Positions 1 to 64,000 of a stretch of 64,000 nucleotides of DNA are shown here, piece by piece (within the stretch, counting starts at the first letter, position 1; each line of letters starts with the position of its first letter). Below the pieces are notes generated by a model. It saw only the letters and a list, made by a program, of their open reading frames with translations. It searched no databases and had not been told where the DNA came from. The translations under genes were made by a program, and so were the position numbers. This DNA comes from an uncultured Candidatus Micrarchaeota archaeon. Lineage in GTDB: Archaea; Micrarchaeota; Micrarchaeia; Anstonellales; Bilamarchaeaceae. The DNA is taken from assembly GCA_903835385.1 (NCBI GenBank), contig CAILMQ010000032.1, positions 5,976-69,975 of the forward strand. The letters run 5' to 3'.

Positions 1-81
1 TACGCACTTACCTCGCCCGGGAGGGGGCTCAGGCGACGCGACCTGGTGTGGGATTCAGTGCGCCACGGAAAGGAAAGGAGG

Positions 82-1131
82 ATGTATTATTATTGCAAGA
101 AGGCGCGCAAGGGCATGGGCGCCTATTATGCGGTGGTCGGCACCCGCAGCTGGTACAACAAGTACGGGCTTCGCGTCCTGAATCCCGACCCCAGGCCATG
201 GCATGAAACAGCGAAACGGGCCCTCGCGCCTGAAAACAATATGGTTGGGCGCGCGCACCCGGCGATATTCTCCACTGTAATCGGCATGACACACGAATCC
301 CGTATGGGCTGCCCGCAGGAAATGCCCCGTGCGTACATTGCATCCGAATCCACGGGCAGGATAACAAATGGCACGGAGCGCGAAATCCGCGGCCAGATGC
401 ATGGGGGCATGGCAGCAGGCCATTTCAGCTCATTGGTCCCGGCTTTGCTGCACTTCGCGGAATCCGTAGCGCGCGCAGACGAAGCCGGCCGAAGAATCCC
501 CGCTACGGGCAGTGACGTGCCAGCTAATTCGGCAATCGTGTCCGGCGTACTCCGCACCGTGCCCCAGGCTCTGGCCGCCGGGCTCAGGGCCATCAGTTTC
601 CTGCTGCAGGCCGCTGCAAGCAACGGCGCGTCAAAACCGGCCGGGAATGGGATTGCAGCGCGCGCAGCCGGAGCGGCGGCGGAGCGCACGGAACTCCCGT
701 CAAATCCGCAATCACAGCCAGGATACCCAAAAGACAATGCCCCACAGCGACTGCAGCGCGGGATGGGACAAAGCGCACGGGATGTGGCGCAGGAAATTCG
801 CGGTGATGGAGCAACGGCAGGGCCCGCCGTGGATATGAGTGGCACCGCGGCGGACCGCGGGCCCGGTCCGTTGGACGCCGTGCCCGTACCGGCCATTGCG
901 GCTGCGAAAATCAGCACCAGTCGGACCGGATACGTTGCGTTTGTTAGGCCAGAAGGCAGCGTACAAAGCGCGCAAACCGAAACCTCCGTGGCGGCAAGCT
1001 GCCGGATGCCGGAAATGCAGAGTTTGAAGGCCGCGGTAGCGCGCCCTGCTTCCAGTGTTTACATCCCACCCAGAATCCGCGGGAAGGCGTTCCGGCAGAT
1101 GGTTGTCGGTGCCGAGGCATTGCCCGAGTAA
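82..1131 (+). CDS. hypothetical protein, Ala/Gly/Pro-rich, no recognisable domain
   Basis: Long ORF (track 46..1131). The ATG at 82 is preceded by an SD-like GGAAAGGAGG. The antisense ORF 126..917 looks like a high-GC shadow ORF. Confidence 0.4.
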   Translation: MYYYCKKARKGMGAYYAVVGTRSWYNKYGLRVLNPDPRPWHETAKRALAPENNMVGRAHPAIFSTVIGMTHESRMGCPQEMPRAYIASESTGRITNGTEREIRGQMHGGMAAGHFSSLVPALLHFAESVARADEAGRRIPATGSDVPANSAIVSGVLRTVPQALAAGLRAISFLLQAAASNGASKPAGNGIAARAAGAAAERTELPSNPQSQPGYPKDNAPQRLQRGMGQSARDVAQEIRGDGATAGPAVDMSGTAADRGPGPLDAVPVPAIAAAKISTSRTGYVAFVRPEGSVQSAQTETSVAASCRMPEMQSLKAAVARPASSVYIPPRIRGKAFRQMVVGAEALPE

Positions 1132-1136
1132 TTACT

Positions 1137-1745
1137 CTACTTATCAGAAGTCAGGCTGCTCAGTATCTCGTACGCCCTCGCGGTGTCCGCCTCCTTGACC
1201 ACCAGCAGCGTGTCGGTGTAGCATGAGACGAATTCCGCGACGTTTATGCCCTCCTCGGCCAGGGCGTCCAGGATGTGGGCGAGCACGCCCGGCGTGTCCT
1301 CCAGCGAGGGCGGGCTGTGGACGGTTATGAGGTTGAGGTTTGACTCCAGGCGCACCACGGATTTGGAGCGCCCGGCCTTTTCCGCCTCATGCAGGGTGGC
1401 GACATAGGTTATCATGCCGCCGCTCTCGGCATAGGACAGGTATTTTATCCTCTCAAGCTCGCGGGAGCATATTATCACCGCGACCTTGCTCCTTATGGAA
1501 AGCGAGCTGCCGCGCAAAACCGAGAGTATCCTGCCTTCCAGGTCCTCCTCCCTTTCCCGTATCCTGCCCACCATGCGCACCAGGGCCATCTTCACCGCAT
1601 TCGAGCGCCGCTCGTTGCCGAAGGCGTCCCTGGATATCCTCCTGGCGAGGGAGGAGTAGTTGGCTATGCGCTCGCGCAGCATCTCCTTGAGGAAGGGGCG
1701 TTTCTTGACGTAGAGCCACACCAGCTCGGATATGCTTTCCTGCAT
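1137..1745 (-). CDS. ACT-domain protein with helical N-terminal region
   Basis: 202-aa ORF. The C-terminal half (NLITVHSPPSLEDTPGVLAHILDALAEEGINVAEFVSCYTDTLLVV) looks like an ACT fold. Confidence 0.6.
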   Translation of the reverse strand: MQESISELVWLYVKKRPFLKEMLRERIANYSSLARRISRDAFGNERRSNAVKMALVRMVGRIREREEDLEGRILSVLRGSSLSIRSKVAVIICSRELERIKYLSYAESGGMITYVATLHEAEKAGRSKSVVRLESNLNLITVHSPPSLEDTPGVLAHILDALAEEGINVAEFVSCYTDTLLVVKEADTARAYEILSSLTSDK

Positions 1746-1827
1746 GTGTTACATTTGGAACAGAATACAATATAAATGTAACGCAGGTTACGAAATGCTT
1801 AAATAGCGGGTCCGGCGCAATGAAATC

Positions 1828-2430
1828 ATGATTGCAACAGTGCCACGGGGCAACATGGGAAGCCATTCAACACGGCGCGCAAGCGGGCCTGATTCATGCC
1901 TGGTGCGCGCGATGCCGCTAGCGGACATGGTGCCGCGCATCGCAGGGGGCCATGAGTTCGCATGCGAACCGAGCCTGAAATGCTTTACGCCATCCGACCT
2001 GGCACGGATAAAATCCCTGCTGGAGCGCAGCTTCGGGAAAATGCTCGTGGAAGGCTATCTGGACAGCGATGATTTCCGGGGAGTGATTGTGGAAAAGGGG
2101 CCGTCCGGCCCGAAGGGCGTCGCCCTGGTGAGGGAAATACCCGGCATACCGTATTCCTACCTTTGCAAATTCGCGACAGACCCGGAGTGCCGGCGTAACG
2201 GGGTCGCGGGCGGGCTATGGACGGTTCTGACATCTGAATACAAGCCTCTTGTATGGCGGGTCGCCCAGGGCAATACATGTGCAAACGAATGGTATGTAAA
2301 AAGAGGGGCGCAGGGGCCGGTGCAGGTGGGAAAGTGGAACGTGTATTGGCTCGACGTGAGAGACACGGAAGCCGCCAACCTCGCACCCGTAGTGGCGGGA
2401 ATACCGGAAACGTTCGTCGCAGCGAAGTGA
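1828..2430 (+). CDS. acetyltransferase resembling the N-acetylglutamate synthase NAT domain (DUF619-like)
   Basis: LCKFATDPECRRNGVAGGLWTVL and KPLVWRV...NEWYVKR resemble the NAGS acetyltransferase domain. It lies directly upstream of argB. The start is uncertain (1828, 1855 or 1912). Confidence 0.5.
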   Translation: MIATVPRGNMGSHSTRRASGPDSCLVRAMPLADMVPRIAGGHEFACEPSLKCFTPSDLARIKSLLERSFGKMLVEGYLDSDDFRGVIVEKGPSGPKGVALVREIPGIPYSYLCKFATDPECRRNGVAGGLWTVLTSEYKPLVWRVAQGNTCANEWYVKRGAQGPVQVGKWNVYWLDVRDTEAANLAPVVAGIPETFVAAK

Positions 2431-2434
2431 GAAC

Positions 2435-3295
2435 ATGGCACAGGCGACTCACCTGCAACTTCTTAGAGAGGGCCGCCTCCAGCCCCCGGCCAACAAGCAA
2501 CGGCAGCCGGAGGCCGGCAAGCTGCTTTCCAACCTGGTGGTCGTGAAGCTCAGCGGCAAAATCCTGGATGATGGGGGGAGGCTCGCTGCGCTCGCAGCCG
2601 ACATAAAGGATGCTGTCCGCAAGGGGAGCAAGTTCATAATAGTCCACGGAGGCGGGAAGCAGATAGACGCGGCGCTTTCCCAAGCCGGCATCAAAACGGA
2701 AAAAAAGGACGGGATACGGGTCACCACCCCCAAGGCCATGCACGTCATCACAAGCGTGCTTGAAGGCATAAACCACGAAATAGCCCGTGCGGTCAGGGAG
2801 TACGGCATGGAGGTCCGGCAGGTGGGCATCGCCGGCGGAGCGCCGGTGGTGTTCGGCAAGCCGATAGGCGACAGCTGCAGCGGCAACGTGGACAAAGTGG
2901 ACCTTGCGGTGCTCAAGCACGTGCTGGGGAAAAGCGACGTGGTGGTGATGTCCTCCATGGGGCTCCAGGGCAGCGGCGACGATTACCGGTTCCTGAACAT
3001 AAATGCCGACGAGGTGGCCGCTTGCGTGGCAGCCGGGGCAGGCGCAGGAAAGCTCATCATGCTCTCGGACAAGGCCGTGCTCGGAAGAGACGGCTCGAGG
3101 CTGGCGGTGCTGGACCAGGGAGCAGCCGCGCTGCTCATGGAGCAGGGCGTGATAACCGACGGCATGGCAGTCAAGGCCAGAAGCCTGGCCATAGCCGCCG
3201 GGCATGTGGAGTGCGTTGTCGTCGCAGGGAGCGAGGAGCGCCTGGCCGGAATCCTGGAAGGCGGTTACGGCGGAGCCACGAGGTTCGTCCTTTAA
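2435..3295 (+). CDS. argB: acetylglutamate kinase (amino acid kinase family)
   Basis: VVVKLSGKILDD...FIIVHGGGKQID...GIRVTT motifs are typical of ArgB/LysZ. Confidence 0.85.
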   Translation: MAQATHLQLLREGRLQPPANKQRQPEAGKLLSNLVVVKLSGKILDDGGRLAALAADIKDAVRKGSKFIIVHGGGKQIDAALSQAGIKTEKKDGIRVTTPKAMHVITSVLEGINHEIARAVREYGMEVRQVGIAGGAPVVFGKPIGDSCSGNVDKVDLAVLKHVLGKSDVVVMSSMGLQGSGDDYRFLNINADEVAACVAAGAGAGKLIMLSDKAVLGRDGSRLAVLDQGAAALLMEQGVITDGMAVKARSLAIAAGHVECVVVAGSEERLAGILEGGYGGATRFVL

Positions 3296-3524
3296 ATATT
3301 ATACATCAGCTCGCATAAACTGACACCGATAAGGGGAAGATTTATAAAGATGAATAAATTTAACCAGTAATTGACTTACGCTCTTTTTGAGTGCATGGGA
3401 GGATAACTGGTCGCCTTGCCAGCGGGTCAAACCGCTGGCCTAATTTTTGAAACGCCCAGTGCCAGATGTTTTTTTTATACGGTGCGCTTATTATTCATAT
3501 AGATGGCTTGGGCGAGTGGTTCCT

Positions 3525-4496
3525 ATGATTAATATAGACGGTTCTCATGGAGAGGGAGGAGGACAAGTAATAAGGACCGCTCTCGCCCTCGCCGCAATCA
3601 CCAAAAAAGAGGTATCCATAGACAACATCAGGGCCGGGCGGCCGAACCCCGGGCTCCAGCCCCAGCACCTGGCCGCGGCGAAGGCCGTGCGCAACGTGTG
3701 CAGGGGAACGCTCGAAGGCGCGGAGTTGGGCAGCAAAAGCCTGGTCTTCCGCCCTGGAGAGATTGTCGGCGGAAAGTACGATTTCGACATCGGCACTGCC
3801 GGTTCTGTCACGCTCGTTGCCCAGGCGCTGATTCCCATACTTCTCACGGCATCCAAAGAAAGCGAAGTGAAGATAACCGGCGGCACCCATGTGATGAAGT
3901 CGCCGGGGTATGACTATTTCGAGAAGGTCTTCCTTCCTGCGATACGACTCATGGGAGCGAATGTGGAAAGCAGGATTGTCAGGCCCGGTTTCTATCCCGC
4001 AGGAGGCGGAAGGATTGAGATGAAAATAAGGCCCTCCAGGCTCGTTGGCAACGAAATCTGGCCAAAGGAGGAACACGTGAAGGTGCTCATCCGCCTGTCC
4101 CGGCTTCCCGTGCTGGTCGCCATACGCGAGAAAAAGATATTCGTCCAGAACGGCATCGAGGACGTCCGGGTGTTCGAGGACGAGGTAAGCTGCCCGGGGA
4201 ACTGCGTCACCGCCTGGGCCGGGTTGCTGGGCGCTTATGCGCTCGGGGAGAAGGGGAAGAAGTCCGAGGCCGTGGCCCGGGAGGCCTACGATGCCCTGAT
4301 GAAGGAGAGGAAAAACGATTCGGACGTGGACATGCATCTTGCTGACCAGCTGCTCGTCTATGCGGCGCTTGCTGAGGGCAAAACCTCGTTCAAAACATCA
4401 GAAATAAGCGGGCACCTGATGACCAATAAGGGAATAATCGGAAAATTCGCTGAAAAGAGGATAACGGTGGAAGGGAACAGGCTGGTTATTGGGTAG
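3525..4496 (+). CDS. rtcA: RNA 3'-terminal phosphate cyclase
   Basis: INIDGSHGEGGGQVIRTALALAAIT...IRAGRPNPGLQPQHL...GTAGSVTLV are RtcA signatures. The start was moved to the ATG at 3525, inside track ORF 3447..4496. Confidence 0.9.
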   Translation: MINIDGSHGEGGGQVIRTALALAAITKKEVSIDNIRAGRPNPGLQPQHLAAAKAVRNVCRGTLEGAELGSKSLVFRPGEIVGGKYDFDIGTAGSVTLVAQALIPILLTASKESEVKITGGTHVMKSPGYDYFEKVFLPAIRLMGANVESRIVRPGFYPAGGGRIEMKIRPSRLVGNEIWPKEEHVKVLIRLSRLPVLVAIREKKIFVQNGIEDVRVFEDEVSCPGNCVTAWAGLLGAYALGEKGKKSEAVAREAYDALMKERKNDSDVDMHLADQLLVYAALAEGKTSFKTSEISGHLMTNKGIIGKFAEKRITVEGNRLVIG

Positions 4497-5085
4497 CGGC
4501 TGCTTCCTTTTCCGTCTTCGTCACATTCAGCACTTCGCCGCTCTTGCCAAGCGAAACCGAGTAGTAGTCCGGAGAGCTGGCCGAATCCCATTTCACGAGC
4601 CATTCGCTTCCCAAATCCCGGACGGCAGGGGTTGCGGACCAGGCGCTTATGAACGAGGCGACGCCTTCCGTCCCTGGGAACGTGTGCGACGCTATTATCG
4701 CCTCTTCCGGGAAGCTGAGTATGCAGGTGCCCTCGGTGCAGACCTCGCAGCCCCGGGTTATCACGTCAGGCGGCTGGGGGACGAAATTCTGCACCGGGTA
4801 ATCATAGTATATGTGCTCCCTCTCCGGGCACGGCGTGTATAATCCCTCCGTGACCCTGGCCTTCACTTCGAAATACTTCTCGCCCTGGCTGTTGAGCATC
4901 GGCTTCGTGTCAAGTATGGAGATGTCGGCATTCGGGTACTTCACTGCCAGGTCCTCCAGCACGAACTTCGCCGCGTCCGCGGATTCCACGTTGGGCTTGA
5001 AGAACCCGACCGCGCTGGCGAGAAGGGCGATGACCAGGAGCAGCATGATGATGAGAAGCAATTCCCTTCTGAGTCCCATGGGCAT
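4486..5085 (-). CDS. membrane-anchored extracellular hypothetical protein
   Basis: N-terminal TM helix (LLLIIMLLLVIALLASAV) followed by a Cys-containing soluble domain. Confidence 0.6.
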   Translation of the reverse strand: MPMGLRRELLLIIMLLLVIALLASAVGFFKPNVESADAAKFVLEDLAVKYPNADISILDTKPMLNSQGEKYFEVKARVTEGLYTPCPEREHIYYDYPVQNFVPQPPDVITRGCEVCTEGTCILSFPEEAIIASHTFPGTEGVASFISAWSATPAVRDLGSEWLVKWDSASSPDYYSVSLGKSGEVLNVTKTEKEAAATQ

Positions 5086-5143
5086 CGTTTCAGCTATTGG
5101 GATGATAGATTTTTTATAACTAGCGGGGGATATGCCCGGCCGG

Positions 5144-5476
5144 TCATTTGCCTTCCTTGAGCTTCATGATGGCTTCGGCGATGTCCCCGTTGCACGATTC
5201 GAGCGCGGCCCTTGCGTCCTGTTCCGAGGCTCCGGCCTGCTCGGCAACCATTTTCACGTCTTCGGCGCTTACGGAGGACTCGCTGCGCACAGTGCCGGAT
5301 ATCTGGAATGACACCTGGCCCTGGGCAATGATTTTCACGACCTGCGGGTTCTCGACAATCAGCTTGCCTTCCCCGGTCTCTATGACTACGCTCCTGGCAT
5401 CAACCTCCTCCGAGTTGATGCCCATCTGCTTCATAAGCTGCTGCATGCGCTTCGGGTCCATGCCCGGAGGCATCAT
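5144..5476 (-). CDS. nac: nascent polypeptide-associated complex protein (archaeal NAC)
   Basis: NAC domain (VVIETGEGKLIVENPQVVKI) plus a C-terminal UBA-like tail (SEQDARAALESCNGDIAEAIMKL). Confidence 0.9.
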   Translation of the reverse strand: MMPPGMDPKRMQQLMKQMGINSEEVDARSVVIETGEGKLIVENPQVVKIIAQGQVSFQISGTVRSESSVSAEDVKMVAEQAGASEQDARAALESCNGDIAEAIMKLKEGK

Positions 5477-6072
5477 GCGAATACCTCTTTGAGCTCCGAC
5501 TTGCGGATTTCGACGCGCCTTATCCTGGTGATTTTCTTCAGCACGCCGTAGAGATTGGCAGTGAACTTTCCGTAGAGCACGTCCTGCATGAGCTGGTCGA
5601 AGTTCACCGCCGAGGCGGATGCGAGGATTTCCTTCACCGTGCTGGCCCGCAGGTTCCTCATGGTATTCTCGCTCACCCGCGCGCCCGTTACCACGATGGC
5701 CTTGAGCCGGATATGGACCCCGTCCTTGCTCTTTATATCCACCACCTGGTGGATGAGCGAGCGGCCCCTCCTTGCGAACGTCTTCACGAAGGAAGGCGCT
5801 ATCTCATGGCCTATGAGCTTCGTGTTTGCCGTGGTTCCCTTCACGTCGGTTATCCTGAACCGCAGCGATGTGAACATGCCCACCTGGCCAGCGCCCGTGA
5901 CGCCGATGTCGGCGAGCGTTGTCCTGATTATCCTGTTCGTAAGCTGGGCGTCCTCCGTCGCGACCACTTCGCATATCTGCCTGGAGTCGAAAATCGCCGG
6001 GGCTGAGACCGCGTACCACTTCTTCTGCTTCCATTTGTCCACTACCTTGGTTTTCTTGGCAGCCATTGGCAT
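5473..6072 (-). CDS. rps3ae: 30S ribosomal protein S3Ae (eS1)
   Basis: KKTKVVDKWKQKKWY... is the typical eS1 N-terminus. The ATG at 6072 overlaps the S15 TGA stop as TGATG. The ATG at 6066 is an alternative start. Confidence 0.9.
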   Translation of the reverse strand: MPMAAKKTKVVDKWKQKKWYAVSAPAIFDSRQICEVVATEDAQLTNRIIRTTLADIGVTGAGQVGMFTSLRFRITDVKGTTANTKLIGHEIAPSFVKTFARRGRSLIHQVVDIKSKDGVHIRLKAIVVTGARVSENTMRNLRASTVKEILASASAVNFDQLMQDVLYGKFTANLYGVLKKITRIRRVEIRKSELKEVFA

Positions 6073-6524
6073 CACTTCACGAGGAGCGCGACCTTCTCCG
6101 CATCATATTTCCAGCCGGCGGGTATCCTTTTCTTGGCGGCGTAGTACTTCACCAGCCTGCCTATCTTGGATTCCACATGCCTGAGCTTCACATGGTTGTG
6201 GATGTCCCTTCTCGTCTTGAGGTGCTCCTGCATCCGCACCGCTTTCTTGATGAGGTTCATCAGGTCGTCCGGAAAGTCCGGCAGCGCCTTCTCCTGCCTG
6301 AGGAACGAGACCACACCCATGCCCAGCACCGCCCTGGCGTTGGGTATGGCGTGCTGGTCGCGCAGCGTGAGGCCTATCCTGGTCGGAGGCACGCCCTCCT
6401 TGGCCATTTTCAGGATCATTTCCTTCACTTCGGCCTTCTTGGCGCCGGACCATTCCGGAGCTACCGTTGATTTCGGCCTTTTCGTGCCCGCCTTCCCCTT
6501 CCGTTTCGAATGTAATCTTGCTAT
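6072..6524 (-). CDS. rps15: 30S ribosomal protein S15 (uS15/S13e) with apparent ATA start
   Basis: The track ORF starts at GTG 6428, but the conserved N-terminus (ARLHSKRKGKAGTKRPKSTVAPEW) continues in frame upstream to ATA at 6524. That ATA lies 4 nt after GGTGA and 9 nt after an in-frame TGA. No ATG, GTG or TTG is available in between. Confidence 0.8.
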   Translation of the reverse strand: MARLHSKRKGKAGTKRPKSTVAPEWSGAKKAEVKEMILKMAKEGVPPTRIGLTLRDQHAIPNARAVLGMGVVSFLRQEKALPDFPDDLMNLIKKAVRMQEHLKTRRDIHNHVKLRHVESKIGRLVKYYAAKKRIPAGWKYDAEKVALLVK

Positions 6525-6533
6525 GTACTCACC

Positions 6534-7106
6534 TCAGATTTTAGTGGAGCCCTTCTGATATCCTTGGAGATACCTGGAAAACTCTGAAAGAGATTTGTAT
6601 CTATGCGATAGTTTGTTTTTTAATTGTATGTTTTGCGCGAACGTCTGAGAATGGCCTTCGGGCACGAATATGGGGTCGTAGCCGAAACCCGCCTTCCCTT
6701 CCGGCTTTTTGGGGATTGCCCCCCTGCATGCGCCCACGAACGTCCTGACGTCCCTGCCGTCCGCGGTGAACGCTATGGCAGCCCGGAATTCCGCGAACCT
6801 GTCCGGCACGCCCTCGAGCAACCTGAGTATTCCGGTGTTCCCGATTTTCTTCTGCACCCAGGCGGAGTAGGTTCCGGGAAATCCGTCGAGCACGTGGATG
6901 AAAAGCCCGGCGTCTTCCACGAATACGGGCTTTTGCACCTGGGCATAGGCGGCGCGGACGGCTTCGGTAGCGACCTCCTCGAGGCTGTCCGAACGTATTT
7001 CGTTGTGCACGAAAGGAAAGTGCCTGACATCCATGCCTTCCTTCCCGAGAATCTCCTTCGCCTCGCGGAATTTGCCGGCGTTGGATGTGGCGAAATGAAC
7101 CTCCAT
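6534..7106 (-). CDS. non-canonical purine NTP pyrophosphatase (HAM1/RdgB family)
   Basis: FATSNAGKFREA...FVEDAGLFI..L.GFPG.YSA...GFGYDPIF motifs. A TATA-like CTATAAATAT lies about 27 nt upstream of the ATG at 7106, suggesting a leaderless mRNA. Confidence 0.85.
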   Translation of the reverse strand: MEVHFATSNAGKFREAKEILGKEGMDVRHFPFVHNEIRSDSLEEVATEAVRAAYAQVQKPVFVEDAGLFIHVLDGFPGTYSAWVQKKIGNTGILRLLEGVPDRFAEFRAAIAFTADGRDVRTFVGACRGAIPKKPEGKAGFGYDPIFVPEGHSQTFAQNIQLKNKLSHRYKSLSEFSRYLQGYQKGSTKI

Positions 7107-7140
7107 GAAGAACACATGTTAATATAGATATTTATAGATA

Positions 7141-7275
7141 TCCGGCTGCTGTTGAAAATTAAGGGTTGAACTTATTACGGTTATTCATCGCTTCTCTCCT
7201 GCGAACCCATCATCGCTTCTGCGATTTCGCAAGGCAGTACGGGAAATGCCAACTATTTTAATTTACATCAGGCTA
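7141..7275 (-). repeat. promoter-proximal repeat, copy 1 (inverted relative to copy 2)
   Basis: The reverse complement aligns with 24871..25019. A 33-nt core TAGCCTGATGYAAATTAAAATAGTTGGCATTTC is identical at 32 of 33 positions. Confidence 0.65.
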
Positions 7276-7325
7276 ATCCGGTTCAGATGAAAAGGAGAAC
7301 GGGGAATGGAAAATAAAAGGGTGAT

Positions 7326-8021
7326 ATGGTGGCACTCAGGAAGTCGGGGAAGAAGGGCGGAAAGGCGACAGGCCCTCTGCTGAAGGAAATAGAGAAGGCG
7401 ATGCGCAGCGTGAAGCTTTATCCCGTGGCAGTGAACGCGGCTGCGAAGGACGCGGCAGTGGAGGCCCTGCGGAAGGCCTATTCCAAGGGCGGCGACTCCG
7501 TGCGGCAGCACGTGCTTTTCCTGATAAACGAGATGGTCGCCCAGGCATCTGACCTGCGGGTGATGAAAACCTACGAGCATTTCAGGCAAAAATCCCCGAA
7601 ACAGGCGCCGGGCAGCCTTCGGATGAGCGTTTATCGGGAGATGTTCGATTATACCTCTTCGGTTGAAGGGCTTGCGGAGCTGGTGCTCCTGCTGGGCGAG
7701 CTGGAGGGGGACGAGCCCGCGAAGCTGCTCTCGCACTTTTTCTCCAGCCTCTGCGCCTCGGACAGCGAACTCAACCGCATGCTGCGGAACGCATCAATAG
7801 AGGCCCTGGGCTCCTCGGACTCGCCATACGCGCTGAAGGCGCTGATGGACTACGCGCGGCTAACGGACAGCGACAAGCTTTTCGGCCGCATGGTGGGCGC
7901 GCTCTCGGAATGGGCGGGCAAGATTGACACCCTGGAACTGCCTGCGGCGGACAAGGGGGAAATGAAGGAGGATCTCAAGGACCTGATGGCCAAGGAGGAG
8001 AAGCCGACGCAGTACGGATAG
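7326..8021 (+). CDS. hypothetical all-helical (HEAT/ARM-like) protein
   Basis: 231-aa ORF with repeated helical segments ending in IEALGSSDSPYALKALMDY. No enzymatic motif. Confidence 0.55.
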   Translation: MVALRKSGKKGGKATGPLLKEIEKAMRSVKLYPVAVNAAAKDAAVEALRKAYSKGGDSVRQHVLFLINEMVAQASDLRVMKTYEHFRQKSPKQAPGSLRMSVYREMFDYTSSVEGLAELVLLLGELEGDEPAKLLSHFFSSLCASDSELNRMLRNASIEALGSSDSPYALKALMDYARLTDSDKLFGRMVGALSEWAGKIDTLELPAADKGEMKEDLKDLMAKEEKPTQYG

Positions 8022-8157
8022 GCGTGTCCTGTGTCGTGTGTCCTGTGTTCGGGGTTTTGCGATATGGCAAAGGCTGGAGCTGGGATTCCAAAAAGAATCA
8101 AGGCGACCGAAGAGACCCCGCCGCAAGCGGTGGGGTGTACCTCATTCGGTCGCCAAC

Positions 8158-8208
8158 TTCCCAAATTGGGTCGCTGCAAGCAGCGGGGTACGAACCCCAA
8201 TTTGGGAA
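8158..8208. repeat. perfect 13-bp inverted repeat enclosing a second hairpin
   Basis: TTCCCAAATTGGG t CGCTGC aa GCAGCG gggtacgaac CCCAATTTGGGAA. Confidence 0.7.
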
Positions 8209-8210
8209 TC

Positions 8211-8732
8211 GTGCTGAAAGACGGCCGGATCGCAACCGTTTCCTTTCTCAGCCGGAAAGACAGCGCGCTCGAGCTGCGACGATACATAAATTCGCTGATT
8301 GCCGAGAACGTCTACCTCGTGCATGACAAAAAATACTCGCTGAAAGAGCAAAAAGAATGGAAGAGAAATTCGCTTCACGCGATGGGAAAGGGCGGGTATT
8401 ACCATATCGTCGCGCGCGTGGACGGGAAGATCGCCGGGACCACGGACGCGAGGCGCGGCAGGCTCAAGGAAAGAAACAACGTCTCGCTCGGGCTCGCGAT
8501 TGCGAAGCCGTATCGCGGGGTTGGTTTGGGCGAAGCGATGCTAAGGCTGGATATAGAAACGGCCCGCAAATTACTTAAGCCGAAAAACATATGGCTGTCA
8601 GTGTTCGCCCCGAACAAGCCGGCGCGGGCGCTCTACAAAAAGCTCGGCTTCAGGGAGTTCGCCGTGTTCCCGAAATGGATGCTGCACAAGGGGAAATACG
8701 TGGATAGCGTGTGCCTGATACTGAAACGCTGA
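8211..8732 (+). CDS. GNAT family N-acetyltransferase
   Basis: The C-terminal AIAKPYRGVGLGEAML...ALYKKLGFREF is the GNAT acetyl-CoA motif. The track ORF begins at 8031, but 8158..8208 is a perfect hairpin, so the start may be GTG 8211 or TTG 8202. This remains uncertain. Confidence 0.7.
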   Translation: MLKDGRIATVSFLSRKDSALELRRYINSLIAENVYLVHDKKYSLKEQKEWKRNSLHAMGKGGYYHIVARVDGKIAGTTDARRGRLKERNNVSLGLAIAKPYRGVGLGEAMLRLDIETARKLLKPKNIWLSVFAPNKPARALYKKLGFREFAVFPKWMLHKGKYVDSVCLILKR

Positions 8733-8748
8733 ATCAGGGGCTCCGGCC

Positions 8749-9747
8749 TCATTTCACGTAGGAGTAGTTCATCAGCGTGCTGCACTGGGCGTCCTCATGG
8801 AAATAGAGCGATATCACGAGCTTGTAGTAGCCAAGGAAGGGAATCCGGGATATCACCTTGCCCCGCACGTTCTTCGCAGGAATAGGAGGGTTGCCCGTAT
8901 GGAAATCCTTGTAGTCGAAGACCTGGTTGTCCATTATGGGGTTGTTGTCGCCCTTGGTCAGGTAATATTTGTCCCCGTTGACGTCTATGGTGAAGACCGC
9001 CCTGTGCACTATGTCGCCTATCAGGCTGTAGTAGCTGCCCGGGTCGGACTTGTACACTATGACGCTGTGGGAAAGGTTCATCGGGTATTCCCGGCCTGAG
9101 AACGTGACGGATTCCAGGCACGGCCCGTAGATGGTGTAGCTCTCGTTCGTGTATTCTATGCTGCAGGTGGAATAGTGGTAGGTGAGCGGGCCCGACACCT
9201 CGGCCACGCTCGCCGGGTCGGATATGAACGCCTTGCAGAGCGGCGCATAGGAGTTCGGATTGGAAGGATTGCAATAGGCATAAGCCGAACCGTTGACTTT
9301 CAGCCGGGTGTTGTTCCAGAAAAGCGTGGGTGTGCCCTTGGAGAATTCCGCGAACTCATCCCTTGCCATGGATATGTCATATGAGTCTGGCGCCGCGCCC
9401 TGGAGCACCACGAAGTCGCCCCTGTAGAGGTTGGGCAGCATGGAACATGAGACCACTGCGGATACCGGCGAGCTGGTGTTGAGTATGAACGATGCTGAGA
9501 GCCATATGGCGCCGGCGACCGCCAGGGCCAGGACGGTGTCCAGAAGCTCGTGCTTCCAGCCGGCTTCCCTGGCGCCCTGCCTGATTTCCAGCGCGACCAT
9601 TGCGAGTATCTCTATGAAAATCAATGCGAGGAGCAACTCGCCGAGCAGCGGGCTGAACCCCTTCAAAAGCAGATAGAGCAGCAGCGTGCCGATGAGGATG
9701 GCGAATTGCACGTACGCCTTTCGCAGGCTTCCGGCTAAATCAGCCAT
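8749..9747 (-). CDS. signal peptidase I (archaeal S26/Sec11 type) with multi-TM N-terminus
   Basis: VVSCSMLPNLYRGDFVVL (catalytic Ser box) and YLTKGDNNPIMD (GDNN box). Several N-terminal TM helices. Confidence 0.8.
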   Translation of the reverse strand: MADLAGSLRKAYVQFAILIGTLLLYLLLKGFSPLLGELLLALIFIEILAMVALEIRQGAREAGWKHELLDTVLALAVAGAIWLSASFILNTSSPVSAVVSCSMLPNLYRGDFVVLQGAAPDSYDISMARDEFAEFSKGTPTLFWNNTRLKVNGSAYAYCNPSNPNSYAPLCKAFISDPASVAEVSGPLTYHYSTCSIEYTNESYTIYGPCLESVTFSGREYPMNLSHSVIVYKSDPGSYYSLIGDIVHRAVFTIDVNGDKYYLTKGDNNPIMDNQVFDYKDFHTGNPPIPAKNVRGKVISRIPFLGYYKLVISLYFHEDAQCSTLMNYSYVK

Positions 9748-9751
9748 AGGA

Positions 9752-10027
9752 CTACCCTACGAGGTCTGAGAATTTCTTCCTGAAGCTGCCGAGCTCTTCG
9801 GCAAGCTCCTTGAGCGCCTTGACAACCGCGTCCGAAGGCTTGCCCTTTGCAGTGCGCACAAAGACTATAGGGTTCGCGACCAGCGGATGGCTGACCTTGC
9901 AGGCGGCGAAATCCACGGACTTGTCCGCGTTGAGCTTCTCTACGAGCAGCTGGGGGAAAGACTGGTCCGCCCCCACAAGCTCGAATGAAAGCTCGCCCTT
10001 CTCTTCTTTCAGTATCTTGACTTCCAT
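9752..10027 (-). CDS. rpoL: DNA-directed RNA polymerase subunit L (Rpo11)
   Basis: MEVKILKEEKGELSFELVGADQSFPQLLVEKL...SHPLV is the RpoL family pattern. The ATG at 10027 lies 4 nt after GTGAT. Confidence 0.85.
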   Translation of the reverse strand: MEVKILKEEKGELSFELVGADQSFPQLLVEKLNADKSVDFAACKVSHPLVANPIVFVRTAKGKPSDAVVKALKELAEELGSFRKKFSDLVG

Positions 10028-10032
10028 AAAAA

Positions 10033-10602
10033 TCACGCTGAGGCGGACGGGTACTCAGAAGACATTTTCCTGCTTTCCTTCCTTCCGCAATTACTACAGA
10101 TAAGGCTGCCATTTTTTAAATCCATTCCGGCCCTGCAGGCGCTGCAGTATGCCTTCATCACGCCGCAGTCGGGCGCGTTCACGGACACGTCCACGCCCGA
10201 GCGCTCTATCTTGGCTATCCTCGCCTTTATCACGTCACCGGTGCGCACCTCGTCCCTCATGTCGCGCACGTAGCTGTTCCTTATGGCGGTGACAGGCAGG
10301 ACTGCCGATACCTCGATGGCGGAGCCGCTCTTGTCCGCGTCGGCAACGGGCGTGCAGTCCAGGAACGCCTTGGTGGAGCTGACCTTGCGCACCATGCAGT
10401 AGAGCTCCAGGCCCACCTTTACCTGGGCTATGTGCCTGGTCTTGTCCCATCCCACCTCGACCCTGCGCTCCCGCTCCCGGACCTCCCCGAACGCGGACGA
10501 GTACACCTCGTCGTTCTCGGAGTATGTGTTCTCGCCCGGAACCACTTCTTCAGCGCCGGCTATGTATTCGCCTGGCAGCACTATTTTTTTTGTTTCTCCC
10601 AT
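10033..10602 (-). CDS. csl4: exosome complex RNA-binding protein Csl4
   Basis: N-terminal domain VLPGEYIAGAEE, an S1 domain, and a C-terminal zinc ribbon CSACRAGMDLKNGSLICSNCG. Confidence 0.85.
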   Translation of the reverse strand: MGETKKIVLPGEYIAGAEEVVPGENTYSENDEVYSSAFGEVRERERRVEVGWDKTRHIAQVKVGLELYCMVRKVSSTKAFLDCTPVADADKSGSAIEVSAVLPVTAIRNSYVRDMRDEVRTGDVIKARIAKIERSGVDVSVNAPDCGVMKAYCSACRAGMDLKNGSLICSNCGRKESRKMSSEYPSASA

Positions 10603-10837
10603 GGGGATGGATTTGCTAGGGAAGAATTTAAAGCTGTTCTTACAGCCGTATTCCCATTAGTCCGGCGATTCGTCGTGCTCTTACTGTATTCTTAGAATTC
10701 GTCATCTTCGGTTCTTCTCGTGCTCCGAAAGTCACTTGGTGTTTGACTCCTGCCACGAAAGCCTCTCACCGTTTGACTAATGCTCAGCGAGCAGGAGGGT
10801 GTATTCTTAAATAATATTCATCAGACAGTATAGCTGT

Positions 10838-12079
10838 ATGAAAAGGCCCATCTTAGTCCTGTGCGTGGACCGCGACAACGACCTTTACGAGAAGGCGAAG
10901 GTCAGCGGGCCCCTCATAGGCAGGGAGAAAAACGTGGACGGGGCCACGCGGCTGGCGCTCGCAGACCCGGAGGACCCGGACAGCAACGCAATATTCTACG
11001 CCATCAAAATCTGCGACCAGATGCGCAAGGAGGGCAATGAGGCGGAAGTCGTCACGCTCACGGGCAACAAGCTCATGGGCTACAGCGCGGACCGGGAAAT
11101 CTCGGCGCAGCTGGACAAGATAATACGGGAGCTCAACCCGGCCTCATGCCTGCTGATTTCGGACGGCGCCTCCGACGAGGAAATCGTGCCCATAGTGAAC
11201 TCAAGGCTCAAGATAGACTCGACCAAGATAATATTCATAAAGCAGGCGAAGGAGCTGGAGAAGACCTATTTCGTGCTCCTGGAGAAGCTGCGGGACCCGC
11301 ACTACGCCCGCCTCTTCATAGGCATACCGGCATTGCTCATACTCCTGTTCTCGGTGTCGAGCGCGCTGGGGCTTGGCTGGCAGCCTGCAGGCATCGTTGT
11401 CGGGCTGTTCCTGATACTCAAGGGGTTCGGCATAGACGAGGCGCTCACGGGCATCATGAAGGATTTCAGGTTCTCAATAGAGAAGATGAGCTGGATAGCA
11501 TACATATGCGGCTATGCACTGCTGCTCGTGGGGGGGCTCATCGGCTACCAGACCTTTCTCGACGGCCTCAAGCTGGGCCTCACCAACGAGAAGATGATAG
11601 CCTACGTGGTCGGTTCCGTCGCATGGATAGCCCTCATTGCCGCCCTGGTGCTTATCGCGGGCAAGACCGTGGACGCGCTCAGCGAGAGGAGGAAGTATGC
11701 GGTGACCACCTATGCGCTCTACGTCGTTGGGTTCACGCTGGCCATGACCGTGCTCAAGATAGGCAGCGAATGGGTGCTCAACATCAAGCCGCCCTATGTG
11801 AGCTTCGGGGACTTCCTGCTCACCCTCGCGGCCTCGCTGGCAATAGGCTACTGCAGCACCAGGATAATTACGGCCATAAGGAAGGACATGCTGCTCAACA
11901 TGAAGCTTGAGGGCAAGGAGGCTGTCAACGAGCACGGCACCTACCTCGGCAAGATAGTCGGAGTGGACGGCAACAAGGGCAACCTCGTGATACAGACCGT
12001 TTTCGAGAAGAAGTACTACATGCCCTTCACTGCAATAAGCGCCATAAGCGAGAACGTGGTGCTAAAGGCTGGGGAATAA
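10838..12079 (+). CDS. DUF373-family integral membrane protein
   Basis: ILVLCVDRDNDL...LADPEDPDSNAIFYAI N-terminal domain followed by multiple TM helices. Confidence 0.75.
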   Translation: MKRPILVLCVDRDNDLYEKAKVSGPLIGREKNVDGATRLALADPEDPDSNAIFYAIKICDQMRKEGNEAEVVTLTGNKLMGYSADREISAQLDKIIRELNPASCLLISDGASDEEIVPIVNSRLKIDSTKIIFIKQAKELEKTYFVLLEKLRDPHYARLFIGIPALLILLFSVSSALGLGWQPAGIVVGLFLILKGFGIDEALTGIMKDFRFSIEKMSWIAYICGYALLLVGGLIGYQTFLDGLKLGLTNEKMIAYVVGSVAWIALIAALVLIAGKTVDALSERRKYAVTTYALYVVGFTLAMTVLKIGSEWVLNIKPPYVSFGDFLLTLAASLAIGYCSTRIITAIRKDMLLNMKLEGKEAVNEHGTYLGKIVGVDGNKGNLVIQTVFEKKYYMPFTAISAISENVVLKAGE

Positions 12080-12091
12080 AAATAAAAAAGA

Positions 12092-14086
12092 CTATTTCCT
12101 GAACTGCTTCGACATCTGCCTGATCAGCTTGTCCTTTTCTTTGCAGTCCTTCAGCGAGTGCTGCAGGACTTCCACGATGTTGTCAACCGGTACGATTTCT
12201 ATCAGGTTCTTCCGGTCCCCGGGCAGGTAGACGTCCTCCATGTTGGATTTCGGTATCAGCACCTTCTTGAGCCCGGTGTCTATGGCCGCGTCTATCTTGG
12301 AGGTCACGCCCCCCACAGGCAGCACGCCGCCGCGGACATCAAGCGAGCCGGTCATTGCAACCGACTGCTCCACGGGTATTCCTGCCATGGCCGAAATCAC
12401 GGCCACAGCGGTTGAAATCGAGGCGCTGTCCCCCTCGAGCCCCTCGTAGGTCTGGAGGAACTGGATGTGGATGTCCGTCCTGGAGATGTCCGTGCCGATG
12501 TGCTTCTTGATGATGGCAGACACGTTCTCCACGGCCTCCTTGGCTATCTGGCCGAGCTTGCCCGTGGCTATGACCTTGCCCTCGCTCCTGGACGCGGCCG
12601 GGGTCATGTCCGCCACGATGGGGAGCACGAGGCCGGCCGCGGAATTGCCGAGCACCGCGAGCCCGTTCACCCTGCCTACCGAAGCGCCGGACACCAGCAC
12701 GGTCTGGTACTCTTTTTTCTGCTCTATGAGCTTGCTGCTGAGCTGCGACTCGATGGACTTGAATATCTTTTTCGCCTTGAGCACGTGCTGGGCGTCCACA
12801 TAAAGGGCCTTTTCCTCCCTGGCCACGTCCCCTGCCGCGCGCACCAGGCCCCCGAGTTCGCGCAGGTTGAGCGTGAACTTCCTCTTGCGGCCGGCATAGC
12901 GCCTGGCTTCCTCGATGACCTCATGGACCGCGGCATAGGTGAAGTGAGGTATCTTGCCGTCCTTCCTTACCTCCTGGGCCACGAACTGGATGAGCTTGTC
13001 CTCGTTCTCCGGAGTGTCCGCCATGGTGTCTTCCACATAAACCTCATATCCGCCGCCCCGGATACGGGAGCGCAGCGCTGGATGAATCTGCTGCATGTCC
13101 GGCAGGTTGCCGGCCGCCACTAGCACGAAATCCGTGGGCACCGGCTCGGTTTTCACCAGCGCGCCGGAGCTCATCTCGCTCTGCCCGGTTATGGGGTATT
13201 TCCTCTCCTGCATGGCTGTCAGCAGCTCCTGCTGCCAGTTGAGCTTCAGCGACGCGATTTCGTCTATGAAGAGCACGCCCTTGTTGGCCCTTTGGATGGC
13301 TCCCGCCTCGACACGGAGGTGCGGCGGCGTGCCGAGGCCTCCGCTCTGAAGCGGGTCGTGCTTTATGTCGCCGAGCAGCGCGCCGGAGCGGGTTCCCGTG
13401 GCGTCAACGAACGGGGCGGTGGATTTCTCGGTGTTGTCCACTATGAGCTTGGGCCTGCCCGCCTCCTGGGGGCTCAGGCCGCGCTTGAGGCCTGAGAACG
13501 CGTTGGAGAACGCGTAGAGCACTCCCATGAACAGCAGCATGCCGGCTATGAAGAGCTTGGTGTTGTCCGGCAGGCTGGTGAAGAACCATATGGCGAGCGA
13601 TATCATTGCAAGGAACCCGAACACGAGCGCGGGCGACACCTGGTGCTGGGCGTCCACAACCCGGTTTATGGTGGTTATGCGCCGCCCTAACCCGATGCGG
13701 AGCAATGACGCGCGGGAACTGCCGTTGCCTTTTTTCGCTGCGTCCCGCAGCGCGGCGACCTCCTGGGGGGTGTAGTAGTCCCTGAATTCCTTGTGCTTGC
13801 CCAGGTAGTCCATGTCCGGGTAGGTCTTCACCACCTCTATGCGGGGCTGGTTCTCGTTGTTCTCGTTGGGGATGGCGAGCACGTCGGCCAGTTCCTCCAG
13901 CGGAAGCAGCTCGGCCATGGCCTGGGCGAGCATGGACTTGCCGGTCCCTGGCGGGCCGATGAGCAGCACGTTCCTCTTCTGGGCGGCGGCCTTCTTTATT
14001 ATCTGCACCGCGGCATCCTGGCCCACCACCTGGTCTATGGTTTTCTTCGGGACTTCAATCTCTTCCGTGGTCTTGAACTGCTTCAG
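12092..14086 (-). CDS. lon: archaeal membrane-bound Lon protease (LonB) with apparent CTG start
   Basis: Walker [13 protein letters not shown], a TM insertion, and a C-terminal Lon protease domain. The conserved [20 protein letters not shown] lies upstream of the first GTG (14029). The CTG at 14086 lies 4 nt after GGTGA and overlaps the pmbA TGA. Confidence 0.85.
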
Positions 14087-15342
14087 GATATCACCTGCAC
14101 GCCCTTGAAGGCGATGCGCGGGGCTATCATGTCGCCCATCGTCTCCCTCCTCTTCTCTAGATATAATTTGCCATTAAGTAGTTTAAATATGTTGCCGCTG
14201 ATGAGGAACCCGCGCACCGGCACCGGAGCGGCTTTGCCCGCAGTGTGGAACGCCACGTTGACCTCCAGCCCGAAATCGCCGGTGGTGGTGTTCGCGGTGT
14301 GGGCGCCGTGGAGCGCGTGCACCACCACGCAACTGCCCAGCTCCTGCTCCAAATCCCCATAATCGCCCGCGGCTATACTGATGTTCGAGCGGCCCGCTCC
14401 GGGAGGCGAATTGAAGTTCGGCCTGGAGCAGAAACCCGAGGCGTCCACGCCTTCGAGCGCCGCGGTCTCGCGGTCATAGATGAAATTCCCCAGGACCCCT
14501 TTCTCTATGAGCGGTATGCGCCTGGACGCCGTGCCCTCGTCGTCAAACGGCCGCTCGCCGCTGGCAGGGGCAAGCGGGTCGTCGTGGATGCTCAATGCCG
14601 GGTTGAACACCTGCTGCCCGAGCTTTTCTGCGAGCAGCGACGTGCGCTTCCGCTTCCACTCGCCAGAAAGGGACGGGAAAAGGACGCTGAGCACGTCCTC
14701 CAGCGCCGTGAGCTCGAAAATTACTTCGTAGAAGCCGGGCCCGAGCTTTTTGGCATTTTTCATTGCCTTTGCCATGGCTCCTGCCTTTTCCCCGAGGCCG
14801 GCCAGGTCCGTGGGAAGCGAGAGGCCTTCGAAATATGAGAATCCGTATCCGTTCCCGTCCGTTGCCTCCACGAAGGCGGAGAAGGCGGACGTGCCGTAGG
14901 AACCGGAGAAGCCTTCACTGTTCTCCAGGGCGATGGTTTGCCTGCCTGCGGAAAGCATGATGCGCGGCTTCGGCGCGTGCTTTTGCGCGCCTTCGCGTAT
15001 CTGGCCCAGCATGGCCTTCATCTCCGAGGCGCCCAGGCCGCTTATTTTCCGGTCAGGGGGCCGGGGCGTTGGACAAGCCGCCTTTGGGGCGAACGAAAAG
15101 CCGGTTTTCGGCGAGTACGCCGACAACGAAGCCGCCAGCTCCCCTGCTTTTCCGATGCCTGCTTCGCTCTCGCAGTAGGCGAATCCGAGCCTGCCGCCCT
15201 TTAGCACGCGGATGCCATAGCCCTTTTCGCCGCTCTGTTCCTTGGATTTCATCTCTCCGGACGAGAACGTGAGTGAGATGGAGGACTCTTCGGAGCAGAA
15301 TATCTCATGGCCGCTGACAGCCTTGCCAAACTCCCGAACCAT
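14083..15342 (-). CDS. PmbA/TldD-family metalloprotease
   Basis: [16 protein letters not shown]...[17 protein letters not shown] are family-typical segments. Confidence 0.8.
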
Positions 15343-15378
15343 ACGGTTTTATTACCCGGCGGCATTTAAAAAAGGCTC

Positions 15379-15927
15379 ATGGGTGGAGACGAAACCAGAT
15401 TGTTTGTTTCCGTGGAGGTTCCTCTGGGACTGCGGGAAAGGATAGCAAAACTCGCGCAGGAACTGCCCCCGGATGCAATAACCCCGGTCAGGCCGGACAA
15501 CATGCACCTCACGCTCAGGTTCATGGGCGAGGTTCCGGAACGCATGGCGGGCGACATAGGGCACAGGCTGCAGGGGGTGGAGTTTGCGAAGTTCGCGGTT
15601 TTGCTCAAAGGAGCGGGCGTTTTCCCAAGCGAGAGCTATGCCCGCGTCGTGTGGGCCGGGGCGGAGAGCCTGGAACTGGACGCGCTCGCAAAAAAAGTCA
15701 TTGAGGCGCTGCGCGGAATAGGAAAGGAGGAGGAACGCGGCTTCTCCGCTCACCTGACAGTCGCGCGCGTGAAGAGAAAAATAGGCGTGAAAGAATTTTT
15801 GCAGAGGCATGCAAACGAAGAGTTCGGCGCTTTCGTTGTGGAGCGGTTCTGCCTCATGCGCTCGGAACTCAGGCCGGGAACGCCGCCCAAATACACGATA
15901 GTCGAGGCGTTCGGCGCGAAGGGATGA
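15379..15927 (+). CDS. thpR: RNA 2',3'-cyclic phosphodiesterase (2H family, ThpR/LigT)
   Basis: Two H-x-T-x motifs (HLTLRF and HLTVARV) with RLFVSVEV at the N-terminus. Confidence 0.85.
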   Translation: MGGDETRLFVSVEVPLGLRERIAKLAQELPPDAITPVRPDNMHLTLRFMGEVPERMAGDIGHRLQGVEFAKFAVLLKGAGVFPSESYARVVWAGAESLELDALAKKVIEALRGIGKEEERGFSAHLTVARVKRKIGVKEFLQRHANEEFGAFVVERFCLMRSELRPGTPPKYTIVEAFGAKG

Positions 15928-16034
15928 CGCGCGCATTAGGAATAAAACTGCCTGAACTACGACGCTTTATCTGCAAAGCCCCACCAATCCAGTTAGCTTT
16001 AAAATGAGAACATGGAAAAGCAGTTGGGAGATGC

Positions 16035-19000
16035 ATGGTTCCTAAGGCAGATATCAGTTTTACTGAGAAGGTTCTCCGTGCGTTCAAGAGAATAAGCTCA
16101 GAGATAACGATAGAAAGCCTCGAACACGACTTCAGCCCGCGCCTCGGCAGATTTTTCTGTGAGGAAGTCCTAGGATTTGACAGCAATCTTATCCGCTATG
16201 AACGAAGCCGCACCGATTTGACTATGCTGGATGAGAACGGCGCCCGTGTCGTTCTTATTGAAACCAAGCGCCCAAAGGAAAGCTTGGACGCTGAGAAATG
16301 GCGCGAGCAGGCAGGCAAATACGCAGACGCCTCCACTCGTTTCATTGGGCTGACTAATGGCTATCGTTTCCTTCTCTGGGAAGCTACAAAACAGGGCAGG
16401 ATTCTTCGGGTGGACCTGGATTTCAAGGCACTGGTTGACGCAAAGAGAGCATCTGAAGACAAAATATCCACCAGGGAAGCGGAGCAGATTCTTTACCTTG
16501 GCAATATAACCAAAGAGCAGGTTTGGAGCGAGGCAAAATACGGAAAGTTTGATGAATATTATGCCACGGTAGACGTTGCGGAAGAGAAAGGGTTTGAAAG
16601 GCTCATCGAACAGCTTAACTACATTTCAAATGACCTTATGAAGCAGTACACTTACGCAGCTTTTGACGAGTATTATGCAGGCTATGCGCAGTACAAACAG
16701 ACGAAGGGCGAACTCGATGAGATAAAGAAGGCGAATGGCAATAACAAAAAACATGCTGCTGACATAGCCCGCTACGAGCTGAAAACCGAGGGCAAATACA
16801 AGAAGTACTCCGACTTTTCTGGTTATTTCATCTGGAAAGCACTCTCCAACCGCCCGGATGACAAGGAAGAGGAGAACAAGCAGGTATTCTGCAAGGAATC
16901 AATCTACCTGCTCATAAACAGGCTGCTTTTCATCAGGATTTGCGAGGATAGGGGTTTGCTTGGCAAGAAAATATCCAACGGCGGCATTGAAAGGCTGCGC
17001 GAGCAGCTTGCCGAGCCCATTCTTGGGGAAACCGGCGTATTCAAACAGATAGTCCAGTTTTCCTATGGCGGGGCAAAGAACATCTACGGGCACTTCTACG
17101 AAAAGGACAATCCGCTTGACTGGTACGAAAGCGGCGATGGGGAGCTCGACAGGGCGCTTAACCGTGTGCTTTGGATTCTCAACCAGTTCAATTTCGCCAA
17201 AGTGGACAGGGACATTCTCGGCAAGCTTTACGAGAAATACCTGCCCAAGGACGAAAGGAAGAGGCTTGGCGAGTTTTACACCCCCGAGGAAGTCATTGAC
17301 TACATACTTGACGCTGTGGATTATGTTCCATCCAAGGCGATTGAGAATAAGGACCTGATAGACCCTGCCTGCGGTTCAGGCGGCTTCCTTGTCCGCGCCG
17401 CCAGGCGCCTGATTGCGCGGCAGGCGGTTAAATTCGGCAAGGCAACGCCGGCGGAGGCACTGAGCAACAAGCACTGGCCCGAAGTGTACGCGCGCCTGTC
17501 CCCGAAGGAGTGCGAGGAGATTGTGGACTCGGTTGCAATGCACATCCACGGCTTTGACATAAACCCGTTTGCGGTGAACATAAGCGAGATGAACCTGCTT
17601 TTCCAAGTCATTGACCTTTACTCAAAAGCCGTCAAGGAGAACAGAAGCTTCAAGATTTCGCGCTTCAAGGTATATGAAACCGACTCGCTTGAGATGCCCA
17701 CTGACCAAACCAACCTCGCGCACTTTTCAGGCGCGACAGGGAAAAGCCTTGCCAAGGATAAAGACGTAAGCGACGAGATGAAAAAGAAAAAGTACGATTT
17801 TGTGGTCGGGAATCCGCCTTGGCTAGGAATATTGAAAATGCAGAAGCAGACGATGGCTGCGTATATGAATTATCTTTCTGCTAAAGGAAAGTTCGACATT
17901 TACGTTCTTTTCATTGAACTTGGAACGAAAATGCTTAACAAAAATGGGAAGTTAGGGTATATCACTCAAAATCGTTTTCTTAAAGTCGGTTATGCTGAAG
18001 CTCTACGGGACTATCTTCAAAAGAATGTGGCACTCAGGCAGATTACTGACTTTGGAGACATAAAAATATTCTCAGATGCGACAAATTACCCCTGCATAAT
18101 TATCTTTGAAAATGACGTGCCAAGTTCATTCATTTACATCGAATTTAAATCCAAGGCCGAAGAAATAGCCTCAGAAGAACTGCTGTCTATTGTTCGGAAA
18201 CAGTGGTCTGAAACAAAATATAACGACGAGTATTTCAAACTCAGCACCATAAAACAGGAAACGCTGAATAGCTCAGGATGGAATATGAGTTCGGTCGGAA
18301 AAGGCTTCCTGATAAATCGGCTTAAAGAACTTGAAACCCTTGCGAATTATACGGAGAAGATAATGCAGGGCATTACTTGTGGTGGAGAGGGTTCAGATGA
18401 TATTTATTATGTGCTCAGACAGAATATCGAATCTTATAAAATCGAAGAACGTATTTTGAAGAGGGTTATGAGGGGAAAGAATATCCGAAAGTACTCGGCT
18501 TCATTTTGTAACGAAGACTTGTTGTTCCCTTATGAAACGAACGCGACACCGGTTGACTTGCGCCTCTATCCTGGTGCTGCGAGATACCTCGCTCAATTTA
18601 AGGACAAGCTAAGTGGCAGAGTATTGGATGGAAAGGGGATCATGCAGTGGAACAAGGAATGGTTTGAACTCTGGAGAGCAAGAGAACCGGATTTTTTTGA
18701 AAAGCAAAAAATAGTCTGTCCACGGATAGCTGAAAAGAACAGATTTGCTCTTGATGACACTGGCGCTTATTTGTCAGACTCGGCAATAGCCATTATCCCG
18801 AAAAAAATCAATATATATCTTCTTTTGGGGTTGCTGAACTCAAAACTTCTCGGTGCGTACATCACTGCGATATCACCGTTTGTTCAAGGCAAGTATTACA
18901 ATTATAGCAAAGGCTACGTTGAAAAATTACCAATTAAACTTCCCTCCAACAAAACCGAAGAAATAATTTCTGAAAAGATAACTTCAACGGTCAAAGAACT

Positions 19001-19133
19001 GATTAAACTCAAAAAGAAAGATGCAAACGCAGATACTAAGAAACTTGAGGACGGGATTGACGACCTCGTTTTTGACCTTTACGGCATAACGCCCGAAGAG
19101 CGCAAGATCATTGAAAAAGCGGTTAATGGATGA
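16035..19133 (+). CDS. type IIG restriction-modification enzyme: fused PD-(D/E)xK nuclease, N6-adenine methyltransferase and target-recognition region
   Basis: N-terminal TDLTMLD...VVLIETKRP nuclease-like motif. SAM motif DPACGSGGFLV. Catalytic motif VVGNPPW. Long C-terminal region, 1032 aa in one ORF. Confidence 0.8.
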   Translation: MVPKADISFTEKVLRAFKRISSEITIESLEHDFSPRLGRFFCEEVLGFDSNLIRYERSRTDLTMLDENGARVVLIETKRPKESLDAEKWREQAGKYADASTRFIGLTNGYRFLLWEATKQGRILRVDLDFKALVDAKRASEDKISTREAEQILYLGNITKEQVWSEAKYGKFDEYYATVDVAEEKGFERLIEQLNYISNDLMKQYTYAAFDEYYAGYAQYKQTKGELDEIKKANGNNKKHAADIARYELKTEGKYKKYSDFSGYFIWKALSNRPDDKEEENKQVFCKESIYLLINRLLFIRICEDRGLLGKKISNGGIERLREQLAEPILGETGVFKQIVQFSYGGAKNIYGHFYEKDNPLDWYESGDGELDRALNRVLWILNQFNFAKVDRDILGKLYEKYLPKDERKRLGEFYTPEEVIDYILDAVDYVPSKAIENKDLIDPACGSGGFLVRAARRLIARQAVKFGKATPAEALSNKHWPEVYARLSPKECEEIVDSVAMHIHGFDINPFAVNISEMNLLFQVIDLYSKAVKENRSFKISRFKVYETDSLEMPTDQTNLAHFSGATGKSLAKDKDVSDEMKKKKYDFVVGNPPWLGILKMQKQTMAAYMNYLSAKGKFDIYVLFIELGTKMLNKNGKLGYITQNRFLKVGYAEALRDYLQKNVALRQITDFGDIKIFSDATNYPCIIIFENDVPSSFIYIEFKSKAEEIASEELLSIVRKQWSETKYNDEYFKLSTIKQETLNSSGWNMSSVGKGFLINRLKELETLANYTEKIMQGITCGGEGSDDIYYVLRQNIESYKIEERILKRVMRGKNIRKYSASFCNEDLLFPYETNATPVDLRLYPGAARYLAQFKDKLSGRVLDGKGIMQWNKEWFELWRAREPDFFEKQKIVCPRIAEKNRFALDDTGAYLSDSAIAIIPKKINIYLLLGLLNSKLLGAYITAISPFVQGKYYNYSKGYVEKLPIKLPSNKTEEIISEKITSTVKELIKLKKKDANADTKKLEDGIDDLVFDLYGITPEERKIIEKAVNG

Positions 19134-19295
19134 AAAATAGTGAACACCGCCTGAAAGCAATTGGCGGAATGCACGAACTCGGAATAAATCCTATTTCTGC
19201 ACCCAAAGTCGCATGAACGACGACGTTTGGAAGCGAAGGGCGCCAGTACGCTGCGGAAATCGTTCTTTTTAAATTGTTCTAATTAAAGTCATTTT

Positions 19296-20051
19296 ATGAC
19301 TACTTTAGAAACACTAAAACAGCATAGGGACAAACCGAGCCCGGGTTACACCAGCCCGGAGAGGTTCAAATTCAGCTATCGCTACCCGCTTCTTTCAAGA
19401 ATAGAGAAAAAATTGAACAGGGTTGCCATAGGCGTGGCGCTTTTTTCGGCAATAGCAATAGGAGGCGCGAACCTGGGCACCTATTTTGATTACATTCGGA
19501 ACAATTTTGACTACGGGAAGTTCGGGAACAGGACAGCCATAAGCCTGAGGAACGCCCCGCAGAACGATGCGCTTTTGGAGGAGACGCTCAGGACCGCGAA
19601 ACTGGCGGTGGTCGGCCATGCCGCGCCACAGGAAGCGTCTCTTGAGCTGGAACTGGACAGGATGGGCGGTACCCTTTCAGCGCATTACCAGATGGTCTGG
19701 AACACGAACAAGGGAATGAAAAAAAGGGACGTCGAGGACATCACCATCACGTGGAAGCTTGATGCGCAGGGAAGGTTCGTGCCGCAGAAGGCGGTTACCC
19801 GCTATCATTACAAGACGGTCTGCTTCGACCTGCCGCAGTACAGGAAACCCGTGATAGTAATACAGAATCCCGCGCACACGCCGGGCATACCTGGCACGGT
19901 GCCCCACTACGCGAACAACGATTATGGCGTGGCGGACGTCTTCACGGATTTCAGCGCGGGAAAGTGGGCGGGCTCGTGCCTTTCAACCGGACTGCCACAG
20001 GAATTCAGGGCGCTCGGCGTTGACTTCCGGACGGAAATAAAAATAAAGTAG
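19296..20051 (+). CDS. membrane-anchored hypothetical protein
   Basis: 251-aa ORF with one TM helix (VAIGVALFSAIAIGGANLG). No known motif. Confidence 0.5.
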   Translation: MTTLETLKQHRDKPSPGYTSPERFKFSYRYPLLSRIEKKLNRVAIGVALFSAIAIGGANLGTYFDYIRNNFDYGKFGNRTAISLRNAPQNDALLEETLRTAKLAVVGHAAPQEASLELELDRMGGTLSAHYQMVWNTNKGMKKRDVEDITITWKLDAQGRFVPQKAVTRYHYKTVCFDLPQYRKPVIVIQNPAHTPGIPGTVPHYANNDYGVADVFTDFSAGKWAGSCLSTGLPQEFRALGVDFRTEIKIK

Positions 20052-20129
20052 CTGCCGGCCGGGCAGGCATCCGGATTGGCAGGTTCCCGCCCCAGTATTT
20101 TTTTAACCTTGCGTGTCCAATGTCCCCCC

Positions 20130-20543
20130 ATGCATTCAATGGTCCCACACGAAACCATCGAGCGCGAGGGCTGGGACTACGTCGCCAGGACGCTCATCGC
20201 GTTTCCCATAGACATCCCCATGGGCATGGAGCCGGAAAACGCGAAGCTCGTGCGCCTGCGCAAGGAGCTCCAGGTGATGAAGCACGCCCTCTACGGGCAG
20301 CTCATGGCGTTCAACGGAAGCGGCGCCATAGACGCGTCCTTCCTCATAGGCACCATGAAGGCGGTCGCGCGCATCGAAGCAGGGCTTGAGGCGCAGGGCA
20401 TTAAAAACCTGGGTTTCGTATTGCTGCTGAAGCTGCTGCTCCGGCGCATGAGGAAACAGAGGCTATTGGTGAAAAAGCCCATGGAGACGAGGGGCGAATT
20501 CGGAAGGATGAAACGGGTTGTTGAGCATGCAAATTCTTTATGA
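20130..20543 (+). CDS. hypothetical protein
   Basis: Track ORF 20076..20543. An internal ATG at 20130 was chosen as the start. No motif. Confidence 0.4.
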   Translation: MHSMVPHETIEREGWDYVARTLIAFPIDIPMGMEPENAKLVRLRKELQVMKHALYGQLMAFNGSGAIDASFLIGTMKAVARIEAGLEAQGIKNLGFVLLLKLLLRRMRKQRLLVKKPMETRGEFGRMKRVVEHANSL

Positions 20544-21252
20544 GAAGCCCCTGAAGGTGGAACTGACAGAAAATCAGGTTTTCGTGGATGGCAGGCCGCA
20601 CAAGAGGGACGCCCGGAAGCTTTCGGAGCTCAAGGACGTGCTCAGGGGAAGGGTTCTGCCGGATTTCGAGGGCGACCCTGACATATATTACATGTTCAGG
20701 CAGGTCTACAAAAAGAACGGCATGCGCTTCGATATCACCGTGATACCCGCAAGGGCGATACTGGACGAGTGCGCCAAGACTTATGGCCACAGCCATCCTG
20801 CGGCGGAAGAGGGGCTCGGCTATCCGGAGGTCTACCAGGTCCTCAGCGGCACCGCAATCTTCCTTCTCCAGCGCACCAACCACGACCGCTCTGTGGACGT
20901 GAGCCTCATAAGGGCGGACGCCGGGCAGGTGCTGCTCATACCCCCGAACCACGCCCATGTCACCATAAACCCCGCGGAAACCACGCTCGTTCTCGCGAAC
21001 CTGGTGGCAGACGGCTTTGATTCCGATTACTCCGAGTTCAAGGAGAACAGGGGCGCGGCGTTCTACTACCTGTCGGACGGCAACATCGAGCAGAACGCGG
21101 CTTATGTGGTGAAAAACATGGTCCGGCCGACTGTTGCGCAGTTCAACAAAAAATTCGCTTTCGCATGCAAGGACATACTTTCAGAGTTCGACTCCCAACC
21201 CGAGAAGTTCGAGTTTTTGAAAAAACCGAGCCTGCTGCGTTTGAGCAAATAA
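20527..21252 (+). CDS. pgiA: cupin-type glucose-6-phosphate isomerase
   Basis: TYGHSHP...EVYQVLSGTAIFLLQ...LLIPPNHAHVTIN matches the metal-binding cupin PGI pattern of Thermococcales-type enzymes. Confidence 0.7.
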   Translation: MQILYEKPLKVELTENQVFVDGRPHKRDARKLSELKDVLRGRVLPDFEGDPDIYYMFRQVYKKNGMRFDITVIPARAILDECAKTYGHSHPAAEEGLGYPEVYQVLSGTAIFLLQRTNHDRSVDVSLIRADAGQVLLIPPNHAHVTINPAETTLVLANLVADGFDSDYSEFKENRGAAFYYLSDGNIEQNAAYVVKNMVRPTVAQFNKKFAFACKDILSEFDSQPEKFEFLKKPSLLRLSK

Positions 21253-21474
21253 GTCTCCCGTTATCAGAGAACCGTTGTTTTCTTTCTGCGTACCAGGGAG
21301 ACGTCCACAATGTCCGACGATTCGGACATTGGGACCCGCCCTATTGTCCGACGCATCGGACAATGGGGCACCATGTTGCCCGGCAACATGATTGTGCCCG
21401 CGTTTGTGCGGGCACGTGGTCGTCTTCAGTAATTCGCATGCTCCGTCAGCCGTGGGCGGCTTCTCTTGTCAGAC

Positions 21475-24219
21475 TCAGAGATGTATCGCCGCGACTTTTG
21501 CCACTTTTCCCTGTGCTATGCGGTCCGACCCGCCTCCTGTGCCGCCCAGCTGCTTTAACGCTTCCGCGAGCAGTTCCTTTGCCTTGAATTTGGAGTTCTT
21601 CCCAGCCGCGCAGATTATGTTCCCTTCCTTGTTCATGACGCATGCCGCTGAGCAGTCGCTCTCGGCTATGAGCTGGCCCAGCTGCCTGAGCATGGCGGCA
21701 TCCAGCTCTAGCGTCCTCACCTGGGGCTTGTCCGCACCGTGGCTCATTATTTCCTTCGCCTCAAACCCCACCATCTGGCTGCCGAGTTTTTCCAGCGCCT
21801 TGCGCTGCTCCTTCCATTCCCTGAAGAAACGCTCCACGGTCTGCACCAGCTCGGAATCGCTCACGCCCAGGACGTCGGAGGCCGAGCGCAGCAGCTCCTC
21901 CTTTTCCTGCATGTGGCTGATGGCAGCGGCGCCCGCCTTGTACACTATGCGCTCCACCCCGTCCTGCACGGATTCGCGCTTCACTATCTTGAACGCGCCT
22001 ATCTGGCCCGTGGAGGAGAGCATCTGGTGCGTGCCTCCGCATGCCTCGTGGTCTATGTCCCCGACGGACACCACGCGCAGCTCCTTGCCCGGCACAGCAC
22101 CGCCCTGGTAGAGCCTGAACCCGAATTTTTTCTCAGCCTCGTTCCTGGGCAGGACATTTGTCACTATCGGCATGTCCCGCATTATGTACTCGTTCACCTT
22201 CAGCTCTATCTTCCTCAGCTCGGCCGGGGTTATCCTCCGATAATGCGTGACGTCCAGGTGGCCCTTCTCGTCGTCCTTGTGCGAGCCCGCCTGCCAGATG
22301 TGCGCTCCGAGCACCTCGCGGCATGCGGCGTTCACCAGGTGCGCGGAGGTGTGGTGCCTGGCTATGGCGGTCCGCTTCGCGATGTCCACGATGCCGCTTA
22401 CCTCCTGGCCTTTTTTCAGCACGGCCGCGTTCTCCACCTCGTGCAGCACGACGCCGGCATTCTTTTGCACATTCAGGACCCGGTACACCGTACCCGCGGC
22501 CTCCAACGCCCCGGTGTCAGCCACCTGGCCCCCGCCTTCCGGATAGAATCCGGTCTGGTCGAGCACCACGTATTTTCCATTGAGCACTCCGAGTATTTTC
22601 GCCCTGAACATCCGCTCCTTCGTATAATAAAGGTCTTTCGTCCTGGGGAAATCCACGACATCCGCGGCGAGAAGCTTCACTCCCTGCTCCCCGCGCTTCC
22701 CTTCGGCGTCCCCCTCGCCTTCGCGCACGCTTGAATAGAAGTTGCCCGGCAGTTGCACTTCAACGCCGTTCTCTTTCGCGATGCCAACCACGTATTCCGG
22801 CGCGATTCCGTTGGAGCGGTAGAGCGTGGAAAGCTCGGCGCCGGTTATGCTGCCGCTGCTCTCGCGTTCCTTGTTCGGAACGCCCTGCTTCGCGGCCTTG
22901 GCCCTCTTCACGATGCTTATCACCATGAGCCGCGCCTTTTCCTTGGTCGCGTCGTAGCGCTTCCTCTCCTCGGCCATGACGTCTATCACCGTTGGCACGC
23001 CGTCTTTCAGGTGCGGGAACATATAGGCCACGTGCCTTGCATGGGCCTCCACGATTTTCGCGTAATCCAGCGTGTAGCCGAACTGCTCGCCGAACCCGAA
23101 CACGCGGCGCAGCAGCATGCGTATGTTGTAGCCGCCCCCCGAGTTGGACGGGAGCATGCCGTCGGTTATGGAAAACAGCGATGTCTTGAGGTGGTCGGCG
23201 GACGCGTAGAGCGCCTGGAGCGGCAGGACGGTGTCGAAGAGCTCCTTCTTCCCTATGCCGAGCAGCGCGGCCACGCGCTCCTTCTCCTTCTCCATGTCCG
23301 CGACCTCGTCCTCGTTGAGCGAGCCGGCGAGCTTGGCGTATTTTTCAAAAAGCGCTTCAGGGACCGAGACCCCGGCCTCCTTCTTCATCTCCGCGATGAC
23401 CGGGCCGAAGACCGTCTCATAGCTCGTGAGGTCGCCGCTGGTTATCCAGGAGAGCCGCTCGAGCCCGGCGCCCATGTCGATTACTTTGGTTTTCAGTTCC
23501 CGGTTCCCAGTGGGGGTGGACTCGTACTGCATGAAGACGCAGTTCCCCAGCTCGAGGCCGCGCACGAAATATTCTATGCAAGGCCCGTAATTGCCTCCGC
23601 CCGCCCAGACGTCCTCCTGGAATATCAGCTCCTTTTCCGGGATGCCGAGCGCGGTGAGGTAATTGATGTCATGCTCCAATGCCTCGTCCTTCCAGTAGAA
23701 GAGCCCGGTCTTCTTGGTGTTGAACGCGTGCTGGCCGACCATGACGAAGTTGGTGTAGTGCCTCCCCGAAACGCCCACGTTGCTGATGTCCGGGAAGCGG
23801 ATGCATGCCTGCGGCACTATGAGCGGATTATGGGGCGGGTCCAGCTCGCCGTTCACCACATAGGGCTGGAAATCGTTGATGGACGCGATGGTGAAGTAGA
23901 GGTCATCCCTCCACCTGGCGACCGTGGGGTATGGCTTCACGTACCCATGGCCGTGGCTTGTGAAATATTTTTCTATCGCCTTCCAGGTGTCTATGTAGCC
24001 GAGCTTCTTTTTCACGGGCGTGGAACCGATGAACTGGTAGCCGATGCAGGAGGAATCGCCGCAGCGCTCGCGCTCCTCCAGGCTCCAGAAGTTCCTTCCG
24101 CAGGCCTTGCACTTCCTCCTGGCAAAACCCCGTTCCGTGAGGCTTTTGAGCTTGTAATGCGTTTCCCAGTCTTTGGAGAACTGCCTGCGCAGTTCGTTCT
24201 TGTCCACGTCCATAAACAT
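21475..24219 (-). CDS. alaS: alanyl-tRNA synthetase
   Basis: 914 aa with an archaeal AlaRS N-terminus (GFARRKCKACGRNFWS), a class II core and an HxxxH editing region (HHTSAHL). Confidence 0.95.
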   Translation of the reverse strand: MFMDVDKNELRRQFSKDWETHYKLKSLTERGFARRKCKACGRNFWSLEERERCGDSSCIGYQFIGSTPVKKKLGYIDTWKAIEKYFTSHGHGYVKPYPTVARWRDDLYFTIASINDFQPYVVNGELDPPHNPLIVPQACIRFPDISNVGVSGRHYTNFVMVGQHAFNTKKTGLFYWKDEALEHDINYLTALGIPEKELIFQEDVWAGGGNYGPCIEYFVRGLELGNCVFMQYESTPTGNRELKTKVIDMGAGLERLSWITSGDLTSYETVFGPVIAEMKKEAGVSVPEALFEKYAKLAGSLNEDEVADMEKEKERVAALLGIGKKELFDTVLPLQALYASADHLKTSLFSITDGMLPSNSGGGYNIRMLLRRVFGFGEQFGYTLDYAKIVEAHARHVAYMFPHLKDGVPTVIDVMAEERKRYDATKEKARLMVISIVKRAKAAKQGVPNKERESSGSITGAELSTLYRSNGIAPEYVVGIAKENGVEVQLPGNFYSSVREGEGDAEGKRGEQGVKLLAADVVDFPRTKDLYYTKERMFRAKILGVLNGKYVVLDQTGFYPEGGGQVADTGALEAAGTVYRVLNVQKNAGVVLHEVENAAVLKKGQEVSGIVDIAKRTAIARHHTSAHLVNAACREVLGAHIWQAGSHKDDEKGHLDVTHYRRITPAELRKIELKVNEYIMRDMPIVTNVLPRNEAEKKFGFRLYQGGAVPGKELRVVSVGDIDHEACGGTHQMLSSTGQIGAFKIVKRESVQDGVERIVYKAGAAAISHMQEKEELLRSASDVLGVSDSELVQTVERFFREWKEQRKALEKLGSQMVGFEAKEIMSHGADKPQVRTLELDAAMLRQLGQLIAESDCSAACVMNKEGNIICAAGKNSKFKAKELLAEALKQLGGTGGGSDRIAQGKVAKVAAIHL

Positions 24220-24258
24220 GCCCCGAAATGAATGGTAGAATAACGGGATGGATCACAT

Positions 24259-24861
24259 TCAGGATGCTTCCCCGAAAGGTTCCTCTTCGGGCCCTGCCGG
24301 CTGCGCTTCTGTTTCTTCCTCTGCCGGAACTTCCCCCTCTCCGCCCGCTTCTGGTGATTCCTGCCCGCCGCCCTCCTGTTCGCCGGCATCTTCCGCGGCT
24401 TTTTGCCCCTGCACGGATTGGTCAACTATGGCGCTCGTGGCCCCGAAGAACCTGGCTGCGGCCCCTAGCGCCTTCTCCGCGTCCTTCTGGAGCCTCTTGG
24501 CGCCGCCGAACATGCCTGCGAGCCGCCCGATGACACCGATCCTTGAGAGCTGCTCGACCTCCTGCCACTCCTCCACCTTGACCACATCCCCGTATTTCTC
24601 GCGGAGGTAGCGGCAGCTGGTCTCGAGGTCCGGCGCCACCTTGCCATCCAGGAAAAGGACGGCGGATGACGCGATTCTCATGCTGTCCCTTGCGAGCGTG
24701 ATGGTTTCCCCATAGTCGGACTCCGAGTTCTTCCGTTCGGCTGACTCCAGCAGCCCTGCGGCCGCAGAAAGCGCGTACGCTGCGCGTTCCGTGTCCGGCA
24801 TCCGCGTGCTACCGGATTCCTCCGCATTGTCCTGAGTGGAATCCCCCGGCTCGCCCTCCAT
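24259..24861 (-). CDS. hypothetical acidic protein
   Basis: The track ORF extends to 24900, but 24871..24903 belongs to a repeated promoter-like element, so the start is probably MEGEPGD at 24861. Confidence 0.45.
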   Translation of the reverse strand: MEGEPGDSTQDNAEESGSTRMPDTERAAYALSAAAGLLESAERKNSESDYGETITLARDSMRIASSAVLFLDGKVAPDLETSCRYLREKYGDVVKVEEWQEVEQLSRIGVIGRLAGMFGGAKRLQKDAEKALGAAARFFGATSAIVDQSVQGQKAAEDAGEQEGGGQESPEAGGEGEVPAEEETEAQPAGPEEEPFGEAS

Positions 24862-24870
24862 GGCATAATC

Positions 24871-25019
24871 TAGCCTGATGCAAATTAAAATAGTTGGCAT
24901 TTCACCGATGGCTTCGCGAGCAGCAGTTTATAGCGGACGAAGCGATGATAAGAACGCAGGAAGAATGGAAATGACTGACAGAAAAAAGTTCAACCCGTGA
25001 TTTGCAACAGCCTCTCGGA
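24871..25019 (+). repeat. promoter-proximal repeat, copy 2
   Basis: Same element. In both copies the TATTTTAATTT-containing end faces the adjacent gene start (7326 on the plus strand, 24861 on the minus strand). Confidence 0.65.
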
Positions 25020-25068
25020 GTAGTTTTTTATTACTTTCCCAAGAGAATAGGCTACTTTAAGTGATGCT

Positions 25069-26643
25069 ATGGAACTTCATGAAAGGATTTTCGAATTAGC
25101 GCTCACCAGGTCGTTTTTCATGCCGTCCAACGAGCCCTATGGGGCGGTGAGCGGGTTCTACGAATACGGCCCGGTCGGCAAGCTGATGAAAAGCAGGATA
25201 GAGAATCTCTGGAGGCAGATGTTCATAAAGGAGGAGGGCTTCCACGAGGTGGAGACCTCCATAATCACGCCGGAGATAGTCCTCCAGGCATCGGGCCATG
25301 CCGCTAATTTCGCGGACCCGGTCGTGGAATGCAGGGTGTGCAAGACGCGCATGCGGGGCGACACGCTGATGGAGGAGAAACTGAAAGCGAAGGGCGGCGA
25401 GAATCAGGGCGCCAGGTGGGACGGGAAGCTGGACACCATAGACCGCGTGATAAAAGAGAACGGCATCACGTGCCCCAAATGCAAGGGCGAGCTCGCCCCG
25501 GCCGCGATGTTCAACCTCATGTTCAGGACCGGCATAGGCGGCGAGCAGGCGGTGGCCTATGCGCGGCCGGAGACCGCCCAGGGAATATTCACCGCGTTCC
25601 CGCGGCTGTTTCGGAACCACGGCGCGAAGCTCCCCCTCGGCGTGGGGCAGGTGGGCAGGAGCTTCCGCAACGAGATATCACCGCGCAAGGGGCTCGTGCG
25701 CATGCGCGAGTTCACCCAGATGGAGCTGGAGTTCTTCTTCGACCCGGCCGAGCAGGAATACCCTGCCATGGCTTCGGTCGCGGATGAAAAGATGAGGTTC
25801 CAGAGGAACGGGGCGAGCGAAATGAAAAAAACGTCCGAGCTCGTCGCTGCGGGAATCGCCACGAACGGGATAATGGCGTATTTCCTGGCAAGGCAATGGC
25901 AGTTCTACAGGGCGATGGGCATCCGCGAAACAGAGATGTGGCTCAGGGTGCTGCCCAAGGAGGAGGTCCCCCACTACTCCAAGGGCAACGTGGACATGGA
26001 GGTGCAGACCTCCTACGGAAACATAGAGACCATAGGAAACGCCTACAGGACGGATTTCGACCTGGGGGCGCATGCCAAATTCAGCAAGAAGGACTTCTCG
26101 GTCTTCGTTGAGGCGAGGAAGGAGAAGATAATCCCACACGTGTTCGAGGTCTCCATGGGCGTGGACAGGCTTTTCTTCTGCCTTCTGGAGCACTGCTTCA
26201 GGGAAAAGGACGTGAAGGACGAAGCCGGAAACCATGCACCTGCGGGTGCAAGTCCTCCAGCTCAGGAGGGAGCTGTAGGCTGGAAACTGGGGACCGGAAA
26301 GGACTGGGAGTGGTTCGACTTCCCGCCCGTTGTCGCGCCCTACCAGGCCGCCGTGTTCCCTCTCATGAAAAAGGACGGGCTTGCCGAGAAGGCGCAGGCG
26401 CTCGCGGGCCTGCTGAGGAAGGATTTCGACATTTTCCACCAGGAGGGCGGCTCCATAGGGAAGCGCTACGCGCGCGCGGACGAGATAGGATGCCCCTACG
26501 CGCTCACCGTGGACTATGACACGCTTCATGACGACACGGTCACCATAAGGTACAGGAACGACGGAAAGCAGGAAAGGATTAAAATAGCGGACTGCGCAGC
26601 GGTCATAAAAAAGAACATCTCCGAAGCGAGGGTGACTCTATGA
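25069..26643 (+). CDS. glyS: glycyl-tRNA synthetase (alpha2 archaeal/eukaryal type)
   Basis: YGAVSGFYEYGPVG, RPETAQGIF and FRNEISPR class II motifs, with a C-terminal anticodon-binding domain. Confidence 0.9.
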   Translation: MELHERIFELALTRSFFMPSNEPYGAVSGFYEYGPVGKLMKSRIENLWRQMFIKEEGFHEVETSIITPEIVLQASGHAANFADPVVECRVCKTRMRGDTLMEEKLKAKGGENQGARWDGKLDTIDRVIKENGITCPKCKGELAPAAMFNLMFRTGIGGEQAVAYARPETAQGIFTAFPRLFRNHGAKLPLGVGQVGRSFRNEISPRKGLVRMREFTQMELEFFFDPAEQEYPAMASVADEKMRFQRNGASEMKKTSELVAAGIATNGIMAYFLARQWQFYRAMGIRETEMWLRVLPKEEVPHYSKGNVDMEVQTSYGNIETIGNAYRTDFDLGAHAKFSKKDFSVFVEARKEKIIPHVFEVSMGVDRLFFCLLEHCFREKDVKDEAGNHAPAGASPPAQEGAVGWKLGTGKDWEWFDFPPVVAPYQAAVFPLMKKDGLAEKAQALAGLLRKDFDIFHQEGGSIGKRYARADEIGCPYALTVDYDTLHDDTVTIRYRNDGKQERIKIADCAAVIKKNISEARVTL

Positions 26644-27734
26644 CGCTTGTGCGTTCGAGATTGTGCTGGATTTTCGCGTTTCTGGCTTTCGGCCTGCTGC
26701 TTGCAGGCTGCACGAACCCGCCGGTGCCGGGGCAGAATGTCACGCCCGTGATAAATGGCACGAATGGCACCAACGCCACCGCCCCTGCGCAGAACGGAAC
26801 CAATGTCACGATAATCACGGGCCAGCAGCAGAACCAGACCGTCCAGCAGCAGCAGAACTACACGAACCCGGCCCAGCCCGTGGAATCCAAGGAGATAAAC
26901 TACACCTTCCAGCCCAACGACACCCTGGTGATTTATTTCATATACGTGGGCGACCAGGCAGACAAGCTACAGGGCGATGCAATCCTGATAAAGAAGGGCG
27001 ACCTGGACGTGCTCGTGGACGCGGGCGCGGCCCAGGCCGGCGGCAGGGTGGTGGATTTCCTGAGGACCAAGGGCGTGGATGACGTGGATGTGATGCTCTC
27101 CACCAATGCGGACCCGGCTCACTATGGGGGCATGGGCGCAGTTGCCGCCGCCTACAGGGTTGAGGAGTTCTGGTGGACGGGCAAGACGTTCAATGACCAG
27201 GCCTATGCCAGCCTCGGCTCGGACATGTCAGGCATGGTGAAGACCGTGCGCAACGTGAGCCGCGGCTTCAACATGACGCTCGACGGCATCCAATTCTCCG
27301 TGCTCAACCCGGGGCCGAAACCGTTTGGAGACTTTAATAATGACGCCGTGGTGCTCAGGGTGCAGGACAGGAATTTCTCGGCAGTGCTGCTTTCCGGAGT
27401 GCAGTTCGGCGCCCAGAACGAGCTGCTGAACGAGCAGAAGAAAAGCCTGCTCAGATGCGACGTGATGCAGGCACCCTACTACGGCCTTGGAACCGGCACT
27501 TCAGGAATGGCGAATTTCCTCTCGGCCACAAAACCGAAACTGATGGTGATATCCGGCGGGCCCGATGAATCCGCCGCGTCCGGCGGCTCCAGGGACCCGT
27601 TCAGGAGGCTTCTGGACCAGAACGGCATAGCGTACATAGAGAACTATGCGGCTGATGGCGGCACGGTGCGGGTATCCTACGACGGCGTAACCTGCGCATA
27701 CGGCTACCTGGGAGGGGTGTCCCAACCATGCTGA
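26640..27734 (+). CDS. secreted metallo-beta-lactamase-fold protein (ComEC/Rec2-like MBL domain)
   Basis: Lipobox-like LLLAGC, an N-x-S/T-rich linker, then GDAILIKKGDLDVLVDAG...NADPAHYGG. Confidence 0.65.
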   Translation: MTLVRSRLCWIFAFLAFGLLLAGCTNPPVPGQNVTPVINGTNGTNATAPAQNGTNVTIITGQQQNQTVQQQQNYTNPAQPVESKEINYTFQPNDTLVIYFIYVGDQADKLQGDAILIKKGDLDVLVDAGAAQAGGRVVDFLRTKGVDDVDVMLSTNADPAHYGGMGAVAAAYRVEEFWWTGKTFNDQAYASLGSDMSGMVKTVRNVSRGFNMTLDGIQFSVLNPGPKPFGDFNNDAVVLRVQDRNFSAVLLSGVQFGAQNELLNEQKKSLLRCDVMQAPYYGLGTGTSGMANFLSATKPKLMVISGGPDESAASGGSRDPFRRLLDQNGIAYIENYAADGGTVRVSYDGVTCAYGYLGGVSQPC

Positions 27735-28426
27735 GGCCCCTATTGGCACTTGCACTCGTTGCAATGCTTTTCGGCTGCGTGGCACAGCCCTATTCCACGG
27801 GCCAGCAGGGAGCCGGGCCACAGCCGCAGGTTCCGGCAGCGCCTGCAAACGCGTCACAGCAACCTGTCGGGCAGGCACCGCAACAGAATGCCAATGGCTC
27901 GCAACAAAACCAAAACACCACGGCGCCGCTGCCGCATCAGAACGTGACCGCGCCCCCTGCCCCGTTGCAGCCCGGGCCGCAACAGACAAACCTCAGCGCT
28001 GCGGGCCTGCTGGACCAAAAACTCGATGCCCTGCCCCACAAGCGCGGGGGGCCCTGGGTGGAGACGAAATACACGTGGGTGTCCCAGGATTCCGGGAACG
28101 AACCGGGCGCAATCGTGATTTCTAATCCGACCTACTCAGTGCTCTTTGACGGCAATGCCGAGGGGCGGATGGCGGCGTTCGGCTTCAAGACCTACAAGCC
28201 CGCTGCCGGGCCCGCGACCGCGAGCGGCTTCGTGTTGGTGTACGACGGAAGCCTGATGCTGGACAACCGGGCCGCCTCCGGGCTCGCAATGGGCATCTCC
28301 TACACCACGCCCCAAAACGTGGAGATGGCGCTCAATGGCACGGCGATAGTGTCGAAAGACGTCGTTCTTGACGCCTACAACCGCACGCTCGCGGTTTACG
28401 GGTTCGAGGCGGAAGAGGCCGGTTGA
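27728..28426 (+). CDS. secreted hypothetical protein (lipobox LFGC, Q/P/N-rich linker)
   Basis: Signal peptide with Cys, low-complexity linker and a beta-rich C-terminal domain. Confidence 0.55.
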   Translation: MLRPLLALALVAMLFGCVAQPYSTGQQGAGPQPQVPAAPANASQQPVGQAPQQNANGSQQNQNTTAPLPHQNVTAPPAPLQPGPQQTNLSAAGLLDQKLDALPHKRGGPWVETKYTWVSQDSGNEPGAIVISNPTYSVLFDGNAEGRMAAFGFKTYKPAAGPATASGFVLVYDGSLMLDNRAASGLAMGISYTTPQNVEMALNGTAIVSKDVVLDAYNRTLAVYGFEAEEAG

Positions 28427-28492
28427 GTTCACTCGCTGGAAACGGCATAGGCAAATTCTTAATCCTTGAGCCCCCAGTAAAGGCGTGATGCT

Positions 28493-28777
28493 ATGGCCAT
28501 TGACCTGGTAACTGTCGTGAATCTGGTCCTCGCCATGACCATATGCGCAGTAGGCTTTTGGGAATACGGCAAGAGCAGGAACACCGTGGCATTCTACCTG
28601 GGGGCGGCCTTCGCTTTCTTTGGCATGTCCCACGTCATCACCCTCGCAGGCCTCGCAGCGCAGCTGGGGCTTTTGCTCATGGTCGTCCACATCGTCGGCT
28701 ATGTGCTGGTCCTGTTCGCGCTCCTGTACCACATGACCCCCGAAGCCGCTCCAGAGCCGCCGAAGAAGAAAAAATAG
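28493..28777 (+). CDS. small integral membrane protein
   Basis: 94 aa, three predicted TM helices and a lysine tail. Confidence 0.5.
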   Translation: MAIDLVTVVNLVLAMTICAVGFWEYGKSRNTVAFYLGAAFAFFGMSHVITLAGLAAQLGLLLMVVHIVGYVLVLFALLYHMTPEAAPEPPKKKK

Positions 28778-28848
28778 GCGGTGCGGGGGCGAACAGGGGC
28801 GAGTAAATTCTTTTTTAAATTCTTCTTTGGGAAATAGGATGACCTATT

Positions 28849-28942
28849 GGGCCTGTAGCTCAGCTTGGTAGAGGATGAAATATCCACCAAAAGCGACGGA
28901 CTCTTAATCCGTGTGTCGAGAGTTCAAATCTCTCCAGGCCCG
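28849..28942 (+). tRNA. tRNA-Lys(CTT) with a 20-nt BHB intron in the D-arm (between positions 22 and 23)
   Basis: Exons assemble to GGGCCTG TA GCTC AGCTTGGTA GAGC G ACGGA CTCTTAA TCCGT GTGTC GAGAG TTCAAAT CTCTC CAGGCCC G. Intron 28872..28891. BHB: central helix TGGT/ACCA, 5' bulge AGA, 3' bulge AAA, inner helix GGAT/ATCC. Confidence 0.85.
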
Positions 28943-28964
28943 TGAAGACTTGGGAAAGGCATTA

Positions 28965-29009
28965 GGACATGGAGCACATGGTCGGAAGACCATGAATGCT
29001 CCAGGCCCG
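28965..29009 (+). repeat. tRNA-fragment-like hairpin element, copy A
   Basis: GGACATGGAGCACATGGTCGGAAGACCATGAATGCTCCAGGCCCG followed by TTTTT. It repeats the CTCCAGGCCCG 3' end of the adjacent tRNA-Lys. Confidence 0.6.
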
Positions 29010-29103
29010 TTTTTCGATTGTCTCGAATCCCGTGTCTTCAGTTCCCGGCAGGGAACTGGAGAGCTTGCGCTCGCAAGCGCATGGTCCTGAGGTTTCTCTC
29101 AGG

Positions 29104-29149
29104 AAAAACGGGCCGAATTGCCCCGCAGGGCAATCAGAGGCCCGTTTTT
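29104..29149 (+). repeat. A-tract/GGGC-stem/T-tract hairpin (possible bidirectional terminator), family member 1
   Basis: AAAAACGGGCC GAA TTGCCC CGCA GGGCAA TCAGA GGCCCGTTTTT. Confidence 0.6.
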
Positions 29150-29181
29150 ATTTTCTTCGTTGCTTGTTTCGGTTGATAATA

Positions 29182-29424
29182 ATGATTGCCGAACTCGTCG
29201 CCCTCGTGCTCGCAGTGCTCGCCGCAGTCGTGATTTACAAGGTGGTGAAGGGAATCGTTCCGCTCATTCTGCATGCCATTGTGGCGCTCGTCGCGCTCTG
29301 GGTGCTGAACGTGTTCGGGCTCAGTGTGGCTATAAACATCTGGAGCGTGCTGATAGTCACCATAGGCGGCCTGGTTGGGCTGGCCCTGGTGGTGCTGCTC
29401 CATTTGCTTGGAATCGCGTTCTAG
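29182..29424 (+). CDS. small membrane protein (BofA-like, 2-3 TM)
   Basis: Hydrophobic 80-aa ORF starting at ATG 29182. The upstream part of track ORF 28996..29424 is structured non-coding repeat. Confidence 0.5.
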   Translation: MIAELVALVLAVLAAVVIYKVVKGIVPLILHAIVALVALWVLNVFGLSVAINIWSVLIVTIGGLVGLALVVLLHLLGIAF

Positions 29425-29537
29425 CGTTTTGCAGATGCCCGGCGGGCATGCGCTGATGCGCAGGTTTAAATCCCTTATCTGTGTAGCCAAAAATACGACC
29501 TGTGCCGGATTCGACCAGCCGGCAGGAGTTGGTTCCC

Positions 29538-29690
29538 ATGGCAAACGAATGTAAAAGAGGATGTCCCGAATGTTCCATGTCGCACGGATGGAGCTCGCCG
29601 CTCTCGAACGTCGAGGGCCAGTTCCAGTGCAGCGTGAACCCGGCGCACAGATTCAGGGTGGATGAGAGCGGCTTCCTCAAGTCGCTCTGA
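29538..29690 (+). CDS. small Cys-containing (zinc-ribbon-like) protein
   Basis: MANECKRGCPECS...FQCSVNPAHRF. AGGAG lies upstream of the ATG at 29538. Confidence 0.35.
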   Translation: MANECKRGCPECSMSHGWSSPLSNVEGQFQCSVNPAHRFRVDESGFLKSL

Positions 29691-29781
29691 TGATGCGGAG
29701 ACAGGCGAAACAGACCAGCCCCTGACAGGGCCACCCCTGCGCAACGCTATTATTAAAATATCAGGTTTCCATACTCTCTCC

Positions 29782-30456
29782 ATGGAAGGCAGAAAAATAA
29801 AAATCCCGATGCCGTCGGCATTGAGCTCCCGATCGGATAGGAATCCAATCAGGATAGCCGTGCTGGCATCAGGCAGGGGCAGCAATTTCCAGGCTATCAT
29901 AGATTCCATAAAGGCGGGCGCGTGCAGCGCTGACATAGTGGTGCTCATAGCGAACAAGCCGGATGCGAAGGCCATTGGACGGGCGAGGGAGAACAACATC
30001 CCGGTGGAGATAGTCGAGAGAAAGAGCTTCCCGAGCCGCGAGGCGCTGGATGAGCGGATAAAAGAGCTGCTGGACAAATACGGAGTGGAACTGGCGGTGC
30101 TGGCAGGGTACATGCTGCTGCTGAAGGGAAAGAAGCTGCTGGACTCCTACAGGAACAGGATAATCAATATCCATCCCGCGCTGCTGCCGTCCTTCCCGGG
30201 CGTGGACGCGCAGAAGCAGGCGTTCGACTACGGGGCGAGAATCAGCGGCATTACCATACATTTCGTTGATGAGAACCTGGATGCCGGGCCCATAATATAC
30301 CAGGAGGCCGTGGATATCTCGGGCTGCAGGACCGCGGAAGAGGCTGCGCACAAAATCCTTGAAGCCGAGCACCGGGCTTATCCGAAGGTCGTGGACTCTT
30401 TCGCGAAAGGAAAATACGTCCTGGAAGGCAGAAGGGTAAAATACGTAAGGGGGTAA
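29782..30456 (+). CDS. purN: phosphoribosylglycinamide formyltransferase
   Basis: IAVLASGRGSNFQAII...LAGYM...INIHPALLP...G.TIHFV.E.LD.GPII are PurN motifs. Confidence 0.9.
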   Translation: MEGRKIKIPMPSALSSRSDRNPIRIAVLASGRGSNFQAIIDSIKAGACSADIVVLIANKPDAKAIGRARENNIPVEIVERKSFPSREALDERIKELLDKYGVELAVLAGYMLLLKGKKLLDSYRNRIINIHPALLPSFPGVDAQKQAFDYGARISGITIHFVDENLDAGPIIYQEAVDISGCRTAEEAAHKILEAEHRAYPKVVDSFAKGKYVLEGRRVKYVRG

Positions 30457-30465
30457 TGCCTAGTC

Positions 30466-31170
30466 ATGCTGAGTTTCGTCATCCCGACCTATAACGAGGA
30501 AAAAGGCATCGGCCCGCTGCTGGACGCGCTCAATGGGCAGATAACCGATGGCGACGAGATAATAGTGGTGGACAGCTACTCCAGGGACAGGACCGTTGAT
30601 ATCGCCCAGTCAAAGGGGGCCAGGGTGGTACTGCAGCAGAAGATGGGAATCGGCGCTGCGAAAACCGAAGGCGCCAGGGGCGCGGCCAACAGGCTCGTGG
30701 TGATGCTCGATGCCGACTGCGTGCCGTGCGCGGATTTCGTTTCCAGGATCAAGGGAAGATTCCGGGAGCGGCCGGACCTCGTTGCCATTTGCGGGCTGGA
30801 CCTGTACTCGTCGGAGTCGGCGTTCTGGAGAACGGTTTACAACATCTATTCCATCAAGGTCTTCTGGCTAGGGAAAGCGTTCCATTATCTCAGCGGCAAA
30901 TACTGGCTCGCCGCGAACAACTCAGTGATAAGGAAGGATTTGTTTTTCTCGGTGGGCGGATACCGCTCGGTCGTGTGCGAGGACAACGACCTCATGGTGC
31001 GGCTCCCCCGCAACCGCAACGTAGTCTACGACGCGAAAATGGTCGCCACTCTCTCGGACCGCAGGTTCAGGGAAGGCGGCTTCCTCCGCACGGTGCTCAT
31101 GTGGATTGTGGCGGATGCCAGGGCCTGGCTAGGAGCAGGAAAGGACGCGAGCAGATACAGGAAGGCATGA
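30466..31170 (+). CDS. family 2 glycosyltransferase
   Basis: SFVIPTYNEEKGI...IIVVDSYSRDRT...LDADC GT-A motifs. Confidence 0.8.
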   Translation: MLSFVIPTYNEEKGIGPLLDALNGQITDGDEIIVVDSYSRDRTVDIAQSKGARVVLQQKMGIGAAKTEGARGAANRLVVMLDADCVPCADFVSRIKGRFRERPDLVAICGLDLYSSESAFWRTVYNIYSIKVFWLGKAFHYLSGKYWLAANNSVIRKDLFFSVGGYRSVVCEDNDLMVRLPRNRNVVYDAKMVATLSDRRFREGGFLRTVLMWIVADARAWLGAGKDASRYRKA

Positions 31171-31178
31171 AAACGCGG

Positions 31179-31580
31179 TTAGATGTCGAACAGGACCTGT
31201 ATCTCCCAGTTGTTCCCTTTTTTCTCAGCCCGGAACTCGTGGTAGGTCACCGCCTTTATTATGTTCCGGGGCGTCTTCTTCTCGCCGTACACGCGAACCG
31301 AGGCGGAAATCGCTTTTTCATCGAACGCGAGCACTTCGAGTTTTTTCGGCGTGAGCGGGCGTGTTTCGCATTCGGCGATGACCTGGGAAAGGAGCTGCAC
31401 CACCAGCTGCTCGGCGGTGGGCGCGGCGAAACTCAAATCGAACGATTCCTTTTCTTTCGCGTGCTCCGCGCCCATCTGGGTGAGCATGCCGTTGCCAACG
31501 TCCTCCAGCGCCTTCGCGAAGGTCGCATTGGTGCCGAGTATTATTATGTCCGAGCGGTGCTCGAGGAATTTGTATGCCAC
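31179..31580 (-). CDS. archease (RtcB ligase/tRNA methyltransferase chaperone family)
   Basis: YKFLEHRSDIIILG at the N-terminus and VTYHEF...WEIQVLFDI at the C-terminus are archease-typical. Confidence 0.75.
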   Translation of the reverse strand: MAYKFLEHRSDIIILGTNATFAKALEDVGNGMLTQMGAEHAKEKESFDLSFAAPTAEQLVVQLLSQVIAECETRPLTPKKLEVLAFDEKAISASVRVYGEKKTPRNIIKAVTYHEFRAEKKGNNWEIQVLFDI

Positions 31581-33031
31581 TATTTCACCTTGCGCCGCGG
31601 CCCCGCGCCCGACTTCTTATCCTCGAGGCTGATTCCGAGGCCGGACAGCGCCAGCCGGATTTCGTCGGCTTTCTGGTAGTTCTTGCTTTTGCGGCATTCC
31701 TCACGGAGCGAGACGAGGGCGTCGAGCATTTTTTCCGGCTCGTTCTCGGCCACCCCGAATCCGGACGCGAGCTTCTTCAGCGCGTCCTCCCTGCCCGCGA
31801 TGCCGCTTTTTTCCTCCTGGAACCCGAGTATCCAGATTATATCCTCGAGCGATTTGAGGACCTTGTCCAGCTGGCCGTGGTCCACGGCATCCTTTTCCAC
31901 GTGCGTGTTCGTTGACCGCAGGAGCCCGAACAGGGCTGCGAACGCGGCCGGGGTGTCGAAATCGTTCTCCAGTGCGGAGTGGAACCCGGCTATGAACCCG
32001 TCGCTCTCTTTCCTGAAATCCGCGTCCTCCGCGTCCATCCTGTTGGCTTCTATCTCGCGCATGAGGCCCATGGAGTTGAATATCCTTTCCACGGATTCGC
32101 CGGCCGCCTGGAGCGCGTCCTCGTCGTAGTCAAGCGGGCTCCGGTAGTGCGCCTGGAGGTAGAACATCCTCATGGCATTGGGGCTGAATTGCGAAAGGGA
32201 TTGTTTGAGGGTGATGAAGTTGCCCAGCGACTTGGACATCTTCTCGCCCTCCACGGTGAGGAAGCCGGTGTGCATCCAGCAGCGGCAGAATGTTTTTCCG
32301 GTCGCGGCCTCGGACTGCGCGATTTCGTTCTCGTGATGGGGGAATATGAGGTCCCGCGCGCCGCCGTGGATGTCCAGCGTGGTCCCGGCGTATTTGAGCG
32401 ACATGGCGGAGCACTCTATGTGCCAGCCCGGCCTTCCCCTGCCCCAGAATGAGTCGAACTCGATTATCCCGTCTTTGGTCTTTTTCCACAGCGCGAAGTC
32501 GGCCGGGTCGCCCTTGGTCTCGTCCACCTCTTTCCTGCTTCCGGCCTCTATCTCATCCAGGTCCTGGCCCGAGAGAGAGCCGTAGCCCCTGAATTTGGAC
32601 ACGTCGAAATAGACGCCGGTCGCGGTCTCGTAGGCGAACCCCTTTTCCACCAGCGTGCGCACGAGCGCGATTATCTCCGGGATGTGCTCCGTGACCTTTG
32701 GGTAGACGTCCGCCCTGATTATGTTCAGCCTGTCGAAAAGCTCCAGCGCTTCGGAATGGATTTCGGCTGTTAGCCTTTTCGGGTCTGCTCCCGTCTCCTT
32801 GCAGCGCCGTATTATCTTGTCCTCCACGTCTGTTATGTTCTGGATATGGAAAACCCGGAAGCCGCGCCTCGTGAGGAAGCGTTTCACCAGGTCGAATGCC
32901 ACGTAGGTCCGCGCGTGGCCGATGTGCGCGCTGTCGTAGGGCGTGAGGCCGCATACGTACATGAGCACCCTTCCTGCGTCAGCCGGCACGAATTCTCCGG
33001 CCTTTCTGGACAATGAATTGAATATCTGCAT
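31580..33031 (-). CDS. cysS: cysteinyl-tRNA synthetase
   Basis: HIGHARTYV (HIGH) and KMSKSLGN (KMSKS) motifs. The ATG at 33031 follows GGTG. The track start at 33040 is a GTG inside that SD. Confidence 0.9.
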   Translation of the reverse strand: MQIFNSLSRKAGEFVPADAGRVLMYVCGLTPYDSAHIGHARTYVAFDLVKRFLTRRGFRVFHIQNITDVEDKIIRRCKETGADPKRLTAEIHSEALELFDRLNIIRADVYPKVTEHIPEIIALVRTLVEKGFAYETATGVYFDVSKFRGYGSLSGQDLDEIEAGSRKEVDETKGDPADFALWKKTKDGIIEFDSFWGRGRPGWHIECSAMSLKYAGTTLDIHGGARDLIFPHHENEIAQSEAATGKTFCRCWMHTGFLTVEGEKMSKSLGNFITLKQSLSQFSPNAMRMFYLQAHYRSPLDYDEDALQAAGESVERIFNSMGLMREIEANRMDAEDADFRKESDGFIAGFHSALENDFDTPAAFAALFGLLRSTNTHVEKDAVDHGQLDKVLKSLEDIIWILGFQEEKSGIAGREDALKKLASGFGVAENEPEKMLDALVSLREECRKSKNYQKADEIRLALSGLGISLEDKKSGAGPRRKVK

Positions 33032-33151
33032 GAAAAGCACCGTTTCTACTGTGGTTTGGGGTGCGAAACATATTTATAAAGTTATTATGCGATATGGCAG
33101 CAACATGCTCCTGCCGAAACGGCCGGAGTGACTGAATGGAGGTACGATAAT

Positions 33152-33577
33152 ATGGCAGAAGAAAAAACCGCGGGTGCGGCAAAGGCTGCTCCGGCAAAGG
33201 CCGCCGCAGCTGCGAGCGCCGGCGATGACAACCTTATAGGTGCGCTGTGCTATGTGCCGCTGGTATTCCTGAGCATACTTGTGCCGCTTTTCATTCTCCT
33301 GACTGAGAAGAAGCAGAACAAGGCGCTCGCGTTCCACGCGTGGCAGGCACTGATTCTCACCGTAGTGGTGATAGTGGTGTTCGGCGCCCTCGGCGTGGTC
33401 AGTTTCATCCTCAGCATATTGAACGGCACGCTGGGCGCGCTCCTTAGCTGCCCGATGGCAATAGTCGGCTTCGCACTGTTCGTGTTCATGTGCTTCGTCG
33501 CATACAAGACCTACCAGGGCGAAAAGTACATGATACCAGTGGTAGGCGCGTTCGCGGAGAAGCAGGCCAGCAAGTAG
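33152..33577 (+). CDS. DUF4870-like membrane protein
   Basis: LIGALCYVPLVF...KALAFHAWQALILTVV pattern with 3-4 TM helices. Confidence 0.65.
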   Translation: MAEEKTAGAAKAAPAKAAAAASAGDDNLIGALCYVPLVFLSILVPLFILLTEKKQNKALAFHAWQALILTVVVIVVFGALGVVSFILSILNGTLGALLSCPMAIVGFALFVFMCFVAYKTYQGEKYMIPVVGAFAEKQASK

Positions 33578-33642
33578 CGGCCTGTTTTTTTCCATCTTTT
33601 TTTTCCTTTTCACAATCTTGTCTTGTTCGCAAGGTGCACGAA

Positions 33643-34062
33643 ATGGCAAATGGCAGGAAAGACGATACGGCAGCACAGCCCGGGGAGGCGCTGACGGATA
33701 ACGACAAGGCATTCTCGGCCATATCTTATATCCTGGGCATTCTCGTGGCGCTCGTGATTTACCTGGTGAAGAAGGAAAACGGGTTCGTGCGCTTCCATGC
33801 TGTGCAGTCCATTCTCGTGGACATTGTTGTTTTCGTGATAAGCATCATCGCGGTCATCCTGTTCTTCGCGATTTTCGCAATCGGAATGGTGGCGGGAGGC
33901 ATAGGCGTGCTCGTGGCTTTCCCCCTGTTCTACGTGGCAGTTCTGGCCTGGGGGCTCTTGCTGCTGGCTATCCGGCTTTTCCTGGCGTGGAAGGCATACA
34001 ATGGCGGGCGGTTCATGATTCCGCTGCTCGGCGGACTGGCGGAGAGGTTCTCCGCAACGTGA
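33643..34062 (+). CDS. DUF4870-like membrane protein (paralog of 33152..33577)
   Basis: AFSAISYILGIL...VRFHAVQSILVDIVV, same architecture as its neighbour. Confidence 0.65.
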   Translation: MANGRKDDTAAQPGEALTDNDKAFSAISYILGILVALVIYLVKKENGFVRFHAVQSILVDIVVFVISIIAVILFFAIFAIGMVAGGIGVLVAFPLFYVAVLAWGLLLLAIRLFLAWKAYNGGRFMIPLLGGLAERFSAT

Positions 34063-34086
34063 AAAGCCCCGCGCGCAACCAAAAAC

Positions 34087-34095
34087 TATTTATAT
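34087..34095 (+). promoter_or_regulatory. TATA-box-like element for the SRP RNA gene
   Basis: TATTTATAT lies about 22-30 nt upstream of the GGGC start of the SRP RNA. Confidence 0.5.
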
Positions 34096-34116
34096 CGCCG
34101 TATGCATACATTATAC

Positions 34117-34369
34117 GGGCTAGAGTGGGGCCAGGGGTCCCAGCACCGCAAATCCCCTTAGGCGGCTCGAATGCCCGGGGCGTTGCCTGTTTCAGTTGCG
34201 CCTCTTTTCCTGAAGCGTAGACGTTCTGCCCTGTGTGGCGGAATGCCTCGTGAACCGGGTCAGGCCGAAAGGAGCAGCCCTAAGCGTTTCATTCCGTGCT
34301 CGCAGGACACAGAATCGAGCAGATGGACTGGAGCTCCACAGCTGTTTCAGCCGGCAAACCGGGAAGCCC
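34117..34369 (+). ncRNA. ffs: signal recognition particle (7S) RNA
   Basis: Helix-8 core GGGTCAGGCCGAAAGGAGCAGCCC with a GAAA tetraloop. Flanking helix-5 pairings: GGAATG/CATTCC, CTGTGT/ACACAG and GCTCGA/TCGAGC. The 5' GGGCT pairs with the 3' AGCCC. The exact ends are uncertain. Confidence 0.75.
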
Positions 34370-34414
34370 ATATTTCGTTAGTCTCCAGTTTTCAGTCTCG
34401 AGTTTTGCCTCAGG

Positions 34415-34552
34415 AAATATGGGCTGACGTGCACGAGCGAAGCGAGGGCACGCGAAGCCCATTTTGCATTCTTATGCCCTCATTTTTATTCTTGGAGCCT
34501 CAGGCAAAATGGGCTGACTTGGTGCCACAGCACCAAGCGGAAGCCCGTATTT
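34415..34552 (+). repeat. two tandem hairpins of the same family downstream of the SRP RNA
   Basis: ATGGGCT GAC GTGC..GCAC GCGA AGCCCAT (34419-34462) and ATGGGCT GAC TTGGTGC CACA GCACCAA GCGGA AGCCCGT (34509-34547). Each is flanked by A- and T-runs. Confidence 0.6.
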
Positions 34553-34589
34553 CGTTAGTTCCTGGCTTTCGTTTTGGAACCCGCGTTGC

Positions 34590-35843
34590 TCAGGCGCCCA
34601 GTCTCGTGATCAATTCATCGCTTCTTCTCATTCCTTCGGGAATCCTGTCAGCGAAGAATTCCTTTGTCGCCTCAAATTGCTGCTTATAGCCTTCGATGTC
34701 CCCATTGCGTATTATCGATGCCCATTCCATGACGGCGGTATGAAATTCCAGGTCGTCGCCCCTGATGCTCCTATCGCACAGAGCGGTATCCAAAGATTCC
34801 TGGAGAAGAGCGGTGTTTCTGAACAGGTACTCCGTGATGCCCAGCCGCAATCTGAATAAAGGCGTTTGGCATATGAGATGCTCGTATGGATTTATCCCGA
34901 GCTGATGCCAGGCGTCGACCATTGCCAGCAGGCTCAGGTGGGAATTGGGTTTTCTCTGCATCTCACCGCCTAATCTGAATTCGCCCATGACAGCATCGTT
35001 CAGCAACAGCGGGGATCTGCAATTCCCGAATACCGCATCGGATGCCTTGTGCAACCTCTCCGTGAACTTCGTTTTTTCTTCCTGTATCATCAGCTTGAAC
35101 AGCTCTGATTCCGATTTAGCGTATTGCTGCACCTGCCTTTTGGCAAAGGGATTCAGTATCGCAAGGCCGGAATAGACGTGCGCCTTGCCGCCGTATATCC
35201 TCAATGTCATCAATGTCTTTATGTTATCTATCCCGCCGGCATAGGCGGGATTCTCCCATGGGTAGAACCCGGCGTTCTTCCATCCTGTCCCCATGCTTTC
35301 GAATCCCAGATGCGTGACCGCCTGGGTATCCGCTGTGATCCGGTCGTGTTCCTGGTAATCGGGCATTTCTATGAGTTTCGAGCCCAGTTCTCCAAAAGTC
35401 TGCAAAGCTAGTCGATACGCCTCATCGGAGCTTCGATGCCTGATCACAACCAAGGCCTGCCCGACAGGGCTTACAGTCGGCCCGTGTAGGGAGTGGCAGG
35501 TGACTATGTTCGCATCTTTTGGCAGATAGTTGTCAAATGCCATGATTTCCGGGCTTTTTACGGATGTCTGGCCTGCGACTATCGCACCGGGTTTTGTTGA
35601 CGGCCCGTATTGCTTTACGACTTTGTCGATGTTCTCCGTTTCCACCGAATATATGACCAGATCGCTTCTTCTGGAGACTGCAACGCCGTCAGATAGAACA
35701 TCGACATCTGATTTTTGCAATTCCTGCCTTAGACGGCTTGTTTTTTCAGGCAGATCGCATCCGTTTACCGTGTAACCCCGTTTGGCGAATCGCTTCGCGT
35801 ATAATTTGCCCATGTCACCTAGGCCGATGATCCCAATCTCCAT
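34590..35843 (-). CDS. tyrA: prephenate dehydrogenase (long TYR1-like form)
   Basis: IGIIGLGDMGKLYAKRF Rossmann N-terminus and ...VTCHSLHGP. 417 aa. Visibly lower GC than its neighbours. Confidence 0.7.
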   Translation of the reverse strand: MEIGIIGLGDMGKLYAKRFAKRGYTVNGCDLPEKTSRLRQELQKSDVDVLSDGVAVSRRSDLVIYSVETENIDKVVKQYGPSTKPGAIVAGQTSVKSPEIMAFDNYLPKDANIVTCHSLHGPTVSPVGQALVVIRHRSSDEAYRLALQTFGELGSKLIEMPDYQEHDRITADTQAVTHLGFESMGTGWKNAGFYPWENPAYAGGIDNIKTLMTLRIYGGKAHVYSGLAILNPFAKRQVQQYAKSESELFKLMIQEEKTKFTERLHKASDAVFGNCRSPLLLNDAVMGEFRLGGEMQRKPNSHLSLLAMVDAWHQLGINPYEHLICQTPLFRLRLGITEYLFRNTALLQESLDTALCDRSIRGDDLEFHTAVMEWASIIRNGDIEGYKQQFEATKEFFADRIPEGMRRSDELITRLGA

Positions 35844-36099
35844 AACTAGATATATATTACACCATCGTATTAAAAATCAACACTAAGCGCGCTTCGGATG
35901 TGATAAGACGGCGGCTGGGCCTTCGGTTTCCCATCCCGGGTTTTGCACGGGGTAATCCGGACCGTACGAGGACGGGCGGAGCCGTTTGAAACCTTTAATA
36001 ACCTTTCGTAAGTATAGCAAGCACGAAGTTGCACGGGCAACTTTGTGCGCCGTCGTAAATGGGATTTACGACGCAATCAAAATGTTTGAAGGTGGGCCT

Positions 36100-36195
36100 A
36101 TGAAGCCTCTTGGAATACAGGACGAGGAAGACTGGGAAGACGACGACTTCGAGGACGAGGACTGGGAAGGGGAGGAAGAGGAAGAAGAGTCCTGA
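36100..36195 (+). CDS. possible 31-aa hyper-acidic micro-protein
   Basis: The ATG at 36100 lies 4 nt after GGTGG. Sequence MKPLGIQDEEDWEDDDFEDEDWEGEEEEEES. No homology judged. Confidence 0.25.
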   Translation: MKPLGIQDEEDWEDDDFEDEDWEGEEEEEES

Positions 36196-36301
36196 ATCCC
36201 GCCATATTTTTCATTGCGCTCTCGTTTGTTCATTGTCCGGCTGTGCGCCGGGCGCTATTCCTGTTTTTTAATACTTTTCTATTTACTATAAGAAACTTGC
36301 C

Positions 36302-36475
36302 GGGCCCGTGGCGCAGCCAGACACGAGTCTCGTGTTCCGAGTTCCGTGTCCTGCAGTGGATAGCGCAGCAGCCCTCTAAGGCCGATTTGGGCCAAGGACA
36401 GCTGATGGTCACGAGTTCAAAAGTGCGGGGGAACTGGAAACAGGAAACCCTGAACTGGATTTCTCGTCGGGCCCG
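36302..36475 (+). tRNA. tRNA-Arg(TCT) with three BHB introns (D-loop, anticodon loop 37/38, T-loop 59/60)
   Basis: Exons give GGGCCCG TG GCGC AGCCTGGATA GCGC A GCAGC CCTCTAA GCTGA TGGTC ACGAG TTCAAAT CTCGT CGGGCCC G. Introns: 36319..36356 (38 nt), 36379..36399 (21 nt) and 36422..36461 (40 nt). Each has a 4-bp central helix flanked by 3-nt bulges. Confidence 0.85.
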
Positions 36476-36507
36476 TATATCAATAGGCGAGTGCGGAGGG
36501 TGATGTC

Positions 36508-36762
36508 ATGGCTTTGGCGAAACTAGGGCAGATCGCGGACATGCTGGAAGAGCTGATTTCCGACAATTCGATACCGAAGAACATAAGGAAGGCGCTCTCT
36601 GACGCAAAGGACCGGTTGCGTGGAAGCGACGATGACAGCGTGAAGGTCAGCGCCGCCATTTACCTCATAGAATCCGTTTCCGACGATATAAACATGCCTT
36701 CGCACGCCCGCACCCAGATATGGGCCATAATGGGCGAGCTCGAGGCCACAAAGCAGAGATAG
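36508..36762 (+). CDS. UPF0147-family small helical protein
   Basis: ISDNSIPKNIRKALSDAKDRL...SAAIYLIESVSDDINMPSHARTQIW matches the archaeal UPF0147 pattern. Confidence 0.7.
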   Translation: MALAKLGQIADMLEELISDNSIPKNIRKALSDAKDRLRGSDDDSVKVSAAIYLIESVSDDINMPSHARTQIWAIMGELEATKQR

Positions 36763-36764
36763 GC

Positions 36765-38198
36765 ATGGCAAGGGAGCTGGACGAGAAGGGAATAAGGCTT
36801 TCGGTGGAAGCAGAGCAGCTTCTCAGGGATAGCGATGACCCGGAACTCGTCCAGAAAATAATCGCGCTCAACAAACCCCTGGTGGGCAAGGCGGACATGG
36901 AACTCCTGCTCAGCCCGAAAAAGGAGGAGCCGAAGGTGGAAGTGCGGGCCGCGGGCCCCGTTCCCCTCGCCAAGGAGTACGCGGCGGACATAAAGGTCAT
37001 CCACACGAAGGATGTCACCGGCAAGTCCAGGACAAGGGGGGAAGTGGAGAATTTCGTCAACTACTTCAGGAACCGCTACCAGCGGACCTCCCGCATGCTC
37101 CGCAGCATGGGCAAGGAGGCGCTCATGGACCTCAAGGACGCCAAGGGGCGCATCAACGAGCGGGTGCGCGTCCACGTCATGGTGAGCGCGAAACAGGAGA
37201 CCAAGAAGGGCAACCTGCTGCTGGAGATAGAAGACATGACCGGCTCCTTCAAGGCGGTGATATCCGGCCAGCGGGACGAGAAGCTCGCGGAAAAGGCGAA
37301 ATCAATACTTCTGGACGACATCATCGCCCTGTCCGGGAAGGTGCTGGAGCCGTACATGATAGTTGACGACGTGGAATGGCCGGACTTCCCGGTGACGCGC
37401 AAGGAGCTCAAGAGAAGCGAGAACGACCTCGCCGTGGCATACCTTTCGGACACGCACTTCGGCTCCAGGTATTTCCTGGAAAAGGAGTTCAGGGCGTTCG
37501 TGGACTGGATGCACGGCAGGGGCGAGGCGAAGGAGCTTGCGGCCAAGGTGAAATACATCGTGGTGGCAGGGGACCTGGTGGACGGCATTGGCATATATCC
37601 AAACCAGGAGAAGGAACTGGTGGTGAAGGACATCTACCAGCAGTATCGGATGTTCGATGATTTCGTGGAATCCCTGCCGGACTGGGTGGAGGTCATCGTG
37701 TGCCCTGGCAACCACGATGCCGTCAGGCGCGGGGAGCCCATGCCCGCCATAGGCAAGGACCTGCTCAAATCGGACATAACTTCGGTCGGAAACCCGTCCA
37801 CGGTGATCATCGAGGGGCTCAAGCACCTGATGTACCATGCCACGTCCATAGACTCCATGATATCCAACCTGCCCAACGCATCCTACATGCACCCGGAAAA
37901 GGTCATGGTGGAGTACCTAAAGCGCCGGAACCTTTCGCCCATATACGGGGGGAACCTCATCATACCGGAAAACATAGACTACATGGTGATTGACGACGAG
38001 CCGGACGTGCTTCACTGCGGCCACGTGCACAAGAACGGCTATACCCAGTACCGCGGCACGCTGCTGATAAACTCCGGCACTTTCCAGGACCGCACCGAGT
38101 ACCAGGTCAAGCAGGGACATGTGCCCACCCCGGCCATGGTGCCGGTGTATGAAATGAAGAGCAACAGGCTCAGGACCCTGGATTTCAGGAGCGGATAG
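36765..38198 (+). CDS. DNA polymerase II (PolD) small subunit DP1
   Basis: Calcineurin-like phosphoesterase motifs YLSDTHFGS, VVAGDLVDG, PGNHD and HCGHVH, after an OB-like region. Confidence 0.9.
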   Translation: MARELDEKGIRLSVEAEQLLRDSDDPELVQKIIALNKPLVGKADMELLLSPKKEEPKVEVRAAGPVPLAKEYAADIKVIHTKDVTGKSRTRGEVENFVNYFRNRYQRTSRMLRSMGKEALMDLKDAKGRINERVRVHVMVSAKQETKKGNLLLEIEDMTGSFKAVISGQRDEKLAEKAKSILLDDIIALSGKVLEPYMIVDDVEWPDFPVTRKELKRSENDLAVAYLSDTHFGSRYFLEKEFRAFVDWMHGRGEAKELAAKVKYIVVAGDLVDGIGIYPNQEKELVVKDIYQQYRMFDDFVESLPDWVEVIVCPGNHDAVRRGEPMPAIGKDLLKSDITSVGNPSTVIIEGLKHLMYHATSIDSMISNLPNASYMHPEKVMVEYLKRRNLSPIYGGNLIIPENIDYMVIDDEPDVLHCGHVHKNGYTQYRGTLLINSGTFQDRTEYQVKQGHVPTPAMVPVYEMKSNRLRTLDFRSG

Positions 38199-38216
38199 AG
38201 GGCGAGAAATAGCGTG

Positions 38217-38428
38217 ATGAATAATTGCCCGAGTCAAACCCACACTGCCGCCCTCATGTTCGTCGTAACGAACATGGGGCCCTTTGCCCGCTGTGCGGGC
38301 AAATGGGACGTGGCGCAGGTCAAAGTGGCATCCACGTCTCCATTGAAAACAGGAAGAACATGACGATTGGCCGCGCTAATGGGAGAACGTTCAGTCGTAA
38401 CAGCCGGTGCGAAAAGCATGATAGATTT
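38217..38428 (+). repeat. structured intergenic element, copy A (with a 57-nt double-hairpin insertion at 38251..38307)
   Basis: Shares ATGAATAATTG...CACACTGCCG...GACGTGGC.CA.GTCAAA.TGGCATCCACGTCTCC...GAAGAACA..GACGA...ATAGATTT with copy B. Confidence 0.6.
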
Positions 38429-38476
38429 ATAAACTTAAATCCGAATAACCTAATATTGTTAGCATAGGTGAATATT

Positions 38477-38734
38477 ATGGCCAAGTATCTGATTGCAAGG
38501 CAACTCTCAGGAAAGAAGGTTGTGACCAACGAAGGCGAGGATTTCGGAAGGCTTGTGGACCTGAACGTGAACGAGGTTTCGGGCAAGATTGAAACGCTCC
38601 TTGTGGAGCCCAACCCGGACAGCTCGGTGGCGACGAAGATGCCCAAGGAAGACGGAATGGTCAGGCTCCAGTACGAGTCGGTCCTCGCGGTCGGCGATTA
38701 CGTAATCGTCGAGAAGAGGAACATGACCTACTGA
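38477..38734 (+). CDS. PRC-barrel domain protein
   Basis: LSGKKVVTNEGEDFGRLVDLNVNEVSGKIETLLVEP...VGDYVIV. The ATG at 38477 lies 5 nt after GGTGA. Confidence 0.75.
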   Translation: MAKYLIARQLSGKKVVTNEGEDFGRLVDLNVNEVSGKIETLLVEPNPDSSVATKMPKEDGMVRLQYESVLAVGDYVIVEKRNMTY

Positions 38735-38963
38735 TTTTTTTTATGTTTTTCGAATCCGTCTCCCAGCACAAGGAATTTTCCGAAGAAGTCGCAGAACTGA
38801 ATAGGGCTATGGCTAGCCGAAGGCGACAGTAAAAGCATCCGCGAGATAACGATAACGAATAACTGCCATGTGCCCATATTTTTTCAATTAGAGAAACTTA
38901 ATTTGGTCTCGAGGAAAGATTATTATTGGGATAAGGTGCAAACAGAGCATAAGGTGAGGATTT

Positions 38964-39617
38964 GTGAATAGCTATCTGGCTGGCATCGATGAAGCTGGCA
39001 GAGTTTTGTGAAAACAAACTGCAAGCAGCGTCATCGGACCGCTGGTCGTGTGCTCCGCATTTTGCGACCGGAACAACGAAAAGGCGCTCAAGCGCCTGTG
39101 CAGCAAGGACAGCAAGCAGCTCAGCGCCAGGCAGAGGGAGGAGGCGTACTCCGAACTCAAAAAATTCTGCTCTTTCAGGTGGGTGGAAATAAGCGCCGCG
39201 GACCTCAACAGGCTCATGCCTGACATGAGCCTCAACGACATAGAGGCCAAGGCCATGGCAGACCTGTCAAAGCACATCAGGGAAGGCGACCTGATGATAG
39301 ACATGCCGGACCGCTATGCCTGGACATTCAGGAAGCGCATGGAGCGTTTCGGGGCCAACAGGTTCGAGGCCGAGCACAAGGCCGACGAGACCTACCCGAT
39401 AGTGGCGGCCGCCTCCATCTGCGCAAAGCTCACGCGGGACGCGAAAATAGAGCAGATACGGTCCCAGGTGGGCGATTTCGGCTCAGGCTATCCGTCAGAC
39501 CCGAAGACCAGGACCGCGCTCATGGACAAGCCCATGAGGGAGAAGCTGAAGCCTTTCGTAAGGGAGCGCTGGAAGACGCTGGAGAACCTGAAGCAGAGGA
39601 AACTGTTCGAGGAATAG
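38964..39617 (+). CDS. rnhB: ribonuclease HII, interrupted by a 21-nt BHB-type insertion carrying an in-frame TGA
   Basis: GTG 38964 (SD GGTGAGGA) gives MNSYLAGIDEAGR, then VL-stop (TGA 39009..39011). The same frame continues as ...SSVIGPLVVCSAF...DSKQL...HKADETYPIVAAASI.AK..RD...GSGYPSDP. Removing 39004..39024 gives GIDEAGRGSVIGPLVV. Confidence 0.8.
39004..39024 (+). other. candidate BHB intron within the rnhB coding sequence
   Basis: Outer helix 38987-38997/39026-39036 (10 bp, one A.G mismatch). 3' bulge AAG 39023-39025. Central 4-bp helix GCAG/CTGC (38998-39001/39019-39022). 5' bulge AGT 39002-39004. Inner helix TTTG/CAAA. Loop TGAAAA contains the TGA. Confidence 0.65.
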
Positions 39618-39642
39618 GCGCAAGGGCGCGGGCGGGAATGCA

Positions 39643-39918
39643 ATGGCCAAAGTACGCATAAGGAACGAAGGGGTGGAGTTCGAAGTCCCTGACAACGGCC
39701 AGCTCATGCCTTATGCAAAGGAGAAAAGCAACATGCTCTTCGGCTGCGGAAAGGGCGAGTGCGGGACCTGCATCTGTTCGGTCTCAAAGGGCTCTGAGAA
39801 CGTGAATCCCAAGACGCAGCGCGAGGAGCTCACGCTGGCGAAGATGGCCGCCTACCCGACCCAGCGGCTCGCCTGCCAGATTGTAATAAAAAAAGGCGAA
39901 GTGGAGATAGAGTACTAG
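39643..39918 (+). CDS. 2Fe-2S ferredoxin-like protein
   Basis: FGCGKGECGTCIC...LACQ is a plant-type [2Fe-2S] cysteine pattern. Confidence 0.7.
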   Translation: MAKVRIRNEGVEFEVPDNGQLMPYAKEKSNMLFGCGKGECGTCICSVSKGSENVNPKTQREELTLAKMAAYPTQRLACQIVIKKGEVEIEY

Positions 39919-39923
39919 CCGCA

Positions 39924-40652
39924 TCAGCCGCTCTGGTTGCTCTCCACCGTTATCGTGCCCTTCATCATCATGTATGTCAGTGAGAAATAGCCGAACGTGC
40001 CTTCCCTGTTCATCACCGTGACGGCCGATGCGCCGGACGCTATCACCTTCGTGTCGAAGTTGCCGGTGCTTGTCGCGGAGCGCGGGTATGCGCCGGTGTT
40101 CGTCCAGTTTATGCTGTCGCCGACTTTCACGGTAAGGTTGGCCGGGTTGTAGGAAAACGCCTGGATTTCAATGGTGTATGTCTCCGGAAGGTAAACCGGC
40201 GCCTGGTACTTCACCACATCGAACGTCACCGACCTCTTTATGGACGGCGAATAGGGCGTTCCGTCATTATTCACCAGCTCCACATCAACCGTGTGCGTGC
40301 CCAGGGGCACTGCCGAAAGGGTGTAGCTCTTGCTGTAGAAACTGGAATAGTCCAAGCCATCAATGCGCGCCCTGAAGTGGCCCTCGCCAGCATTGTTCTT
40401 CGTGCCGGAAGGCCTTACCTGCAGGTTCGAAGCCGACAGCGTGATGCTCACATCAACCGCGTCGTCGGTTGACGTTATGGAATCCCCCTGAACCGGTTCC
40501 ACGATTGTGAAGGATGGCTTTGGCGCCGGGGGCGGCTGCTGGGACGGCGTTACGTTGGTTTCGTTCTGCTGCGGCGTCCCCCCGCCGAGGCAACCCGACA
40601 GCAATACCGATACTGACAAGATGGCGAATAATACGAAAATCGTCCGGTTCAT
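39924..40652 (-). CDS. secreted cupredoxin-fold-like protein
   Basis: Signal/lipobox (LLSGC), a P/Q linker, and a C-terminal FSYNPANLTVKVGDSINWTNTG...GTFGYFSLTYMMMKGTITV resembling plastocyanin/amicyanin strands. Confidence 0.55.
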   Translation of the reverse strand: MNRTIFVLFAILSVSVLLSGCLGGGTPQQNETNVTPSQQPPPAPKPSFTIVEPVQGDSITSTDDAVDVSITLSASNLQVRPSGTKNNAGEGHFRARIDGLDYSSFYSKSYTLSAVPLGTHTVDVELVNNDGTPYSPSIKRSVTFDVVKYQAPVYLPETYTIEIQAFSYNPANLTVKVGDSINWTNTGAYPRSATSTGNFDTKVIASGASAVTVMNREGTFGYFSLTYMMMKGTITVESNQSG

Positions 40653-40716
40653 GTTCCCTCACCGCTCTTGCATATGCCTGGCACGGATTATAAAACTTCT
40701 TACGACGAATACTACC

Positions 40717-41379
40717 ATGGCGCGTGCGGTAGTGTTCGACTTCGACGGCGTGGTCGTGAAGAGCGAGCCGCTGCACTGCCGGACTTTCAGCGAGACGCTC
40801 GCCCCCCTGGGAATACGCATAGACCGGAGGCGCTGGTACAAGGAGTTCGCAGGCACCGGCTCGCACAGCATAATCGCCCGGCTGCTTGAGGAGAACGGAG
40901 TGAAGGCGGATATCGCTGCGCTCGTGAAATCGCGCAAGGAACGCTTCAGCGCCTGCGTGCGCCGGGGCGGGCTCAGGCCGACCAGGGGGCTTCGCAGGTT
41001 CCTGGCAATGATAAGAAAAAAGGGGATAATGACCGCCATAGCTTCGGGTGGGCACAGGGAGAACATCGAGCTCATATTGGGAAAACTCGGGCTGCTGGGG
41101 CAGTTCGATGCCATTGTCGGCTGCGAAGAGGCGAAGAACAGGAAGCCGCATCCGGAGATTTTCCTGAGAGCCGCGGAGCGGCTAGGGGTGCCTCCCGGCC
41201 AGTGCGTTGCCGTGGAGGACTCCATACCCGGCGCGGAATCGGCGAAAAGGGCGGGCATGGCGCTCGTGTGTTTCGATTCCCCGGCGAGCAAGTTTTTAAA
41301 TAACCCGTGCAGCAGAATGATAAACAGCTTCTCGGAGTTCCCGCTTGAGTTGCTGGATGGTTTCCATGATAAGGCTTGA
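40717..41379 (+). CDS. HAD-superfamily hydrolase (beta-phosphoglucomutase-like subfamily IA)
   Basis: VVFDFDGVVV (motif I), TASGG, K...PE.F and VEDS..G..SA..AGM (motif IV). Confidence 0.8.
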   Translation: MARAVVFDFDGVVVKSEPLHCRTFSETLAPLGIRIDRRRWYKEFAGTGSHSIIARLLEENGVKADIAALVKSRKERFSACVRRGGLRPTRGLRRFLAMIRKKGIMTAIASGGHRENIELILGKLGLLGQFDAIVGCEEAKNRKPHPEIFLRAAERLGVPPGQCVAVEDSIPGAESAKRAGMALVCFDSPASKFLNNPCSRMINSFSEFPLELLDGFHDKA

Positions 41380-42535
41380 GCTGGACCGGAAAAAGCGTTC
41401 CGTGAGCGTAAGGGAGCCGGCCGACGTCTCCTCTCTGCAGAACGGCTTCTACGGCCAGATGAAAAAGGGAGTGATAACGCTTTCGCCCGAGGAATCGCTT
41501 TACATAATGGACATACGGAACGGCAGGTGCTACGACGAAACCGGCAACGCCCTCACTTTCAACGGCCTCGCCTCGCTTTTCCTGAAGCAAAGAAAACTGC
41601 TGGCGCGCTATCTCACCTACAAGGACTGGAGGGACAAGGGGTTGATTGCGCGCGACGCAAGTGAGGCAACCGGCAATTACGGAAGGACGGCTATAAAGAA
41701 GTACACCGGCGGCAAGCTGGAACTGGATGCCTATTCGTTCGAGGGCGTGTTCTTCCCCGACGACCTGCTCACGGTGCTGGACGACGAGGTTGTCGGCAGG
41801 GAGCTATACGAGCGGCACTGGATAGGCCAGTTCGGGACCTACAAGGCCGCCCACAGGGGCAGGATAACCAAGCTCGACATCTACGAGACCGTGTTCCTGA
41901 TGAAGCACGGCGGGCTGCGGCTGGCGAACTCGGACCTCAAAAAGGTGGTTTCCGCGGCCTCCAAGCGCCTAAGGTTTTTCGCTGAGATGTACGAGGTCTA
42001 CGAGGACTGGATGAAGCGCGGCTACGTGGTGAAGAGCGGCTTCAAGTTCGGCACGCACTTCAGGATATATTTCCCCGGCGCCTCGCCCGTGCGGCTGGAG
42101 GCCGACTGGATGCACTCCAAGCACGTGCTCCATGTGTTCCCGCGCCGCGCGAAGATGATAATATCCGAATGGGCGCGCGCCATAAGGGTCGCGCACTCGG
42201 TGAAAAAAACGTTCATACTCGCTATTCCTGGCAAGGCCAGGGCGTCCAAAGCGAAGCGCCCTGTGCTGGACTTCCTCCTCTACCACCGCAAGGACGGCGG
42301 CATCGAGACGCCCAAGGACGGAAGCCCGAAATACCTCATGTACTCTCTTACCGAAGACGAGTACATAGGCGGCGAGGAGCTCGCCGGCGCGCTGGACGAG
42401 TGCAGGAAATTCGGCCTTGAGATGATAATGGCGATATCGGATAGGGAATCGTCGGTCACGCAGTACATGATAAGGCGCATCGCGCTTCCCGGAAGCGATT
42501 ACGAATACTTTGAAATTGAGTGGGTTCAGCCATGA
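41366..42535 (+). CDS. endA: tRNA-splicing endonuclease, long multi-unit form
   Basis: About 390 aa, roughly twice the size of a single EndA unit. Catalytic-unit signature GFKFGTHFRIYFPG...HSKHVLHV...HSVKKTFILA. An N-terminal EndA-like unit (YLTYKDWRDKGLIAR) and an extra C-terminal unit. Start ambiguous (41345, 41357 or 41366). Confidence 0.8.
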   Translation: MIRLELDRKKRSVSVREPADVSSLQNGFYGQMKKGVITLSPEESLYIMDIRNGRCYDETGNALTFNGLASLFLKQRKLLARYLTYKDWRDKGLIARDASEATGNYGRTAIKKYTGGKLELDAYSFEGVFFPDDLLTVLDDEVVGRELYERHWIGQFGTYKAAHRGRITKLDIYETVFLMKHGGLRLANSDLKKVVSAASKRLRFFAEMYEVYEDWMKRGYVVKSGFKFGTHFRIYFPGASPVRLEADWMHSKHVLHVFPRRAKMIISEWARAIRVAHSVKKTFILAIPGKARASKAKRPVLDFLLYHRKDGGIETPKDGSPKYLMYSLTEDEYIGGEELAGALDECRKFGLEMIMAISDRESSVTQYMIRRIALPGSDYEYFEIEWVQP

Positions 42536-42584
42536 ACCCACTGCTCTCGGAAATTGCGATTTCCTCGATAGAATGGGTCCAGCC

Positions 42585-43007
42585 ATGAACAAAAAGAGCG
42601 CGAAACCCGTAGCACAGGAAGACGCCATGGGCTGCGGAATCGCGTGCGTCGCTTTTGTATGCGGCACGAGTTACGGGCGAACCAGGAAGTATTTCGACAA
42701 ACCATGCAATGCCTGGAGCGCCGGTTACTGGTGCAAGGACATCGTGCACGCGTTCGCCAGAGTGGGAAAAATATACGCCTGGCGCCGCCTCAGGCGCAGA
42801 ACTGCGTATCCAGAAGGCTCAATTGTTTTCATAGCGCGCTCGAAGCGCTATCGTATGGGGCATTATCTCGCGAGGGTGGGGCGGGACTGGATGGATCCAT
42901 GGATGAACTTTCCTTCGATAAAAAATGTCCGCGCGGGTTTCCGCAGGCGCTTGCCGGGAAGGACGGTATACCTTATTTACCCGAAGAGCGCAAGCGCGCT
43001 GAAATAG
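42585..43007 (+). CDS. stand-alone peptidase C39-like (papain-fold cysteine peptidase) domain protein
   Basis: QEDAMGCGIACVAFV (Gln/Cys box) and a later GHYLARV (His), with spacing like C39/C39-like domains. Confidence 0.5.
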   Translation: MNKKSAKPVAQEDAMGCGIACVAFVCGTSYGRTRKYFDKPCNAWSAGYWCKDIVHAFARVGKIYAWRRLRRRTAYPEGSIVFIARSKRYRMGHYLARVGRDWMDPWMNFPSIKNVRAGFRRRLPGRTVYLIYPKSASALK

Positions 43008-43057
43008 AAATAGCGTTATAACCCTTGGTCTGCAATATACCAATTGAGGGGAGCATA

Positions 43058-43648
43058 ATGAAAAAACTATTTTTTCAATTGTTCGTGGTTTTCGGCCTTG
43101 CGGCCCTGTGCCACGCGGTGATTATCGAGTCCGGAGACGCGGGCGCGTCATTTGCAACGAACACGTCGCTGGCAAAATGCAGCGAGGCGAACGTGGCGGG
43201 CGTGTACCTGTGCACCGGCAACGTGGTCAAGGCGGTCTCGTCCCTGCCAGGCGCAGGCTCCACGTTCTACAAGCCGGACGGCAGGGTGATAAGCTGCCCG
43301 GTGGTCGCCCCGTCCCAGAGGAGCGGGGAATGCGTGCAGCTCGCCAGCCCCAACATCTGCGGCAATGAAAGCGTATGCAAGGCGCAGCAGGCCCCGCCGG
43401 CGAATGAAACCCAACAGCCTGCGCCGCCGCCTGTGGCGCCGCCTCCGAAGAAGAATGTGACCGCCCAACCAGCCCAGCCCCAGCCAACTGCTCCGGCAGG
43501 CAATTCAACGACCATAGTCACCCAGAAGAAAATAGAAGCTCCGGGCCAGTCGGACATGCTCGTGCTCGGGATACTGGTGGTGGGCATGCTCGGGCTCGCG
43601 GCCCTGCACTACATGTACAGGAAGACGAGGGGCCAGGAGCCGCTGTGA
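43058..43648 (+). CDS. secreted Cys-rich protein with Pro-rich stalk and C-terminal TM anchor
   Basis: Signal peptide MKKLFFQLFVVFGLAALCHA, a domain with several cysteines, a PPxxP linker and a terminal TM helix followed by basic residues. Confidence 0.6.
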   Translation: MKKLFFQLFVVFGLAALCHAVIIESGDAGASFATNTSLAKCSEANVAGVYLCTGNVVKAVSSLPGAGSTFYKPDGRVISCPVVAPSQRSGECVQLASPNICGNESVCKAQQAPPANETQQPAPPPVAPPPKKNVTAQPAQPQPTAPAGNSTTIVTQKKIEAPGQSDMLVLGILVVGMLGLAALHYMYRKTRGQEPL

Positions 43649-43660
43649 TTGCGCTTCTTT

Positions 43661-44386
43661 TCACTTTCTTTTCGCGATGCCCCACACGCTCCTGAAAAAT
43701 TCGCGGTATCTCTGTGCTATCTGCCTGGAATGCATAAGATAGCCGACTTCCCGCCCCGGTTCCCAGGAAAAGAAGGCTATTTTGTCGTTGCATATGCTCG
43801 TGTTCGTGGGGATGGGAAAGTCCGGATACCGTATGTCCAGATACTGCCTCCAAGCGAGCGATTTCCTCAGCTCCTTGGGTGCGAGCCCCCGCACGATTAG
43901 CCCCGCGTCATGCCTTTTGCGGTCGTATTTGGAGAAGAACCGCTGGATTTCCTCGTTCTGCTCCTGCGTCGTCGTAACGAAAAAGAGGAACTCGTCGCCT
44001 TTCTTCACGTCTTCTATCAGCAGGTTCATCAGCGTCTTGAGCCCGTTCATGCCCTCGAAAACTTCCGCCTCCTGCCGCTCCCCTGCGGCCCGCTGCATTT
44101 TCTCAAGTTCGGGCAGCACGGTTTCCAGTTTCGCCTTCTTCTCGTTCACGTAATCCAGCATGTGATGGGGCGAAGCCGCGCGGTAAATTTTCATCTTCCC
44201 CTTCTTTATGTAAGAAACCAGCCCCTTGTCAACCAGGGATTTGAGCGCGTTGTGCACTGCCGAACTCGCGATTCCCGCACGCCCGATTATTTGCCCCACC
44301 TTCGTGTTGCCCAGCTGCATCAGCGCCAGGTAGGTTTTTATTTCTCCGGGACTGAGCCCCAGGTCTTCCAGCACGGACGTATCCAT
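43661..44386 (-). CDS. TrmB-family transcriptional regulator
   Basis: LEDLGLSPGEIKTYLALMQLGNTKVGQIIGRAGIASSAVHNALKSLVDKGLV is a winged-helix TrmB N-domain. Confidence 0.8.
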   Translation of the reverse strand: MDTSVLEDLGLSPGEIKTYLALMQLGNTKVGQIIGRAGIASSAVHNALKSLVDKGLVSYIKKGKMKIYRAASPHHMLDYVNEKKAKLETVLPELEKMQRAAGERQEAEVFEGMNGLKTLMNLLIEDVKKGDEFLFFVTTTQEQNEEIQRFFSKYDRKRHDAGLIVRGLAPKELRKSLAWRQYLDIRYPDFPIPTNTSICNDKIAFFSWEPGREVGYLMHSRQIAQRYREFFRSVWGIAKRK

Positions 44387-44490
44387 GATTGCCCTTATGC
44401 GCCATGTTTTTTAATGCTTCCTGAAACTCTCCAAATTTGGAGAGCGATTATTTTTATATAAGCCACGATAGTTGTATTTAGGTGAGGCAT

Positions 44491-45177
44491 ATGGACGAAA
44501 CAAGGAAAGTTGAAACACGGGCAAAAGCACTGAAACCATTGAGAAAGTTTGGCAAAATGCTTGTTGGCTCTGTTTTGGCTGCGGGCATTATGCTAGCTGC
44601 TTCAAAGCCATCCAGAGCGAGTTCAGTTGAATTGATGGCAGGAAACGAGAGGAGTACGTTGGACCTGAAAGCATCGGCTCCTGTTAATGACAAGCTAGGT
44701 GTTTTCATGAGGGCGAGGCCGTCAGTCGATTACAAGGGCGTAATCAGCTCATATGGCCTTGCAGACCTGGTCTTGAACCTAAGCAACGGGCTGGATGCCA
44801 TCAGTGAGGTCCGGGCTTTTGGCGGAAATGTGGTTCCAAGGGCGGGCATGAGATATTCCGCCAAAACAGAAAACGTCAGCTTGTGCACCGTTGCGACAAT
44901 CGGTTTGGATAGCAAACCTTACTTCGAATCGCTTACTCTTTTGGGTTATTTCCCGACGATCTACAAAACCCTGAAACTTTTTGCACAGGTTGAGAATATA
45001 AGCGATGTCAGTGCAACAGGGCATGATTCCAGCAAGCAGAGAATACGGCTTGGAGTGGAGCAGGGCGGGTGGGGAGCCGGAGCTGCAGTGGATCTCACGG
45101 AAACCGGAAACAGCCCGACGATTGCGAATGGAACCTTTGACTGGAATGCCGGGGGCTATGTTTCCAGGAAATTCTGA
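44491..45177 (+). CDS. secreted beta-rich hypothetical protein ending in Phe
   Basis: The ATG at 44491 follows GGTGAGG. TM/signal segment, then alternating hydrophobic strands and a C-terminal ...GGYVSRKF. Lower-GC region. Confidence 0.5.
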   Translation: MDETRKVETRAKALKPLRKFGKMLVGSVLAAGIMLAASKPSRASSVELMAGNERSTLDLKASAPVNDKLGVFMRARPSVDYKGVISSYGLADLVLNLSNGLDAISEVRAFGGNVVPRAGMRYSAKTENVSLCTVATIGLDSKPYFESLTLLGYFPTIYKTLKLFAQVENISDVSATGHDSSKQRIRLGVEQGGWGAGAAVDLTETGNSPTIANGTFDWNAGGYVSRKF

Positions 45178-45179
45178 TG

Positions 45180-45776
45180 TTATTCTTTTTTATTATCCCT
45201 CTCAAACTCCAGCCTGTCCAGTTGGCGGGCTGATTCCGCCTTTTCCTCAACTCCTGCGGAATGGTAAGCCCTTGCGGCCCGCCAGTACACGCCGCGTGAC
45301 ATGTAAACGTCGCCAAGCTTTTCATCGAAGCCTGCGTTAATGCATATGGTTATGGGCGCGCCCCACCACCCGATGCCCTTCAGCTTCCAGTCTTCGCGGC
45401 GCGTTTTAAAAATCAGATAGCCAAGCGGGTTCTGGATGTCCTGCGCGGTAACGCCCAGCTTCGGCAGATTAAGGCCAAGGTATATGGAATTGCAGTCATC
45501 AACCACTTTTTTGGCTTCTGCGTCCATTCCGGCCTTGAAATAGATTTCGGCTTTTTTAGTGCAGTTATCCGAAACAGTAAGCTGGATTTTTCCCGCTTTT
45601 TCAGTTGCCGCAGCAATGGCTTCTCTTGTCCCTGCGTTCTTGTCGCGCGTCCATTTCGTGCTGCACACATGCGAGAGGAGAGCCGCCCCGAAAACCAATG
45701 GCAGGATCCTTGTGAAAAACCGCCTTTTGGCAGATGGTTTTGCTTTAGTGCCTGAAGATAATTTTTTTAATTCCAT
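45180..45776 (-). CDS. membrane-anchored hypothetical protein
   Basis: 198-aa ORF with an N-terminal TM helix. No known motif. Confidence 0.45.
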   Translation of the reverse strand: MELKKLSSGTKAKPSAKRRFFTRILPLVFGAALLSHVCSTKWTRDKNAGTREAIAAATEKAGKIQLTVSDNCTKKAEIYFKAGMDAEAKKVVDDCNSIYLGLNLPKLGVTAQDIQNPLGYLIFKTRREDWKLKGIGWWGAPITICINAGFDEKLGDVYMSRGVYWRAARAYHSAGVEEKAESARQLDRLEFERDNKKE

Positions 45777-45841
45777 AAAACCCGATAATGTTACACGCCA
45801 AAGGTATTTTATCCCTTGTCACGGCTGAAAAATAAGAAAAT

Positions 45842-45999
45842 CGGGCCCGACGAGAAATTCAGTTCAGGGTTTCCTGTTTCCAGTTCCCCGGGACATTTGA
45901 ACTCGTGACCTTCGCCTTAGGAGAGCGTCGCTCTATCCATTTCAGGCCTTGGCCTGAAAATCTTGGTCAGCAGACCGAGGCTAGCTGAGCTACGGGCCC
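45842..45999 (-). tRNA. tRNA-Arg(CCT) with two BHB introns (D-loop and T-loop 59/60)
   Basis: Reverse complement exons: GGGCCCG TA GCTC AGCTTGGATA GAGC G ACGCT CTCCTAA GGCGA AGGTC ACGAG TTCAAAT CTCGT CGGGCCC G. Introns at 45940..45982 (43 nt, central helix TCAG/CTGA) and 45856..45895 (40 nt, central helix TTCA/TGAA). Confidence 0.85.
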
Positions 46000-46057
46000 G
46001 ATATGATAGGATGTTTGTTTGCTCTCTTTTTTATTGCTTTCTTAATAGACTCAGACC

Positions 46058-46825
46058 ATGATTCCCGAACTCGCAGAACTCCTGCGCAAATCCATCGCCG
46101 AAAGCCTGGAGGAGCGGGTGGCTGTCGCGTTCTCAGGGGGCCTGGATTCCACGCTCATAGCCGCGGTTGCGAAGAAGGACGCGGCCACGGAATTGTTCTG
46201 CTGCGGAACGGAAAAATCGGACGACCTGAGGTATGCCGAAGATGCCGCCAGGCTGCTCAAGCTTCCGCTCCACAAAACCGTCATGACCGAAGACTCTGTG
46301 CTCGAGACCTATGAAAAATGCCAGGGTATAGTGCCAGGTGACCTTCTCAAGGTGGAGCTGCTGGTTCCGGTGTATCAATGCGCCGAGGCAGCGAAAGCCG
46401 CGGGCCACAATGTGCTGCTATTCGGGAGCGCGGCAGAGGAGCTTTTCGTGGGCTACGAAAGGTATTACGCCTATTTCGACGAGGGGAAGGACCTGCAGGC
46501 TCTACTGGCAAGCGAATTCAAAGAGCTCGAACACAGGGAAATCGCCTGGATGGGCAAGGTGTGCAGGAAATTCGGCATAGAGGCGCGGTTTCCGCTCTAC
46601 AAGAAAGAACTGGAGCGGTTCGTGAGGCAGGTTCCGCTGGAGGTTCTCATGGAGGACAAGGCGCTGAAAAAGGGCGTGCTCAGGGAAGCCGGCAAGCTGC
46701 TCGGCGTGCCGGAAATCGTGCTCCTGCGCCGCAAGCGGGCCATGCAGTACGGCTCCGGAATCCACAGCATCATACTGAGGCACGCGAAAGCGCTCAATGC
46801 GAAGGGCGCGGATGCCGGACGCTAA
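46058..46825 (+). CDS. PP-loop ATP pyrophosphatase (asparagine-synthase-like domain only)
   Basis: VAVAFSGGLDSTLIAAV is the SGGxDS PP-loop. 255 aa with no glutaminase domain. Confidence 0.65.
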   Translation: MIPELAELLRKSIAESLEERVAVAFSGGLDSTLIAAVAKKDAATELFCCGTEKSDDLRYAEDAARLLKLPLHKTVMTEDSVLETYEKCQGIVPGDLLKVELLVPVYQCAEAAKAAGHNVLLFGSAAEELFVGYERYYAYFDEGKDLQALLASEFKELEHREIAWMGKVCRKFGIEARFPLYKKELERFVRQVPLEVLMEDKALKKGVLREAGKLLGVPEIVLLRRKRAMQYGSGIHSIILRHAKALNAKGADAGR

Positions 46826-48061
46826 TCAGCCTAGGAGTTCGCCCAGCATGTATATGGAGCCGCAGACCACTATCATGTCTTTTTTCCCTGCTATTGATTT
46901 CGCGTACTCCAGGCTCTGTTTCACGTTTTCTATTTTTACCGCACCTGCGTAGCGGGAAGCCTCCTTGAGCACCTCGTCCGGATCTGCGGCACCCTCATGC
47001 GTCTGCCTGTTCACGATTATGACGTCGGCATGCAGGCCGAGGAGCGCGAGCATGGCTTTCCAGTCCTTGTTCGCCAGCACGCCGAAAACGACTATGAGCC
47101 GCTCAAAATCGAAAAGCGAGAGACTGGAGACAAGGGAGCCGATGCCCGCGGGATTGTGCGCCGCATCCACGAGAATAAGGGGCTTTTCCGATATCGCCTG
47201 GAGCCTGCCCGGGTTCTGCGCATCCAGGAGACCCTTGCGTATGGCCTTTTCACCTATATCCGGGTCAAGCTCCTCCACTGCTGCGATTGCGAGCGCGGCA
47301 TTGTCAGCCTGGTGCCTGCCCAGAAGGCGGGCCCTGAGTTCTGTGTAGGGGTTTTTGCCTATGTAGTTGAACACCGTGCCTTTCCTGCTTATGCCCTTGG
47401 GCTCAACGAAGAAATCCCGCCCCAATGCCGCAACCGAAGCGGCCTTGCTGCGCCTTGCCACGCTCTCGATGGCATCAAGCGCCTCGCCGGAACAGCAGGT
47501 GACGCATTTGGAGCCCTTTTTCAGTATTCCGGCCTTGGTCCTCGCTATTTTTTCTATTGAGTTGCCCAGGTATTCGGTATGCTCGAGGGATATGTTGGTG
47601 ATGGCGCCGACTTCGGGCTTTGCCACAGCGGTCGCATCGAACTCGCCGCCCATGCCGACCTCCATGATTGCGAAATCGACCTTTTCATCCGCGAAATACC
47701 GGTATGCGATTGCCGTGAGCGCCTCGAAAGCGGTCATCTCGACTCCCCTGTTAAAGAGCGATTCGAGAGCGCGCTCGTAGGCCTTGAGTTTTGTTTTGGT
47801 GATTTTTTTCCCATTGAGCAGGAAACGCTCGTCATAACCAATCAGGTGGGGCGAGAAATACGAGCCTGTCCTGTAGCCTGCGGCGGAGAGCATGGACGCG
47901 ATGAACGAGGTTGCGGAACCCTTGCCATTGGTCCCGGTTACGATGATTACGCGCATGCGCTCCTGCGGGTTGTTGAGCTCGGCCATTATCCTGCTTATGC
48001 GCTCAAGCCCTGGCCTGGAGCCGAACCTGGCGAGCTTGCTGTCAATGAAATCCAGTGCCAT
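46826..48061 (-). CDS. folC: folylpolyglutamate synthase/dihydrofolate synthase
   Basis: IIVTGTNGKGS P-loop and Mur-ligase-family layout (...FSPHL...EVGMGG...). Confidence 0.85.
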   Translation of the reverse strand: MALDFIDSKLARFGSRPGLERISRIMAELNNPQERMRVIIVTGTNGKGSATSFIASMLSAAGYRTGSYFSPHLIGYDERFLLNGKKITKTKLKAYERALESLFNRGVEMTAFEALTAIAYRYFADEKVDFAIMEVGMGGEFDATAVAKPEVGAITNISLEHTEYLGNSIEKIARTKAGILKKGSKCVTCCSGEALDAIESVARRSKAASVAALGRDFFVEPKGISRKGTVFNYIGKNPYTELRARLLGRHQADNAALAIAAVEELDPDIGEKAIRKGLLDAQNPGRLQAISEKPLILVDAAHNPAGIGSLVSSLSLFDFERLIVVFGVLANKDWKAMLALLGLHADVIIVNRQTHEGAADPDEVLKEASRYAGAVKIENVKQSLEYAKSIAGKKDMIVVCGSIYMLGELLG

Positions 48062-48062
48062 A

Positions 48063-48899
48063 TCAGGATTTTCCCCGCCTTTCCGCTGCTTTCACCACGT
48101 TGCTCATCAGCATTGCGACCGTGAGCGGGCCGACGCCGCCAGGGACAGGCGAGCAGTCCGCCTTTTTTATCACGTTCTCGAAATCCACGTCGCCGGCTAT
48201 TTTGTCCCCAAGCTTCGTGGTTCCCACGTCCACGATGGATGCGCCCTCCTTCACCATGCCAGCGGTTATGAGGCCCGGCTTTCCCACAGCGGCAACGATG
48301 ATGTCCGCAGTTATTGTGTGCCCCGCGAGGTCCGGCGTCTTGGAGTGGCAAATGGTAACCGTCGCGTTCCTGGAAAGCAGCATGAATGCCATTGGCTTGC
48401 CCACGGTGTTGCTCCTGCCCACCACCACGACGTGCTTTCCCTCGATTGGAACCTTGTAGAAATCCAGCATGCGCATAACGCCCGCAGGAGTGGCAGGCTC
48501 AAAGCAGTCCAGGCCCGAAAATAATCGCCCTGCGGATGTTGAAGTCCAGCCGTCCACGTCCTTTGACGGGTCCACTGCGTCCAGTATCGCCTTCCCGTCC
48601 ATCTGTTTCGGCAGAGGAGTCTGTACTATGAAGCCGTCCACGGACTTGTCCTTGTTGAGCGCTTTGACCAGTGAAAGGAGCTCTTTTTCACTCGCATGCC
48701 CGGGGAGCTTCCTGAGCTCAGCGTCTATGCCCACGGCTGCGGCTTTCTTCAGCTTGCTGTTCACATAAGTCGTGGACGCCGGGTCCTCGCCCACCTGCAC
48801 TATGACGAGTTTCGGGCTCCTGCTGAGCTTCGCCACTCGTGCCTTGATTTCAGAGAGCACGGCTTCTGCCGGCTCCTTGCCTGAAAGCGTCCGGTACAT
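48063..48899 (-). CDS. folD: bifunctional methylenetetrahydrofolate dehydrogenase/methenyl-THF cyclohydrolase
   Basis: PKLVIVQVGEDPASTTYV..K...GRSNTVGKPMA...PVPGGVGPLTVAML. Confidence 0.9.
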   Translation of the reverse strand: MYRTLSGKEPAEAVLSEIKARVAKLSRSPKLVIVQVGEDPASTTYVNSKLKKAAAVGIDAELRKLPGHASEKELLSLVKALNKDKSVDGFIVQTPLPKQMDGKAILDAVDPSKDVDGWTSTSAGRLFSGLDCFEPATPAGVMRMLDFYKVPIEGKHVVVVGRSNTVGKPMAFMLLSRNATVTICHSKTPDLAGHTITADIIVAAVGKPGLITAGMVKEGASIVDVGTTKLGDKIAGDVDFENVIKKADCSPVPGGVGPLTVAMLMSNVVKAAERRGKS

Positions 48900-48929
48900 A
48901 AGAAGGATGATGTTGAGAACTGTTTAAAA

Positions 48930-49373
48930 TCACTCGATTTGCGGGTCCTGCGGTTCAGGCGCAACAAGCAACTCTGGAGGAAGCTTGTGCTGAAGCAATG
49001 CGAATCGTCTCCTGATTGCCTCTTCTGTGAGCACACTGTGATCGAGCGTGCTTTGTGCCACTGGAGGTGCCCCAGTCTTCTCCAACGGAGGCAGTCCGGC
49101 CCATCTTGCCTGTCTTGCCAGACCCTTGAGAATCATGTTTCCGTCGCGAAGCGTGAAACGCCTGGGGGCTGGAGTTTTGCTTTCGGCTGGCGGCGGTTTT
49201 GCCGGTTTCGCCTGAGTGGTGTTTTCGATTGGATACTGCCTGCCCGTCAGGTGGCTGAGGACCTTGTATGCATGGGCGAACGTGGGGCCTGTAGCTGGCT
49301 GCGGTTTTGCCTGCGGCCCTGCCTGTTCCGCGTGAGCGAGAGCGGTGCCTCTGGCTGAATGTAAGTGTTTCAT
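48930..49373 (-). CDS. hypothetical Pro/Ala-rich protein
   Basis: 147-aa ORF with no motif. An overlapping antisense ORF of similar size leaves the coding strand uncertain. Confidence 0.35.
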   Translation of the reverse strand: MKHLHSARGTALAHAEQAGPQAKPQPATGPTFAHAYKVLSHLTGRQYPIENTTQAKPAKPPPAESKTPAPRRFTLRDGNMILKGLARQARWAGLPPLEKTGAPPVAQSTLDHSVLTEEAIRRRFALLQHKLPPELLVAPEPQDPQIE

Positions 49374-49466
49374 AGGTGTATTAGGTTGTAATCAGTTTAT
49401 AAATGTTGCTCTGAAACCGGTTTAGCGACTTTCTTTTAAAACTTACCCACCACATAAACCTTGATT

Positions 49467-49514
49467 GGACCTGTAGCTCAGTTTGGTCGGCGATCCGACC
49501 AAATCGCTCCAGGC
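49467..49514 (+). repeat. tRNA-fragment-like hairpin element, copy B
   Basis: GGACCTGTAGCTCAGTTTGGTCGGCGATCCGACCAAATCGCTCCAGGC. Its first 15 nt copy the 5' end of the adjacent tRNA-Ile with one change. It is alignable to copy A. Confidence 0.6.
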
Positions 49515-49531
49515 ATAGAAAAGTATTCTAC

Positions 49532-49668
49532 GGGCCTGTAGCTCAGCTCGGTTAGAGCGACGGTCTTATATGGCACGTTCTAATACACGGTTATTAGGAC
49601 GAGTCTGGGCTAGCCGTAGAGGGGTCAAGACCCCGCGGAAGTCCGGAGTTCAAATCTCCGCAGGCCCA
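49532..49668 (+). tRNA. tRNA-Ile(TAT) with two BHB introns (anticodon loop 37/38 and variable loop 45/46)
   Basis: Exons: GGGCCTG TA GCTC AGCTCGGTTA GAGC G ACGGT CTTATAA GCCGT AGGTC CGGAG TTCAAAT CTCCG CAGGCCC A. Introns at 49571..49611 (41 nt) and 49620..49640 (21 nt). The BHB-rule splice sites fix the anticodon as TAT. Confidence 0.8.
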
Positions 49669-49714
49669 TTTTTCCATTAGTCTCCAGCTTCGGGTCTTGA
49701 GTCTTGCCGGCTGG

Positions 49715-49815
49715 AAAATTGGGCGAATTGCCCGACCGGAGAATCGGCGAAGCCGATTCGAGGTCCCTTGCTCGAGTCGTCGAGCATCGGCGAGGGCAAT
49801 CAGAGCCCATTTTCA
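49715..49815 (+). repeat. expanded member of the same hairpin family downstream of tRNA-Ile
   Basis: AAAATTGGGC GAA TTGCCC [about 60-nt insert with its own hairpins] GGGCAA TCAGA GCCCATTTT. The stem bases are the same as in the 29104 copy. Confidence 0.6.
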
Positions 49816-49842
49816 TTTTTCCGGATTCGGCAGGACCTACGC

Positions 49843-50883
49843 TTACGTCTTTATCTTTCTCCTGAACTTCAGGTAGGTCGCGTAGTCGATGTATTTCTTC
49901 TTCGCGATATAGTCCTGCGTCTTGGGAGCCCTGTCCCGGACCTCGTCTATGCGGTCCGTGACCGTGATGGCGAAGGAGTCCGAGCCCGCGCCAGAGCCGA
50001 AGGACGTGACAAGTATCTTGTTTCCGGGCTTGGCCTCGTCCAGGACCGCGCTCAATCCAAGCATTGAGGCGCCCGAATAGGTGTTTCCAATTACGGGCAC
50101 GAGCAGCCCGGCCTTCAGCTTCTCCTTCGGGATACCCAGCTTCTCTGCAACGGATAGCGGGAACTTGGCGTTCGGCTGGTGGAAAACCACGTAGTCGAAA
50201 TCATTCACATTCATGCCGGTCTTCTCCAGCAGGCCCTTCGTGGCTCCAACCACGTGCTTGAAATAGGCCGGGGCGCCGGTGAATCTTCCCCCATGGGACG
50301 GGTAGTCCGCGCCCTGGCGCCTCCAGAAATCGGGCGTGTCCGTGGTGAATGAGAACGTGGCATCCAGGGTTGCGACCGATTCACGCTCAGGGCCCACGAT
50401 GAACGCGGCGCCGCCCGATGCCGCGGAGTATTCGAGCGCGTCCCCGGGCCTTCCCTGGGCGGTATCGGCGCCGACGGACATCCCGTAATCAATCATCTTG
50501 GCAGCGCACATGCCCATAATCATCTGGATGCCCGCGGTGCCTGCCTTGCATGCGAACTCCAGGTCCGCAGCGGTGAGGTTGGGCGTGGCTCCCAGGGCTT
50601 CTGCAACCACCGTGGCAGTCGGCTTCACGGCATAGGGGTGCGACTCGCTGCCCACGTAGATTGCGCCTATTTTCTTGGGGTCTATGGCGGCCCGCGCGAG
50701 CGCGTTCCTGGCCGATTCCACGGCGATGGTTGCCGCATCCTCGTCCACGCCTCCTACCGCCTTCTCCATTATGCCCAGGCCCTTCTCTATCCTTTCGGGC
50801 TCTTCGCCCCATACCAGGGCTATCTGGGAGGATTTTATCCTGTATAGGGGGATGTAAGACCCATAACCGACAATGCCTGCCAT
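49843..50883 (-). CDS. hydroxymethylglutaryl-CoA synthase (archaeal type)
   Basis: [17 protein letters not shown]...[17 protein letters not shown]...ACKAGT... is the thiolase-fold archaeal HMGCS pattern. Confidence 0.85.
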
Positions 50884-50985
50884 AAGTATCACAGAATTGT
50901 ATAGGGGATATGGCTGCCCCTGTTTAAAAATGTCATCTCCTGCAGGCGCCGGGGCCGGATTGCGGTTTCTTTCGGACAGTAAATC

Positions 50986-51663
50986 TCAACGCTTGCCCGC
51001 CTTCTTTTTCTTCTTCGTGAAGAAGAAGCTCCCTGCGAATGCCGCAAGCACAAGGACGCCCGCGAGCAGCGTGAGGACGCCCAGGTTCAGCTCCTGCACG
51101 GCCACGGCCATGGGCTTGGAATCCGCCAGCAGCGCGACGAGGTCGTATGTTTCGCTGTGGCCATCGGGCATTACGATGGTGTATGTCTCGTTCATGCCGA
51201 CCGATTTCCAGGCCGCGGCCAGCTGCGCATTGGTTGCCGAGTCCCTCAGGTCCAGCGGCTTTGCCGAGCTCCTGCTGGTGGTAAGGTCAACCGCCACCAA
51301 TGCCCGGTTCAGCGCGGCATCGAACTGGTCGGACGGGATTTTTTCCACCGTAACAGTGGACGTTATGAAAGGCAGGCCGTATTCCGACTTGAATGTGTAA
51401 TAGCCGCTATCCGGAGCCATCTCCAGCCGGAGCGTCATGATGGTGCCGTCAACCGAGCACCCGAGCGCCGGGGTGGCGCTGCATGCATTGCGCAGCCTGT
51501 CCAGCGAGCCGTTGGGATAGGACTGGATGTAACTGGACAGGTCTTTCTTCTCCTCGATAAAAGACTTGCCGGACGAATCGAACGTGTGCACATAAGTCTG
51601 GGTGCTCCCGGTCAGCAGCAAGCATGCTGCCAGCAGCGCCACAAGAAGATATTGCCTCCCCAT
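50986..51663 (-). CDS. secreted hypothetical protein with C-terminal TM anchor and poly-Lys tail
   Basis: Signal peptide LLVALLAACLLLTG, then a terminal TM helix followed by KKKKKAGKR. Confidence 0.55.
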   Translation of the reverse strand: MGRQYLLVALLAACLLLTGSTQTYVHTFDSSGKSFIEEKKDLSSYIQSYPNGSLDRLRNACSATPALGCSVDGTIMTLRLEMAPDSGYYTFKSEYGLPFITSTVTVEKIPSDQFDAALNRALVAVDLTTSRSSAKPLDLRDSATNAQLAAAWKSVGMNETYTIVMPDGHSETYDLVALLADSKPMAVAVQELNLGVLTLLAGVLVLAAFAGSFFFTKKKKKAGKR

Positions 51664-51725
51664 TTAAACACCGCAAATACTTTCACTATGAACTTTATAA
51701 GGCTAGGGGCGGGCTGCAAAAGCAG

Positions 51726-52703
51726 CTATTCTTCCGCCCGAGGAGGCGTTTGGGGCGTTCCGAACGTCCTCATCTGCATCAGCCTGCTTTTGGTGCCCTG
51801 CTCCCCCATGAGCATCACCATCTCCCTTATCCCTTCGGCAAGCGGCCTCGGGCTGAAGCCGAGCTCTTTTTCCGCCCTGGAGCAGTTGAACTGCCTGTCG
51901 CTGGAAAGCACTGCGATGTCCTCCGGCATGAACTTCGGCTTTGTCTTGGACAGCGATGAGCGGATGGACGACAGCTGCGCCATCAGCGCGGCGAGCGGCA
52001 CCGGCACGTGCTTCCTGGGCGGCTCCACGCCGAGCTCCTTTGCGGCGATTTCATAAACCTCGTTCTGGGTAAGGCACTCGCCCACAAGCACGTAGACGCC
52101 CCTGCCATCGGAAATCGCCGCCCTGATTGCTTGGGCCACGTCTTCCGCATGAACGAACGGGACATGGTTGTTTCCGCTGCCGAGCACGCGCATGCTGCCC
52201 TCCTTGAGCATGCGAAGCACCTTGAAGTACTCCTCGAACCCAGGGCCGTACATGGGGCCTATTCTCAGGATGACGTGGTCCGGCTTTGACGCGATGATTT
52301 TCTCGGCCTGGAGCTTGGTTTTCGCATATGGCGTGTCCGGGCGCGTGGCAGTGCCCTCGTCGGCAGGAATTTGCGCGAGCCGCTTGCCGTAAACCGATAT
52401 GGAACTGGCGAAGATTATGCGGGCCGTGGGAGGAATCGCGGTGGCCAGCCTCTGGGTGAGTATGACGTTGCCCTCGCGTGCCTTTTCCATGTCCAGGAAA
52501 TCGCGTGATGCCGCCAGATGTATGACCACGTCGGCATTCCGGAGCATGCGCTCCAGGTCGTGGAAGGAATAGTCGGTGACAATCTCGCCCTTGAGCCCCG
52601 ATGGCTTCCGCACCAGTGGGACGGCTTCAGGAACCTGCTTCAGCACTTCCCTTCCGAGCCTGCCCGAGGCTCCGGTGATGTATATGTTCTTCCCTGCCAT
52701 CAT
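51726..52703 (-). CDS. NAD-dependent epimerase/dehydratase (extended SDR)
   Basis: IYITGASGRLG Rossmann motif and a YAKTK active-site motif (YxxxK). Confidence 0.8.
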   Translation of the reverse strand: MMAGKNIYITGASGRLGREVLKQVPEAVPLVRKPSGLKGEIVTDYSFHDLERMLRNADVVIHLAASRDFLDMEKAREGNVILTQRLATAIPPTARIIFASSISVYGKRLAQIPADEGTATRPDTPYAKTKLQAEKIIASKPDHVILRIGPMYGPGFEEYFKVLRMLKEGSMRVLGSGNNHVPFVHAEDVAQAIRAAISDGRGVYVLVGECLTQNEVYEIAAKELGVEPPRKHVPVPLAALMAQLSSIRSSLSKTKPKFMPEDIAVLSSDRQFNCSRAEKELGFSPRPLAEGIREMVMLMGEQGTKSRLMQMRTFGTPQTPPRAEE

Positions 52704-54292
52704 TTACGCCCCATTTCCATGATTCTTTTGTCCAGCTGCTTCTCGGCCTCGAGCCGCTCGAACTCGTAATCGTTCATGTCCACGAATTTCATGTGCCTGG
52801 CAAGCGAGGGGTGCACGCGCTTGATTTCCCCATACATCCCCTGCGCCACCCTCCGGTAATCGATGTGCCCCTGCCTGGCGGAGCGCAGCTCGCAGAACTG
52901 GAACGCCTCGCGCAGCGAGAGCGCCATCTGCCACCTTATGCGGTAGGCGAGCGGGACCGCGTATTGCGCCTCGTGCGGATATGTTTTTGCCATTGCACCC
53001 CAGGCGTTCTTCGCAGCTTCCATGGCGTTGCGGAACTCGCCTTCATGGCCGGAGTCCACGATTTCTTTCGGAAGCGTGTAGCCGTGCAGGCAGCCCAGCT
53101 GCTGCCTCTGCTGGGTGAGCATCCTGTGCCTGTGGATGTCGCGGTAGCATCCGAAGTTCGCGCAGATGTCGAACGTGTACCTTGCGGATTCGAAGCCCCG
53201 GCCAGGCTTGTGCCTGCGGTTGATCCGGTTGCCACAGTAGGAGGAGATTATTTTATTGCGCTGGTCTTGGGTCATGCGTCTTGAGTCTTGGATAAGCGTT
53301 GCCATGGAACTATGAGTGAATGGGTAAAGGGCGGCTGCGACCACGCGCTCTTCCGCGTCCCGCTCGTAATCCACCAGAACGACGTCTTCCGCATCCGGCT
53401 CGGCCTTGAATCCGGAGCCGATTTTGTCGAGCCTCGTTTCCTTTATGTAATTCTGCATGATTAGCCCGAGCTCGGTGTCGGGCCGCTTCACGAACGACGG
53501 AATCGTGGTCCTGAGTTCCGCCTGCATGGATGCCGCGAGCGCCCTGGTTTCCGGGAGCGGGTCCGCGTACATTTTGGTTATCAGGTATTCGTACGCCCTC
53601 CCGTTCCCGAAGAAGCCCATGTTGGTCTTCGTGGAAGCCGGAAGCAGGCCGCGGATGATGTCGCAGGTCTTGGAGCGCACAATCGCCTCAACCGCCCTTT
53701 CGCTCAGGCCCTTTTTCTCGTCTTCGCCCAGGCGCTCGGAAACGTATTTCGAGATTTTCGGTATGAGCTTGGCGTAGGTTTCGAAAAGCAGGTCGCATGT
53801 CTCCACGTAGCCGCCGAGCGCCTCCAGTTGCGCGTCGCAATAGTATTTCCACTTTCCGTCCGCGCCCTTCTGGTCGAAATAGACGTAGCGCGTGGATTTC
53901 TCAAGAGGCGAGAGGCCGATGCGCGCGTCCTCCAGGACCTTGGTCGCGATTATGGAGATGCCCTCCAGTGCGATGTGCGCGCCGGCCAGCTCTGCCACGG
54001 AATCGTCGCCGTAGCCGAGCAGCACGCGGTCGTAGAACGCCTCGGCTTTCTCGGTTGCCACGAGGCCCTCGAACCCGCCTCCGGACGCGCTCCCCGCGTC
54101 GAAACCGATTTCCTTGTTTTTTATGAACTCGTCCAGCAGCGTGCGCCTGAGGCTCTTGGCTGAGCGCGAATAACGTGAAAATAGCGCGCCCTTCACCACC
54201 TCGGGCAGGTTCCGCAGCACGAACACCGGCCGCTCGAGGTTGGATACGAAGGGGGCGAGGAGCCTTTTCTCCTCCTCAGAGAATTCTTCCAT
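52700..54292 (-). CDS. ThyX-like (Thy1 family) protein, long ~530-aa form
   Basis: The C-terminal half has YRDIHRHRMLTQQRQ, resembling the ThyX RHR motif, but the following Ser/Tyr positions differ. Confidence 0.55.
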   Translation of the reverse strand: MEEFSEEEKRLLAPFVSNLERPVFVLRNLPEVVKGALFSRYSRSAKSLRRTLLDEFIKNKEIGFDAGSASGGGFEGLVATEKAEAFYDRVLLGYGDDSVAELAGAHIALEGISIIATKVLEDARIGLSPLEKSTRYVYFDQKGADGKWKYYCDAQLEALGGYVETCDLLFETYAKLIPKISKYVSERLGEDEKKGLSERAVEAIVRSKTCDIIRGLLPASTKTNMGFFGNGRAYEYLITKMYADPLPETRALAASMQAELRTTIPSFVKRPDTELGLIMQNYIKETRLDKIGSGFKAEPDAEDVVLVDYERDAEERVVAAALYPFTHSSMATLIQDSRRMTQDQRNKIISSYCGNRINRRHKPGRGFESARYTFDICANFGCYRDIHRHRMLTQQRQQLGCLHGYTLPKEIVDSGHEGEFRNAMEAAKNAWGAMAKTYPHEAQYAVPLAYRIRWQMALSLREAFQFCELRSARQGHIDYRRVAQGMYGEIKRVHPSLARHMKFVDMNDYEFERLEAEKQLDKRIMEMGRK

Positions 54293-54399
54293 GGCTCCTC
54301 TTCATGCCGAAAGGGTTTTTATTCTGTTTGCCGGGCCGCGGCTCTAGCTACCCCCCTATTTATAAACTGTTTTAGTTTAACTATATTAGTGGTCGTCCT

Positions 54400-55005
54400 A
54401 TGATAAAACTCCGTCACGCCTCCATGGCGCTTGCCCTTTCCATCGGGATTGGGTGCGCGCCGGCAATTTGCAGGAAACCCATCACTCCTGCACCAGTGCT
54501 TGCAGAACCACCTGCTGGCATAAGAGCCGTAGCGCAAGTCCCTAAAACCGCTGCTCCGCTTTCCAGCCGCTGGAACCAGGGCGATTGCGCTTTCGACCCG
54601 GCGACGAACACTCTCACCTATTCTTCCGGAGACAAACAGATTGGCCTGAAGCTGGATGCACCGGTAAATGAACCCCTTCGCCTGCTTTGCTCGGACGACC
54701 ACACCGTCCTGCTCACAAAGGCCAAGGCGGCCATCAGCCTGGGCGGCACGCAAATCTTGGAGGGGCGCGAATGGATAGGATGGCACGGGAAGAGTTTCAC
54801 CTGGGCCAATTTATACTATATGGACGTAACCGAGCCGACAGCGGAGAGGATAAGGAGCATGGAAATAATCGGTTCCCTGCTGGTAATCAAGACGGAGGCG
54901 GGCAGAAGATGGGTTCTGGACATGGACGCACCCGAGAACTGGAGCGTCAAAGACCCGCCTTCGTTGCCCGCTGGCCCGGAGCTGTTTGGTAAGAAACATT
55001 TATAA
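54400..55005 (+). CDS. putative lipoprotein, hypothetical
   Basis: Signal with lipobox-like SIGIGC. No domain recognised. Confidence 0.5.
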   Translation: MIKLRHASMALALSIGIGCAPAICRKPITPAPVLAEPPAGIRAVAQVPKTAAPLSSRWNQGDCAFDPATNTLTYSSGDKQIGLKLDAPVNEPLRLLCSDDHTVLLTKAKAAISLGGTQILEGREWIGWHGKSFTWANLYYMDVTEPTAERIRSMEIIGSLLVIKTEAGRRWVLDMDAPENWSVKDPPSLPAGPELFGKKHL

Positions 55006-55038
55006 TTTTCACGTTAACTCAAAACACGAGGGATTGGC

Positions 55039-55674
55039 TTGGCTGAAGGGACTCAGATAGCCCGGGATGTTCCGGGGCGTAAGGAAGAAGTTGCGCTATC
55101 AGCGAGCGTCGCGACTCAAAGGGCCCAGCATGCGTTCGATATTGCAGCATCGAGGACTGCGGAGGGGTTTGGGAAAGCGAATGCCCCTCCCCCAAGCGAG
55201 CTGGCCGGGCTGAGCAGTATGATATCTGAGGCGCGCAGGACCGCCGGACCTGGCGGCCGGGCGAATGCCGGCGACATCCTGGACGATTACGTCGCGAAGA
55301 ATCCCGATTCCAGAATAGCCAGGCTCAATGCCCTTGCGGGGGGCTCGACGGAGTGGATAATATCCGGGAGCGGCAAGGCCGTCTTCAGCCAGTGGGCGTT
55401 CACCGCAGCTTTCAAGCAGACCTTGTCCGGTGTCAAATCCGGCGCCGTTAGCTTGATGACGGAGATATCATCGAACCAGGAAAAGGATTCAGGGGAAATT
55501 CCTCTTCCGAAAACCCTGGCGCCGCCGGTCGCGCAGCTCTTTGTGTCCGAACTCGACAGGCAGATCAACGGCAAGGGCGCGAAGGACCCGCTCCCTCTCG
55601 ATGTCAAATACGCTAACGGCGCAATAGAATGCACATCAAGGCTCAAAGGCGGGACCGAGCGGGTCGTGTTCTAG
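55039..55674 (+). CDS. hypothetical protein
   Basis: 211-aa ORF with a non-ATG start in the track and no motif. Confidence 0.4.
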   Translation: MAEGTQIARDVPGRKEEVALSASVATQRAQHAFDIAASRTAEGFGKANAPPPSELAGLSSMISEARRTAGPGGRANAGDILDDYVAKNPDSRIARLNALAGGSTEWIISGSGKAVFSQWAFTAAFKQTLSGVKSGAVSLMTEISSNQEKDSGEIPLPKTLAPPVAQLFVSELDRQINGKGAKDPLPLDVKYANGAIECTSRLKGGTERVVF

Positions 55675-55703
55675 CCTGCTGATTTTTCAGCCTTGGAAGC
55701 GCC

Positions 55704-56921
55704 TCATGAGAGCAGGGCGCCAAGGACCTTGAGGAGCTGAGGCCTGCCTGCCACGACCTTCGCAACAGGAGCTGCGAATTTTCCGTCCATGGTGTCGTTG
55801 AGGTCCTTCTGGGTTATCGTGTTGAAGATGTAGTCCAGGTCGCCGTCGTTGAGCTTCTCCATGACCTTCCTGAGCATGAGCCGCTTCGCCATCTTCTTTC
55901 CGAGCGTGGCCTTCCATTCCGTTTCGTATGGCAGGAGCGCGGACCTTGAGAAGTCCTTCCCCTTGTGCGCGCCTATGGCCGTGCTGGCCGCGAGCGCCGC
56001 CGTTTCCATTGCGATTGCGATGCCGCCACCGTGTATGGGGTCCACCTGCTTCGCCGCCGTGCCTATCACCATGAAGTTGTCCTTCACGAACTCGTCCATG
56101 GGCGCGCCCACGGAAATCACGCCGCCGAAATCAATCAGCGTGCTGGAGTCTTTCAGCTGCGGGTGCGAGGCGATGAACTTTTCCAGATAAACCTTCGGGT
56201 CCGCGCCGTCCACGCCGGACGCGCCCTTTTTGGCGTTCATGTAGTTGCCGCCTATTCCTATGCCGACATTCGCCTTGCGGTCGGACTTGGGGAATATCCA
56301 GACATAGCCGCGGGGCGCTATTTCATTGCCGAAATAAAGCTCTATCAGGTTCTGGTGGTCGTAGGGCTTCATCTCGTACTGGTAGCAGGTGTCTACGTCG
56401 TAGAGCGAGTGCACGGTTTTGAACCCCGCGGCCCTTGCCATGAGGCTTTCCATTCCTTCGGCCGAGACCACGAGCGGCGCGCGCACCTCGTAGGGCTCCT
56501 TCCCCCCATGGGAAAGTTTTACGCCGGCTATTCTGCCGCCTTCCTTCACAAGCTCCGTCGCTCTTGTATAGGTGTGCACCTTCACGCCCTTGTCAACCGC
56601 GAGCTCGCAGAGCCACTTGTCGAACATCTTCCTTTCCAGCACCCAGCCCGTAGTCTGGGTGTCCTTCCACACTATTTCCTTGCCGCTCGGGGCGACGACC
56701 TTGGCTCCGGTTATTTCCGCGGATATGCACCTTTTCGGAAGCTCCAGCCCCTGGGCGAGCACCTCCCTGGTGCCCAGGCCTTCGCCGCAGCGCACCGGAA
56801 TTCCGATTTCCTTCCGCTTGTCTATGATAAGGACGTCCATGCCCGCTGCAGCGCAGTAGCGCGCGAACGTGGAGCCGGACGGGCCGCCGCCTATGACTAT
56901 CGCGTCGTGATCGTATTTCAT
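55704..56921 (-). CDS. geranylgeranyl reductase family flavoprotein
   Basis: YDAIVIGGGPSGSTFARY FAD motif and RCGEGL. The ATG at 56921 overlaps the upstream ferredoxin gene stop by 4 nt. Confidence 0.85.
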   Translation of the reverse strand: MKYDHDAIVIGGGPSGSTFARYCAAAGMDVLIIDKRKEIGIPVRCGEGLGTREVLAQGLELPKRCISAEITGAKVVAPSGKEIVWKDTQTTGWVLERKMFDKWLCELAVDKGVKVHTYTRATELVKEGGRIAGVKLSHGGKEPYEVRAPLVVSAEGMESLMARAAGFKTVHSLYDVDTCYQYEMKPYDHQNLIELYFGNEIAPRGYVWIFPKSDRKANVGIGIGGNYMNAKKGASGVDGADPKVYLEKFIASHPQLKDSSTLIDFGGVISVGAPMDEFVKDNFMVIGTAAKQVDPIHGGGIAIAMETAALAASTAIGAHKGKDFSRSALLPYETEWKATLGKKMAKRLMLRKVMEKLNDGDLDYIFNTITQKDLNDTMDGKFAAPVAKVVAGRPQLLKVLGALLS

Positions 56922-57157
56922 TTTACCGCCCCTTTTGGTGCCGCGTGCCCTTGATGGGCCTTGGCCTGGCACGGGTCCTTCACGCCCTTGTGCAATGTTA
57001 TGACGTTCGCCGGGCAGACCTTTGCGCACAGCCCGCAGTCTATGCACTTTTCAGGATAGTGCTTCATCCTCGTGCCCACGGCCTCTATCGCATTGGCAGG
57101 GCACACTGACGAGCATCCGACGCAGAATATGCAGCCTGCATGCTCTATGGTAATCAT
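56918..57157 (-). CDS. 2x[4Fe-4S] ferredoxin
   Basis: CIFCVGCSSVCP and CIDCGLCAKVCP cluster motifs. Translationally coupled to the reductase gene. Confidence 0.85.
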   Translation of the reverse strand: MITIEHAGCIFCVGCSSVCPANAIEAVGTRMKHYPEKCIDCGLCAKVCPANVITLHKGVKDPCQAKAHQGHAAPKGAVK

Positions 57158-57219
57158 GTTGATGCCTCCTAAGTAGCACTAATTGGAAAGAAAATAACAA
57201 AAAACCTTGCCTTGGGCGC

Positions 57220-57936
57220 TTATTTGGCTTTTTTCGGCTTTACGAGTGGTTCTTCTGCGGTGAACGTCATCGCCCCGTTTAGAAGAGGGATCTCCATCAC
57301 TACCGCATATTTGTTGGGCGAATCCTCAACCACCTTGGCGGTAACGCCAATTTTCGCAGTTGATTTGTTCAAAGCGCCCAGGAAAGCGGCGGCAAATTCC
57401 TGCGCAGTTTTTTTGGGCCCGAGTACCAACTGAAGGGTGGCGCCTCCGTTATAATTGCCTTCCTCCTTGTCCTTCAGGTACGGCTCGTAGGCAAGAACAA
57501 AGGATGCCACATCTATTTTTGCTGGAAGCGTGACGCCGGTCTTTTTCGCAGCTGCGTTGATGGCATCGCCAAGAGGCCCGGATGCGATTGCCTCGCCTGC
57601 TGCAGGCGAGGTTCTTTCACCGGCCGCCTTCTGCGTGAAGACGACGCTGGTTCCGCTGGCCGTGACCTCCATGGTTTTCGCATATTGCTCGTATAGCCCG
57701 GCTTTCTTGAGTTCGGATGTGAACACTGAAACGAATTGCTTTGCTTTTCCTGCGTTGTTGAAATCCTGCTCCACGCTTGCGTTGGGCTTGTTCCTTCCGT
57801 TCGCGAAATCCCTGAGGTCGGAGAATATCTGATGGTCCGGAGGCACCGAGATATTCACCTTTTTCAATGCGGTTTTTGCAGCGGCAATGACAGCCGGTTC
57901 CAGATTCTGCGGCGCATTCATTTGTGCTTGAGCCAT
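57220..57936 (-). CDS. hypothetical protein
   Basis: 238-aa ORF, Ala/Lys-rich, no motif. Confidence 0.45.
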   Translation of the reverse strand: MAQAQMNAPQNLEPAVIAAAKTALKKVNISVPPDHQIFSDLRDFANGRNKPNASVEQDFNNAGKAKQFVSVFTSELKKAGLYEQYAKTMEVTASGTSVVFTQKAAGERTSPAAGEAIASGPLGDAINAAAKKTGVTLPAKIDVASFVLAYEPYLKDKEEGNYNGGATLQLVLGPKKTAQEFAAAFLGALNKSTAKIGVTAKVVEDSPNKYAVVMEIPLLNGAMTFTAEEPLVKPKKAK

Positions 57937-57941
57937 TCATA

Positions 57942-58637
57942 TCACCTTTGTATCATGCATCCGTTTAGCATGCATCCGCGCATGTTTTGGTAGAGCGTCA
58001 ATGTATCTCCTTTCCCGTTTTTAAGCCATTGCTCCACTGCGTCTGCCAGCTTCGGGAAGCCGTGCGACCGTATGGAACCCAAATATGCTTTCGTGTATGG
58101 GTGCTCCGGCTTTTCCTGCCTTCCTTCCAGGGACCAGACCCTCAGGATGGTGCCTGTATGAGTGGATACTGATGCCATCATTATCGCGAGCTGGTCTTTT
58201 GGGGTGAAATCCTCGGCTTCCCTGAATATGCCCAATTCCACGGCAAGCCAGTCCGCCGCCTCTTTTGCCGAGGTTATCCTTGGAGCCAGCGGGTCAAGCT
58301 TTTTGTACCGCTGGATGAGCGAATCATAATCATTGTTGAGCAGCGCCTTCATCACAACAGTACCGGGCAGGACTCTCAGGGATGCAGTTAGCGAAGACGT
58401 GGCCTCTTCCCGTTCCTGCTGCGGGCTCTTCTCAGGCATGAACCTGCCATTATCCCGGGTCGGCCTGGGTTTGCCCTGCTGCGGTTTCGCGGCCGCAAGG
58501 GCGTTTTCGTCCCTCGGCGCCTGGGGGAGCGCGTGCGCTGCGGGCTCGTACGACGGCAAATGCAAGACGAAACCGAGCGCGGCAACGGTTATGGCGTTCC
58601 TGACCGTATGGGGGCAGCTCCGCATTAAACCTCTCAT
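57942..58637 (-). CDS. secreted hypothetical protein
   Basis: N-terminal hydrophobic segment AITVAALGFVLHL. No motif. Confidence 0.45.
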   Translation of the reverse strand: MRGLMRSCPHTVRNAITVAALGFVLHLPSYEPAAHALPQAPRDENALAAAKPQQGKPRPTRDNGRFMPEKSPQQEREEATSSLTASLRVLPGTVVMKALLNNDYDSLIQRYKKLDPLAPRITSAKEAADWLAVELGIFREAEDFTPKDQLAIMMASVSTHTGTILRVWSLEGRQEKPEHPYTKAYLGSIRSHGFPKLADAVEQWLKNGKGDTLTLYQNMRGCMLNGCMIQR

Positions 58638-58710
58638 AACAACATTTGTGTTGCAAACGCTTTAAATACCTGCCGGAAAACCCGGGTTAGGAGCAGATGC
58701 CCACCCGACC

Positions 58711-59232
58711 TCAAACGCCGCCTTTGAGCATCTCCGCGAGCTTTCTCCCGAACTCGCCCGCGGCGTGCGGGCCTGATGCGGTCAGGATTTTGCCGTCCAC
58801 GGTCACATCCTCCGCGGTGTATATCGCGCCTCCGTCCCTGAGCGCCTTCACGCCGTCCGGAGACCTGAACACCGTGGCGCGCCTGCCTGCCAGAACGCCT
58901 GCCCTGGCAAGCGCCACCGGAGCGACGCATATGGCTGCGATTATCTTGTTCTTGCGGAACGCGCCCTGCAGGAGCTTGAGCACGTCGTCGCTCTCCGCCA
59001 GCTTCGCTGCGCCCGGGCCGCCGACAACCACAATCGCGTCAAAGAAATCGGGATTCGCCTCGTGCACCGCGAAATCCGGATTCACCACTGCGCCGAGCGC
59101 GCCGGTTGCCCTGGACCTGGCGAGGCTGGCTATCTTCACTTCGTGCTTCTCGGCTTTGAGCACCTCCTGCGGCACGAGAAGCTCCTCGTCCCTGAACCCG
59201 GATTGTGCGACAACCATGAGGACTTTTGCCAT
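58711..59232 (-). CDS. DJ-1/PfpI family protein
   Basis: KVLMVVAQSGFRDEEL...AAICVAP nucleophile-elbow Cys. The start was moved to MAKV at 59232. Confidence 0.8.
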   Translation of the reverse strand: MAKVLMVVAQSGFRDEELLVPQEVLKAEKHEVKIASLARSRATGALGAVVNPDFAVHEANPDFFDAIVVVGGPGAAKLAESDDVLKLLQGAFRKNKIIAAICVAPVALARAGVLAGRRATVFRSPDGVKALRDGGAIYTAEDVTVDGKILTASGPHAAGEFGRKLAEMLKGGV

Positions 59233-59262
59233 AAAACCACCCCTCAACTGTTTTCTACTGTT

Positions 59263-59425
59263 ATGAATAATTGTCTGGTTCAACCATCACACTGCCGACG
59301 TGGCTCAAGTCAAACTGGCATCCACGTCTCCTTAGAATACCGAAAGAACACAATGACGAACCGCACGATTGAGAATCCATTTGTTCACAGCAAGCGCTTT
59401 CTCGGGCAAGAGTTTAATAGATTTG
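59263..59425 (+). repeat. structured intergenic element, copy B
   Basis: Same ordered blocks as copy A, including a conserved 7-bp stem ACGTGG(C)/CCACGT around an 18-nt loop. Confidence 0.6.
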
Positions 59426-59443
59426 CACGCTAACCATGTGTTC

Positions 59444-60298
59444 ATGCTCATCAGCCCGAATTGCGCGGACCTCATGAAGCCGGATGTGGAGATGAAAACT
59501 TTTCCGGATGGCGACGCGTACATCCGCATCCCTGGCATAGCCGGGCTCGGGGGGAAGGAGGTCCAGGTTCTCCACAGGCTCTACCCTGAGCAGGACAAGT
59601 GCATATTCCAGGCAATGCTCATGCTCGACACGCTCAGGAAAGCCGGCGCAAAGCCGGTTCTCGTCTCTCCCTATCTTCCTTACTCGCGCCAGGACAAGAC
59701 TTTCCTGGACGGCGAGGCGCTGAGCGCAGAGGCGCTATGCAGGATGCTGAAATCCGCGGGTGCGGAGCGCCTGGTGACGCTGGACTGCCATTTCCTGAAA
59801 AAGGAGGGCAGGATGGAATACGGCGGCCTGGCGATAGAGAACGTGTCCATGGGAGAGGCGTTGATTAATCACGCCAAGAAGCTGCTCAAGGGCGAAGAAG
59901 TCGAGGTGATATCCCCGGACGAGGGTGCAAGCTACCTGGTGGAAGGCCATGGCGGCAAGTCCATGCACAAGGTCAGGGGGGAATACGCACAGGGGGAAGG
60001 GAGGGAAACCTATCGCAAGATAGCAAAGCTGGAGCGCGAATTCGACGTGGGCGGCAAGAACGTGCTTATCCTGGACGACATGATATCCACAGGCGGCACC
60101 ATGGTGAGGGCGGTGGAAAACGTGAGGAAAGGGGGCGCGAAGAAGGTTCTTTGCGCTGCCACGCAAGGATTCTTCCTCAAGGACTCGCTTCAGAAGCTCA
60201 AGGCGTCGTGCGACTGGGTGTTCACGACCAATTCCATACCGTCTGGGGTTTCCGAAGTGGATTTCATGAGTGTGTTGAAATCCAAAGGGCTGATTTGA
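59444..60298 (+). CDS. prs: ribose-phosphate pyrophosphokinase
   Basis: FPDGDAYIRI, SPYLPYSRQDK and ILDDMISTGGT PRPP-binding motifs. The start is ATG 59444 or GTG 59438. Confidence 0.85.
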   Translation: MLISPNCADLMKPDVEMKTFPDGDAYIRIPGIAGLGGKEVQVLHRLYPEQDKCIFQAMLMLDTLRKAGAKPVLVSPYLPYSRQDKTFLDGEALSAEALCRMLKSAGAERLVTLDCHFLKKEGRMEYGGLAIENVSMGEALINHAKKLLKGEEVEVISPDEGASYLVEGHGGKSMHKVRGEYAQGEGRETYRKIAKLEREFDVGGKNVLILDDMISTGGTMVRAVENVRKGGAKKVLCAATQGFFLKDSLQKLKASCDWVFTTNSIPSGVSEVDFMSVLKSKGLI

Positions 60299-60382
60299 CA
60301 AACGCTGTAAAGCCGTGGTTTTTTAAACTGTTTGCCTCATTTATACACTTACTATTACCTATAATGGCAGAGGTGTAAGGGG

Positions 60383-61795
60383 ATGGCAGGAAAACCAGGT
60401 GCTTCATTCAGAGATATCCGGGCAGCACTACTCAAGGGAGGCGCTGGCGCAACCGGGCCAACATCGGCAGCAAGGCCGCCGGAAAAAGCAGCTGCGCCGT
60501 TCAAGGCGCAGCCAGACGCGCATGCGCCTGCCCCTGTCCGGCCGAGAGAGATAAGATTCGGGCATCCGCCGGCAGTGACTCCGTCGAAAGCACGGCCAAC
60601 CGTTGCGCCGCAAACGCTTCCACCTGCGCCTGTTCCTGCTGCAGCGCCGGATCCGGCAATGACCACTGCGCGTGATGGCCCTGATGAGGTCATAACAGCG
60701 CAATGGCCAGGAAACGATGCGCCTCCGGCCGCTCCCGCTGCATTGCCTGCAGCTGCTCCGGCTGCCGCAGTTCCACTGCAAGCGCCTCAGCCTGCAACTG
60801 CCCCTGTCCAAGACGGCTGCCGGGCGACAGCAAATGCCCCCAGAAAACCGAGCGAATCTTTTATCGTGCTTTCCGAAATGAGACTGGACGGCTCGGCATT
60901 CGCGGAAATCGCGGTGCGGGGGGACAGTGTGGAAGGCGGCGCGGTCATCAAAATAGGCAAGCTCCCGAGTTCGCATCTCCAGATTGAAGACGAAACGGTT
61001 TCGAGGATGCATGCGACCATAGAACTGTCCCATGGCGAGTGCCGGATAGATGACCTTAATTCCCCCAATGGCACTTTTGTGAATGGAGAAAGAATCGGCA
61101 ATTGTCCGCTTAAGGAAGGCGACACGATAGTAGTCGGGTCCGTGATATTGAAGGTGAGGAAGATAGTGCATTCCACTGCCGAGCCAACTTCAGAGCCGGC
61201 GCCTGAACCTGTTCAAGCGCCAGTTCCAATCGCCAGGCCGCCGCCTGCGGCTCCTCAGGTTCAGGCTCGCGCTGACCCCCCGCTTGCCCATGGGCCAGAA
61301 CCGCCCCAAGCCGAGCGCCCGGCTAAGAAGCCGCTTACCAACAGGGGGTTGGCGGCCAGAGTCGGGCTCCTGATTGTTGGCGGTTTCCTCGTATGCGCGG
61401 GCGGTATTTATGCCCACAACTACCTTAATGGAAAAGACGCAGCCGCGAAGCGGGGCGCACGCATAGCACAGATGACTGATGAATTCCGCTCATGCAGGCC
61501 CGGGAGCGAGCAGAAAAAACGGCTGGCCGTGAAATGCATGAGCGACACGGAAAGAACCGCCCTGCTGGAAAGCGCCGAGGGGTATAAACATAGCGGGCAA
61601 TACAAGCAGGCCGGGCTCATATATGCCGAACTCGGGGAGCTGACGGACGCAGACAGCATGGTCAGGAAGTGCAATGAAGGGGACAGGCTGCCTGGCGGCA
61701 ATGTCAGAAACCAGGACCCCAAAGGCGCCGAGCAAATCACTGAAATGACCAGGATGAGGAGCGAAGCGCTCGAGAAATCAGTGCGGTCCAAATAA
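60383..61795 (+). CDS. membrane protein: conserved N-module, PA-rich linker, one FHA domain, TM helix, conserved Cys-containing C-domain
   Basis: FHA core IKIGKLPSSHLQIEDETVSRMHATIEL...DLNSPNGTFVNGERI. TM helix VGLLIVGGFLVCAGGIY. C-domain FRSCRPGS...KC. Confidence 0.8.
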   Translation: MAGKPGASFRDIRAALLKGGAGATGPTSAARPPEKAAAPFKAQPDAHAPAPVRPREIRFGHPPAVTPSKARPTVAPQTLPPAPVPAAAPDPAMTTARDGPDEVITAQWPGNDAPPAAPAALPAAAPAAAVPLQAPQPATAPVQDGCRATANAPRKPSESFIVLSEMRLDGSAFAEIAVRGDSVEGGAVIKIGKLPSSHLQIEDETVSRMHATIELSHGECRIDDLNSPNGTFVNGERIGNCPLKEGDTIVVGSVILKVRKIVHSTAEPTSEPAPEPVQAPVPIARPPPAAPQVQARADPPLAHGPEPPQAERPAKKPLTNRGLAARVGLLIVGGFLVCAGGIYAHNYLNGKDAAAKRGARIAQMTDEFRSCRPGSEQKKRLAVKCMSDTERTALLESAEGYKHSGQYKQAGLIYAELGELTDADSMVRKCNEGDRLPGGNVRNQDPKGAEQITEMTRMRSEALEKSVRSK

Positions 61796-61806
61796 GGGGA
61801 AGGTGC

Positions 61807-63420
61807 ATGGCGATGGCAGGAGGAAAAGGCGCTGGGTTCTCGGATATCCGGGCAGCGCTCCTCAGAGGGAACGCTGGTGCAACCGGGCCTGCCCAGGCAG
61901 CAAGGCCGCCGGCTAAATCAGCTGCGCCGTTCAAGGCACAGCCAGACGCGCATGCGCCTGTTGCGCCGCCGGTTCCGGTTCAGCAGCCAACCGCCCCTCA
62001 AGCTCAGGCTGGTCCGGCTGTCGCGTCGCCGGCTCCAACCAATGCCCGGGTGACAGTAAACGCTCCCATAAACCCGAACAAATCATTCGTCGTGTTTTCA
62101 GAAATCGGGGCGGACGGCTCGGCATTCGCGGAAATCGAGGTGCATGGGGAAGACTATGCAAGAGGCGACTCCGTCATCAAAATAGGCAAGTTCGCGAGTT
62201 CGCATGTCCACATCGATGACCCGTCAGTTTCCAGGATGCATGCGGTGATAGAACTATCCGAGAATGATTACAAGATAATTGACCTTGGTTCCACCCGAGG
62301 CACTTTTATCAATGGAGAGAGAGTCACCAAAGGGCCGCTTAAGGAAGGCGACACGTTGAAATTCGGGGATGTGGAATTGAAGGTGACGAGGATAGCATAC
62401 GACTCCGGTGAGCGGACTCCGGAGCCTGCACCTGTCCCTGTTCGAGCGCCAGTTCCAATGGCCATACTGCCGCCTCAGGCCCAAGCCCAGCCGCCGGCGG
62501 ATGGTGCGCCGGGTCCAGCCAAAGCGCAATCAGGCCAGCGTGCAGCCGCTCCTCTAAATGCCAACAGAGTCTTGATCGTGCTTTCCGAAGTGGTGCCCGA
62601 GGGTTCGGCAGGCCGGATGTTCGCAGGGTCCAAGGAATTGGATTCACAAGGCCGTGCAGCCATCATGATAGGCACGCTCGAGGGTTCGGATGTCCGCGTT
62701 GATGCCGAAACGGTTTCCAGGAAGCATGCGGTAATAAACGCGTCAGCGGACGGTTGCGAGATAGTTGACCTTGGCGCACAGCACGGCACTTTTGTCAATG
62801 GAGAGAGAATCGCCAAATGCTGGCTTGACGAAGACGACACCATAGCACTCGGGGATGTTAAATTGAAAGTGACGCGGATGATGCGCGCCGCTGCGCCAAT
62901 CGCGAAGCTGGTGCAGACGTCCGCCGAACAGCAGTTACTGCTGCATGCAGCCCTTGACAGGGAGCTTCAGGTGAAATCATCTCTTGACGCCGCGGACAGG
63001 CAGGTGAAGAGAGCACGCACCGCTGTTTTGATAAGTTTCGCTCTTTGCCTTGCAACCGACGTCGCAGGCGGAATCGTCTGCTACAGGATGCATAAAATAA
63101 ACAAGGCCTATGCCGAGCATGATGCCGTGACGGAAAGGTGGGCGGACTACTACTTCAGGCAATGCAGGCCCGGGAGCAAGGTGCCCGGATGCGCAAACGA
63201 GATGATGAGGAACCCGAAATTCGAAAGCGGCGAGGAATACGAGCTTGCCGGAAAATACGCCATCGCAGGGGTGGCGTACGCCCTGCGCGGAAATGTGCTG
63301 GATGCCAACAGGATGAAGAACAAATGCATGGAAAGGCACGACCTTGCAGGCGCGCAAAGAATCGCGGACACGGTCATGGACATTGCCGAAGCGCTCCATA
63401 AGTCCGTGCCGGCCAAATAA
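61807..63420 (+). CDS. paralogous membrane protein: same N-module, two FHA domains, TM helix, same C-domain
   Basis: FHA1 IKIGKFASSHVHIDDPSVSRMHAVIEL...GSTRGTFINGERV. FHA2 IMIGTLEGSDVRVDAETVSRKHAVINA...GAQHGTFVNGERI. C-domain FRQCRPGS...KC. Confidence 0.8.
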   Translation: MAMAGGKGAGFSDIRAALLRGNAGATGPAQAARPPAKSAAPFKAQPDAHAPVAPPVPVQQPTAPQAQAGPAVASPAPTNARVTVNAPINPNKSFVVFSEIGADGSAFAEIEVHGEDYARGDSVIKIGKFASSHVHIDDPSVSRMHAVIELSENDYKIIDLGSTRGTFINGERVTKGPLKEGDTLKFGDVELKVTRIAYDSGERTPEPAPVPVRAPVPMAILPPQAQAQPPADGAPGPAKAQSGQRAAAPLNANRVLIVLSEVVPEGSAGRMFAGSKELDSQGRAAIMIGTLEGSDVRVDAETVSRKHAVINASADGCEIVDLGAQHGTFVNGERIAKCWLDEDDTIALGDVKLKVTRMMRAAAPIAKLVQTSAEQQLLLHAALDRELQVKSSLDAADRQVKRARTAVLISFALCLATDVAGGIVCYRMHKINKAYAEHDAVTERWADYYFRQCRPGSKVPGCANEMMRNPKFESGEEYELAGKYAIAGVAYALRGNVLDANRMKNKCMERHDLAGAQRIADTVMDIAEALHKSVPAK

Positions 63421-63449
63421 AAGCCGTAATTTCTTAACTGGGAAGGGGC

Positions 63450-64000
63450 ATGAAGATGGCAGACGGAAAAGGCACCAGATTTGCGGACATCAGGAAGGCA
63501 CTCCTTAAGGGAGGCACTGGTGCACCAATGCCGGCCCAGGCAGCAAGGCCGCCGGAAAAGGCAGTGGAACCGTTCAAACCACAGCCAGACCCGCATGCTG
63601 CTGCTCTGGTTCAGCCGGCAACCCCAACGAAAAGAGCGGCGCCGGTCGCCAGGCCGCAGGCGCCTAAAGTTGAAATGGTTCAGCCTCCAGCTCAGGAGCC
63701 AACCACTGCTCAGGAAATGACCCAAAAGCTGGAATATGAACTCGATTGTCAACTTCTGAAAGCTTCTGTAGAAAACGACCTCGATGCCGCGATGCGGGCG
63801 CTCGAAAATGGAGCGGATGTTAATGTTAGAAATGTTCATGACCGGACCCCGCTGATGGTGGCTGCTAAGAAGGGTCACACGAAAATTGCAGAGCTGCTGG
63901 TTGCGAAAGGCGCTGATGTCAATGCGAAAGATGAAGATGGCAGGACTGCGCTGGAGCTGGCGAAACGGAGCAATCGAAAAAATCGAAAAGAGATTGTGGC
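63450..64000 (+). CDS. third array member (partial, runs off the window): same N-module fused to ankyrin repeats
   Basis: MKMADGKGTRFADIRKALLKGGTGA...PFKPQPDPHA, then LLKASVENDLDAAMRALENGADVNVRNVHDRTPLMVAAKKGHTKIAELLVAKGADVNAKDEDGRTAL. No stop before the window end. Confidence 0.75.
   Translation, partial: MKMADGKGTRFADIRKALLKGGTGAPMPAQAARPPEKAVEPFKPQPDPHAAALVQPATPTKRAAPVARPQAPKVEMVQPPAQEPTTAQEMTQKLEYELDCQLLKASVENDLDAAMRALENGADVNVRNVHDRTPLMVAAKKGHTKIAELLVAKGADVNAKDEDGRTALELAKRSNRKNRKEIV

What the first reader, a model, noticed from the sequence alone, without database searches (positions are those of the whole stretch)
6510..6536. rps15 can only be full length if translation starts at ATA
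The conserved uS15 N-terminus, aligning to the usual M-A-R-M-H-x-R-K-R-G-K, is encoded as ATA GCA AGA TTA CAT TCG AAA CGG AAG GGG AAG. An in-frame TGA (the stop of the upstream ITPase gene) lies only three codons further up. There is no ATG, GTG or TTG before GTG 6428, which would delete about 32 conserved residues. The ATA at 6524 sits 4 nt after GGTGA, which is complementary to the archaeal 16S 3' end.
Basis: seen in the sequence. Interest (0 to 1): 0.6.

Follow-up and report, generated by a model that had tools for sequence, protein, structure and literature searches.

The report
Ribosomal protein S15 gene starting at ATA
In a tiny uncultured archaeon (Micrarchaeota) and at least 13 relatives, the essential ribosomal protein S15 gene has ATA or ATC where other species have ATG, so it very probably starts at this weak codon and gene finders cut the protein short.

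Summary
On the minus strand the sequence reads TGA (stop of the Ham1/ITPase gene), GGT GAG TAC, then ATA (6524-6522), then GCA AGA TTA CAT. With ATA as residue 1, the protein matches the archaeal uS15 N-terminal domain from profile position 2. The first canonical start (GTG 6428) would remove 32 residues.

It is not an assembly error:
- Contigs from four sequencing runs carry ATA.
- Fourteen distinct sequences from one Micrarchaeota clade have ATA (3) or ATC (11) at this codon.
- All 28 relatives outside the clade have ATG or GTG there.

Codons 2-20 are under strong purifying selection (pN/pS 0.16). The first canonical start downstream is not at a conserved position. S15 is single-copy. The ATA lies 5 nt after GGTG, the commonest ribosome-binding-site spacing in this genome. 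The clade's binding sites are also longer than those of ATG relatives (7.0 vs 5.3 nt).

Three other genes (lonB CTG, a glutamine-synthetase-like gene CTG, uvrA ATC) show the same pattern in this genus. aIF1 and the initiator tRNA look normal.

Best reading: Shine-Dalgarno-led initiation at a near-cognate AUA by the initiator tRNA. This kind of start is known in bacteria (infC; Deinococcus dnaA and rpsL). I found no proven archaeal case in the papers searched. No translation data exist for this organism.

The parts
6072..6524 (-). rps15 (uS15, S15P/S13e) coding sequence of 150 codons plus the TGA stop, starting at ATA
   Evidence: Translation. Pfam PF08069 matches residues 2-60 and PF00312 matches residues 83-147. 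It is the only copy in the genome.
6522..6524 (-). ATA, the proposed near-cognate initiation codon. It aligns with ATG or GTG in 28 relatives and with ATA or ATC in 13 clade members.
   Evidence: Alignments A1, A2, A3 and A4. Per-sequence table. Contigs from four runs carry ATA.
6529..6535 (-). Shine-Dalgarno site GAGGTGA, 7 nt complementary to the 16S 3' end. The GGTG core lies 5 nt before ATA.
   Evidence: The 16S 3' end reads ...GATCACCTCCA in G000 contig C24. A 5-nt GGTG-to-start spacing is the most common in this genome, in 67 of 140 cases.
6534..6536 (-). TGA stop of the upstream Ham1/ITPase gene. It is in frame with rps15, four codons upstream of ATA (three codons lie between).
   Evidence: The ORF 6534..7115 matches PF01725.
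6426..6428 (-). GTG, the first canonical start codon (codon 33). Gene callers use it and produce a truncated 118-aa product.
   Evidence: Truncated public gene calls P0005 and P0011 (118 aa), P0001 (130 aa), P0058 (123 aa) and P0065 (111 aa) appear.
6537..7115 (-). Ham1/ITPase gene directly upstream in the same operon. Terminating ribosomes would be released 9 nt before the ATA.
   Evidence: The same gene order Ham1-S15-S3Ae-NAC occurs in relatives.
5473..6075 (-). rps3ae (eS1/S3Ae) gene directly downstream. Its start overlaps the rps15 stop.
   Evidence: PF01015, E 3.5e-46.

Best explanation
The uS15 gene of this Micrarchaeota (DPANN) archaeon is translated from the near-cognate codon AUA at 6524-6522.

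Proposed steps:
- The 30S subunit is anchored by a 7-nt Shine-Dalgarno pairing (GAGGUGA with the 16S 3' end ...GAUCACCUCC). This places the codon 5 nt downstream of GGUG in the P site.
- Met-tRNAi (anticodon CAU, normal in this genome) pairs with A-U at the first two positions and tolerates a third-position mismatch. The protein therefore begins with Met, which is probably removed before Ala.
- Ribosomes that terminate on the Ham1 gene 9 nt upstream may add to initiation, but they are not strictly required.

Shown: the ATG-to-ATH change is old. It is shared by a whole clade (ATC in 11 sequences, ATA in 3), is kept under purifying selection of the downstream codons, and is accompanied by longer SD complementarity.

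Inferred: the identity of the initiating tRNA and amino acid, the efficiency of initiation, and the share contributed by coupling.
For: 1. Anatomy. A stop lies four codons upstream of ATA (three codons between), and there is no canonical start before codon 33. The Pfam uS15 N-terminal domain matches from profile position 2 at residue 2.

2. Not an error. Contigs from four runs carry ATA. G002, a single-contig 1.57-Mb chromosome (OY970229.1), has ATC, and G001 has ATA.

3. Clade-wide pattern. 14 distinct sequences have ATH and 28 relatives have ATG or GTG. Eight of the 14 have an in-frame stop 4-5 codons upstream and no canonical start at all. The tree is compatible with a single origin: the canonical rows fall on one side of a branch, with support 73/77.

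4. The N-terminus is translated. pN/pS is 0.155 for codons 2-20, against 0.26 for later codons, with pS about 0.63-0.70. The first downstream canonical codon is not at a conserved position.

5. SD geometry. GGTG plus 5 nt is the commonest spacing in this genome. SD complementarity averages 7.0 nt in the ATH clade against 5.3 nt in canonical relatives (Mann-Whitney p = 2e-5, not corrected for phylogeny).

6. An adjacent upstream stop is not needed. In L033 a roughly 100-nt insertion separates the Ham1 stop from the SD and ATC, yet ATC is kept.

7. The same pattern occurs in other genes of this genus. lonB has CTG in 3 of 3 genus genomes. The GS-like gene has CTG in two, with TTG, GTG or ATG elsewhere. 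uvrA has ATC in two, with ATG in G007. All have GGTG plus 5 nt.

8. Precedent. In Deinococcus, dnaA (ATC) and rpsL (CTG) starts are backed by peptide data and an infC ATA start is inferred from alignment (PMC2830850). Near-cognate putative initiation sites were seen in Haloferax ribosome profiling (PMC7261190).
Against: There is no direct translation evidence. No RNA runs hold the locus, and no proteomics or ribosome profiling exists for this uncultured organism.

aIF1 is reported to discriminate against non-canonical starts in archaea (PMC6237735). A weak start is also odd for a stoichiometric ribosomal protein.

Six of the 14 clade members have the GTG of GGTG in frame three codons upstream, overlapping the Ham1 stop as GTGA. 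They might initiate there instead, so the mechanism may not be uniform across the clade.

The SD-strength comparison is not phylogenetically independent.

aIF1 and tRNAi show no change that would explain relaxed fidelity.
Confidence: 0.8

Rival explanations
1. Initiation at ATA occurs mainly or only by termination-reinitiation. Ribosomes finishing the Ham1/ITPase ORF at the TGA 9 nt upstream stay on the mRNA, are held by the SD, and restart at the nearest acceptable codon. The weak codon would work only because of this translational coupling.
For: The Ham1 stop lies inside or next to the SD in 13 of 14 clade members. It is 9-12 nt before ATH in the 5-nt-spacer group, and it overlaps the in-frame GTG as GTGA in at least L041 and L045 of the 6-nt-spacer group. 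The lonB CTG start in this window overlaps the upstream gene's stop as CTGA.
Against: In L033 and L034 a roughly 100-nt insertion with a 9-bp target duplication separates the Ham1 stop from the SD and ATC, yet ATC persists. The near-cognate starts of uvrA and the GS-like gene follow A/T-rich, TATA-like intergenic sequence rather than an upstream ORF end. Tight Ham1-S15 junctions also occur in relatives that keep ATG, so the junction is not specific to ATH.
Confidence: 0.15
2. The N-terminal 32 codons are not translated. S15 starts at GTG 6428 and is a shortened protein in this lineage.
For: GTG 6428 is the first canonical start and is what gene callers choose.
Against: pN/pS is 0.155 over codons 2-20, with near-saturated synonymous change. 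The first canonical codon downstream sits at a different position in different clade members. No SD precedes GTG 6428 (read directly from the sequence). The deleted part belongs to a conserved Pfam domain.
Confidence: 0.03
3. Assembly or consensus error, or a pseudogene. The true codon is ATG, or the gene is dead.
For: The genome is a MAG (89% complete, 68 contigs). G002 has a T5 homopolymer in the spacer.
Against: Contigs from four runs agree on ATA. Fourteen distinct sequences from different samples and assemblers have ATH. The gene is single-copy, essential and under purifying selection.
Confidence: 0.01
4. S15 is made as a Ham1-S15 fusion by readthrough of the in-frame TGA, or by a frameshift from the out-of-frame GTG inside GGTG.
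For: In the window the Ham1 stop is in frame with rps15.
Against: The stop is TAA in L003 and L048. Ham1 is in a different frame in the 6-nt-spacer group. TGA ends rps15 itself at the conserved ...LLVK C-terminus. The out-of-frame GTG runs into TAG after three codons in the window (read directly from the sequence).
Confidence: 0.01

Closest known systems
Conserved non-canonical start codons in Deinococcus-Thermus: dnaA ATC, rpsL CTG, infC ATA (Baudet et al. 2010, PMC2830850)
   Same: Housekeeping genes, including a ribosomal protein gene, start at ATC, CTG or ATA. The codon is conserved across a clade. It was recognised because the conserved N-terminus lies upstream of any canonical start, and annotations were truncated.
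   Different: Those cases are bacterial (IF3 and fMet-tRNA system), and two were proven by N-terminal peptide mass spectrometry. The present case is archaeal (aIF1, aIF1A and aIF2 with Met-tRNAi), from an uncultured DPANN organism, with no protein data.
E. coli infC (AUU) and pcnB (AUU) weak start codons
   Same: A third-position near-cognate of AUG (AUH) sits behind an SD and is evolutionarily conserved.
   Different: The infC AUU is part of a demonstrated autoregulatory loop, in which IF3 discriminates against its own start codon. No such loop is known or shown for archaeal uS15. uS15 is not an initiation-fidelity factor.
Start codons listed in NCBI translation table 11 (ATG, GTG, TTG, CTG, ATT, ATC, ATA)
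   Same: ATA is formally an allowed prokaryotic initiator in this table.
   Different: Common gene callers use only ATG, GTG and TTG, so public gene calls for this clade are truncated (111-130 aa instead of 150).
Suspected atypical start (CTG or slippage) of the haloarchaeal HVO_1510 orthologues (Pfeiffer and Dyall-Smith 2021, PMC8305020), and near-cognate putative initiation sites in Haloferax ribosome profiling (PMC7261190)
   Same: These are archaeal genes whose conserved or proteomically observed N-terminal part lies upstream of any canonical start.
   Different: Those cases are unresolved, mostly in leaderless haloarchaeal mRNAs. The present case has a clear SD-spaced codon that aligns with ATG in outgroups.

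Membership tests
Ribosomal protein uS15 (archaeal/eukaryotic S15P/S13e) | Ribosomal_S13_N domain (PF08069) followed by Ribosomal_S15 domain (PF00312), about 150 aa in total | tested here: met
   PF08069 matches residues 2-60 (profile 2-60 of 60, E 2.6e-20) and PF00312 matches residues 83-147 (E 7.7e-10). There are 259 homologues, mostly 151 aa.
Near-cognate (non-ATG/GTG/TTG) prokaryotic initiation codon | The homology-defined N-terminus lies upstream of the first canonical start, with no canonical codon back to the in-frame stop | tested here: met
   The same holds in 8 of 14 clade sequences.
Near-cognate (non-ATG/GTG/TTG) prokaryotic initiation codon | The candidate codon differs from AUG at one position and aligns exactly with the canonical start codon of orthologues | tested here: met
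   ATA or ATC aligns with ATG (26) or GTG (2) in 28 relatives.
Near-cognate (non-ATG/GTG/TTG) prokaryotic initiation codon | A ribosome-binding site at functional spacing | tested here: met
   GAGGTGA is complementary to the genome's own 16S 3' end. GGTG plus 5 nt is the commonest spacing in this genome.
Near-cognate (non-ATG/GTG/TTG) prokaryotic initiation codon | The region between the candidate codon and the first canonical start evolves as coding sequence | tested here: met
   pN/pS is 0.155 for codons 2-20 and 0.21 for codons 2-32, against 0.26 downstream.
Near-cognate (non-ATG/GTG/TTG) prokaryotic initiation codon | Direct demonstration of the protein N-terminus or of an initiating ribosome at the codon | not testable with these tools
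   No RNA runs hold the locus. The organism is uncultured and no proteomics is available.
infC-type autoregulatory weak start codon | The gene product, or a factor it controls, discriminates against the abnormal start codon, creating feedback | not testable with these tools
   No known link exists between uS15 and start-codon discrimination. aIF1 is present and unremarkable.
Translational coupling by termination-reinitiation | The downstream start overlaps, or lies within a few nt of, the upstream ORF's stop, and depends on upstream translation | tested here: inconclusive
   The distance is 9 nt in the window. L033 keeps ATC more than 100 nt from the Ham1 stop. Dependence on upstream translation cannot be tested in silico.

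The most novel reading that the evidence does not exclude
The AUH start of rps15 is maintained by selection rather than merely tolerated. This Micrarchaeota lineage would have a stable, SD-compensated use of near-cognate start codons (AUA, AUC, CUG) on a growing set of housekeeping genes. The order of appearance would be rps15 first, then lonB, then uvrA and the GS-like gene. Such codons could act as an expression dial that couples the output of these genes to initiation-factor (aIF1) activity or to translation of the upstream gene, an archaeal analogue of the bacterial infC logic. Supporting hints are weak. Synonymous sites are nearly saturated, yet the third base changed from C to A three times and never to G or T in 14 lineages. 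SD pairing is also systematically longer.
Probability: 0.15. Interest if true: 0.7.

Novelty: new member of a known kind. Interest (0 to 1): 0.45.

Why it matters
Annotation. Standard gene callers truncate uS15 in this clade to 111-130 aa in public databases, or begin it at the GTG inside the ribosome-binding site. They do the same to lonB, uvrA and a glutamine-synthetase-like gene. This distorts protein families, phylogenomic marker alignments and completeness estimates for DPANN archaea.

Biology. In the papers I searched I found no archaeal gene with a proven start outside AUG, GUG or UUG. A clade-conserved AUA/AUC start on an essential, stoichiometric ribosomal protein gives a concrete test case. 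It has a strong SD and apparently normal aIF1 and initiator tRNA. It can be used to measure how far SD anchoring overrides start-codon proofreading in the archaeal, eukaryote-like initiation machinery.

Limits. The organism is uncultured, and similar cases have been noted elsewhere in this scan. The single case is therefore of moderate rather than high interest.

Tried and rejected
1. Sequencing or consensus error. Rejected on contigs from four runs and 13 further ATH sequences.

2. A second, intact rps15 copy. There is none in G000, and only one match in the single-contig G002 chromosome.

3. Genome-wide enrichment of ATH after GGTG. A crude count shows none (ATA 11, ATC 9, ATT 10, against ATG 111 and a background of 4-40 per codon). 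With a coding-potential filter, only near-cognate codons survive among the non-canonical ones (uvrA ATC and GS-like CTG). Near-cognate starts are therefore rare exceptions, about 4-6 among 809 confident ORFs, and not a changed rule.

4. Loss or alteration of aIF1. PF01253 is present in all three genus genomes, and all invariant columns are kept.

5. Abnormal initiator tRNA. The tRNA at C16:2131-2205 is a normal archaeal initiator (A1, GGG/CCC anticodon stem, CAU anticodon).

6. AUA reassigned to Met. This is incompatible with ATC in 11 of 14 clade members.

7. TGA readthrough fusion, or a frameshift from the GTG in the SD. Neither the stop type nor the frame is conserved.

8. A splicing (BHB intron) route to an AUG. 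I considered it because other notes from this scan report BHB introns in protein-coding genes of this genome. There is no ATG in the 50 nt upstream and no conserved helix, so I did not pursue it.

9. RNA evidence. No RNA runs are served for this locus.

10. The DUF460-like ATC candidate (C15:19222-19713). Pfam matches only profile positions 31-135, so a frame lesion is as likely as an ATC start. I left it open.

11. The Python box received only some of the loci, so I could not repeat the genome-wide survey in G002 or other relatives.

Full report
**Observation**

On the minus strand the window reads ...AAA ATC TGA(6536-6534) GGT GAG TAC ATA(6524-6522) GCA AGA TTA CAT TCG AAA CGG AAG GGG AAG.... 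This translates to *GEY-IARLHSKRKGKAGTKRPK... and stays open to the TGA at 6074-6072.
- The mechanical ORF list gives the gene as 6072..6428, starting at GTG, 118 aa.
- With ATA as residue 1 (150 aa), Pfam Ribosomal_S13_N matches residues 2-60 to profile positions 2-60 of 60 (E 2.6e-20). Ribosomal_S15 matches residues 83-147.
- The upstream ORF is Ham1/ITPase, and its stop is the in-frame TGA. The downstream gene is S3Ae.

**Organism**

The window is contig C32:5976-69975 of a 1.29-Mb, 68-contig MAG that is 89% complete. Its closest genome, with 92% identical S15, is OY970229.1, 'uncultured Candidatus Micrarchaeota archaeon MFD01476.bin.c.6', a single 1.57-Mb chromosome. This is a DPANN archaeon found in peat and freshwater sediment.

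**Not an error**

Logan contigs from four runs in two studies cover 6522-6524. None differs there, and the only variant is C>T at 6501 in one run.

More decisively, the homologous codon is ATC in G002 and ATA in G001, the two other species of the GTDB genus. It is ATG (25) or GTG (2) in the 27 other relatives from the family and order.

Metagenome contigs and public gene calls add further members. In alignment A4, 14 distinct sequences carry ATH at this codon. ATC occurs 11 times. ATA occurs 3 times (window, L047, L003). All outgroups carry ATG or GTG.

Public gene callers handled these genes in two ways. Some truncated them: P0001 at 130 aa, P0005 and P0011 at 118 aa, P0058 at 123 aa, P0065 at 111 aa. 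Others started them at a GTG three codons upstream, as in P0002-P0009, which begin V/M-x-x-I-A-R/K-L-H.

**Anatomy across the clade**

- Eight of the 14, including the window, G002 and G001, have GGTG + 5 nt + ATH. They have an in-frame stop 4-5 codons upstream and no canonical start.
- Six have GGTG + 6 nt + ATC. In these the GTG of the Shine-Dalgarno core is in frame at position -3. In at least L041 and L045 it overlaps the Ham1 stop as GTGA.
- The spacer state flips at least two to three times on the tree, even between the sister sequences L049 (6 nt) and L033 (5 nt). ATH never changes to ATG.
- The two residues between the GTG and the Ile codon are not conserved (I-Y, I-I, I-N, V-I, I-T, G-I). 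They look like spacer rather than coding sequence.
- The canonical sequences fall on one side of a branch (support 73/77, 66% of bootstrap trees). A single ATG-to-ATH event is therefore compatible with the data.

**The N-terminal part is translated**

Within the clade, codons 2-20 have pS 0.63 and pN 0.098 (pN/pS 0.155). Codons 2-32 give 0.21 and the following 60 codons give 0.26. The first downstream canonical codon lies at codon 21, 22, 26, 28, 33 or 40 depending on the sequence, and at a TTG at codon 4 in L045, which also has the in-frame upstream GTG. No conserved internal start exists.

S15 is single-copy in G000 and in the single-contig G002 chromosome. Initiation must therefore occur at or before codon 2. 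In eight sequences the only candidate is ATH.

**Ribosome-binding site**

The genome's 16S rRNA ends ...CTGCGGATAGATCACCTCCA, so the ideal SD is GGAGGTGATC. The window has GAGGTGA (6535-6529).

Among 809 confident ORFs, 140 have GGTG within 14 nt of the first canonical start. The commonest spacing is 5 nt (67 cases), followed by 7 nt (31 cases). The ATA sits at that commonest spacing.

Upstream of rps15, contiguous SD complementarity averages 7.0 nt (range 6-8, n=14) in the ATH clade. It averages 5.3 nt (range 3-8, n=28) in relatives with canonical starts. Mann-Whitney p is 2e-5. This test is not corrected for phylogeny and assumes the same anti-SD everywhere. It is consistent with compensation for a weak start codon but does not prove it.

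**Coupling to the upstream gene**

The Ham1 stop lies 9 nt before ATA in the window, so termination-reinitiation could contribute. In L033 and L034, however, a hairpin-rich insertion of about 100 nt sits exactly in the SD. It is flanked by a 9-bp duplication, GAGGTGATT. It moves the Ham1 stop more than 100 nt away, and rps15 still starts ATC 5 nt after the second GGTG. Coupling is therefore not strictly required.

**Not the only case in this genome**

I ran a survey of GGTG + 4-7 nt + any codon. It required an upstream stop, no canonical start within 15 codons, and a codon-usage filter. Among non-canonical codons only near-cognates survived: ATC (uvrA) and CTG (a glutamine-synthetase-like gene). 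A second survey of coding-like extensions upstream of first canonical starts added lonB. Comparison with relatives gave the following.

| Gene | This genus | Other relatives |
|---|---|---|
| lonB | CAGGTG(A/G)TATC-CTG in all three genus genomes | ATG in four other genera |
| GS-like gene | AGAGGTGGTATT-CTG in G000 and G002 | TTG in G001, GTG in G003, ATG in three others. Gln-synt_N profile 2-80 lies at residues 16-92 of the CTG-started protein. |
| uvrA | GGTG + 5 nt + ATC in G000 and G002 | ATG in G007 |

The four events have different phylogenetic depths. rps15 is the deepest, then lonB, then uvrA and the GS-like gene. This looks like gradual accumulation in the lineage.

Earlier notes from this scan on the same genome (e1-2786497 for lonB, e1-4894510 for the GS-like gene) reached the same reading for two of these. 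I re-derived both independently.

**Machinery**

- aIF1 (SUI1, PF01253) is present in all three genus genomes. It retains every column that is invariant across 17 relatives.
- The initiator tRNA is ordinary: A1, a GGG/CCC anticodon stem and anticodon CAU.

Nothing explains a relaxed start-codon check. The crude genome-wide count shows that ATH starts are exceptions, about 0.5% of confident ORFs, rather than a new rule.

**Mechanism proposed**

The proposal is SD-anchored initiation with Met-tRNAi reading AUA, with a mismatch at the third codon position. Ribosomes terminating on Ham1 may assist.

This fits the model for SD-bearing archaeal mRNAs in which the initiator tRNA samples triplets near the P site after SD pairing. 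It also has to accommodate aIF1 being reported to disfavour non-AUG complexes (PMC6237735).

The initiating residue (Met), its removal before Ala, and the efficiency of initiation are inferences.

**Comparison with known cases**

- The closest documented parallel is bacterial. In Deinococcus, dnaA (ATC) and rpsL (CTG) starts are backed by peptide data and are conserved in the phylum, while an infC ATA start is inferred from alignment. The authors note that CTG, ATT, ATA and ATC starts were known in only a few cases (PMC2830850).
- In archaea, Haloferax ribosome profiling found that about 30% of putative alternative initiation sites were near-cognate, but set them aside (PMC7261190).
- An atypical start (in-frame CTG, or an out-of-frame ATG with ribosomal slippage) is suspected for HVO_1510 orthologues (PMC8305020).

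I found no demonstrated archaeal AUA or AUC start in the papers searched. That search covers open-access literature only.

**Verdict**

It is a new, well-supported archaeal member of a known kind, the near-cognate start codon. It is conserved across a Micrarchaeota clade on an essential ribosomal-protein gene and is accompanied by a handful of similar cases in the same genus.

It has immediate value for annotation and moderate value for biology. Similar cases have been noted in other archaeal lineages by this scan. Those are unchecked AI notes and are not used as evidence here.

Noticed in passing
window 14084-14086 (minus strand); G000:C32:20059-20061: lonB (archaeal Lon protease) has CTG where other genera have ATG. 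It lies 5 nt after GGTG and overlaps the upstream gene's TGA stop as CTGA. The CTG is conserved in all three genomes of the genus. The first canonical start (GTG, window 14029) would remove the conserved [11 protein letters not shown]-terminus.
   Followed up: partly
G000 contig C15:34595-35965 (+), outside the window: A glutamine-synthetase-like gene starts at CTG (AGAGGTGGTATT-CTG) in G000 and G002. The homologous codon is TTG in G001, GTG in G003 and ATG in three other genera. The first canonical start lies 56 codons downstream, inside the Gln-synt_N domain.
   Followed up: partly
G000 contig C57:10105-12948 (+), outside the window: uvrA starts at ATC (GGTGAAACC-ATC). The same GGTG + 5 nt + ATC occurs in G002, and G007 has ATG. 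The conserved DKIxIxGAREHNLKN motif lies before the first canonical GTG at codon 18. In G002 an in-frame GTG lies six codons after the ATC.
   Followed up: partly
L033:1493-1609 (metagenome contig Ga0315293_10009445; also L034): A hairpin-rich insertion of about 100 nt, flanked by a 9-bp direct duplication (GAGGTGATT), sits exactly in the Shine-Dalgarno site between Ham1 and rps15. It looks like a MITE-type mobile element with a target-site duplication that regenerated the SD.
   Followed up: no
G000 contig C53:5693 (+), and C15:19222-19713 (-): Two further possible non-canonical starts. A HisA-like gene has TAG-GGTGAAAGG-CTG. A DUF460-like gene has GAGGATGATTCA-ATC, but Pfam covers only profile positions 31-135, so a frame lesion is equally possible.
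   Followed up: no
L074 (G006, another genus of the family), lonB start region: lonB there reads GGTGGTTTC-ATA-GTA-AAA-AAC-TTT-AAG. This suggests a possible ATA start (GGTG + 5 nt) in a different genus. I did not check for in-frame upstream canonical starts.
   Followed up: no
Public protein clusters P0001, P0005, P0011, P0058, P0065 and P0002-P0009: Public gene calls for uS15 in this clade are either truncated by 20-39 residues or begin at the GTG inside the ribosome-binding site, giving V/M-x-x-I-A-R-L-H. This is a systematic annotation artefact that affects a phylogenomic marker protein.
   Followed up: yes

Follow-up and report, generated by a model that had tools for sequence, protein, structure and literature searches.

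The ends of stable-RNA genes in an uncultured Micrarchaeota archaeon are accompanied by small hairpin units, and the stems of these units repeat the terminal sequence of the gene beside them. The units appear to make up a lineage-specific family of small non-coding DNA repeats that has so far been seen in one Micrarchaeota family. We tentatively explain them as DNA-level repeats of the MITE or REP kind. The sequence of the gene's terminal helix may have provided the site of seeding, and template switching would keep the arms matched to the gene end.

The window, the whole 64,000-nt stretch of DNA that was analyzed, covers positions 5976-69975 of contig C32 in a 1.29-Mb, 68-contig archaeal assembly (G000 among the compared genomes, 89% complete). 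The sequencing runs containing this assembly were from peat. Two genomes of the same genus are referred to throughout, G001, which is 73% complete, and the closed genome G002. A scan of the whole window at the Rfam gathering thresholds found only tRNA and SRP RNA, the hairpin units matching no family, and an E-value scan of positions 28700-29300 returned nothing beyond tRNA and SRP RNA. The features of the three host genes and their units are listed in Table 1.

Table 1. Host RNA genes and hairpin units in the window (X, direct copy of the gene end and trailer; X′, inverted copy; R1, covariance model of the hairpins).
Feature	Position	Strand	Sequence or parts	Evidence
tRNA-Lys(CUU) gene with intron (host)	28849..28942	+		Rfam tRNA; ARAGORN with introns
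Two units behind tRNA-Lys	28943..29149	+		Fold; R1; indel relative to G002
SRP RNA gene (host)	34115..34371	+		Rfam RF01854, 70.9 bits
Copy X1, last bases of SRP RNA and trailer	34365-34376	+	AGCCCATATTTC	
SRP spacer 1, about 37 nt, conserved spacer family	34377..34413	+	..TTAGTCTCCAG..GAGTTTTGCCTCAGG; end GCCTCAGG	nhmmer and whole-genome DNA matches
SRP hairpin unit 1	34414..34467	+	X′ GAAATATGGGCT (34414-34425); GAC; inner hairpin (34429-34451); GCGA; X2 AGCCCATTTTGC (34456-34467)	Fold z = -1.9; R1 72 bits, E = 7e-15
SRP spacer 2, diverged	34468..34503	+	End GCCTCAGG	Sequence; weak nhmmer match
SRP hairpin unit 2	34504..34554	+	X′ GCAAAATGGGCT; GAC; inner hairpin (34519-34536); GCGGA; X3 AGCCCGTATTTCG (34542-34554)	Fold z = -3.5; R1 58.6 bits
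SRP partial third spacer, no hairpin	34555..34598	+	TTAGTTCCTGG...GCTCAGG	Sequence; ORF list; weak nhmmer match
Mirror unit 5′ of tRNA-Ile	49467..49531	-		65-nt indel relative to G002; weak R1 match on minus strand
tRNA-Ile(UAU) gene with introns (host)	49532..49668	+		Rfam tRNA; 135/137 identical to G002 orthologue
Unit behind tRNA-Ile	49669..49814	+		Fold; R1; comparison with G002

The initial annotation had described an SRP RNA followed by two hairpins, and this arrangement was found. With their spacers, the two units span 34372-34467 and 34468-34554, each consisting of a spacer of about 36 nt, the inverted copy X′ of the gene end and trailer, a small conserved hairpin cassette and the direct copy X. 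Both hairpins fold as AUGGGCU, inner stem and AGCCCAU. The X′ of unit 1 pairs with X1 at 13 of 16 positions and with X2 at 9 of 16; that of unit 2 pairs with the upstream X2 at 13 of 16 and with X3 at 6 of 16. The partial third spacer meets the stop codon of a convergent gene (34590-35843). By nhmmer and a whole-genome DNA search, spacer 1 matches spacers located 3′ of tRNA-Ile, tRNA-Lys(UUU), tRNA-Cys and a tRNA on contig C11. The homology that had been noticed between the block of about 60 nt after the SRP RNA and that after tRNA-Ile was likewise recovered in the whole-genome DNA search (C32:55639-55716, 75% identity, E = 8e-5), together with another copy at C13:42322-42377 (82%, E = 4e-9).

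Of the two units behind tRNA-Lys, the first is an atypical hairpin that runs to 29010 and closes with GCTCCAGGCCCG, and the second consists of a long spacer, X′ at 29104-29114, GA, ATTGCCC-CGCA-GGGCAAT, CAGA and X at 29139-29149. The tRNA-Ile 3′ unit comprises a spacer, X′ at 49712-49724, GA, ATTGCCC and GGGCAAT separated by a 60-nt two-hairpin insert, CAGA and X at 49805-49814. The hairpins at 29104-29149 and 49712-49814 share GAATTGCCC...GGGCAATCAGA and differ by an internal insert of about 60 nt, as had been read from the sequence at the start.

The flanks of all RNA genes in the source assembly were listed and inspected. At least 30 units were found at about half of these genes, which are the SRP RNA, tRNA-Lys and tRNA-Ile genes of the window and about 12 more. 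Arrays of three units lie 3′ of tRNA-Lys(UUU) and of tRNA-Arg, two tRNA-Ala genes have two units each, and tRNA-Cys, tRNA-Asn and tRNAs on contigs C11, C40 and C54 are further 3′ hosts. One tRNA-Met, at a contig end, carries perfect 134-nt tandem units, and contigs C68, C16, C1 and C50 terminate inside arrays. The RNase P RNA gene is present in the assembly and has a terminal helix but no units. No structural variants were found in four DNA metagenomes.

The units follow a common plan. They are stacked one to four deep in the order direct, inverted, direct, and their spacers are about 36 nt long, about 90 nt long or almost missing. The arms span the last 5-7 nt of the gene and the first 5-7 flanking nucleotides. 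The annotation had held that the hairpins reproduce both termini of the SRP RNA; this proved correct for the 3′ arm, which in every listed case copies the last bases, the discriminator and the trailer of its host gene, and incorrect for the 5′ arm, which in the 3′ units is the complement of the 3′ arm (gene 3′ end and trailer) and not a copy of the gene 5′ end. At tRNA-Ala, the mimic has A3-U70 where the tRNA itself has G3:U70. None of the X copies examined carries CCA, which indicates that mature tRNA was not the source and that the copies derive from DNA or from the primary sequence. Two cassette classes were distinguished, class A (outer-GA-NUUGNCC..GGNCAAN-NNGA-outer) and class B (outer-GC-CGUGG..CCACG-CAA-outer).

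Several candidate explanations of individual features were tried and rejected. Tandem gene duplication followed by deletion of the gene body does not account for spacers and cassettes that are common to unrelated hosts, or for a 5′ arm that is a complement. The idea that the inner stem ATTGCCC/GGGCAAT is the former outer stem of a tRNA-Arg or tRNA-Cys unit was abandoned since relatives show the general form NUUGNCC/GGNCAAN. The palindrome CCTNAGG at the spacer end was considered as a restriction-like site; its genome-wide frequency is ordinary, neither depleted nor enriched. A BHB motif (criterion: two 3-nt bulges on opposite strands of a 4-bp helix) was sought by hand in the units of SRP RNA, tRNA-Lys and the tRNA-Ala of genome G016, and neither X1:X′ nor X′:X2 has staggered bulges; the unpaired bases lie at one junction and there is an internal loop of 2x3-4. 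A K-turn or box C/D reading of GA...CUGA was judged by the C stem, 3-nt bulge, tandem sheared G.A pairs and NC stem of a K-turn and, for box C/D RNA, by RUGAUGA and CUGA boxes. Class A cassettes do contain GA/GA, but the bulge is 1-3 nt, mostly 2, there is no C box, class B has GC/CAA and the 5′ units are mirrored.

The genome-wide search with a covariance model that the annotation had proposed was carried out with R1, built from 10 hairpins, and further copies do exist. Fifteen solid matches were obtained in the source assembly, all of them directly behind tRNA or SRP genes. That copies always lie 3′ of RNA genes, which the annotation had proposed to test, is true of these 15 matches and not of the units as a whole, for they also occur, mirrored, at 5′ ends. 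The similarity far exceeds what is expected by chance. In 7 of 30 RNA genes, the gene's own 3′ hexamer is found again downstream, preceded by RA(N); for the hexamers of other genes the figure is 1.9%. Over 30 hairpins from nine genomes, 89.6% of cells are paired as compared with 66% in shuffles, and double changes occur at 16 of 17 pairs, with slid controls at no more than 47%. When the pairing of X′ with the copies on its two sides was compared, the upstream copy was the better partner in 26 of 30 units (means of 10.5 of 16 positions for the upstream copy and 7.2 for the downstream copy), and the loop between X′ and the upstream copy has a constant length of 32-40 nt. Acceptor stems that begin with GGGC and have a T-tract after them are numerous, and some similarity would thus be expected from GC-rich terminator hairpins that happen to stand beside GGGC...GCCC stems. 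Such a chance likeness has a negligible probability, being excluded by the hexamer, covariation and X′-pairing tests; moreover, the arms follow unusual gene ends (AGTCCA, CCGGCA, TGGCA, TGTCCA) and trailers.

The units at 5′ ends are informative about the level at which the family operates. On the plus strand, the unit at 49467-49531 opens with a 15-nt copy of the tRNA-Ile 5′ end, and on the minus strand it reads E′-GA-TTTGGTCGG..CCGACCAAA-CTGA-E. Its inner cassette, GGTCGGCGATCCGACC, is shared with a site 5′ of tRNA-Leu on contig C50. Four units precede that tRNA-Leu, and others were found before the tRNA on C40, a tRNA-Leu on C2 and the tRNA-Met of G001. The 5′ units start with a copy of the host tRNA 5′ end, and they show the junctions, spacer and inner cassettes of the 3′ units only when read outward on the opposite strand, the spacer then being 37 nt long with CCTCAG at its end. 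The class-B core lies on the gene strand in nine of nine 3′ units and on the opposite strand in both of the two tRNA-Leu 5′ units. Inspection by hand placed class A on the opposite strand only in the 5′ units of tRNA-Ile, the C40 tRNA and the G001 tRNA-Met. No 5′ unit has T-runs. The mirror evidence comprises about six 5′ units, some of them duplicates of one another. Orientation thus tracks the gene end and not transcription, and this would most simply be a DNA-level feature.

Among the genomes of the same family, R1 matches were found in 27 of 99, representing nine of 23 genera, and the distribution is patchy even within one genus. Sixteen genomes representing other families of this order gave no match. 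When 13 non-seed matches from seven other genomes were inspected, 12 were directly behind a tRNA, and all of these 12 units, some of them nearly spacerless, copy the 3′ end, discriminator and trailer of their host tRNA. Spacers and inner cassettes are clearly homologous across different loci and genera. The SRP RNA of G001 has two units behind it whose arms follow that genome's own trailer, CACATTCC; they appear orthologous to those of the window, and the fold has been kept through many changes.

Comparison with the closed genome G002 bears on the turnover of the units. Its SRP RNA is 95% identical to that of the source assembly, and none of its 30 tRNA loci has such a hairpin. At tRNA-Lys there is a clean indel of 202 nt, which are absent from the orthologous site in G002; it is bounded by AGGCCCG (the boundary being ambiguous within this repeat), and at the tRNA-Ile 5′ end the 65-nt indel is bounded by a 15-nt repeat. 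Flanking direct repeats combined with presence or absence, as in MITEs, are therefore found at both genes; the fixed terminal inverted repeats of MITEs are not, since X1/X′ differs with each host gene and follows its end. The tRNA-Ile 3′ end has a further indel of about 165 nt, the segment 49669-49814 being represented by 14 nt in G002. The tRNA-Ile gene itself is nearly invariant between the two genomes (Table 1) despite the indels at both of its ends. What follows the SRP RNA of G002 is a decayed remnant; given the SRP units of G001, G002 probably lost its units. Judged from these sequence comparisons, the units behave like dispensable, fast-turning-over DNA repeats and not like parts of the RNAs.

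The main alternative is that the units act on RNA, as tRNA-like minihelix mimics in leaders and trailers that RNase P, tRNase Z or exonucleases would read as punctuation or as stop signals, or as back-up terminators. The outer stem and discriminator do copy an acceptor end, giving an acceptor-like stem, and many 3′ units of the source assembly carry an A-tract and a T-tract, ending in T4-T8. The structure is maintained with many double changes, and the same tRNA species (tRNA-Ala, Lys, Met and Ile) bear units in several genera. The SRP units of G001 lack T-tracts, and there is no T-tract in that gene until after the second unit, so that the precursor probably includes the units. We regard this explanation as rather unlikely, though a serious rival. 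The asymmetric features are mirrored at 5′ ends, where leader RNAs would carry the reverse complement. Recognition by an enzyme does not need mimicry of the neighbor's own sequence, and neither RNase P nor tRNase Z is known to act on SRP RNA. The cassette loops are of 3-4 nt with the T-loop missing, and a genome of the same genus dispenses with units at all 30 tRNA loci. G.U and A.C mispairs are about equal (11 and 8), which gives no sign of selection on an RNA strand, although the counts themselves are uninformative. A fragment containing the SRP RNA 3′ end and unit 1 folds with X1 and X′ paired; in a read-through transcript, this pairing would compete with the SRP terminal helix. More generally, the best partner of X′ is the 3′ strand of the gene itself, and this pairing would be at the expense of the acceptor stem or SRP helix.

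Transcript data are in line with this assessment. RNA contigs from four metatranscriptomes, which can show presence and not absence, cover only 34125-34352 and so end inside the SRP RNA without entering the units. A search for RNA contigs at the tRNA-Lys trailer, subject to the same restriction, returned none. The initial suggestion that the units are unannotated small RNAs finds no backing in these contigs or in a polarity that follows the gene end instead of transcription. Bidirectional terminators, also suggested, would fit only some copies. T-tracts, which should directly follow the GC-rich stem-loop of an intrinsic terminator, are missing from every 5′ unit and from the G001 SRP units, and a consensus terminator scan called no SRP hairpin.

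The possibility was also considered that recombination takes place at the hairpins through a site-specific or guided system new to the literature, either attC-like or IS200/IS605-like. The succession of core, cassette, inverse core, hairpin and core is the topology of an integron array, and X′, located at the foot of the hairpin, is complementary to the bases immediately before the insertion point, as the IS608 guide is to its target. Behind tRNA-Asn come first a hairpin unit, next a 2.2-kb two-gene island with a Fic/DOC gene and then a second copy of the tRNA end, the island being closed by an imperfect X′..X hairpin. We consider this possibility unlikely, though it too is a serious rival. 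No recombinase was found: the Y1 transposase domain (PF01797) had no match in G000, G001 or G002, two of which (G000, G001) are the richest in units, and among 41 relatives its presence, in 12, bears no relation to that of the hairpins. To our knowledge, XerA-type recombinases are universal in archaea. More than 10 cores in one genome would need as many specificities, or re-templating of a guide. When hairpins whose 6-nt arms match exactly were sought within 15 kb, no gene-sized cassette appeared beyond the local arrays, and most of the supposed cassettes are the 36-nt spacers. A more elaborate form of this proposal, in which an undescribed insertion or capture system would act on terminal-helix sequence with X′ as guide or inverse core, and would place spacers and the occasional gene cassette, the Fic island among them, outward from either gene end, seems to us still more doubtful. 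In it, the unusually numerous tRNA introns of these archaea would also arise from the same pool of sequences, given that motifs of the spacers are seen again within T-loop introns and SRP RNA insertions.

Ordinary tRNA-targeting elements could leave scars after repeated integration and excision, in which case each X copy would represent a duplicated att site and the remainder leftover element ends. tRNA 3′ ends are classic att sites, casposons and integrases duplicate them (PMC5137440), and both the direct repeats of the tRNA end and the 2.2-kb island at tRNA-Asn would be natural products of such events. This origin leaves unexplained why there is an inverted copy X′, why units also stand at 5′ ends, why the SRP RNA gene is a host, why the spacer is constant at 36 nt and why the arms track each gene's own trailer, and it appears very improbable. 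Of the interpretations offered initially, a mobile element at the 3′ ends of RNA genes came closest. The clean indels, patchiness, stacking and contig breaks agree with it, whereas the 5′ mirror units, the locus-specific arms and the failure to find a transposase do not.

In the explanation that we tentatively favor, that of DNA-level repeats, a unit would be seeded at a gene end by way of short identity with the terminal-helix sequence, either through insertion with duplication of the terminus or through copying from a different gene end by microhomology. During replication, switches of template from one arm to the other (quasi-palindrome correction) would then hold X′ in agreement with the gene terminus, and X by way of X′, and this matching would need no selection. 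Template switching is documented to create, extend and homogenize hairpin arms (PMC8794818, PMC13100816). Recombination between direct X copies would expand, shrink or delete arrays, and any effects on transcripts would be secondary, for example if the hairpin and T-tract served as an insulator or a back-up terminator. Since spacers and cassettes are homologous between loci, they must move between loci, and template switching alone is insufficient. Nor does it explain why the same tRNA species bear units in several genera; this recurrence and the conserved SRP fold could reflect selection for function. We infer the whole mechanism from sequence comparisons.

If this explanation is correct, Micrarchaeota carry small repeats with stems written from the ends of adjoining tRNA or SRP RNA genes, and the units account for breaks between contigs and for spurious partial tRNAs when DPANN genomes are assembled. 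They would also allow the building and upkeep of hairpins by template switching to be followed in a natural setting, and they may have a connection with the so far unexplained way in which introns have spread through these genomes. Were they instead to act on RNA, they would represent a new kind of leader or trailer signal for the maturation of archaeal tRNA and SRP RNA.

Full-text literature searches returned no description of terminus-copying hairpins at archaeal RNA genes, and in the literature searched, stems written from neighboring gene ends are not described for REP, MITE or integron sites. REP/BIME and MITE-type repeats (Correia, ERIC, and the PATEs derived from IS200/IS605) are nevertheless the closest in general character: they are likewise small, non-coding, palindromic, extragenic and arrayed, patchy between close relatives and present as indels, perhaps with incidental effects on transcript ends. 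The present units differ in that their arms copy the terminus of the neighboring gene instead of a fixed element sequence, and in that they occur only at stable-RNA gene ends, where they face outward on either side of the gene. In contrast to REPs and PATEs, they have no RAYT or Y1 transposase in G000 or G001. Integron arrays run in the order core, cassette, inverse core, hairpin, core, and in IS608 a sequence at the hairpin foot complements the target. In the units described here the core differs with each host gene, the complementarity is 10-13 nt as opposed to 3-4 nt, and the cassettes are mostly 36-nt spacers, with one candidate gene cassette, the Fic island at tRNA-Asn. The distal repeats of E. 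coli tyrT, 178-bp units that each contain the tRNA-Tyr 3′ end and are associated with rtT RNA, are similar in being tandem units 3′ of a tRNA gene with a direct copy of its 3′ end; they have no inverted copy or mimic hairpin and no 5′ mirror units, and they occupy one bacterial locus.

Template-switch (quasi-palindrome) mutation likewise copies adjacent sequence as its reverse complement, homogenizes or extends arms without selection and produces compensatory-looking changes in one step (PMC8794818; PMC13100816); for the present units it is proposed as the arm-matching step only. It has been described for scattered single events and not for a repeat family with shared spacers and cassettes at RNA-gene ends. 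Finally, the t-elements of plant mitochondria and a tRNA-like element 5′ of the Haloferax 5S rRNA are acceptor-stem-like hairpins, adjacent to RNA 3′ or 5′ ends, that could recruit tRNA-processing enzymes (PMC1920247). Those elements mimic the general shape of a tRNA, including the T-arm, in one transcript orientation, whereas the units of Micrarchaeota copy the sequence of their neighbor, do so without a T-loop and are mirrored at 5′ ends.

The left arms of long hairpins found as T-loop introns of several tRNAs are similar to the family of 36-nt spacers that lie between the RNA-gene end and the inverted copy of that end in the hairpin units (GTTTCCAG / GTCTTCAGTTTTG). Because of this resemblance, the sequences suggest that spacers and introns were drawn from a common pool.

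Behind tRNA-Asn, a 2.2-kb island is bordered on one side by a hairpin unit and on the other by another copy of the 3′ end of tRNA-Asn (ATCCCCGGGGCG). The island resembles a small integrated element that lacks an integrase. Asn-type hairpin units that carry a fragment resembling the 3′ end of tRNA-Asn were also found at two locations away from any tRNA gene detected, one intergenic and the other apparently within coding sequence, and could represent either relics or copies moved by transposition.

Two adjacent paralogous genes for small membrane proteins, one of 149 aa and the other corresponding to the later portion of an open reading frame of 190 aa, lie just 5′ of the SRP RNA gene, and a LAGLIDADG-like open reading frame (..MGDGNLW..) is located directly 3′ of the RNase P RNA gene. 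Several contigs end within hairpin arrays; the assembly therefore breaks at these hairpins and gives too low a copy number.

Features of assembly GCA_903835385.1 (contigs C1 to C68), of two relatives' genomes (G016, G022) and of loci L016, L018 and L032
Feature	Location	Remark
LAGLIDADG-like open reading frame	C15:23850-24100	outside window
RNase P RNA gene	C15:24184-24404	
Membrane-protein genes	window 33128-34062	
tRNA-Asn island	C1:39200-41460	outside window
302-aa open reading frame	within island	no Pfam match
Fic/DOC protein, 312 aa	within island	PF02661, E = 1e-19
T-loop introns	C68:184-436; C16:1251-1400; loci L016, L018, L032	
SRP RNA gene insertion, G016	locus L009 ~1400-1470	internal
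SRP RNA gene insertion, G022	locus L010 ~1700-1760	internal
Asn-type units	C26:24900-24990; C40:52130-52190	outside window
Hairpin arrays at contig ends	C68:1-230; C16:1-100; C1:1-66; C50:4100-4194	

The SRP RNA genes of both relatives carry insertions made up of the same GTYTCNRG-type motif as the unit spacers, and these insertions may be introns inside SRP RNA.

What the first reader, a model, noticed from the sequence alone, without database searches (positions are those of the whole stretch)
36302..36475. tRNA-Arg(TCT) split by three introns in the D-loop, anticodon loop and T-loop
The gene is 174 nt for a 75-nt mature tRNA. Three separate BHB motifs can be drawn:
- D-loop intron 36319..36356: central helix GCAG/CTGC, bulges CCA and AGT, inner helix GACACG/CGTGTC.
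- Canonical 37/38 intron 36379..36399: inner helix GGCC/GGCC.
- T-loop intron 36422..36461 between positions 59 and 60: central helix TTCA/TGGA, bulges AAA and TTT.

Splicing by the two-nucleotides-into-the-bulge rule yields a clean cloverleaf with D-loop AGCCTGGATA and T-loop TTCAAAT. Triple-intron tRNAs are known mainly from Thermoproteales. Finding one next to a multi-unit EndA gene indicates unusually heavy dependence on the splicing machinery.
Basis: seen in the sequence. Interest (0 to 1): 0.75.

Follow-up and report, generated by a model that had tools for sequence, protein, structure and literature searches.

The report
Three-intron arginine tRNA gene in Micrarchaeota
This is a real arginine tRNA gene cut into four pieces by three short introns, in a tiny archaeon (Micrarchaeota) that also encodes the broad-specificity enzyme able to remove them; it is a good new example of a known phenomenon, not a new kind of thing.

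Summary
Window 36302-36475 (+) is a 174-nt gene. Its four exons (36302-18, 36357-78, 36400-21, 36462-75) join into a 75-nt cloverleaf that ARAGORN calls tRNA-Arg(UCU). ARAGORN and Rfam both miss the unspliced gene.

- **Junctions:** each of the three is confirmed by orthologs in related Micrarchaeota contigs that lack that intron and read straight through the predicted join.
- **Intron counts:** of 35 close orthologs, 1 has no intron, 7 have one, 11 have two and 16 have three.
- **Covariation:** the acceptor and T stems show compensatory changes across the introns.
- **Splice motifs:** the T-loop intron (59/60) has a strict bulge-helix-bulge motif. The 37/38 intron has one C·A mismatch. The D-loop intron has a relaxed motif with no outer helix.
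- **Enzyme:** the endonuclease 4.9 kb downstream is a full-length homolog of the ARMAN-2 ε2 three-unit EndA, with catalytic and specificity residues conserved.

- Position 33 is C here, but U in all 44 related gene copies examined.
- A second hidden tRNA, Arg(CCU) at 45842-45999 (-), carries a near-identical T-loop intron.
- Multi-intron tRNAs are already reported for ARMAN-1/2.

Verdict: a new member of a known kind, of moderate-to-low interest.

The parts
36264..36273 (+). Putative archaeal promoter (A/T-rich TATA-like box TTTTTTAATA, 29-38 nt upstream of tRNA position 1)
   Evidence: The block TTTTTAATAC(T/C)TTTCTATT(T/C)ACTATA is conserved upstream of the orthologs in L018, L041, L044, L052 and L054. 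Its role as a promoter is inferred from position only.
36302..36318 (+). Exon 1: acceptor 5' strand, U8 G9, D-stem 5' strand, D-loop A14-C17
   Evidence: Intron-less orthologs read GCGCAGCC|TGGATAGCGC across this junction.
36319..36356 (+). Intron 1 (38 nt), in the D-loop between C17 and U17a. Relaxed HBh' motif: central helix GCAG/CUGC, bulges CC|A and AG|U, inner helix GACACG/CGUGUC, no outer helix.
   Evidence: Across 22 distinct orthologous introns the central helix averages 3.91/4 pairs. The inner helix averages 4.45/5 pairs, against 2.72/5 in between-gene controls, and is maintained by wholly different sequences.
36357..36378 (+). Exon 2: rest of the D-loop (UGGAUA, including A20), D-stem 3' strand, A26, anticodon stem 5' strand, and loop C32 C33 U34 C35 U36 A37
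   Evidence: C33 lies at 36374. All 34 metagenome orthologs, 7 genome orthologs and 3 further loci have T there.
36379..36399 (+). Intron 2 (21 nt), at the canonical 37/38 position. Motif: anticodon stem, central helix CCUC/AAGG (3 pairs plus C·A), bulges UA|A and AC|A, inner helix GGCC/GGCC.
   Evidence: L009, L027, L032 and L045 lack this intron and read CTTCTA|AGCTGA. The central helix averages 3.59/4 pairs over 29 distinct introns.
36400..36421 (+). Exon 3: A38, anticodon stem 3' strand (GCUGA, giving G27·A43), variable loop UGGUC, T-stem 5' strand ACGAG, T-loop U54-A59
   Evidence: G27·A43 is conserved in the whole close ortholog group. T44 (36406) is C in relatives.
36422..36461 (+). Intron 3 (40 nt), in the T-loop at 59/60. 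Strict hBHBh' motif: T-stem, central helix UUCA/UGGA, bulges AA|A and UU|U, inner helix GUGCGGGG/CCCUGAAC (7 of 8 pairs).
   Evidence: Fifteen close orthologs have no T-loop intron and read GTTCAAATC uninterrupted. The central helix averages 3.88/4 pairs in 16 distinct 59/60 introns. ARMAN-2 tRNA-Cys and tRNA-Pro have introns at the same position (PMC3239211).
36462..36475 (+). Exon 4: U60, T-stem 3' strand CUCGU, acceptor 3' strand CGGGCCC, discriminator G73. No CCA is encoded.
   Evidence: Compensatory changes link it to exon 1 (3 acceptor pairs) and exon 3 (3 T-stem pairs).
41345..42535 (+). ε2-type three-unit tRNA splicing endonuclease (EndA), 396 aa; the enzyme inferred to cut all three motifs
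   Evidence: Pfam PF01974 (E = 4e-27) and PF02778. It aligns full-length with ARMAN-2 EndA, PDB 4FZ2 (E = 2.4e-135). In that alignment the catalytic Y236/H251/K282, the specificity-loop K161, and R275/W384 of ARMAN-2 (PMC3488258) match Y242/H257/K288, K167, and R281/W393 here.

Best explanation
Window 36302-36475 (+) is the single syntenic tRNA-Arg(UCU) gene of a Micrarchaeota archaeon related to ARMAN-2. It is interrupted by three endonuclease-type introns: in the D-loop (17/17a), the anticodon loop (37/38) and the T-loop (59/60).

Proposed mechanism (inferred from the families involved):
- The 174-nt precursor is transcribed from an A/T-rich promoter about 30 nt upstream.
- The three splice motifs use non-overlapping nucleotides, so they can form at the same time and be cut in any order.
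- Each motif presents two 3-nt bulges separated by a 4-bp helix made of exon nucleotides paired with the 3' end of the intron.
- The ε2 homodimeric EndA encoded 4.9 kb downstream cuts after the second bulge nucleotide on each side.
- An RtcB-type ligase joins the four exons.
- RNase P and the CCA-adding enzyme finish a 75-nt tRNA that decodes AGA (and AGG).

Shown here:
- the exon assembly and exact junctions;
- conservation of the splice-motif helices;
- presence and intactness of the endonuclease gene.

Inferred, not shown:
- transcription, actual cleavage and ligation, and the order of events;
- function of this particular copy, which carries C33.
For: - **Spliced product:** ARAGORN calls it tRNA-Arg(tct), with A14, G18G19, A20, A21, the TTCAAAT T-loop and G73.
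- **Synteny:** orthologs sit in the same place, upstream of the UPF0147 and PolD small-subunit genes, in Micrarchaeota genomes.
- **Natural intron absence:** this confirms each junction. L009, L027, L032 and L045 lack the 37/38 intron. L018, L023, L026, L028, L036 and others lack the T-loop intron. L020, L027, L028, L036 and L040-L043 lack the D-loop intron. L045 has none.
- **Rfam tRNA scores:** the model scores the intron-less L045 at 68.2 bits and the single-intron L042, L036 and L028 at 54.7, 49.4 and 46.9 bits.
- **Covariation:** in 17 distinct spliced sequences, 95.2% of cells pair. Six pairs show double compensatory changes (3 acceptor, 3 T-stem). None of 500 shuffles reaches this, and slid controls pair at 33-42%.
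- **Splice-motif helices:** they are conserved across divergent introns.
- **Precursor stability:** the precursor folds better than shuffled sequence, z = -3.41. A structure holding all three motifs at once is sterically consistent, at -63.9 kcal/mol.
- **Enzyme:** the EndA is an ε2 type with catalytic and specificity residues conserved (PMC3488258). That enzyme type cleaves strict and relaxed motifs in vitro (PMC3239211).
- **Need for the tRNA:** AGA codons are used, 17 of 176 Arg codons in nine ORFs.
Against: - **No expression data:** there is no RNA evidence of any kind.
- **Standard finders miss it:** ARAGORN and Rfam do not detect the unspliced gene. This is expected for three introns.
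- **C33 is an outlier:** C33 at 36374 is unique among the 44 related gene copies examined. U33 is otherwise nearly universal. C33 blocks t6A37 formation by the bacterial and yeast enzymes (PMC8887486). This copy could therefore be impaired, or the base could be an assembly error.
- **Weaker motifs:** the D-loop motif lacks an outer helix, and the 37/38 central helix has a C·A mismatch.
- **Energy model:** the three-motif structure is 13 kcal/mol above the predicted minimum. Nearest-neighbour models penalise 3-nt bulges.
- **Partial circularity:** in the covariation set the 3' end of each ortholog was located partly by requiring complementarity. That inflates the percentage paired, though not the compensatory pattern itself.
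Confidence: 0.9

Rival explanations
1. The gene architecture is real, but this particular copy is crippled or on its way to becoming a pseudogene. The U33-to-C change damages the anticodon-loop U-turn and probably t6A37 formation. AGA decoding would then be done by another copy outside the 64-kb window.
For: C33 is unique among the 44 related gene copies examined, including the closest species seen in three independent assemblies. C33 is an anti-determinant for t6A in bacteria and yeast, and occurs naturally only in initiator tRNAs of multicellular eukaryotes (PMC8887486).
Against: All four stems, all conserved tertiary nucleotides, all three splice motifs and the upstream promoter block are intact. 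The gene occupies the single syntenic position that the functional ortholog has in relatives. Only two transitions separate its exons from those of the closest species, whose flanks are 85-92% identical. No second copy was found in the window.
Confidence: 0.07
2. C33 is a sequencing or assembly error, or a minority allele. The true sequence is U33 and the gene is an ordinary member of the three-intron ortholog group.
For: It is a single-base transition at a universally conserved site in a metagenome-type assembly.
Against: A second nearby transition (T44 instead of C44) shows that ordinary divergence exists in the exons. C33 turns the U33·G wobble of the closest relative's central helix into a C:G pair, so it is not obviously deleterious for splicing. 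It could not be checked, because contigs carrying identical neighbouring proteins exist in ENA but no DNA is held.
Confidence: 0.3
3. The cloverleaf is a chance assembly: unrelated hairpins in an intergenic spacer that happen to splice into something tRNA-like.
For: Standard tRNA finders do not report the locus.
Against: There are 34 metagenome orthologs and 7 genome orthologs with conserved exons, variable introns, intron presence/absence at exactly the predicted junctions, and compensatory stem changes. The intron-less ortholog scores 68.2 bits.
Confidence: 0.01

Closest known systems
[quoted passage not shown] 2011, PMC3239211)
   Same: Same phylum and the same ε2 EndA type. Both have a T-loop intron at 59/60, non-canonical and multiple introns, and a mix of strict and relaxed motifs. 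In both, genes are missed by default tRNA finders.
   Different: This gene has three introns spread over the D, anticodon and T loops. The texts I could read describe 'multiple introns' for ARMAN-1/2 without stating a three-intron case. The host is a different, higher-GC (~57%) lineage, and its EndA is clearly diverged from ARMAN-2's. This copy also has C33.
Triple-intron tRNA genes of Thermoproteales (Pyrobaculum, Thermofilum, Caldivirga; Sugahara et al. 2008, cited in PMC8450103 and PMC3488258)
   Same: Up to three BHB-type introns per gene, at canonical and non-canonical sites. All are removed by a broad-specificity endonuclease. Intron presence or absence varies between close relatives.
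   Different: Those hosts are Crenarchaeota with a heterotetrameric (αβ)2 EndA carrying the Crenarchaea-specific loop. Here the enzyme is the single-chain three-unit ε2 with the ARMAN-type loop, in a DPANN-type archaeon.
Intron transposition and shared introns between tRNA genes in Thermoproteales (Fujishima et al. 2010, as cited in PMC3239211)
   Same: The T-loop intron of Arg(UCU) is 36/40 identical to the T-loop intron of the Arg(CCU) gene 9.5 kb away, at the same position.
   Different: Here the flanking 3' exons are also identical. Gene conversion or duplication of the 3' half explains the match as well as transposition does.

Membership tests
Archaeal multi-intron (BHB-intron) tRNA gene | Colinear exons that join into a canonical cloverleaf with the conserved tRNA nucleotides | tested here: met
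   ARAGORN on the spliced 75-mer. Covariation supports the acceptor and T stems. The intron-less ortholog scores 68.2 bits with Rfam RF00005.
Archaeal multi-intron (BHB-intron) tRNA gene | Each exon-intron boundary lies in a bulge-helix-bulge or accepted relaxed motif, cut 2 nt into each 3-nt bulge, with the bulges 4 bp apart | tested here: met
   T-loop: strict hBHBh'. 37/38: hBHBh' with one C·A mismatch. D-loop: HBh' without an outer helix, a relaxed class accepted by ε2 and (αβ)2 enzymes (PMC3239211).
Archaeal multi-intron (BHB-intron) tRNA gene | The genome encodes a splicing endonuclease able to cut non-canonical or relaxed motifs | tested here: met
   ε2 EndA at 41345-42535.
Archaeal multi-intron (BHB-intron) tRNA gene | The precursor is transcribed and spliced to a mature tRNA in vivo | not testable with these tools
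   No RNA data are available. Needs small-RNA sequencing, a northern blot or an in vitro cleavage assay.
tRNA-Arg(UCU) isoacceptor | Anticodon U34 C35 U36 with A37 and A38; Arg identity nucleotides A20 and C35 | tested here: met
   The loop is CCUCUAA and the D-loop is AGCCUGGAUA with A20. That A20/C35 are Arg identity elements is from my own knowledge of ArgRS recognition.
tRNA-Arg(UCU) isoacceptor | U33 preceding the anticodon (U-turn) | tested here: not met
   C at 36374. All 44 related gene copies have T.
ε2 three-unit tRNA splicing endonuclease (ARMAN-2 type) | A single ~390-aa chain aligning end to end with the αN-α-βC protomer of PDB 4FZ2 | tested here: met
   Query residues 10-396 align to chain residues 4-387, E = 2.4e-135.
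ε2 three-unit tRNA splicing endonuclease (ARMAN-2 type) | Catalytic triad Y236/H251/K282, and K161 in the ARMAN-specific loop GTYKVSEH (PMC3488258) | tested here: met
   In the alignment these match Y242, H257 and K288, and K167 in GTYKAAHR. R275 and W384 match R281 and W393.
Split or permuted tRNA gene | Exons on separate loci or in permuted order | tested here: not met
   All four exons are colinear on one strand within 174 nt.

The most novel reading that the evidence does not exclude
C33 is genuine. The only AGA-decoding tRNA of this organism would then be encoded with a non-U33 anticodon loop. Three readings follow:
- the cell tolerates a C33 elongator tRNA;
- the cell restores U33 by C-to-U editing;
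- the change was favoured because it converts the U33·G wobble of the splice-motif central helix into a C:G pair, meaning splicing constraints shape an anticodon-loop nucleotide.

Taken with 8 introns in the 4 tRNA genes of this window, and a near-identical intron shared by two Arg tRNA genes, this lineage would be an extreme case of tRNA genes evolving under the demands of the splicing machinery.
Probability: 0.1. Interest if true: 0.6.

Novelty: new member of a known kind. Interest (0 to 1): 0.3.

Why it matters
- **Annotation:** default tRNA finders (ARAGORN, Rfam) miss essential tRNA genes in Micrarchaeota. Here 2 of the 4 tRNA genes in 64 kb went undetected, so genomes of this group will look as if they lack decoders for some codons.
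- **Range of the phenomenon:** triple-intron tRNAs are not confined to Thermoproteales. They are common in a clade that uses the unrelated ε2 endonuclease solution: 16 of 35 close orthologs of this one gene have three introns.
- **A possible study system:** the ortholog set carries 0 to 3 introns at five or more sites, with intron-less alleles surviving. That makes it a usable natural system for studying tRNA intron gain and loss.

None of this changes current understanding of how such introns work.

Tried and rejected
**Standard finders.**
- ARAGORN on the whole window and on the unspliced gene found nothing.
- Rfam at gathering and at E ≤ 10 found no tRNA at the locus, only a meaningless 7.7-bit ilvB-OMG match on the other strand.

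**Alternative reading of the anticodon arm.**
- I considered a register shifted by one base, giving a CUA anticodon.
- It needs an extra base between the D-stem and position 26 and a 6-nt variable loop.
- Intron-less orthologs contradict it, so I rejected it.

**G27·A43 as a sign of a mis-drawn junction.** I rejected this because the mismatch is conserved in the whole close ortholog group.

**Spliced aligner errors.**
- My first spliced aligner misplaced some T-arm junctions where T-stems differ from the reference, and an index slip produced garbage. Both were fixed.
- L019 (odd 3' end) and L025 (truncated contig) were left out.

**Attempts to verify C33.** Exact-protein look-ups of the neighbouring UPF0147 and PolD small-subunit proteins found ENA contigs, but no DNA is held.

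**ARMAN-2 comparison.**
- The ARMAN-2 ortholog itself was not recovered. It was not recognisable among the top 120 PolD hits.
- The supplementary tRNA table of PMC3239211 is not held.

**Other.**
- A self-comparison of EndA was uninformative.
- A tandem GGAA(A)C motif at 45099-45111 lies inside an ORF and is probably chance.

Full report
**1. The observation**

Removing 36319-36356, 36379-36399 and 36422-36461 leaves 75 nt. ARAGORN folds these as tRNA-Arg(tct), with these features:
- a 7-bp acceptor stem, a 4-bp D-stem and a 5-bp T-stem;
- D-loop AGCCUGGAUA, containing A14, G18G19, A20 and A21;
- T-loop UUCAAAU;
- discriminator G73.

The unspliced gene is invisible to ARAGORN and to the Rfam tRNA model, both at gathering threshold and at E ≤ 10. 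That is expected with 99 nt of insertions at three sites.

**2. Host and context**

The ORF at 41345-42535 has both tRNA-intron-endonuclease Pfam domains. It aligns end to end with the ARMAN-2 ε2 three-unit EndA, PDB 4FZ2 (E = 2.4e-135). The residues shown experimentally to matter in ARMAN-2 are all conserved in that alignment (PMC3488258):

| ARMAN-2 residue | Role | Window residue |
|---|---|---|
| Y236, H251, K282 | catalytic triad | Y242, H257, K288 |
| K161 (loop GTYKVSEH) | specificity loop | K167 (loop GTYKAAHR) |
| R275, W384 | substrate recognition | R281, W393 |

The tRNA lies 33 nt upstream of a UPF0147 gene and a PolD small-subunit gene. A genome scan with PolD returned Micrarchaeota genomes at 61-67% identity. 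The window averages about 57% GC. The host is therefore a Micrarchaeota relative of ARMAN-2. In ARMAN-2, 56% of tRNA genes are disrupted, and 59/60 introns and multiple-intron genes are already described (PMC3239211; PMC4033280, Table 1).

**3. Comparative test of the exon assembly**

Orthologs sit at the same syntenic position in seven of the genome loci. A metagenome scan with exon 2, allowing C or T at position 33, gave 34 more contigs.

A spliced alignment followed by an anchored T-arm procedure resolved 35 close orthologs including the window. All splice to a 75-nt cloverleaf with T-loop TTCAAAT.

| Introns per gene | Orthologs |
|---|---|
| 0 | 1 (L045) |
| 1 | 7 |
| 2 | 11 |
| 3 | 16 (including the window) |

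- **D-loop:** GCGCAGCC|TGGATAGCGC in L020, L027, L028, L036, L040-L043 and L045.
- **Anticodon loop:** CTTCTA|AGCTGA in L009, L027, L032 and L045.
- **T-loop:** GTTCAAA|TC in 15 loci.

The Rfam tRNA model scores the intron-less L045 at 68.2 bits. It scores the single-intron L042, L036 and L028 at 54.7, 49.4 and 46.9 bits. It misses the three-intron L044, just as it misses the window.

On 17 distinct spliced sequences:
- The cloverleaf pairs in 95.2% of cells, against 33-42% when the partner is slid.
- Six pairs show changes on both sides: three in the acceptor stem, linking exons 1 and 4, and three in the T stem, across the T-loop intron.
- None of 500 shuffles reaches these values.

One caveat applies. 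I located each 3' end partly by requiring complementarity, which inflates the percentage paired. The unconstrained aligner had already found the same 3' ends in nearly all cases.

**4. The three splice motifs**

- **T-loop intron (59/60).** This is a strict hBHBh' motif:
  - The outer helix is the T stem, ACGAG/CUCGU.
  - The central helix is UUCA/UGGA, with one G·U.
  - The bulges are AA|A and UU|U.
  - The inner helix is GUGCGGGG/CCCUGAAC, with 7 of 8 pairs.
- **Anticodon intron (37/38).** This has the canonical register, with C32 paired to the third base from the intron's 3' end:
  - The central helix is C32:G, C33:G, U34:A and C35·A.
  - The bulges are UA|A and AC|A.
  - The inner helix is GGCC/GGCC.
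  - RNAfold prefers a slightly different register with symmetric internal loops.
  - Orthologs whose introns end GAAG-AA|A form a perfect CUUC/GAAG central helix in the canonical register.
- **D-loop intron (between C17 and U17a).**
  - The central helix GCAG/CUGC uses G12-G15.
  - The bulges are CC|A and AG|U, and a 6-bp inner helix follows.
  - There is no outer helix. C11:G18 is the only possible pair, so the motif is a relaxed HBh' type.
  - It competes with two D-stem pairs until it is spliced out.

Conservation across orthologs:

| Intron class | Distinct introns | Central helix, mean pairs |
|---|---|---|
| D-loop | 22 | 3.91 / 4 |
| 37/38 | 29 | 3.59 / 4 |
| T-loop 59/60 | 16 | 3.88 / 4 |

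The D-loop inner helix is kept by entirely different sequences: 4.45/5 pairs, against 2.72/5 in between-gene controls. The inner helices of the other two classes are more variable in a fixed register. This fits the relaxed motifs reported for ARMAN-2.

The three motifs use non-overlapping nucleotides (gene positions 12-56, 67-104 and 110-166). No intron has to be removed before another motif can form. A structure with all three motifs scores -63.9 kcal/mol, against a minimum of -77. The precursor as a whole is more stable than shuffles, z = -3.41.

**5.

(a) **C33.** The spliced anticodon loop is CCUCUAA, with C33 at 36374.
- All 34 metagenome orthologs, the 7 genome orthologs and the 3 extra loci have T there.
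- These include the closest species: L044, L052 and L053 are three independent assemblies, 85-92% identical in flanking DNA, with the same three introns.
- The other three tRNAs in the window have U33.
- Natural C33 is known in initiator tRNAs of multicellular eukaryotes. It blocks t6A37 formation by bacterial and yeast enzymes (PMC8887486).
- In the precursor, C33 turns the relative's U33·G into C33:G in the central helix.
- I could not check the base against independent assemblies. Contigs encoding identical neighbouring proteins exist in ENA, but no DNA is held.

(b) **G27·A43 is not an artefact.** It is conserved throughout the close ortholog group.

(c) **A second hidden tRNA.** A heuristic scan found tRNA-Arg(CCU) at 45842-45999 (-).
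- It is 158 nt long, with a 43-nt D-loop intron and a 40-nt 59/60 intron.
- ARAGORN calls the spliced form Arg(cct).
- Its T-loop intron is 36/40 identical to the one in Arg(UCU), and the flanking 3' exons are identical.

(d) **Intron density.** The window also holds Lys(CUU) with one intron in the D-stem 3' strand and Ile(UAU) with two. Together, the four tRNA genes carry eight introns.

**6. Need for the tRNA**

AGA makes up 17 of 176 Arg codons in nine confident ORFs, so a UCU decoder is required. No second copy is present in the window.

**7. Comparison with what is known**

- Archaeal tRNA genes with up to three introns are established, mainly in Thermoproteales (PMC8450103, PMC3488258, PMC4033280).
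- Multiple-intron tRNAs are listed for ARMAN-1/2 (PMC4033280).
- ε2 EndA cleaves strict and relaxed motifs in vitro (PMC3239211, PMC3488258).
- In the library I could search, I found no paper describing a three-intron tRNA in Micrarchaeota or the ortholog-level intron polymorphism seen here.
- The supplementary tRNA table of the ARMAN paper is not held. I cannot exclude that a three-intron ARMAN-2 gene is already tabulated.

**8. Verdict**

The locus is a new member of a known kind: a multi-intron archaeal tRNA gene served by a broad-specificity endonuclease. It lies in a lineage where heavy tRNA disruption is already documented.

The only unexpected element is C33. It may be an assembly error (about 0.3), a tolerated or damaging real change, or, least likely, something more interesting.

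Interest is about 0.3.

Noticed in passing
window 45842-45999 (-): Hidden tRNA-Arg(CCU) gene, 158 nt, missed by ARAGORN and Rfam. It has a D-loop intron (43 nt, same site as in Arg-UCU) and a T-loop 59/60 intron (40 nt). That T-loop intron is 36/40 identical to the Arg(UCU) T-loop intron, and the 3' exons are identical. This suggests gene conversion, duplication or intron transposition between the two Arg genes.
   Followed up: partly
window 36374: C at tRNA position 33, giving anticodon loop CCUCUAA. All 44 related gene copies have T. The base could not be cross-checked against independent assemblies.
   Followed up: partly
window 28849-28942 (+) and 49532-49668 (+): tRNA-Lys(CUU) has one 20-nt non-canonical intron in the D-stem 3' strand. 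tRNA-Ile(UAU) has two introns (37/38, 41 nt; variable region, about 21 nt). With the two Arg genes, that makes 8 introns in the 4 tRNA genes of this window. The Ile(UAU) gene matches the ARMAN trait of using UAU instead of modified CAU (PMC3239211).
   Followed up: partly
window 36334-36345 (-), 36430-36448 (+), 45869-45887 (-); also introns and 3' flanks in L006, L010, L021, L050: Tandem GGAA(A)C heptads occur 5 times in the window against 0.8 expected, and 3 of the 5 lie inside tRNA introns. Similar CCGGAAAC/GTTTCCGG repeats recur in orthologous introns and downstream flanks. This may mark a family of related or mobile introns.
   Followed up: partly
L025, L030, L031, L034, L036, L039 (tRNA-Arg(UCU) orthologs): These carry an extra intron class in the variable region, flanked by a direct repeat of the exon sequence AGCTGACGGT. 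L030 and L031 differ by the copy number of a 58-nt unit made of intron plus a repeated exon piece.
   Followed up: no
L010, L023, L026, L029, L040, L045, L047, L049 (40-110 nt downstream of the tRNA): A short hairpin-containing spacer is followed by a repeat of the tRNA 3' end (ACAACGGGCCCG or ACAGGCCCG) and the same trailer. It looks like an attachment-site duplication left by an integrating element, or a small inserted element. The window itself lacks it.
   Followed up: no
window 34115-34371 (+): Signal recognition particle RNA. Rfam's best hit is the 'bacterial large SRP' model at 70.9 bits, with an archaeal-clan overlap suppressed. It is syntenic with L044.
   Followed up: no
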